Shown: piece after piece, positions 1 through 64,000 of the stretch
Numbering within the stretch: the first letter of the stretch is position 1
How the letters are laid out: every line of letters starts with the position of its first letter
Made by a program: the position numbers and the translations under genes
Source of the DNA: Macrostomum lignano
Lineage: Eukaryota
DNA length: 64,000 bases
Reading direction: 5' to 3'
NCBI GenBank assembly: GCA_002269645.1
Contig: NIVC01002917.1
Location: 1 to 64,000 of the forward strand
Notes under the pieces: model-generated
What the model saw: the letters and a program-made list of their open reading frames with translations, nothing else
What the model was told of the DNA's origin: nothing
Databases searched by the model: none

Positions 1-480
1 GCAGAAGTTTTGTCGCCTGTCCATCAGCGCCTCGGTACAAAATCGCAGCCTCGATGTCGTCCGGCACAGAGCACGCCAGTCTTCTGCGTGTTAACCACCA
101 GGCCGACACTCGCCGCAACAGCAACTAGCTTGTCCAGTTGTCGCTGGGCGCCCTCGACAGTTAAGGAGAGCAGGGCGAGATCGTCGGCGTAGCCAAGCAC
201 ACTGAGTCGCCTCTCCGGTTGACGTCGACCCACGCGTCGCAGCAACAGAAAGCCGTCGTAGTTGGTAGGAAGAGCGGTCCGCAGCACCCAGTCAAGCACC
301 AGAACGAACAGGAATGGCGCAAGCGTATCTCCCTGAAGCACCCCGGAGGATGTCTCAACCGATAGGCCGTCCGGTGTTGAAAAAGCAGCTTTCGTATCAC
401 GGTACGTCGCCATGATGGCGAAATCAGCTGCTCTGGCACGTTGTACGCACGGAGCACCTTTGGGAGCGCAGACCCGAATC
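1..480 (-). mobile_element. Degenerate non-LTR retrotransposon reverse transcriptase fragment (RTE-like)
   Basis: Minus-strand translation gives SALPKVLRAYNVPEQLI, a frameshift, then AIMATYRDTKAAF..GVLQGDTLAPFLF..LGYADDLALL..VAASVGLVVNTQKT. QGD and YADD are RT motifs. Runs off the window start. Confidence 0.85.
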
Positions 481-552
481 GGGGATACCGGCTGAGTCCG
501 GGTCCTCTTGCGCCTTGTGCCCCTTTCCCGACCCCTTGGCCTGGCCTCCAAT

Positions 553-1823
553 TAGGGGTGTTCGGGTTTGGGGTTAGGTCGGGGTTCGGGTCGGGATTAG
601 GGGTCGGGGTTCGGGGTCCGCGATGAATGTTCGGGATGGGGTTCAGGGTTCCCGATAAATGTTCGGGATCGGGATTCGGGACGGGATTTTGGACCGGGAT
701 TTCGGGTTTTCGGGGTTTCGCAAATTTTCTGCATTCCCATAGAACTACGAAAAAATCCTTATGAATTAGAATTAGCTTTTTTCGTTTTTAACGTGAGGTC
801 ATGTGGAGCCTTGAGCAGGAGCTTTCTGAGCAAGATGCCGCAGCTGCTGCCAGAAGCGCAAATACAATGGCCGCTACCGAGGAGATGCACGATAATGTCA
901 TTTTGGGTACTGAAGAGAGCTCTGGATGCAAGTTTTTGCAGTTCTGCAGATTATCTGGAATTACCACTCAGGAGTGCAATGCGACTGCGAGTGCATCGAA
1001 CTCCGGCGCCAGAGGAGACGCGAGGAAGAAGGAAGCGAGGCGCAGAGCAGCTGATCAGCTTTCTCTGTACAGGAGTCTAGCGCAGCAGAATTTTCAGGTA
1101 GCAGTCAGCGAATTCTGGAAGCAGAACTCCGCTAATCTTCCAGAACTGGCAGAGCTCGCTAAGCTTCACCTCACTGCCCCAGCATCATCTGTCCCAACAG
1201 AGTGCGCCTTCAGTGCTGCCGGTTTTCTAAAGCGCAAGGAACGCTGCATCCTTTCCAGCTCATCGCTCAGCAAGTTAATGTTCTTGCGAGATAAATTCGA
1301 TTAGCTGTATGCCATATTCGTTGAGCCAGAGACTGTAAAGTGACTCGCGTTCTATTCTATTATCACTTGGTAGTCTGATCATTCAGATTAGATGACATGA
1401 GAATTCAGATTATTTTAGTGTTTACTAGCGTCAACGTGCATCAATGGCAATGCCAACAAAGACTAAGTAAACGAGATTAAGAAAAAGAGAGATTGATTCT
1501 TGATTGATAAGATAGCTTCCATCTCTGCAGAGAAAGAGGCACATGATGTTTCACACATCAAAAGAAATGCAACCTGCCTAAAATTAATTTCACATTAACT
1601 TTAAGTTGAACTGAAACAGGCTAATAGTCGTAAGAAGCCGTCAATACCACTTTTATTTCATGCTATTGCTTACTTCGGGGTTATCGGGGTTCGGGGTCGG
1701 TATTAGGGTTCGGGACGGGGTTCGGGTTCCCGATAAATGTTCGGGACGGGGTTCGGGATTCCCGAAAGATGTTCGGGATCGGGTTAACCCGAACCCCGAA
1801 AAAATGCCATCCCGAACACCCTA
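553..1823 (+). mobile_element. Non-autonomous hAT DNA transposon (1271 bp) with TIRs and 8-bp TSD
   Basis: Left end TAGGGGTGTTCGGG (553-566); right end CCCGAACACCCTA (1811-1823). Identical 8-bp TSD CCTCCAAT at 545-552 and 1824-1831. TTCGGG subterminal arrays at about 560-720 and 1675-1820. Confidence 0.92.
801..1304 (+). pseudogene. Truncated hAT transposase ORF retaining the C-terminal dimerisation domain
   Basis: FWKQNSANLPELAELAKLHLTAPASSVPTECAFSAAGFLKRKERCILSSSSLSKLMFL matches the hATC motif (W...P.L...A...L..PASS...ER.FS). No catalytic core is present. Confidence 0.85.
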
Positions 1824-2394
1824 CCTCCAATCTAAAGCTGGATAGGTGATACCCTTGTGGCTTGCAGCCCTATAAGAGGGTTTTGCTAGGTTTACCTCTT
1901 GATAGGAGACTCGCCCTCGGAATCAAGCCTTCCAGCCAAATACCAAATTCCTAACTATTGCTTTTTCCGTAGACCTCTGGAATTTCCCCGCTCTCGGACC
2001 GCTCTAAGTAGCAAGCTAAGCTTTTCAAACCCTTTTTCGCGCGCACTCCCAAAGACTTCCCTGCTGGGTGGTGGCCTAAGTGGACTCGGTCCTAGCATCG
2101 TCCCTGATCCCACTTTTGGGTTGGCGGTGCCTTAGTCCATAGGCTTGGGTTAGTAGGCAGTTCACACCCAGCCCTAGCCACGACGTTAGGGTCTAACCAA
2201 CTAGTGGGTATCTCGGGCTTAGGCCCCTGGAAGTGCCCATCAGCGGCAAAGCCCCTCTCAGGGCATCCGCGGTAGCAACAGCTCCCACCCCGTTTAACAA
2301 CAACAATAACGCAATTCTAACTGCATACAGACTAGTACAGGAACAGGACTAACCATACATGTATTAGTAGGTTCCGCGTATTCTGATGGGTTTC

Positions 2395-5300
2395 GACCTT
2401 CCGGCCCCTTGTGGGGAAACCTTCGGGCCTCAGGTCTCAGAAATAAATCAATTAGAGTCCTGGCCCCCCACTCCTGTCAGATGGTCAGCCCCGTGGTAGC
2501 TTGATCGTGTGGCGAGCAGTCTAGGTCCTATAGCTAAGAGAGGGACAGCGAGAGACAAGCAGGGAGAATTTTGAAGGTAGAAATTAGTTAATCCGCAGAT
2601 TAGGTAACTCGCTGCCACCAGCCCGTGCGTCCTGGCTCACCAAACCGGGACTCTCGAAATCGGGCTTCCGACTAGAGGGGGCTTTGCACTTACCTGCCAA
2701 CTAGTGTCTTTTTGCTGTCAATCTCGAAGTCATAGCCGATGCCGAGGTACAGAGGGGACTTGTGCAGGGGATTCTTGCAGTGGCGAGACTATGGGGTAGC
2801 TACATGTACTATTACATTGCTAAATACGAAAATATGTACTTTTGGCCGTCAACGCGCCAACTAGCCTCTCCTAGCGCTGATGATAGACTAACTCGAACTT
2901 CAGAGACCGCATGATTCATTACCCGAGCCGCTTGGCTAACCTAGAGTGCACAAAGTACATCTCTGGCGCCGATTCTGCACTTCTGGCAGTTTTGCTCACT
3001 GATTTGGTAGTTTGATCGACTGAGAACTGCCTTGCCATTGGTCCACTGTGACCGGTGCCTACTAGCTTAGCTATTCATCTGAGCCATCGGCGAACAAAGA
3101 AATAAAACCGATAAAAATAACTGTTAGATTTAACCTTCTCCTTAGATCACTTCACATCTCAGATTGAATTGGAGTTCAGACTACTAGCAGTATTATTGAA
3201 TGATTTCTGCCTCGATTACAGCACTACTGAACAAAATGAGCAAAAGTGTGCGTCTAATCCAGCTACTGAAACAGGGGACAGATAAGGAATCACCCAATCA
3301 AGCAAGTCTAGGCAGCCTCTCACCCAACCAATCAGAATTTCAACAGCCGGAGACTAGGTAATCCACAGTGACCGAATCGGCTTAGTGCTTCGCAGCTGTA
3401 GGCCCGGGATGATGCTAATTAGACCGAGTGTTCTCAAAGTGGGGGCTTGTTAAATGTGACGATTGTTCAGGGTTTTTTAGTCTGTTGTCTGCTGCGGCGT
3501 CGCAATCTTCGCTGATGGCTAGCAGGTGATGGATGATCTTTAACCTTGATGTTCGCTGCTGACGACCGGGGGAATTCGTCCTTGATGGTGATGGGGGGTG
3601 TCGCGATCCGGGGATCAAGAAACGTCGGTCAATTCCTGGCCGGTGGAGCCAAGGGTGGCACCCGGTCGCAAGAAGGTTTGCAGGGGTAGCACCCGGAATG
3701 CAGTCCGAGCGGGCCGAAAACACCGGTTTAAATAGCCACCAACTGGACCGCAGTTTGTTATAATGAGACACCTCGATTCTGATTGGCTGAGCCGATTTGT
3801 TAAAATGAGCGTCGAATTTTCTGATTGGCTAAGCTTGTTGCTACCCAGAATCACGTGACCGGGAGATCCTATCAGTTCCCTCGGGGTCGTAAAAACATGA
3901 CAGGTGCGGCCATAAATCAATCAAAATCGCAACAATATGATTTATGACTTTTCGCGTAGAATTGACAGAAATTAATTAAAAAAACATACATTAGAAAGCT
4001 CTTATTAAATAGAAAGTGAAGATAATGAAGAGAAATTGCTAATCGCTAATCCCAAAGTACTTTTAGGGGTAAAACGCATAGCTGTCAAAGCTGTCACACG
4101 CTTGAGTGAACACGAACAATAGGCTCTGACCTCATAAATCTTGATGGCCTGTCAAAATGATGAGAAAAAAGCTACCGCCCGCATCCTCTCAGACCATCTG
4201 GCGCCCGTCTCAACACTGAGTGAGGCGCAGGTGGCTGTCAGACCAGCTTCGAAAGCAATGATTTATGACCCAAAAAGCTGCGCCTATGTTATTATGACTA
4301 CTAGTATGACCAAACATTATATCTAGTATAGATTCTATGACAATTCGCAGAAAACGGATAAAAATGCCCATTGCCCACTGTTAGTAGGCAAGTAAGTTTA
4401 GAGCCCATGTGCTAGCGCGGGATTTGGAAAAAAGTGCGTCCTCATCACTAATGTATATTTTTTCATTAGTCTTTGTCAATTCTACGCGGAAAGTCATAAA
4501 TCATTTTGTTGCGATTTTGATTGATTTATGGCCGCACCCGTCATATTTTTACGACCCTGAGGGAACTGATGGGATCTCCCGGTCACGTGAATTTGGGTGG
4601 CAACAAGCTCAGCCAATCAGAAAATTCGACGTGCGTTATTACAAATCGGCTCAGCCAATCAGAATCGAGGTGTTCCATTATAACAAATTGCGGTCCAGTT
4701 GGCGGCTATTTAAACCGGCGTTTTTGGCCCGCTCGGAGCTCAACTGGCTGGAATTCGGCTCCACCTCCTAGGACTTTGGCCTAACGGAGCCCGACCGTCG
4801 TCTCTTGATCCCCGGATCGCGACACCCCCCATCACCATCAAGGACGAATTCCCCCGGTCGTCAACAGCGAACATCAAGGTTAAAGATCATCACCTGCTAG
4901 CTATCTGCGAAGTTTGTGACATCAGCATCATCCCGAGCCTACAGCTGCGAAGCACTAAGCCGATTCGGTCACTGTGGATTACCTGGTCTCCGGCTGTTGA
5001 AATTCTGATTGGTTGGGTGAGAGGCTGCCTAGACTTGCTTGATTGGGTGATTCCTTATCTGTCCCCTGTTTCAGTAGCTGGATTAGGCGCACACTTTTGC
5101 TCATTTTGTTCAGTAGTGCTGTAATCGAGGCAGAAATCATTCAATAATACTGCTAGTAGTCTGAACTCCAATTCAATCTGAGATGTGAAGTGATCTAAGG
5201 AGAAGGTTAAATCTAACAGTTATTTTTATCGGTTTTATTTCTTTGTTCGCCGATGGCTCAGATGAATAGCTAAGCTAGTAGGCACCGGTCACAGTGGACC

Positions 5301-5985
5301 AATGGCAAGGCAGTTCTCAGTCGATCAATCCATCAAATCAGTTAGCGAAATTGCCAATAGTGCAGAATCGGCGCCAGAGATGTACTCTGTGCACTCTAGG
5401 TTAGCCAAGCGGCTCGGGTAAAGTATCATGCGGTCTCCGATGTTCGAGTTAGCCTATCATCAGCGCTAGGAGAGGCTGGTTGGCGCATTGAAGGCCAAAA
5501 GTACAATTCCTCGTATTTAGCAATGTAATAGTACATGTAGCTACCCCATAGTCTCGCCACTACAAGAATCCCCTGCACAAGTCCCCTCTGTACCTGCATT
5601 GCCAATGCGATCAAGTCCCAGCAGTGTCCTTCTTATTATCGGCTATGACTTCGAGATTGACAGCAAAAAGACACTAGTTGGCAGGTAAGGCTAAGCCCCC
5701 TCTAGTCGGAAGCCCGATTTCGAGAGTCCCGGTTTGGTGAGCCAGGACGCACGGGCTGGTGGCAGCGAGTTAGCTTAGTCTGCGGATTAGTTGATCTCTA
5801 CCTTCGAAATTCTCCCTGCTTGTCTCTCGCTGTCCCTCTCTTAGCTATAGGACCTAGACTGCTCGCCACAAGATTAAGCTACCATGGGGCTGACCATCTG
5901 ACAGGAGTGGGGGGCCAGGACTCTAATTGATTTATTTCTGAGACCTGAGGCCCGAAGGCTTCCCCCCCCAGGGGGCCGAAAGATC
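2395..5985. repeat. Long inverted duplication: arms about 2395-3993 and 4448-5985, spacer about 450 bp
   Basis: The arms are direct reverse complements over about 1.55 kb (for example 3061-3240 equals the reverse complement of about 5100-5280 exactly). Indels at about 3417-3500 (left arm only) and about 5585-5635 (right arm only). Confidence 0.95.
4583..4714 (+). promoter_or_regulatory. Pol II promoter-like cassette (E-box, two CCAAT boxes, TATA-like), mirrored on - at about 3727-3858
   Basis: TCACGTGA 4583-4590; AGCCAATCAG 4611-4620 and 4653-4662; TATTTAAA 4707-4714. The same order and spacing is kept in the other arm. Confidence 0.55.
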
Positions 5986-6789
5986 ATAAGCTTGAAATAT
6001 AAAAATCCAAAGTACATAATATATTTCAAAGTAATAAAAGTAACCAAATTAATGCATGATAAAATGTATCATATAGCTATATTTTAATATATCTTTATAA
6101 TTAACTATCTAGATATAAGTCATATAAAGCAAAGTAATTCATAAAACAAGTGTTGCATGCTCCAGATTACATGCAGTTGGCTTAAATCTAACTAATGTTG
6201 ACACGAAACAGATACTGAGTATGCTATAACTATTGAAAAGAATGGTTCTACTGTAACGATAGGAAACAGATAAAAAAATTAAATAAAATACTAACATAAT
6301 AAACAAAAGCATGCGAACGCGTTACATATGCGTTGTGCACACGCATGGTGCACGCTGTTCGCTTTACTGGAGATTTGAATAATTAACCATTATTTTTAAT
6401 TTGCTTTGAGCAAAGTATCGCGTCTAAAACGCACTAAATACACTAGCGTAATACGCGTGTTTTACGCGCTGTGTATGACATTACGCTCCAAATGTGCGCG
6501 TAATTCGCGCGTACCTGTTGATTGAGTTTGTTAATGTCACAGTGTAATGTTCAGATTTTTTTCTAAATTTTGACTCTTCAGCCTCTTGGCTTACTGTCGC
6601 ATGTTGTGAGTTGTGAGAGGAGAAATTAGAAAACGAGAAAAATAGACGAATGAAGATTTATCTCGTAAAAACAGATAACCTAGCTAGAAACATTTCGCCA
6701 TAATATAGCATAAACGTAACGTCTGTGCATACTAAGAGTGGTGGCTGTGGCTGACTGACGAAGGCAAATAAGCCAGAAACAGATCTCCG

Positions 6790-7530
6790 TCTGCAAATGT
6801 CGGAGCGGAGAGAACAGGTTTGGCCCGAAGTGAATGAGCCTGGCCCAGGTGAAGACCGGGAAATGGCAGATAAAGTGCTCATCATTTTCATTTCCCGAGC
6901 GACAGAAGGGCACAGCTCCTTCGGTTACCTGGCCCTGAAGGAAGCGTTGGCGAGAGCAGCAGCCATGCCCGGAGAGGGCCATGCTGACTGCTCTGAGGTC
7001 TCTGCGGCTGAGCCTGAGCCAGCAATTATATGAGTGTCGTACCACCTGCGGAGATGTCCGGAGTCAGCCCAGCGCTTGACGCGGGCCCTGAGATCGGCCT
7101 CAAAAGGCGGAGCCAGCCTTGGCCAGCAGGTCAGTGCACTCGTTGCCGAGGAAACCAGCGTGGCGCTGGATCCATTAGAGCTCCACCTGACTGCCTAGCG
7201 CGAGTCCATTGAGCTGGGAATTGCAGTCCAGGACAGATTTGAAGCCGGTGGTGCTTTGGCAGAGTGCCCGAAGGGCTGCTTGGCTGTCGGAGTAAAAAAT
7301 AACTTTCCAACAAACTAAGGTAAGGCTGATGGGCCTGAAGGCCTTCACCGATTGGTACATGTAGTCGCTCTTTCCAGGCTTGGCTCTTTTCAGGTCAGCC
7401 CAGTTCCATGCAAGTTCGGAGGTGCCGACAGAGGAGGTCCGAGAAGCGGTGGTTTTTCACCGCCACGTGCAAGAACGCTGGCTAGATGCCGTCGGGCCCA
7501 GGCGCCTTGAACGGATTTAAAAGATTGCCG
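6790..7530 (-). mobile_element. Internally deleted LINE remnant with RNase H and C-terminal Cys/His knuckle (I-group-like)
   Basis: Minus strand reads KAPGPDGI, then KPGKSDY..KAFRPISLT fused directly to IFYSDSQAALRAL..WI..HAGFLGNE (RNase H), then LSRRDLR..LSGHG..FCRSGNENDEHFICHFP. Contains stops and frameshifts. Confidence 0.85.
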
Positions 7531-7624
7531 CTCTAGTAATGCGGTCTTTGGTGATAATAGAATTCACTAGTCGCTAGTCAACTTACGCTCAATGAGGTTG
7601 ACTAGCGCGTCGCAGACCAAATCC

Positions 7625-7990
7625 TGGTGAGTGCGGCGCTCACCAGCTTCGGATCGGGGTCACCAGTATCCGTGGGCTCCTTCTCAGCAGAAGGCCTTTG
7701 ATTAGTCGGGAGGCAGTTGGCGGCATTCGCCGCCCTTCGCCCACCGGCTGCGGGGTCTTCCGCCACAGAGTGGCCCAATGCCCTGGAGTAGCCAGCCGCC
7801 TGGGCAGGCGGGTCCGTCTCTGCAGTTGGCCCTGTCCCGAGGGGTTGGACCCAGAAACGACGTTCCCACCCTTCTTGGACGAACTGGTGCGCCTGGGCGT
7901 CCCGCGACCTCTCGCCTCAGCTGGCTGCTCGCTGGAACAGGCCGCGCCGTCCCTGCTACCCCATCTCGATCCCACCCTTTGATAAAAGCA
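7625..7990 (-). mobile_element. GC-rich isolated segment, possibly the 5' region of a non-LTR element
   Basis: GC-rich island between AT-rich flanks, ending in a perfect hairpin CTGGTGAG-N7-CTCACCAG (7624-7646). No recognisable protein motif. Confidence 0.25.
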
Positions 7991-8774
7991 CCACCAGTAC
8001 TCCACCGTGTCTATTCTTTGATAACTGATTCCGACTTCGTTCATTAGCATTTTCAAAGCAATTTAGTTTAATGCAGAAGCAATCAGTTCAATCGGTTTTA
8101 TATCCAAATCTAAAAACTGAAGTTATATTTCATAAAATTCTGGTTTATTGCCATATACAAGTCACGCCTGAAAGAACGCCGTGCTCAAAGCACCAACTCT
8201 CGTGTTTAAAGCTCAAATATGCGTCCGTTGGACAGCTGCAGTTTATTGTTTTGCTTAAGCTGCTGAGGCTTTGGATAAAAACTGGGTCTCCATGCCCAAA
8301 GTATTAAGAAAGTCTTATTTGATTGTAGTAACCCAGCGTTCATTGAAGGTCTTGAGAAAAAGAGCGAGAAAAAGTTAACATTGAGTTTAGCTCAAACAAA
8401 AATTAGTTGTACAGGCAACTGAAATTCACTTACCATAAAAAGAGGTGTCTATTTTACTCATCGGTATGAAACACATGGTCGCTTCTTGCCTTCTTGTAAG
8501 TAAAAAAATGTTTATATATTTCAGCATATCAGTAAAATCAAATCAGATAGTCATTGTTTTTTTCTGACTTTGCGTCAGAGTCTGATAGCTAAACAAAGCC
8601 CATCGAGAGAAGCATTAAAGTACACAAATTGAACAGGAACTTTTCTTGATTTTGTTTGCACTGTGATAGCCTAGTTGTATCGATCGGTCACAGGACTCCT
8701 TCATAAGATATGAGCTCGACACTTTGTGCGAGTGTACATAAATTGAATTCAACAGTTCATGCGCACACTTCCAG

Positions 8775-16108
<7,334 letters not shown>

Positions 16109-17011
16109 GCGTTGAATCCGACCGAGATGCGGTCTTGAGAACTACGAGAGCTCACTGGGCTTTTTAACAGCGGCACTGATTCCTTATCTTACATAATCGC
16201 CACCGTATCTATTTAAATCTTTTTTCTTCCATGTTATTACTTTTCATTATGATTTTATCATATTATTTAATCTATCAGTGACTGTTGAAAATAGTCACTA
16301 TTGTGGTTTTCATTTGGGAAATGGGATATTAAAATAAACTATACGGTAAATCTACACGGGAATTGCTTTTGCAATAGCATTCTTGTAAAACCTTATGATT
16401 TTTAAGCTTTGTAAAACAAGGAATTCAAAGTGGCAGCACATTGCAAATGAGCAGAACGGTTCGTTCAATTTTTCCGGTCCAGCATTAAATCAATTCGCGA
16501 TAATGAGAGATCAGCTACTGAAAGTAGAAAAATAGAAACTTGAACATCGGAATTTATTCGATCAGTGAAAAAAGTATTACCACTATATTAGCTAGTTTCG
16601 TGTAGAAAAAGACAAGACTAAATAGAAAGTTTCTAGCGAGGACTTAGACTTGTGCTTCAGTCTGCCAAATTAGATTTTACTCCACTTTATATAACCCATA
16701 GGCTCAAAAAAGGAGGCCGCTATATCTGGCCGCCAGAGCGCGGCGCTGCACCGCCGGTGACTCTGAGCTGGCAGTTGCACCCTTGGTACATGGGTTCTGC
16801 TGCTGCTGACGCTGCAAACGGCGAGAACTTGCACACTCGGCGTTTCGTCGACTGCCTTCTGGCTGAGACCGGCGCCCGCGGACTCAGACGGCGGTGTGAC
16901 ATACTTTGGTGTCCCTTTTTGTTTTTGTTACGCTGTGAGCTCGATATTCGTTGCTAGTCATTAGGAGTTAATAAAATTCAGCATGAATGCTTGCACAACC
17001 ATGCATATAAA

Positions 17012-17298
17012 GGGGTTGTAGACTAGTCGTTAGAGCGTCGGACTCAGTATTGAAAGGTCGGGGGTTCGATTCCCGATCCCACTGGAACAATTTGTATCCT
17101 TGAGTAAGTCACTTAACTCTGAATTGTTTCAGTTCACCCAGCTGTAAAATGGGTTTTAGCTGGGGTAATTGAGAGTGTGTGTGGCAACCCCCCCCCCCAG
17201 TCCTTGGACTGAACAGCCGTACGCAGCCTTCAGATGCGCCGCGCAATAGCTGCGGCTGAGCTGTCGGTTGCACATCTGCCCATTAGGGCAGGTGCAAT
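17012..17298 (+). mobile_element. tRNA-derived SINE with CORE-like central domain, copy 1
   Basis: A-box-like TAGACTAGTCG and B-box GGTTCGATTCC. CCTTGAGTAAGTCACTTAAC..CAGCTGTAAAATGGG resembles the CORE consensus. Two more copies lie in the window. Confidence 0.85.
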
Positions 17299-17403
17299 CG
17301 AAAAAAATATGTACGGTCTGGTAAGGCAATTTAATGATGTCAGCACCGCCAAAATGGCTGATGCATCAGATGGTGTATTTTAGTTTTAGTCCAAATTAGA
17401 CAA

Positions 17404-17700
17404 TCAGGGAAAATCAGCCCTAATGATGTCGATGATGCGGTTCATCAGATCGTCGAGCATGTCGCTGAGCAGCTGCTTGTTGGCCTCCGCGATGCCCGTC
17501 AGGTTGTTGGCGATGAGCTGCATGATGGTGCGCACGTTCTCAACCAGATCGCGGCTGCCGATGCCAATCTGGATGAAGATCTCCACGATCTTGGCGATGG
17601 GTGCCGCCAGAACGTTGGCCAAGGTGTCAACAGCGCGACGGATCAGGTCGGCGGCCTCGCCAACCTTGTTCTCGATGTCGGCGCGGAGCTTGTCCAGCAC
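17404..17700 (-). CDS. Secreted protein exon 8 (terminal)
   Basis: VLDKLRAD..IAEANKQLL..ADFP stop. Confidence 0.85.
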   Translation of the reverse strand: MLDKLRADIENKVGEAADLIRRAVDTLANVLAAPIAKIVEIFIQIGIGSRDLVENVRTIMQLIANNLTGIAEANKQLLSDMLDDLMNRIIDIIRADFP

Positions 17701-20700
17701 CTGGGCAGTGGCAGTGGTTGCAGGGAAATTGTCACCATTCGATAGAAATTTTATTCCTAAATGAACATTTTATCAGGTTTGAAAAGACCTGGTGCGCGAA
17801 GGCTGACAGTAGGCTCTTAGGAATAAACTAGCAAACAGAGCTCCCCGTTGGGGCGCCAGCAAAGAATGGAATAATTTTTTTTTGAATAAACTGCATGTAG
17901 CTTCTGACCTTATCCTTGGCATTTCAGCAATTCCCCTCGTAAGCCTTGACATCTCAGCAATTCCCCTCGTAAGCCTTGGCATCTCAGCAATTCCCCTCGT
18001 AAGCCTTGAAATTTCAGCAATCCCAACCCCCAGTGAGCCTTGACGTCTCAGTTTATACAATAATAACTAAAAAAATACATTACGGAGATAGGAGGTGTTC
18101 ATTTTTTCATAACAAATAGTGTATTCTTCTTTTGATACGTCTTGCCCTTCTTATAGCTCTATTGATATTGACAAAGGTTTTCGTTTAAAAAATAGGATTT
18201 TATGTTAATTTTATATCCTACGTATATTTCCTATGCCCAAAATCGATTTGTTTTATGAATCTATTTTTTATCATTCTGTCACACAGTCATGAAGCTTTAA
18301 GAATGATAAAATAGATAGCTCAGGGGTCGGCAGCTCTTTTTTACTGGCCAATGATGGCCAATCTAGCGCATAACTGCGGACCAGGTGAAGGGAGAAGAGA
18401 GGGAAAGAGGAGGAGAGAGAGAGGAGAATAGAGGAGAGAAAAGAGAACAGGAGAGATGAGATATTGAGGTAAGAGAAAAGACACAAACATTGTGCTTTGG
18501 ATTGCTGTTGTGAAGTTTCAAAGGACCAGAGGGCCGGATAGAGAGGCTTCGCGGGCCGTATAGTTTGCCGACTCCTGCTCTAGCTGGTCAACCTTGCCTC
18601 TTATGCAGCAATGTACACTGTAATGTACAGTGAAATTCGTACAGACAAAAGGCTCCCTACGCGGCTGGAAAAGCTTTTCATAGTCTATGGCCAGCTACAC
18701 TGTCAACCACGCGGACAATGAATGGATTCGTATTTTCAGGCTTCGGAGTGACTAGTGATAATACTAATCATAGTAATCACCTCATTAATGAAGGAAATGA
18801 TGGGGCCGAGAATGCGGTTGATAATCTCCAGGAGGATGGAGAAATCCATAGCCTGACGGGCCGCGACCGCGTCGCCGTCGATGATGTCGAGTAGGCCAGA
18901 GATCACCAGGCTAAGAATGCTCTTAAAGATGGCTTTGTTGGCCTCGTGGATTCCGGAGACGCTGTCTGTAAATTAATTGACGTTTTACATGTACTTAAAA
19001 TTTTTTCAATGACCAGAGTTAATAATTGAGTTTTGAGACTCCTACCGATCAGGGTCTCAAGCGCCCTCTTGATAGCCTTGGCGAGGTCGCCAATCTCGAT
19101 GCCGATGTCGTGAAGAACGCCGATAATCTTGACGACCGGATCGCGGAGCAGCAGCGTCAGCTCGTCGATGAGGCGCTGCAATTTGGCCTTGGCTTCGTCG
19201 GTTTTGTCCTCGATCAGCATGCGGATCTGGTCCAAGATCTGGATGGGGTAATCGAAAGCTTTTGAAATAGATTTGATGCTGGACAATGTGTGTCTCTTCT
19301 GTGTGTGAGGATTTCTCCCTCAGGTTGTGTCACAGTTAATTAATGGTAGCTTGTGTCACAGGCTGTCTCCCTCAGGTTGTGTCTCAGTCAATGAATGGTA
19401 GCTTGTGTCACAGGCTGTCTCCCTCAGGTTGTGTCACAGGCTGTCTCCCTCAGGTTGTGTCACAAGCTGTCTCCCTCAGGTTGTGTCACAGGCTGTCTCC
19501 CTCAGGTTGTGTCAGTTAATTGAGTGGTTGCTTGTGTCACAGGCTGTCTCCCTCAGGTTGTGTCACAGGCTGTCTCCCTCAGGTTGTGTCACAGGCTGTC
19601 TCCCTCAGGTTGTGTCAGTTAATTGAGTGGTTGCTTGTGTCACAGGCTGTCTCCCTCAGGTTGTGTCACAGGCTGTCTCCCTCAGGTTGTGTCACAGGCT
19701 GTCTCCCTCAGGTTGTGTCAGTTAATTGAGTGGTTGCTTGTGTCACAGGCTGTCTCCCTCAGGTTGTGTCACAGGCTGTCTCCCTCAGGTTGTGTCACAG
19801 GCTGTCTCCCTCAGGTTGTGTCACAGGCTATCTCCCTCAGCTTGTGTCACAGGCTGTCTCCCTCAGGTTGTGTCACAGTCAATGAATGGTAGCTTGTGTC
19901 ACAGGCTGTCTCCCTCAGGTTGTGTCACAGTTAGTTAATGGTAGTTTGTGTCACAGGCTGTCTCCCTCAGGTTGTGTCACAGTTAGTTAATGGTAGCTTG
20001 TGTCACAGGCTGTCTCCCTCAGGTTGTGTCACAGTTTTCTGTGCCAGCTGATTTGTCAGGCTGGGTCACCGCCCCCTCCCTCAGTGCCAAGCACTCACCC
20101 CGTTGATCTTGCCCAGAATCGGCTGCACAATCCAGCCAATGATGCGGTCAATGATGAGGAAGGCCTCGTCGCGCTTGGGTGCCAGAAGGAAGCCTTTGCC
20201 AACGATGCCCGACACCAGGATGTCCGTCACCTTTTCGATGAGGAGGGCCACAGTCTCCGCACTGATGGAGGCAATTGAGCCGATACCGCCTGAAATAATA
20301 AAGTACATGGTGTCATTGAATCGGAAACTGTTACCAACTACAGTGCACCCCTCAGTCTGATAAATGATCTTACCAAGAACAGCAGCCACCAACTGTTTAA
20401 TGGCGTCCCTCACGTTGACAACCTCGCCGAGGATATTGTTCATGATGTCTATGATGCGGATAGCGAACGGCCGGATGAGCTCGGCGATGGCGTCGGCGTA
20501 GTCCAGAATGTTGTCTCCGATGATGCCGACCTGATCAATCAGGGACAGGATGAGGGACTGCACCTGGCGCTTGGCAAGCTCCAGGAGCGGCTGGATGAGC
20601 TTGTCAAGAATGCCGCGAGCCTGCTTGGGCTGGGCCAGCAGCTGCTGGAACACCTCCAGCTCGGCGGCGGTTGGCAGCAGCTTGTCCACGATGTAGTTGA

Positions 20701-23472
20701 TGAGAGACTTGATGATCTCCTTGTTGGCGTCGCCGATAACGCCAACGTATTCTGTTGTGCAGGTGGCATTTTTGGAGTAAGATTTTGAGCATATAGAGTA
20801 AGACATTCATTTTGGAGCTTCACAGTAGCATGAGGCATATTTACTCAAATTTTTATTCTAAGATCATTTTTATGCATTCAACATAACGCATAATTGGTAG
20901 TTAGGCTATTTTTAGAAGGTAAACCAGTATTACTAAAAGTAAAATAAATTATAAAAGTTATCATTTATTGGTAACTTAAAATTCGAGATTAAAACAAAAC
21001 AATTTTCGAGATTAGCAACTTTGTTTCTTGGAAAGCATAGTAATAAAAAGATGAAGATGATGAAGATGACTCCTGGAGGTGGGCAATCGTGCCTATTCCA
21101 CTGGCCATTGAACACGCACACTGATACGGATACGTACGCATGCACACACTCATACAGGTTGTACACTACAGCAACCATGACTTTTGTCACCGTCATTCCT
21201 GCACACTCTCTGTGCCTTGGAATTTGGCCCTCCTAGACACTTTTCACGGTGCCTGAACCCAAAATTGATGTCGCCACTCGCGCGGCTTCAAACCAAGGAC
21301 TTTGGCGCGAGAGTCGGACGCGTTAAACACTGATTTGCTCAGCCCCACCCCCCCCCCCAGAAAACGGCTCCTCACCGAACAGAGCCTCAACGGCCATGCG
21401 GCTGCCCCCCCCCCAGCAAACGGCTCCTCACCGAACAGAGCCTCAACGGCCATGCGGCAGCCCCCCCCCCCCAGCAAACGGCTCCTCACCGAACAGAGCC
21501 TCAACGGCCATGCGGCAGCCCCCCCCCAGCAAACGGCTCCTCACCGAACAGAGCCTCAACGGCCATGCGGCAGCCCCCCCCCCCCCAGCAAACGGCTCCT
21601 CACCGAACAGAGCCTCAACGGCCATGCGGAAGCCCCCCCCCCCAGCAAACGGCTCCTCACCGAACAGAGCCTCAACGGCCATGCGGATTCGCTCGCGAAG
21701 CTCCACGCCGGCGCCGATGATGTTGTTGATCTGGTCCAGAATCCTAATGACGAAGGGCCTGATCAGTTCGACAAGGGCGTCAATCATCTCCTTGACATTG
21801 CCGATGATGAGACCGCCCTGGTCCTTGATCGAGTTGATGATCGAGTTGATTTGCTGGAATAGTAAGAGAATGCAAATGGCATAGTAGTTGATTTTGGTAG
21901 TTATAAGGGATACAGATAGCAGATGCAGACACAGGTAATTAAAAGTAAATCTGTTCAGCAATGTCTCACAGTCAGCACCAACTGTTTCAGCGGCCTCAGC
22001 AGGATGTCGATGATGCCACTGATGAAGAAGCCAACTTCCTTCCGGTCAGCTTCTGTAGCACAGGATAGTAGTATAAAGCAGTATTACGAGTAATGTCAGA
22101 CTATATCAGGCAGGGGTAAAGGGCGCCCACCAACAGACAGGGGTAAGGGGAAATTATCAAGAGACAGGGGTAAGGGGAAATTATCAAGAGACAGGGGTAA
22201 GGGGCAATTATCAAGAGACAGGGGTAAGGGGCAATTATCAAGAGACAGGGGTAAGGGGCAATTATCAAGAGACAGGGGTAAGGGGCAATTATCAAGAGAC
22301 AGGGGTAAGGGGCAATTATCAAGAGACAGGGGTAAGGGGCAATTATCAAAAGACAGGGGTAAGGGGCGCCCATCAAGAGACAGGGGTAAGGTGCAATTAT
22401 CAAAAGACAGGGGTAAGGGGCAATTATCAAAAGACAGGGGTAAGGGGCAATTATCAAAAGACAGGGGTAAGGGGCAATTATCAAAAGACAGGGGTAAGGG
22501 GCAATTATCAAAAGACAGGGGTAAGGGGCAATTATCAAGAGACAGGGGTAAGGGGCGCCCATCAAGAGACAGGGGTAAGGGGCAATTATCAAGAGACAGG
22601 GGTAAGGGGCAATTATCAAGAGACAGGGGTAAGGGGCAATTATCAAAAGACAGGGGTAAGGTGCAATTATCAAGAGACAGGGGTAAGGTGCAATTATCAA
22701 GAGACAGGGGTAAGGGGCAATTATCAAGAGACAGGGGTAAGGGGCAATTATCAAGAGACAGGGGTAAGGGGCAATTATCAAAAGACAGGGGTAAGGTGCA
22801 ATTATCAAGAGACAGGGGTAAGGTGCAATTATCAAAAGACAGGGGTAAGGTGCAATTATCAAGAGACAGGGGTAAGGTGCAATTATCAAGACACAGGGGT
22901 AAGGGGCAATTATCAAGAGACAGGGGTAAGGGGCAATTATCAAGAGACAGGGGTAAGGGGCAATTATCAAGAGACAGGGGTAAGGTGCAATTATCAACAG
23001 ACAGTGGTAAGGGGCGCCCATCAAGAGACAGGGGTAAGGGGCGCCCATCAAGAGACAGGGGTAAGGGGCGCCCATCAAGAGACAGGGATAAGGGGCGCCC
23101 ATCAAGAGACAGGGATAAGGGGCGCCCATCAAGAGACAGGGCTAAGGGGCGCCCGTCAAGAGACAGGGCTAAGGGGCGCCCATCAAGAGAGAGGGCTAAG
23201 GGGCGCCCATCAAGAGACAGGGCTAAGGGGCGTATATTGACGCCCCTTAGGGTTGCGGCCCCTTTAAATTAATTTCCTGAGCGCGCCACTAAGAGTGCAA
23301 CTTGCTATGACATAAGGACAAACTACCAGTGTCCAGCGCACAGATGAAGCAGCTACTCACTTCCAGCTTCCTCAACCTGCGACTTCCGTCGGATTTCGGC
23401 GGCTGACGCAGTCAGGGCGGCCAGCCCGACGACTCCAAGCAGCAGCACTACCAGCCAGGACGACAATCTCAT
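17404..23472 (-). CDS. Uncharacterised secreted amphipathic alpha-helical repeat protein, 543 aa, 8 exons
   Basis: Exons 23472-23361, 22052-21970, 21853-21661, 20751-20374, 20289-20099, 19238-19046, 18965-18781, 17700-17404. All are GT-AG with consistent phases and total 1632 nt. Signal peptide MRLSSWLVVLLLGVVGLAALTASA; about four internal repeats of about 125 aa; no Cys. Confidence 0.85.
17914..18024. repeat. 30-bp tandem repeat, about 4 copies
   Basis: Unit CCTTGGCATTTCAGCAATTCCCCTCGTAAG. Confidence 0.9.
18321..18577. mobile_element. hAT-type MITE (CAGGGGTCGGCA termini)
   Basis: Ends CAGGGGTCGGCA and TGCCGACTCCTG (11/12 complementary). Flanks AGATAGCT and CTCTAGCT are only a partial TSD. 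A related copy lies at 42988. Confidence 0.6.
18781..18965 (-). CDS. Secreted protein exon 7
   Basis: DSVSGIHEANKAIFKS..GPIISFINE; phase 1-0. Confidence 0.82.
19046..19238 (-). CDS. Secreted protein exon 6
   Basis: ILDQIRML..RALETLI; 193 nt; phase 0-1. Confidence 0.85.
19310..20035. repeat. 26-bp minisatellite with periodic spacer variants (intron 5 of the secreted gene)
   Basis: Unit TTGTGTCACAGGCTGTCTCCCTCAGG. Confidence 0.97.
20099..20289 (-). CDS. Secreted protein exon 5
   Basis: GGIGSIAS..QPILGKING; phase 1-0. Confidence 0.85.
20374..20751 (-). CDS. Secreted protein exon 4
   Basis: EYVGVIGDANKEII..LVAAVL; phase 1-1. Confidence 0.85.
21343..21690 (-). repeat. 55-59-bp tandem repeat spanning an exon/intron junction, 6 copies
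   Basis: Minus-strand unit ATGGCCGTTGAGGCTCTGTTCG|GTGAGGAGCCGTTTGCT(G)9-13CTGCCGC. Confidence 0.95.
21661..21853 (-). CDS. Secreted protein exon 3
   Basis: QINSII..RIRMAVEALF; 193 nt; phase 0-1. Confidence 0.85.
21970..22052 (-). CDS. Secreted protein exon 2
   Basis: KADRKEVGFFISGIIDILLRPLKQLVLT; phase 1-0. Confidence 0.8.
22105..23232. repeat. 27-bp minisatellite, about 41 copies (intron 1 of the secreted gene)
   Basis: Unit AAGAGACAGGGGTAAGGGGCAATTATC; the GGGCGCCC variant is polarised to one end. Confidence 0.97.
23361..23472 (-). CDS. Secreted protein exon 1 (signal peptide)
   Basis: ATG at 23472; hydrophobic leader; GTGAGT donor. Confidence 0.8.
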
Positions 23473-24049
23473 TATTGTTGCAGAAATTCTTTCCGAAAAA
23501 GAAAATGAAATCTCAGACCAGCAAGCGGCTAACCAGTTCCCGCTGACGGAATTTATTTAGTATTATTAGGACGAAATCACCTGTTGAACAGTCGCCCTTC
23601 CCTCTCTCGCACAGGCCATTCTGCAGCTCCACTGCGTGCCTCAGCCAGCGAAACCTGGCCGAGCAGCTGCTGAGCTCCCAGTGATAACAGCAGCTCAAAG
23701 GTCGTTTTCAATACAAAGAAAAGGCATGCGCGAAGCCCCAATAGGGAGTTTTTTATCGGAGACACGATGCACCGAAACACTGCCTGCTAGGGTAATTCCA
23801 ACTTTGCGCAACGTGTGTGAGAATTTTGAAACAAGGCGCATGGCACCACACAATGAACTATTCCTTAGGCATAGTAGGTTAAGGTAAGAAAGAATTGAAG
23901 CAAATAAATATTGTCTGTGTATTTTGAACTGAAGTTGAAATAAGCATGGACAATGCTGATGGTTATAGTATAGGGCATTTCCTGCTTTATTTCGTTTTAC
24001 ATGTGCTTAGAATAAATTTACTCCTAGATGTCTATAGTCTAACAGACTA

Positions 24050-25085
24050 ATATACACCAGACACACTGAAGATACACCAGACACGCTGAAGATACACCAG
24101 ACACGCTGAAGATACACCAGACACACTGAAGATACACCAGACACACTGAAGATACACCAGACACACTGAAGATACACCAGACACGCTGAAGATACACCAG
24201 ACACGCTGAAGATACACCAGACACACTGAAGATACACCAGACACACTGAAGATACACCAGACACACTGAAGATACACCAGATACACTGAAGATACACCAG
24301 ATACACTGGAGATACACCAGACACACTGGAGATACACCAGACACACTGGAGATACACCAGATACACTGGAGATACACCAGACACACTGGAGATACACCAG
24401 ACACACTGGAGATACACCAGACACACTGAAGACACACCAGATACACTGGAGATACACCAGACACACTGAAGATACACCAGATACACTGGAGATACACCAG
24501 ACACACTGGAGATACACCAGACACACTGGAGATACACCAGATACACTGGAGATACACCAGACACACTGGAGATACACCAGACACACTGAAGACACACCAG
24601 ATACACTGGAGATACATCAGACCGACTGGAGATACACCAGACACACTGAAGATACACCAGATACACTGGAGATACACCAGACACACTGGAGATACACCAG
24701 ACACACTGGAGATACACCAGACACACTGAAGACACACCAGATACACTGGAGATACATCAGACCGACTGGAGATACACCAGACACACTGAAGATACACCAG
24801 ATACACTGAAGATACACCAGATACACGGGAGATACACCAGACACACTGGAGATACACCAGACACACTGGAGATACACCAGACACACTGACTGAAGATACA
24901 CCAGACACACTGAAGATACACCAGACACACTGAAGATACACCAGACACACTGGAGATACACCAGACACACTGGAGATACACCAGACACACTGGAGATACA
25001 CCAGACACACTGAAGATACACCAGACACACTGGAGATACACCAGACACACTGAAGATACACCAGACACACTGAAGATACACCGAA
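24050..25085. repeat. 20-bp minisatellite, about 50 copies (intergenic)
   Basis: Unit GATACACCAGACACACTG(A/G)A. Confidence 0.97.
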
Positions 25086-26406
25086 AAGCATACCAGAAAC
25101 GCATCAATCAGCCTCAAGACGCATACAATACCGAAACAACAATGTACCCTAACCATTGGCCCAATATTTATGAGCACGAGGCCTCAGTATAATTTCCTAT
25201 TAGACTTTATTAAATGATGAAAAGCCGAGGAAAAAGATGAGTATTAAATTATTTGATAAGTTATTGCACTAATATAATCAGCATTTGTTATATGCATCTT
25301 ATCCAATCAAGCAAATACAGCGGCTCATGACACGCAGTCCGAATAAAATTCTCATACTTTTTTCACAGGAAAAAGCAGAACAAACCAAAAAACCAGAGAG
25401 TCAGCAAATGAATTTTAGTCACGAAGCTGATATGGAGAGCGGAGATGCTGTGTACAATAATTCTAAACTTTTTTATTATAATGAGTAGACAGACAGTTAG
25501 GAAAGGCGGCCGGATATGGGAATAGCGACACCCCAACCCAGTACCCTCGGGCTTAAGAAACAGTGGAGTGTGTTAATCAAACCCACACCAGCAAATTGCA
25601 TCGCAAGCAAAGAGATGATTGATGAATAAGGTTAGGAAAGTAATTTAAAAGTAAATTAATCCAATTAAATTGAAGCGAGTAAAAAAGCAGTGATTTTTAG
25701 GCTCACTGACATGCATTTATCATGATAAAATTATGTACACAAACCAAAATCGGAAACACAACCCACTGATTAAACATTCTAGCAATGAAAAGTTAGGCAA
25801 CAGCAGACGCTCTTTAAAAAATAAACCTTTATTCATTAATTAGCAAAGCTATTGATATACGCAGGACAATATTGATGGGAAGCAAAATGGGTGAAAATTG
25901 GATTTATTGTCATAGTAATACTTACTCTCTCACGCGAGAGGCTTTTGCACACGTTTCTTACAAGTGAACTATTAATATTATGCAATTTTCTACTGGACAA
26001 CTTGGCTATTTGGCATCGCAGCTCACTGGGTAAGCCGTGTTGCTAGGGCCAGATGAAAAAGAAGGAGAGGAAGAGAGAAGCGAGCTGAGAAGAGACAAAC
26101 CTTGAGCTTCACAAGCTCAGAGGACCCGATTGCCGGATTTTGCTACCCCCTAAAAGTAGGAAGGACGTAAATCTCAAAAAAATTCCTAAGTTTACTTTGC
26201 CCTGCAGTGTTTCTGCCACTAAATGGTCTAATTTCTCATTGATTGTGGTCAATACCAGAAGTATTTTCCGTAAATTCAACTGCATAGAAGTCTTAGATGC
26301 GAAAATTGACCAATTATTGTGCTAGAACAAGACTTCGAAAGCAGGATTTGGGAGTGCCTGGTGAGGAGCCTCCTTTATTAATCAGCTGCCCACGATAGCC
26401 AAGCAA

Positions 26407-63070
<36,664 letters not shown>

Positions 63071-63164
63071 CTAAAAGTGCGAATTTTTGTTTGATGGGAT
63101 AATTTTATACTAATAATCAGTTTTTTCTTGTTCGAACTTCAAATGTCTCCTTTGGATCGACATT

Positions 63165-63440
63165 TCTTCTTCTCAGAGAATTCCCCTTCTCAGAGAATTC
63201 CCCTTCTCAGAGAATTCCCCTTCTCAGAGAATTCCCCTTCTCAGAGAATACCCCTTCTCAGAGAATTCCCCTTCTCAGATAATTCCCCTTCTCAGAGAAT
63301 TCCCCTTCTCAGAGAATTCCCCTTCTCAGAGAATTCCCCTTCTCAGAGAATTCCTCTTCTCAGAGAATTCCCCTTCTCAGAGAATTCCTCTTCTCAGAGA
63401 ATTCCTCTTCTCAGAGAATTCCCCTTCTCAGAGAATTTCC
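63165..63440. repeat. 17-bp minisatellite
   Basis: Unit TTCTCAGAGAATTCCCC. Confidence 0.95.
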
Positions 63441-64000
63441 CCTCTATTCTCACTAATCTCCTCTCTCTTTTTCTCTGCTCTCCCTGCTCCTCTCTTCTTC
63501 TTTTCTCTCCTCTCTCCTTTCTCCTTTCTCCTCTCTCCTCTCTCTTCTTTCCTCTCCCGTCTCCTCTCCTTCTCTCCTCTCCTCTCGTCTCCTGACTTTT
63601 TGTCTCGCCTCGCCTGTCGCCCCTCACCTCACCCTTTTCCTATCTCTCTTCTCTCTTCTCTCTTCTCTATTATCGTTCTCTTTTGCCGAATCCTTGGTCT
63701 AATCCAAAAAATATATATTTGTTGTTACCCTTCATTCTTTGCATTATAATAAGTGACGATGCACTTTTCCGTTTTCTTTTTTCTTCATGTTGATTTTTTG
63801 GATTTTTATTCGTCCTACTAAGTGAAGGGCGCAGCTTTATACCTGATTTCTATTGCTTGGATATAAAAAAACACATCAGGTATTGGTGTACAAACCCAAA
63901 TACAGGGTCAATACAATGAAAAACCCTGTGCAGAGAAAATGACTAGACAAAATAGAAGATTGGCAAATAGATTTGGATCTGTTAGAGGCAGTGGGAGATG

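What the first reader, a model, noticed from the sequence alone, without database searches (positions are those of the whole stretch)
17404..23472. Orphan secreted protein built from about four amphipathic-helix repeats of about 125 aa
Seen: signal peptide, 543 aa, no Cys, very Ile/Leu-rich with alternating D/E/K/R. Recurrent motifs: (I/L)(I/L)D.(I/L)..P (exons 2, 4, 5), ELIRP (exons 3, 4) and (D/E)ANK.(I/L) (exons 4, 7, 8). Exons 3 and 6 are both 193 nt, phase 0-1, ending AVEALF-G and ALETLI-G, indicating exon-module duplication. I recognise no family. Inference: an apolipoprotein-like lipid carrier, a granule or yolk protein, or an alpha-pore-forming or defence protein.
Basis: partly seen in the sequence, partly recalled or inferred. 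Interest (0 to 1): 0.7.

Follow-up and report, generated by a model that had tools for sequence, protein, structure and literature searches.

The report
Flatworm orphan secreted helical-repeat protein
This is a real, conserved gene of the flatworm Macrostomum lignano for a secreted, all-helical, very isoleucine/leucine-rich protein built from four 126-residue copies of one module; it has no detectable relatives outside close kin and its function is still unknown.

Summary
On the minus strand, 23472-17404, eight GT-AG exons give a 543-aa, cysteine-free protein with an N-terminal signal peptide. It is identical to public Macrostomum lignano models Mlig018020.g1/g2. Two intronless mRNA contigs from relatives (77% and 63% identity) are collinear across every junction, and dN/dS is 0.17-0.33.

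After exon 1, the protein is exactly four 126-aa units. Each unit is a 64-aa X module (193-nt exon, phase 0 to 1) flanked by the tail and head of a 62-aa Y module. Exon 4 (378 nt) is 185 + 193 nt, a Y exon fused to an X exon. Shuffle z-scores reach 20.

An exhaustive HMMER search of 1.84 billion proteins found only the gene itself. Pfam, PDB and Foldseek gave nothing.

UniProt's name "Phage-related protein" comes from tape-measure profile hits. The reversed sequence reproduces those hits, so they reflect helix texture, not homology.

Function is inferred only. My best guess (about 0.3) is a folded amphipathic-helix bundle that hides Ile/Leu faces and binds lipid or other hydrophobic cargo. Strongly conserved polar surfaces on modules X1 and X3 point to a specific partner. 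A self-assembling gland secretion is about equally likely. No expression data were found.

The parts
23361..23472 (-). Exon 1 (112 nt, ends in phase 1). It starts at the ATG at 23472 and encodes the signal peptide (aa 1 to about 25, 23472-23398, MRLSSWLVVLLLGVVGLAALTASA|AE) plus a short variable acidic/basic linker.
   Evidence: first in-frame ATG, GTGAGT donor; this is the only TM-like uncharged hydrophobic segment (KD19 = 2.44); the AAEI after the predicted cleavage site is invariant in the orthologues. The cleavage site itself was judged by eye (AXA rule), not by a predictor.
21970..22052 (-). Exon 2 (83 nt, phase 1 to 0): the 'Y-tail' of unit 1 (KADRKEVGFFISGIIDILLRPLKQLVLT).
   Evidence: Written side by side, its 28 residues align gap-free with the 28-aa tail of Y1, with G13, D16 and P21 in the same positions. 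Shuffle z = 4.5.
21661..21853 (-). Exon 3 (193 nt, phase 0 to 1): module X1, aa 66-129. This is the most constrained part of the protein.
   Evidence: dN/dS is 0.06-0.11. 90% of polar residues are invariant in three species.
20374..20751 (-). Exon 4 (378 nt, phase 1 to 1): Y1 (185 nt) fused to X2 (193 nt). It equals one whole repeat period with the internal intron missing.
   Evidence: exon 3 versus the second half of exon 4 is 47.6% identical over 63 aa, E = 3e-18; exon 4 N-terminus versus exon 7 N-terminus is 41.7% over 24 aa; z = 20.3.
20099..20289 (-). Exon 5 (191 nt, phase 1 to 0): module Y2, the most divergent Y. It begins with the only long uncharged stretch outside the signal peptide (aa 249-266, spanning the exon 4/5 junction).
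   Evidence: (Y1-Y2 z = 3.7, Y2-Y3 z = 4.4).
19046..19238 (-). Exon 6 (193 nt, phase 0 to 1): module X3, the second strongly constrained module.
   Evidence: exon 3 versus exon 6 in register, E = 2e-4; exon 6 versus exon 8, 31.7% over 63 aa, E = 4e-11; dN/dS 0.03-0.10; 78% of polar residues invariant.
18781..18965 (-). Exon 7 (185 nt, phase 1 to 0): module Y3.
   Evidence: Y1-Y3 z = 5.7; Y3-Y4head z = 8.4.
17404..17700 (-). Exon 8 (297 nt = 193 + 104): X4 plus the 34-aa Y 'head', followed by the TGA stop at 17406-17404.
   Evidence: The C-terminus agrees with both orthologue mRNAs. The public g3 copy lacks one base here, which explains the aberrant 511-aa model PAA91444.1.
17330..17335 (-). 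ATTAAA, a candidate poly(A) signal 68 nt after the stop codon.
   Evidence: This is a sequence match only; usage was not shown. The orthologue contigs carry 47 and 100 nt after the stop codon, and they may be incomplete at the 3' end.
21348..21686 (-). 58-bp minisatellite (5.9 copies) straddling the exon 3/intron 3 boundary. It repeats the last 26 nt of exon 3 plus the GTGAGG donor, giving six identical candidate 5' splice sites.
   Evidence: Six copies are present in all three gene copies. The orthologue mRNAs match use of the first donor at 21661.
22131..23231 (-). 27-bp minisatellite (about 41 copies) that fills most of intron 1.
   Evidence: Intron 1 is 471, 1308 and 4570 bp in the three genomic copies, while the exons are identical.
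19314..20034 (-). 26/52/103-bp minisatellite in intron 5.
   Evidence: Intron 5 is 705, 808 and 860 bp in the three copies.

Best explanation
What is shown: Mlig018020 is a functional, Macrostomum-restricted gene for a secreted protein.

What is predicted: after signal-peptide removal, the roughly 518-aa mature chain is entirely alpha-helical and consists of four tandem 126-aa units with about 4-5 helices each.

What is inferred (mechanism): the helices are strongly amphipathic, with a period of 3.6-3.7 residues and about half of each helix apolar and Ile/Leu-lined. The chain can therefore stay soluble only by packing these faces into a straight helical bundle or solenoid, or onto lipid. I propose it works as an extracellular binder or carrier of hydrophobic cargo (dietary or structural lipid). 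It would either enclose the cargo in an Ile/Leu-lined core or open its bundle onto a lipid surface. The invariant polar surfaces of modules X1 and X3 would serve as the docking or oligomerisation sites. This resembles apolipophorin-III, nematode NPA/FAR proteins and cestode HLBP proteins in manner, not in ancestry.

Inferred origin: a one-unit gene (signal exon, 83-nt tail exon, 193-nt X exon, 104-nt head exon) grew by in-frame head-to-tail tandem duplication, which created the 185-nt 'junction' Y exons. Two introns were lost later.
For: Real gene:
- The 8-exon chain is identical to public models.
- Orthologue mRNAs are collinear across every junction.
- dN/dS is 0.17-0.33 with dS of about 0.9-1.1.

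Secreted:
- The N-terminus is a classical n-h-c signal and is the only TM-like segment.
- By inspection there is no KDEL and no hydrophobic C-terminus.

All-helical and amphipathic:
- AF2 secondary structure gives 19 helices in the full-length model and 5 per unit.
- The hydrophobic-moment spectrum peaks at 97-100 degrees.
- Autocorrelation peaks fall at lags 4, 7/8, 11, 15, 18, 22 and 29, with none at 14, 21 or 28.

Unusually apolar for a non-membrane protein: GRAVY is +0.48, ILVFMWA is 51%, and helices average 54% apolar.

Lipid-surface-type charge layout: K/R sit at 112 degrees and D/E at 138 degrees from the apolar centre, and 81% of D/E lie beyond 120 degrees (permutation P = 0.0004).

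Specific surfaces: 90% (X1) and 78% (X3) of polar residues are invariant across three species.

Repeat and exon arithmetic.

Precedent: helminth lineages carry their own secreted, helix-rich, lineage-restricted lipid binders, namely cestode HLBP (PMC4358968) and nematode FAR (PMC4613501, PMC9022830).
Against: - No ligand, tissue or phenotype evidence exists. Six supplement look-ups and the full-text searches found no mention of the gene.
- The tertiary models are poor: pLDDT 43 for the full length and 61 for one unit. No cavity or bundle topology is therefore shown.
- There is no sequence or fold match to any lipid-binding family.
- The K/R-versus-D/E asymmetry was not calibrated against ordinary soluble helical bundles.
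- High conservation of polar residues fits a self-assembling structural protein just as well.
- Lineage-restricted secreted proteins of flatworms are often gland products such as adhesives, seminal fluid or mucus (my prior knowledge; see PMC5977470 and PMC6410801 for such screens).
Confidence: 0.3

Rival explanations
1. Self-assembling structural or matrix component of a gland secretion or secretory granule (mucus/rhabdite-type rods, adhesive or cement, eggshell, or seminal plug material). The four hyperstable helical units polymerise through the conserved X1 and X3 surfaces.
For: - The gene is taxon-restricted, secreted and built of repeats.
- Polar surfaces of X1 and X3 are nearly invariant, as expected for lattice or fibre contacts.
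- The nearest PDB 'texture' matches are designed hyperstable helical bundles and repeat proteins.
- Many Macrostomum-specific secreted genes are gland products (PMC5977470, PMC6410801).
Against: - There are no Cys, almost no Tyr (0.6%) and no Gly/Lys-rich stretches, which cross-linked adhesives and eggshell proteins usually have.
- The mature protein is acidic (net charge -13), whereas rhabdites stain as basic protein (my prior knowledge).
- There is no heptad coiled-coil signal for a fibre.
- No expression data exist.
Confidence: 0.3
2. Membrane-active defence or prey-killing protein (alpha-helical pore former). It is secreted as a soluble bundle that unfolds and inserts amphipathic helices into target membranes.
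For: - The helices are strongly amphipathic with wide apolar faces.
- There is a secretion signal.
- A Gly-rich uncharged helix-turn-helix lies at the exact centre of the protein (aa 249-266).
Against: - That uncharged stretch is only 18 aa, too short for a buried hydrophobic hairpin of colicin, Bcl-2 or ClyA type.
- The net charge is -13 and D/E dominate the polar face, the opposite of lytic cationic helices.
- There is no Pfam, PDB or Foldseek match to any pore-former.
- dN/dS is low in X1 and X3, unlike arms-race effectors.
Confidence: 0.08
3. Nutrient-storage (yolk-like) protein: a secreted or granule-stored reserve rich in essential aliphatic amino acids.
For: Ile, Leu and Val together make 38% of the residues. 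The protein has a signal peptide. It has no enzymatic or binding motif.
Against: Storage proteins tolerate substitutions, yet here X1 and X3 have dN/dS of 0.03-0.11 and 78-90% invariant polar residues. There is no evidence of oocyte expression.
Confidence: 0.07
4. Descendant of a phage tail tape-measure protein acquired by horizontal transfer. This is the reading implied by UniProt's automatic name 'Phage-related protein' for A0A1I8HRI9.
For: PHROG tape-measure families hit at E = 2e-15 to 1e-3, and the two orthologues hit the same families.
Against: - The reversed mature sequence, which cannot be homologous, hits the same families at E = 1e-12 to 1e-5 (47 versus 56 bits on phrog_1272). Global and local shuffles hit nothing.
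- The curated models fail: TIGR01760 scores 12.7 bits against a cutoff of 28.8, and Tape_meas_lam_C scores 13.1 against 23.
- tblastn against 50,697 phage genomes finds no match at E <= 1e-3.
- The family profile finds no phage or bacterial protein among 1.84e9.
- The gene has seven spliceosomal introns.
Confidence: 0.02

Closest known systems
Exchangeable apolipoproteins (vertebrate apoA-I/A-IV/E; insect apolipophorin-III)
   Same: - Secreted and all-helical.
- Cys-free or Cys-poor.
- Built by tandem duplication of amphipathic-helix modules, with helices kinked by Pro.
- Positive charges at the polar/apolar interface and negative charges at the polar centre.
- About five helices per bundle unit, as in apoLp-III (the comparison with apoLp-III is from my own knowledge).
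   Different: - No sequence relationship.
- The repeat unit is 126 aa, not 11/22 aa.
- Ile-rich rather than Leu/Glu/Lys-rich.
- Polar faces are highly conserved.
Helminth-specific helix-rich lipid binders: nematode polyprotein allergens (NPA/ABA-1), nematode FAR proteins, cestode HLBP/Antigen B
   Same: These are lineage-restricted, secreted, alpha-helix-rich proteins without homologues elsewhere. NPAs are also tandem arrays of roughly 130-aa helical units. They serve worms with restricted lipid metabolism, such as cestodes (PMC4358968, PMC4613501, PMC9022830).
   Different: - No Pfam hit to any of these families at E <= 10.
- No conserved dibasic cleavage sites at unit boundaries. Only one KR, at the U1/U2 boundary, and it is lost in P0003. 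The protein is therefore not a polyprotein.
- Ligand binding is untested.
- The host is free-living.
Phage tail tape-measure proteins (PHROG 1272, 4200, 305 and others)
   Same: Long runs of amphipathic helix with a 3.6-3.7-residue apolar periodicity and Ile/Ala/Gly-rich composition. This is enough for profile hits down to E = 2e-15.
   Different: The hits are direction-independent (reversed-sequence control). They are absent at the sequence level and below the curated cutoffs. This is resemblance of texture only.
De novo designed helical bundles and repeat proteins; Ile-rich right-handed coiled coil of tetrabrachion (the latter from my own knowledge)
   Same: Idealised short-loop helices with Ile/Leu cores and E/K/R/D surfaces. 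Designed proteins are the top, though non-significant, PDB sequence and Foldseek matches. The periodicity is non-heptad.
   Different: There is no significant match (best Foldseek E = 0.028 with TM about 0.2, on a low-confidence model). Natural origin, a secretion signal and a 126-aa unit also set this protein apart.

Membership tests
Exchangeable apolipoproteins (Pfam Apolipoprotein PF01442 / ApoLp-III PF07464) | Match to the family profile at or above the gathering score | tested here: not met
   neither family appears among the Pfam hits, even at E <= 10.
Exchangeable apolipoproteins (Pfam Apolipoprotein PF01442 / ApoLp-III PF07464) | Tandem 11/22-residue amphipathic repeats with high charge density (about one third charged residues, negative GRAVY) | tested here: not met
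   The repeat unit is 126 aa. Charged residues are 25% and GRAVY is +0.48. The amphipathic period of 3.6-3.7 residues is compatible with the family but not specific to it.
Exchangeable apolipoproteins (Pfam Apolipoprotein PF01442 / ApoLp-III PF07464) | Class-A charge distribution (K/R at the interface, D/E at the polar centre) | tested here: met
   112 versus 138 degrees, permutation P = 0.0004. This was not calibrated on non-lipid-binding bundles.
Exchangeable apolipoproteins (Pfam Apolipoprotein PF01442 / ApoLp-III PF07464) | Reversible lipid binding | not testable with these tools
   Needs DMPC clearance or lipoprotein flotation assays.
Phage tail tape-measure proteins | Profile similarity that is specific to the true (forward) sequence | tested here: not met
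   the reversed sequence scores 47.3 bits on phrog_1272, against 56.4 bits for the forward sequence, and hits the same set of families.
Phage tail tape-measure proteins | Curated model above its cutoff (TIGR01760, PF09718), or sequence-level similarity to phage genomes | tested here: not met
   12.7 bits against 28.8; 13.1 against 23; no tblastn match; no hit in 1.84e9 proteins.
Alpha-helical pore-forming toxins (colicin/Bcl-2-like, ClyA/Hbl/Nhe, Cry domain I) | A buried hydrophobic helical hairpin or tongue of about 35-40 uncharged residues | tested here: not met
   the longest uncharged run outside the signal peptide is 18 aa (249-266).
Alpha-helical pore-forming toxins (colicin/Bcl-2-like, ClyA/Hbl/Nhe, Cry domain I) | Sequence or fold match to a member | tested here: not met
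   Searches gave no significant match. The fold test is weak because the models have pLDDT of 43 and 61.
Nematode polyprotein allergens / FAR / cestode HLBP | Match to the family profile | tested here: not met
   none of these families is listed at E <= 10.
Nematode polyprotein allergens / FAR / cestode HLBP | For NPAs: conserved dibasic processing sites between units | tested here: not met
   only the U1/U2 boundary has KR, and it is not conserved in P0003 (ARIQ).
Left-handed coiled-coil fibre proteins | Heptad (7/14/21/28) hydrophobic periodicity over long uninterrupted helices | tested here: not met
   autocorrelation is about 0 at lags 14, 21 and 28; most helices are 12-33 residues (one up to 44), separated by G/P loops.

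The most novel reading that the evidence does not exclude
Mlig018020 founds a previously unrecognised, genus-level class of secreted lipid-carrying or lipoprotein-scaffold protein. It would be an apolipoprotein analogue that arose independently in macrostomid flatworms and grew from one 126-aa unit to four by junction-exon duplication. It would distribute dietary lipid in an animal that has no circulatory system.
Probability: 0.15. Interest if true: 0.6.

Novelty: new variant of a known kind. Interest (0 to 1): 0.3.

Why it matters
If the lipid-carrier reading is right, it adds a third independent helminth solution to extracellular lipid transport, beside nematode NPA/FAR and cestode HLBP. It would do so in a transgenic, RNAi-amenable free-living model. 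It would also give a very clean example of a protein built by in-frame duplication of a two-exon module.

Three practical points hold whatever the function turns out to be:
- The UniProt name 'Phage-related protein' is an artefact of helix periodicity and should not be propagated.
- The GenBank model PAA91444.1 (g3) is frameshifted by a single missing base.
- The reversed-sequence control is a cheap guard against tape-measure-type false positives for any helical repeat protein.

Otherwise this is one of many lineage-restricted secreted genes of flatworms.

Tried and rejected
- **Pfam-A, whole protein.** Nothing reached a gathering score. The best hits were TetR_C_5 at 19 bits (cutoff 21) and Baculo_PEP_C at 16.7 bits (cutoff 38).
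- **PDB by sequence and by two profiles.** Nothing below E = 0.1. The top hits were designed bundles.
- **AlphaFold2.** The full-length orthologue with a 3-sequence alignment gave pLDDT 43. One repeat unit, with a 12-row alignment made from the internal repeats of three species, gave pLDDT 61. Foldseek against PDB and BFVD gave no hit at E <= 0.001 and TM <= 0.46.
- **Submitting the spliced window protein.** I used P0002/P0003/P0001 instead.
- **PHROG tape-measure hits.** Rejected as homology by the reversed and shuffled controls, NCBIfam, tblastn against phages and the exhaustive search.
- **Repeat-unit profile against the 5.8e9 database.** It returned nothing at all, not even the family's own members. 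I treat this as a candidate-selection quirk, not as evidence.
- **Expression evidence.** A full-text search for 'Mlig018020' found 0 papers. Supplement searches of six Macrostomum papers found no occurrence or no held files.
- **Species of the two orthologue runs.** I call them 'close relatives' on the basis of 63-77% identity.
- **Whole-sequence periodogram peak at 3.62 residues.** Rejected as a special long-range register, because it is the 35th harmonic of the roughly 126.7-aa repeat.
- **Rfam and tRNA scans of the window.** Nothing found.
- **Neighbouring genes.** They give no functional hint.


Full report
**What is there.** The window is a eukaryotic, minisatellite-rich sequence. It is identical to Macrostomum lignano contig NIVC01002917.1, bases 1-64000, of assembly GCA_002269645.1.

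On the minus strand I rebuilt the exon chain from open frames and splice signals alone. The exons are 23472-23361, 22052-21970, 21853-21661, 20751-20374, 20289-20099, 19238-19046, 18965-18781 and 17700-17404. All seven introns are GT-AG. The CDS is 1632 nt and encodes 543 aa.

The product is identical to public models PAA48904.1/PAA54394.1 (BOX15_Mlig018020g1/g2, UniProt A0A1I8HRI9). A third genomic copy (g3, PAA91444.1, 511 aa) has an aberrant C-terminus because that assembly lacks one base in exon 8. The three copies have identical exons apart from single-base differences in exon 8. They differ in intron 1 (471, 1308 and 4570 bp) and intron 5 because of minisatellites.

**Is it a real gene?** Yes. 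Only two other proteins among 5.8 billion resemble it: P0002 at 77% identity and P0003 at 63%. Both are encoded without interruption on 1.7-1.8-kb contigs assembled from sequencing runs. One of them still carries an Illumina adapter at its 5' end, so they are mRNA-derived. They are collinear with the window protein across all seven exon junctions and at the C-terminus.

Nei-Gojobori dN/dS is 0.17, 0.33 and 0.27 for the three pairs, with dS of about 0.9-1.1. The refutation test 'RNA-seq contradicts the exon chain' is therefore not met. The species of the two runs could not be named.

**Checking the observation.**
- The protein has no Cys. Ile is 16.8%, Leu 13.8%, Ala 9.6% and Val 7.6%. D+E is 71 and K+R is 59.
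- The N-terminus (MRLSSWLVVLLLGVVGLAALTASA|AE) is the only uncharged hydrophobic segment of transmembrane length. It has the n-h-c/AXA form of a cleaved signal peptide. This was judged by inspection; no predictor was available.
- ELIRP occurs in exons 3 and 4. (D/E)ANK.(I/L) occurs in exons 4, 7 and 8. The strict (I/L)(I/L)D.(I/L)..P occurs in exons 2 and 4, and in exon 5 only with a four-residue insertion. Every motif count is far above shuffle expectation.
- Exons 3 and 6 are both 193 nt, phase 0 to 1.

**Repeat anatomy.** Exon-wise BLASTP gave the following matches:

| Pair | Identity | E-value |
|---|---|---|
| Exon 3 vs second half of exon 4 | 47.6% over 63 aa | 3e-18 |
| Exon 6 vs first 63 aa of exon 8 | 31.7% over 63 aa | 4e-11 |
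| Exon 3 vs exon 6, in register | 27.3% over 55 aa | 2e-4 |
| Start of exon 7 vs end of exon 8 | 34.4% over 32 aa | 3e-5 |
| Start of exon 4 vs start of exon 7 | 41.7% over 24 aa | 1e-3 |

Smith-Waterman scores against 2000 shuffles gave these z-scores:

| Pair | z |
|---|---|
| X1-X2 | 20.3 |
| X3-X4 | 13.8 |
| X1-X3 | 5.0 |
| Y1-Y3 | 5.7 |
| Y3-Y4head | 8.4 |
| X vs Y controls | about -0.7 to 1.0 |

The period is therefore one 64-aa X module (193-nt exon, phase 0 to 1) plus one roughly 62-aa Y module (185-191-nt exon, phase 1 to 0). That is 378 nt or 126 aa.

- Exon 4 is exactly 185 + 193 = 378 nt, a Y exon fused to an X exon.
- Exon 8 is 193 + 104 nt, an X exon fused to a Y 'head'.
- Exon 2 (83 nt) aligns residue-for-residue with the 28-aa 'tail' of Y, and 102 + 83 = 185.

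Read from exon 2, the protein is exon 1 followed by exactly four units of [tail 28 - X 64 - head 34].

From this I infer the origin. A one-unit ancestor (signal exon, 83-nt exon, 193-nt exon, 104-nt last exon) was enlarged by in-frame head-to-tail duplications, which created the 185-nt junction exons. U1/U2 and U3/U4 are the most recent pairs, and two introns were lost later.

**Orphan status.** A profile of the family, scored by HMMER against every one of 1.84 billion cluster representatives, returned only the family's own representative.
- Pfam has nothing at gathering score.
- PDB by sequence and by two profiles has nothing below E = 0.1.
- AlphaFold2 gave an all-helical but low-confidence model of the full-length orthologue (pLDDT 43, 19 helices).
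- One unit, using the 12 internal repeats of three species as the alignment, gave a moderate model (pLDDT 61, pTM 0.55, five helices).
- Foldseek against PDB and BFVD found no match at E <= 0.001. The top, non-significant hits were de novo designed helical bundles and repeat proteins.

**The 'phage-related' lead.** UniProt's automatic name prompted a PHROG scan. About ten tail tape-measure families hit at E = 2e-15 to 1e-3, and the orthologues hit them too.

As a control I submitted the reversed mature sequence, three global shuffles and two local shuffles. The reversed sequence hit the same families at E = 1e-12 to 1e-5. The shuffles hit none of them.

The curated tape-measure models are far below their cutoffs. 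tblastn against 50,697 phage genomes found nothing. The exhaustive search found no phage protein. The similarity is therefore one of amphipathic-helix periodicity, not descent, and the database name is misleading.

**Physical character.**
- The hydrophobic-moment spectrum peaks at 97-100 degrees.
- Apolar autocorrelation peaks at lags 4, 7/8, 11, 15, 18, 22 and 29 and is about zero at 14, 21 and 28. These are straight amphipathic helices, not a heptad coiled coil.
- A sharp whole-sequence peak at 3.62 residues is only the 35th harmonic of the 126.7-aa repeat.
- Mature GRAVY is +0.48, 51% of residues are ILVFMWA, and predicted helices average 54% apolar. Only 25% of residues are charged and the net charge is -13. 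This is exceptionally apolar for a protein with no membrane-spanning segment.
- On helical wheels, K/R lie at a mean of 112 degrees and D/E at 138 degrees from the apolar centre (permutation P = 0.0004). This is the class-A layout of lipid-surface helices.
- Constraint is uneven. X1 and X3 have dN/dS of 0.03-0.11 and 90% and 78% invariant polar residues. Their duplicates X2 and X4 are much freer. The protein therefore has specific, conserved polar surfaces and is not merely a 'texture' protein.

**How it most likely works (inference).** Such a chain can be soluble only if the Ile/Leu faces are buried in a bundle or solenoid, or on lipid. My best single reading, at about 0.3, is an extracellular binder or carrier of hydrophobic cargo. 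It would use an Ile/Leu-lined core or an opening bundle, with X1 and X3 as docking or oligomerisation surfaces. This is analogous to apolipophorin-III and to the lineage-restricted helix-rich lipid binders of other worms (PMC4358968, PMC4613501, PMC9022830).

- About equally likely (0.3) is a self-assembling component of a gland secretion or granule.
- A membrane-active defence protein is less likely (0.08): the longest uncharged stretch is 18 aa and the polar faces are acidic.
- A storage protein is unlikely (0.07), given the constraint on polar residues.
- Tape-measure ancestry is essentially excluded (0.02).

No tissue, ligand or phenotype evidence could be found.

**Surroundings.**
- No other gene is called within 10 kb of the g3 copy.
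- In the window, the upstream neighbour on the same strand is a 1769-aa multi-PDZ gene model, with PDZ exons at 26407-26829, 30635-30925 and 33273-33737; a further PDZ exon on the same strand at 60131-60874 lies outside the stretch examined and may belong to the same gene.
- The left end carries reverse-transcriptase and hAT fragments and a large inverted repeat.
- None of this bears on function.

**Verdict.** The functional guesses remain open, with the apolipoprotein-like one only partly supported. This is a new, genus-restricted family of a familiar general kind (a secreted amphipathic-helix repeat protein). Interest is 0.3.

Noticed in passing
window 21348-21686 (minus strand, exon 3/intron 3 boundary): A 58-bp minisatellite repeats the last 26 nt of exon 3 plus its GTGAGG donor six times. 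This gives five decoy 5' splice sites inside intron 3. Use of the donors at 21604 or 21490 would keep the frame, adding 19 or 57 aa; the others give premature stops. All three genomic copies have six repeats.
   Followed up: partly
window 22131-23231 and 19314-20034; loci L004, L005, L006: Intronic minisatellites (27-bp and 26/103-bp units) make intron 1 measure 471, 1308 and 4570 bp, and intron 5 measure 705, 808 and 860 bp, in the three M. lignano copies. The exons are identical apart from single-base differences in exon 8.
   Followed up: yes
L004:14838-14860 (public g3 copy), equivalent to window about 17625: The Mlig_3_7 copy on NIVC01000087.1 lacks one base in exon 8 (ACACC to ACA-C). 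This frameshifts GenBank model PAA91444.1 (511 aa). I could not tell whether it is an assembly error or a real allele.
   Followed up: partly
UniProt A0A1I8HRI9 (identical to the window protein): The automatic name 'Phage-related protein' traces to tape-measure profile hits. The reversed sequence reproduces these hits, so the name is spurious.
   Followed up: yes
window 9473-15528: A 6-kb pure (TAGT)n microsatellite with about 1514 copies and 96% matches. It gives a GC skew of about +0.86-0.89 over 10-14 kb.
   Followed up: no
window 2413-3983 and 4458-5965: A large inverted repeat (arms up to 675 nt at 96% complementarity, three collinear blocks). It lies next to a reverse-transcriptase fragment (24-551, minus) and a hAT dimerisation-domain ORF (801-1304, plus). 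It is probably a transposon remnant or a palindrome.
   Followed up: no
window 26407-33737 and 60131-60874 (minus strand): PDZ-domain exons (for example GLGFSIVGG motifs; Pfam PDZ at E = 1e-14 for 60131-60874). Those at 26407-33737 fall within a 1769-aa multi-PDZ gene model just upstream of the orphan on the same strand; the exon at 60131-60874 lies beyond the stretch examined and may belong to the same gene. Many non-triplet minisatellites lie in the region between them.
   Followed up: partly
window 17010-17090: A tRNA-like stretch (...GGTTCGATTCCC...) just downstream of the gene looks like a SINE head. ARAGORN and Rfam call nothing there.
   Followed up: partly
tool behaviour: The word-indexed protein search, run with the 12-row repeat-unit profile, returned no hit at all, not even the family's own members. 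Negative results from that mode with short repeat profiles should not be trusted.
   Followed up: no

What the first reader, a model, noticed from the sequence alone, without database searches (positions are those of the whole stretch)
21343..21690. Tandem array of a 5' splice site: six copies of an exon/intron junction with poly-G frame switches
Seen: the repeat unit is the last about 27 nt of exon 3 (R-MAVEALF-G) plus the first about 30 nt of intron 3. The identical donor TTCG|GTGAGG therefore occurs six times (about 21661, 21604, 21545, 21490, 21432, 21376). Units differ almost only in a G-run of 11, 13, 9, 12 and 10 nt, giving lengths 57, 59, 55, 58 and 56. Donor 2 adds 19 aa in frame. Cumulative offsets 57, 116, 171, 229 and 285 make donors 2, 4 and 6 multiples of 3 and donors 3 and 5 frameshifting; donors 4 and 6 restore the downstream frame through an internally shifted insert. 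The paralogous exon 6 ends at the equivalent position, which supports the junction. Known: intronic G-runs enhance upstream 5' splice sites via hnRNP H/F. Inference: a mutable splice-site ladder in which homopolymer slippage and copy number tune isoform length and the productive/NMD ratio, like a contingency locus. It also models intron gain or sliding by tandem duplication.
Basis: partly seen in the sequence, partly recalled or inferred. Interest (0 to 1): 0.8.

Follow-up and report, generated by a model that had tools for sequence, protein, structure and literature searches.

The report
Minisatellite repeating a splice donor six times
A 57-base tandem repeat in a flatworm (Macrostomum lignano) gene starts inside exon 3 and so copies its splice donor six times into the intron; this kind of array is already known from human genes such as F7, and the available transcript evidence shows only the first donor in use.

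Summary
On the minus strand at 21348-21686, six units of 55-59 nt each carry the same TTCG|GTGAGG donor and a G-run of 9-13 nt.

The window is Macrostomum lignano assembly Mlig_3_7, contig NIVC01002917.1. The array sits at the exon 3/intron 3 border of an 8-exon gene for a secreted all-helical protein of 543 aa.

- **Donor 1 is the one seen in transcripts.** Splicing from donor 1 reproduces exactly the RNA-seq-guided GenBank protein BOX15_Mlig018020g1/g2. cDNA contigs of two more distant relatives have a single copy of the unit at this junction.
- **Unit number is stable.** Two other near-identical gene copies in the same assembly also have six units, but different G-run lengths.
- **Reading frame is not conserved.** The ORF survives from donors 1, 2 and 4 in the window, 1 and 2 in one copy, and only 1 in the other.
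- **G-run variation is not special to the array.** The two other long G-runs nearby also differ between copies. The assembly is PacBio CLR, so these lengths are not trustworthy.
- **Repeats are common here.** Tandem repeats make up 33% of the window.

The closest known kind is a minisatellite whose first monomer spans an exon-intron boundary (human F7 IVS7, IFI6, CBS, LMNB2). This is a new member of that kind. The tunable-ladder idea is unsupported.

The parts
21348..21686 (-). Tandem array: six head-to-tail units starting at 21685, 21628, 21569, 21514, 21456 and 21400. The first five are 57, 59, 55, 58 and 56 nt long; the last is a variant.
   Evidence: TRF, unit dissection, exact 39-mer found six times
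21661..21853 (-). Exon 3 of the Mlig018020 gene, ending in the authentic donor TTCG|GTGAGG (last exon base 21661, phase 1)
   Evidence: Gene model identical to GenBank PAA48904.1/PAA54394.1; junction matches the cDNAs of relatives
21371..21607 (-). Five reiterated pseudo-donors, identical to donor 1 (last would-be exon bases 21604, 21545, 21490, 21432, 21376). They lie inside intron 3 when donor 1 is used.
   Evidence: Outcome of each donor: donors 2 and 4 keep the ORF, donors 3 and 5 shift the frame, donor 6 meets a stop.
21348..21643 (-). Six G homopolymers, one per unit: 21643-21633 (11 nt), 21586-21574 (13), 21527-21519 (9), 21472-21461 (12), 21414-21405 (10), 21358-21348 (11). Each begins 18 nt downstream of its donor's cleavage site.
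   Evidence: Lengths differ in the two other gene copies: 11,9,9,9,12,13 and 9,11,9,11,12,13.
21443..21445 (-). In-frame TGA reached when exon 3 is read into the array. It makes donors 5 and 6 non-productive.
20752..21660 (-). Intron 3 (909 nt from donor 1), containing units 2-6 of the array
   Evidence: The intron is 906 and 908 nt in the other two copies.
20374..20751 (-). Exon 4. The acceptor is cag|AATACG at 20751. The exon ends at 20374 in G|GTAAGA, at the residue paralogous to the end of exon 3.
19046..19238 (-).
   Evidence: The acceptor was corrected to 19238 from the homologue alignment.
17404..23472 (-). Whole coding span of the gene, 8 exons: 23472-23361, 22052-21970, 21853-21661, 20751-20374, 20289-20099, 19238-19046, 18965-18781, 17700-17404. 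The product is 543 aa, with a hydrophobic N-terminus that looks like a signal peptide (read by eye) and an all-helical repeat structure.
   Evidence: all-helical prediction at low confidence

Best explanation
The array is a young intronic minisatellite. A segment of about 57 nt, made of the last 25-26 nt of exon 3 and the first 31-34 nt of intron 3, was duplicated in tandem to six units. This happened in a genome where tandem repeats are very common.

The first unit still contains the real exon end, so the authentic donor is followed by five identical pseudo-donors. The spliceosome uses the most upstream donor, and units 2-6 are removed as part of intron 3. The array is therefore nearly neutral, which is why it can persist.

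**Shown here**
- The anatomy of the array and the authenticity of the junction.
- Donor 1 in all available transcript-derived sequences.
- The same six units in three gene copies.
- Loss of reading frame from downstream donors in the other copies.

**Inferred, not shown in flatworms**
- Why donor 1 wins. Candidates are 5'-to-3' (first-come) selection as shown for human F7, and each downstream donor being flanked by G-runs, which in mammals favours the upstream site.
- Donors 2-6 are at most used at a low, noisy level.
- The G-run length differences are ordinary homopolymer slippage, long-read consensus error, or both, and not a tuning device.
For: **Junction and donor 1**
- The donor-1 model gives a closed 543-aa ORF.
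- That ORF is residue-for-residue identical to GenBank BOX15_Mlig018020g1/g2.
- Those gene models come from a genome-guided RNA-seq assembly (PMC5730564).
- Intron-free cDNA contigs encoding relatives with 75% and 60% identity have one copy of the unit followed directly by exon 4.
- The intron position is ancestral. Exons 3, 4 and 6 end at the same residue and phase of the internal repeat.

**Comparison of the three gene copies**
- The copies differ by 0.4-0.6% in substitutions.
- All have six units with the same variant pattern in units 1-4 and the last unit.
- Only donor 1 preserves the ORF in all three.

**G-runs and repeat background**
- The two other G-runs of 10 nt or more in the aligned flanks also differ in length between copies.
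- The assembly is PacBio CLR, assembled with Canu 1.4 and polished with Pilon.
- Tandem repeats cover 33% of the window and 37% of the gene span. They make up 15% of the genome (PMC5730564).

**Precedent**
- Human F7 IVS7, LMNB2 and PDGF use only the authentic upstream donor of such arrays (PMC1557585).
- hnRNP F/H sites on both sides of a proximal donor shift use to the distal one (PMC1326234).
Against: - No read-level RNA-seq or long-read cDNA could be examined, so minor isoforms from donors 2-6 cannot be excluded. In human IFI6 and CBS the second and third donors of such arrays are used (PMC1557585).
- The annotation reports one protein per gene, and transcript assemblers favour the dominant isoform.
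- Unit number is constant across three copies while neighbouring minisatellites vary widely. That could reflect constraint rather than neutrality, although three copies from one inbred line are a small sample.
- Rules for 5' splice site choice and hnRNP H/F activity have not been tested in flatworms.
Confidence: 0.7

Rival explanations
1. One reading: a functional, mutable splice-site ladder. Several donors are used, and G-run slippage and unit number set which donors are in frame. The productive/NMD ratio and isoform length would then be heritably tunable, like a contingency locus.
For: - Six donors are identical over at least 39 nt, so they cannot be told apart locally.
- G-run lengths, and therefore frames, differ between the three gene copies.
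Against: - All transcript-derived sequences use donor 1, and no protein with the insert appeared among the database hits.
- Unit number is invariant in the three copies.
- Frame-preserving donors are not conserved, and one copy has none beyond donor 1.
- Donor 6 is non-productive.
- The G-run differences are matched by unrelated G-runs nearby, and the assembly is error-prone at homopolymers.
- With donor 1 in use, the G-runs are intronic and cannot switch the ORF.
Confidence: 0.07
2. Leaky neutral array. Donor 1 dominates, but donor 2, and perhaps donor 3, is used at a few percent. This would yield a +19 aa isoform in some copies and NMD substrates in others, with no adaptive role.
For: - In the IFI6 and CBS precedents the nearest pseudo-sites are used (PMC1557585).
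- Donor 2 is in frame in the window and in L001.
- The local sequence of all donors is identical.
Against: - No such isoform appeared among the protein database hits.
- In F7, LMNB2 and PDGF the pseudo-sites stay silent.
- Each pseudo-donor has a G-run upstream as well as downstream, an arrangement that in mammals shifts use to the upstream site.
Confidence: 0.2
3. Assembly artefact: the array itself, or its six-fold structure, is produced by misassembly. A weaker form is that only the G-run heterogeneity is artefactual.
For: - PacBio CLR consensus polished with short reads that multi-map among three near-identical loci.
- A 1-nt deletion in exon 8 of copy g3 lies at a site where the other copies differ by C/T, which looks like a consensus error.
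- Other long G-runs also disagree between copies.
Against: - The six-unit array is present on three separate contigs with the same variant pattern in units 1-4 and the last unit.
- At 340 bp, the array is much shorter than a typical PacBio long read, so single reads should span it (general knowledge).
- The strong form is therefore very unlikely. The weak form (G-run lengths partly wrong) is compatible with the best explanation and cannot be settled here.
Confidence: 0.03
4. Coding repeat: the array is exonic and encodes a 19-aa repeat (RMAVEALFGEEPFAGGGGF). On this reading the frame breaks are sequencing errors.
For: Unit 1 is 57 nt and reads through in frame. If every G-run were 11 nt, the whole array would stay in frame.
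Against: - The GenBank protein, an independent UniProt entry and both cDNAs of relatives lack any insert.
- After the array the frame has no matching donor that would restore exon 4.
- The paralogous repeats place a phase-1 intron exactly at donor 1.
Confidence: 0.01

Closest known systems
Human F7 (coagulation factor VII) IVS7 37-bp minisatellite (Borensztajn et al. 2006, PMC1557585)
   Same: - The first monomer spans the exon-intron boundary.
- The authentic donor is followed by pseudo-donors of identical sequence (four to eight in F7, five here).
- The mature mRNA uses the most upstream donor.
- The donors are of similar type: G|GUG... followed by a G-rich intron.
   Different: - The F7 monomer holds only 4 exonic nt, against 25-26 nt here.
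- The F7 unit has a fixed length of 37 bp, whereas here a G homopolymer makes unit length 55-59 nt.
- F7 unit number is polymorphic (5-9). Here all three available copies have six.
- Exclusive first-donor use was proven experimentally for F7. Here it is only inferred from annotation and the cDNAs of relatives.
Human IFI6 (interferon-inducible 6-16) intron 2 and CBS IVS13 minisatellites (as reviewed in PMC1557585)
   Same: A donor is reiterated by a boundary-spanning minisatellite.
   Different: Use of the extra donors is documented in those genes and not here. In this array donor 3 shifts the frame in all three copies and donor 2 in one of them, so their use would mostly give premature stops.
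Human LMNB2 (100-bp) and PDGF intron 4 (81-bp) boundary-spanning minisatellites (PMC1557585)
   Same: Longer monomers carry a reiterated donor, and only the authentic donor is used.
   Different: They have more units (10-18) and are in vertebrates. No homopolymer is reported within the monomer.
[quoted passage not shown] 2010, PMC2891723)
   Same: Tandem duplication of sequence around a splice site provides raw material for moving an exon-intron border. Fixation of donor 2 here would lengthen exon 3 by 19 codons.
   Different: No new intron or shifted border is seen. The intron position is ancestral and shared with the paralogous repeats.
Bacterial contingency loci (phase variation by homopolymer slippage)
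   Same: Long homopolymers whose length differs between copies.
   Different: With donor 1 in use the homopolymers lie in the intron, outside the ORF of the observed mRNA. No on/off expression states are shown, and the length differences may be sequencing error.

Membership tests
Minisatellite whose first monomer spans an exon-intron boundary (F7 IVS7 type) | Head-to-tail tandem array of a 10-100 bp monomer | tested here: met
   Six units of 55-59 nt, 94-96% matches, TRF score 609-634
Minisatellite whose first monomer spans an exon-intron boundary (F7 IVS7 type) | The first monomer contains the end of a genuine exon and the start of its intron | tested here: met
   - The donor-1 model equals GenBank PAA48904.1/PAA54394.1 exactly.
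- cDNAs of relatives join the same residue to exon 4.
- The paralogous exons end at the same position and phase.
Minisatellite whose first monomer spans an exon-intron boundary (F7 IVS7 type) | The authentic donor is reiterated with identical sequence in the following intron | tested here: met
   TTCG|GTGAGG occurs six times, within an exact 39-mer
Minisatellite whose first monomer spans an exon-intron boundary (F7 IVS7 type) | Pseudo-donors are silent or nearly so; the most upstream donor is used | tested here: inconclusive
   All available transcript-derived proteins and cDNAs correspond to donor 1. No read-level junction counts could be made.
Minisatellite whose first monomer spans an exon-intron boundary (F7 IVS7 type) | Unit number polymorphic (VNTR) | tested here: not met
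   Six units in all three gene copies of the one assembly. Population data are not available, so this covers only three copies from one inbred line.
Contingency locus (phase-variable simple repeat) | The hypermutable repeat lies in the ORF or promoter, so that length changes switch expression | tested here: not met
   With the observed donor 1, the G-runs are intronic and do not affect the 543-aa ORF
Contingency locus (phase-variable simple repeat) | Real, heritable length variation of the repeat among individuals or cells | tested here: inconclusive
   G-runs differ between the three copies. So do unrelated long G-runs nearby, and the assembly is PacBio CLR.
Intron gain by tandem duplication of a proto-splice site | A new intron is created between the duplicated copies, absent from relatives and paralogues | tested here: not met
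   The intron position is shared with the paralogous internal repeats in exons 4 and 6. No extra intron is present in the gene model.

The most novel reading that the evidence does not exclude
The pseudo-donors are used at a low but real level. Because each unit carries a slippage-prone G-run, the three gene copies, and possibly individual worms, would differ in which downstream donors give an in-frame protein (+19 or +57 aa) and which give NMD substrates. That would be a homopolymer-phased version of the IFI6/CBS type of multi-donor minisatellite, a combination not described in the literature searched here.
Probability: 0.08. Interest if true: 0.55.

Novelty: new member of a known kind. Interest (0 to 1): 0.27.

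Why it matters
If it behaves as inferred, the array is a natural invertebrate counterpart of the human F7 IVS7 model for 5' splice site choice. It offers six identical donors in a row in an animal where transgenesis is available (PMC5730564). The question of whether 'most upstream donor wins' holds outside mammals could therefore be tested there.

It also shows how a repeat-rich genome can tolerate a minisatellite that begins inside an exon: splicing from the first donor removes all extra copies.

As a gene-regulatory device it has no support at present. For annotation, it is a warning that such arrays create ambiguous splice alignments, and that homopolymer lengths in this assembly should not be used for frame arguments.

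Tried and rejected
- **First gene model was wrong at exon 6.** It used an acceptor at 19298 and added 20 residues absent from all homologues. The acceptor was corrected to 19238, after which the model matched GenBank exactly.
The same sequence was reached through its cluster id P0004.
- **No second homology search with the insert peptide.** The full-length query shares many words with any insert-bearing isoform and returned only three clusters, none with an insert.
- **Coding-repeat reading rejected**.
- **Misassembly of the array rejected:** it is on three contigs.
- **RNA secondary structure:** the array folds no better than shuffled sequence (z = +2.4). G-quadruplexes are not modelled by that tool.
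- **Rfam and tRNA scans of the window found nothing**.
- **Protein family.**
  - Pfam gives only sub-threshold hits.
  - An exhaustive profile-free search finds only weak matches to very long proteins.
  - The AlphaFold model is all-helical but of low confidence (pLDDT 43.7), so no fold search was run.
- **Calibrating homopolymer error from the flanks** gave only two other G-runs of 10 nt or more. That is suggestive but a small sample.
- **A 9-mer (GAGCGAATC / GAGCAAATC) flanks the array** and was considered as a duplication-mediating direct repeat. The unit junctions do not retain it, so no mechanism is claimed.
Full report
**Observation**

On the minus strand, Tandem Repeats Finder reports one array at 21348-21686: period 58, 5.9 copies, 94% matches, score 609.

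- Units begin at 21685, 21628, 21569, 21514, 21456 and 21400. The first five are 57, 59, 55, 58 and 56 nt long.
- Each unit contains TTCG|GTGAGG. The last would-be exon bases are 21661, 21604, 21545, 21490, 21432 and 21376.
- Each unit has a G-run, of 11, 13, 9, 12, 10 and 11 nt.
- Apart from the G-runs, the units differ only in the two bases before the next unit (CTTC, CTGC, CAGC) and by one T in the last unit.
- An exact 39-mer across the donor is present six times.

**Where the window comes from and what the gene is**

A conceptual splice of eight minus-strand exons gives a closed ORF. The first homology search identified Macrostomum lignano.

- After one acceptor was corrected from the homologue alignment (exon 6 starts at 19238), the 543-aa product from donor 1 is residue-for-residue identical to GenBank PAA48904.1/PAA54394.1 (BOX15_Mlig018020g1/g2) and to UniProt A0A1I8HRI9.
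- Locus L006, which encodes that protein, is contig NIVC01002917.1 of assembly GCA_002269645.1 (Mlig_3_7). It is 100% identical to window 7404-33472, with the same coordinates.
- The protein has a hydrophobic N-terminus that looks like a signal peptide (read by eye) and is predicted all-helical, though at low confidence (pLDDT 43.7).
- It has no Pfam family above threshold.
- It has only two clear relatives, plus a few weak matches to very long proteins. It is a lineage-restricted gene of unknown function.

**Is the junction real, and which donor is used?**

Four lines of evidence agree on donor 1 (21661) joined to acceptor 20751.

1. The exact match to the GenBank CDS. That CDS derives from a genome-guided RNA-seq assembly using StringTie, TACO, TBONE and TransDecoder (PMC5730564).
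2. Contigs L002/L003 and L004 from sequencing-run assemblies carry uninterrupted ORFs for relatives with 75% and 60% identity, so they are cDNAs. They read ...CGCATGGCTGTTCAGGCGCTGTTTG-ACTAC... and ...CGCATGGCTGTTGAGGAGCTGTTCA-AGTTC.... Each has one copy of the unit followed directly by exon 4.
3. The protein is an internal repeat. Exon 3, the second half of exon 4, and exon 6 align without gaps over 65 residues. All three end in ...L-x-G with a phase-1 G|GT donor, at 21661, 20374 and 19046.
4. No protein carrying the insert appeared among the hits of the full-length search, and the cluster has only two members, neither with an insert.

**What each donor would give**

In the window:

| Donor | Result |
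|---|---|
| 1 | 543 aa |
| 2 | +19 aa, in frame |
| 3 | frameshift |
| 4 | +57 aa, through a frame-shifted stretch, no stop |
| 5 | frameshift |
| 6 | multiple of 3, but in-frame TGA at 21445-21443 |

**Comparison with the other two gene copies**

Mlig_3_7 holds two further copies: L001 (NIVC01000087.1, g3) and L005 (NIVC01004023.1). They differ from the window by 0.4-0.6% in substitutions between exon 2 and the stop codon. The assembly is known to contain large duplicated blocks of at least 95% identity (PMC5730564).

- **Unit number.** Both copies have exactly six units. The variant pattern in units 1-4 and the last unit is the same (first unit ends CTTC, units 2-4 end CTGC, last unit has TTTTCT); only the end of unit 5 differs (CAGC in the window, CTTC in both copies). 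The array therefore predates their divergence and has not changed in unit number since.
- **G-runs.** They are 11,9,9,9,12,13 in L001 and 9,11,9,11,12,13 in L005, against 11,13,9,12,10,11 in the window.
- **Frame-preserving donors.** These are 1, 2 and 4 in the window, 1 and 2 in L001, and only 1 in L005. Donor 1 is the only one productive in all copies.
- **Other minisatellites in the same gene.** The 27-bp array in intron 1 varies greatly: the distance from exon 1 to exon 2 is 1420, 583 and 4682 nt. The 26-bp array in intron 5 also varies. Intron 3 stays at 909, 906 and 908 nt.

**Are the G-run differences meaningful?**

- In the aligned flanks there are only two other G-runs of 10 nt or more, at 17198 and 31897. 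Both also differ in length in both comparisons.
- The assembly is PacBio CLR assembled with Canu 1.4 and polished with Pilon. Polishing short reads would multi-map among six near-identical units in three near-identical loci.
- Copy g3 has a 1-nt deletion in exon 8, exactly where the other two copies differ by C/T. This truncates its annotated protein and looks like a consensus error.
- The G-run lengths are therefore not reliable enough for frame arguments. Real slippage is also plausible, and the data cannot separate the two.

**Background**

Thirty tandem arrays cover 33% of the window. Four arrays cover 37% of this gene's span. Simple and tandem repeats make up 15% of the genome (PMC5730564). 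A minisatellite that happens to start inside an exon is harmless as long as the first donor is used, because the extra copies are spliced out.

**Comparison with what is known**

The anatomy is a described kind. As summarised in PMC1557585:

[quoted passage not shown] The authentic donor is followed by four to eight identical pseudo-sites, and only the most upstream site is used. The authors attribute this to a 5'-3' oriented selection process.
- LMNB2 and PDGF behave in the same way.
- In IFI6 (6-16) and CBS, two pseudo-sites are also used.

For G-rich elements, hnRNP F/H binding sites placed downstream of both competing donors, and so flanking the proximal one, strongly increase use of the distal upstream donor in vitro (PMC1326234). 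Here every pseudo-donor is flanked by G-runs, while donor 1 has a G-run only downstream. Both precedents predict donor 1. Neither has been tested in flatworms, so that step is inference.

Tandem duplication as a route to shifted intron positions is known (PMC2891723), but no shift has occurred here.

**Other checks**

- The array RNA does not fold better than shuffled sequence (z = +2.4).
- There are no Rfam or tRNA hits in the window.
- Plus-strand ORFs across the array are repeat artefacts.

**Verdict**

The structural interpretation is right.

The functional 'mutable ladder' reading is unsupported. It runs against the transcript evidence available, the invariance of unit number, the lack of frame conservation, and published precedent. 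It is not formally excluded, because no read-level RNA data could be examined.

This is a new, invertebrate member of the known class of boundary-spanning minisatellites. Its one unusual detail is a long homopolymer inside each unit.

Noticed in passing
window 9473-15528: A 6-kb (TAGT)n microsatellite of about 1,500 copies at 96% matches. It produces the extreme GC and AT skew seen at 10-16 kb.
   Followed up: no
window 22131-23231 (intron 1) and 19314-20034 (intron 5): A 27-bp and a 26-bp minisatellite in introns of the same gene vary strongly between the three gene copies. The exon 1 to exon 2 distance is 1420, 583 and 4682 nt. The splice-donor array keeps six units in all three.
   Followed up: partly
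whole window: Thirty tandem arrays cover 33% of the 64 kb. Examples are a 16-bp unit repeated 96 times at 36344-37885 (99% matches) and a 35-bp unit repeated 38 times at 44069-45409.
   Followed up: partly
L001 exon 8 (locus position about 14854); window equivalent about 17624: Copy g3 has a 1-nt deletion (GACACCTTGG becomes GACACTTGG) at a site where the third copy has ACTTTGG. This frameshifts the annotated 511-aa protein PAA91444.1. It is probably a consensus error rather than a pseudogene.
   Followed up: partly
window 17013-17294, 27042-27337, 41852-42143: A dispersed repeat of about 290 nt has three copies in the window at 83-85% identity to a copy in L001. Its translation contains a DRESNPRP motif of the kind seen in tRNA-derived SINEs. 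ARAGORN finds no tRNA there.
   Followed up: no
window 26407 to beyond 33472, minus strand: The upstream neighbour is a large annotated gene (1769-aa product). It has a PDZ domain in the exon at 26407-26829 (Pfam PF00595, E = 9e-18).
   Followed up: partly
window 21694-21686 and about 21337-21329, minus strand: Nearly identical 9-mers flank the array: GAGCGAATC directly before unit 1 and GAGCAAATC directly after the last unit's GGGGCT. The unit junctions do not retain the 9-mer, so its role in the origin of the duplication is unclear.
   Followed up: no
protein P0004 (window gene): UniProt names this protein 'Phage-related protein'. The only support found is sub-threshold Pfam similarity to helical phage proteins (tape-measure C-terminus, phiKZ internal head protein). 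The name looks like annotation spill-over.
   Followed up: partly
window 21669-21647, minus strand, repeated in each unit: Each donor lies in the loop of a possible 5-bp hairpin (GGCUC ... GAGCC). It is the same in all units, so it cannot distinguish between donors.
   Followed up: no
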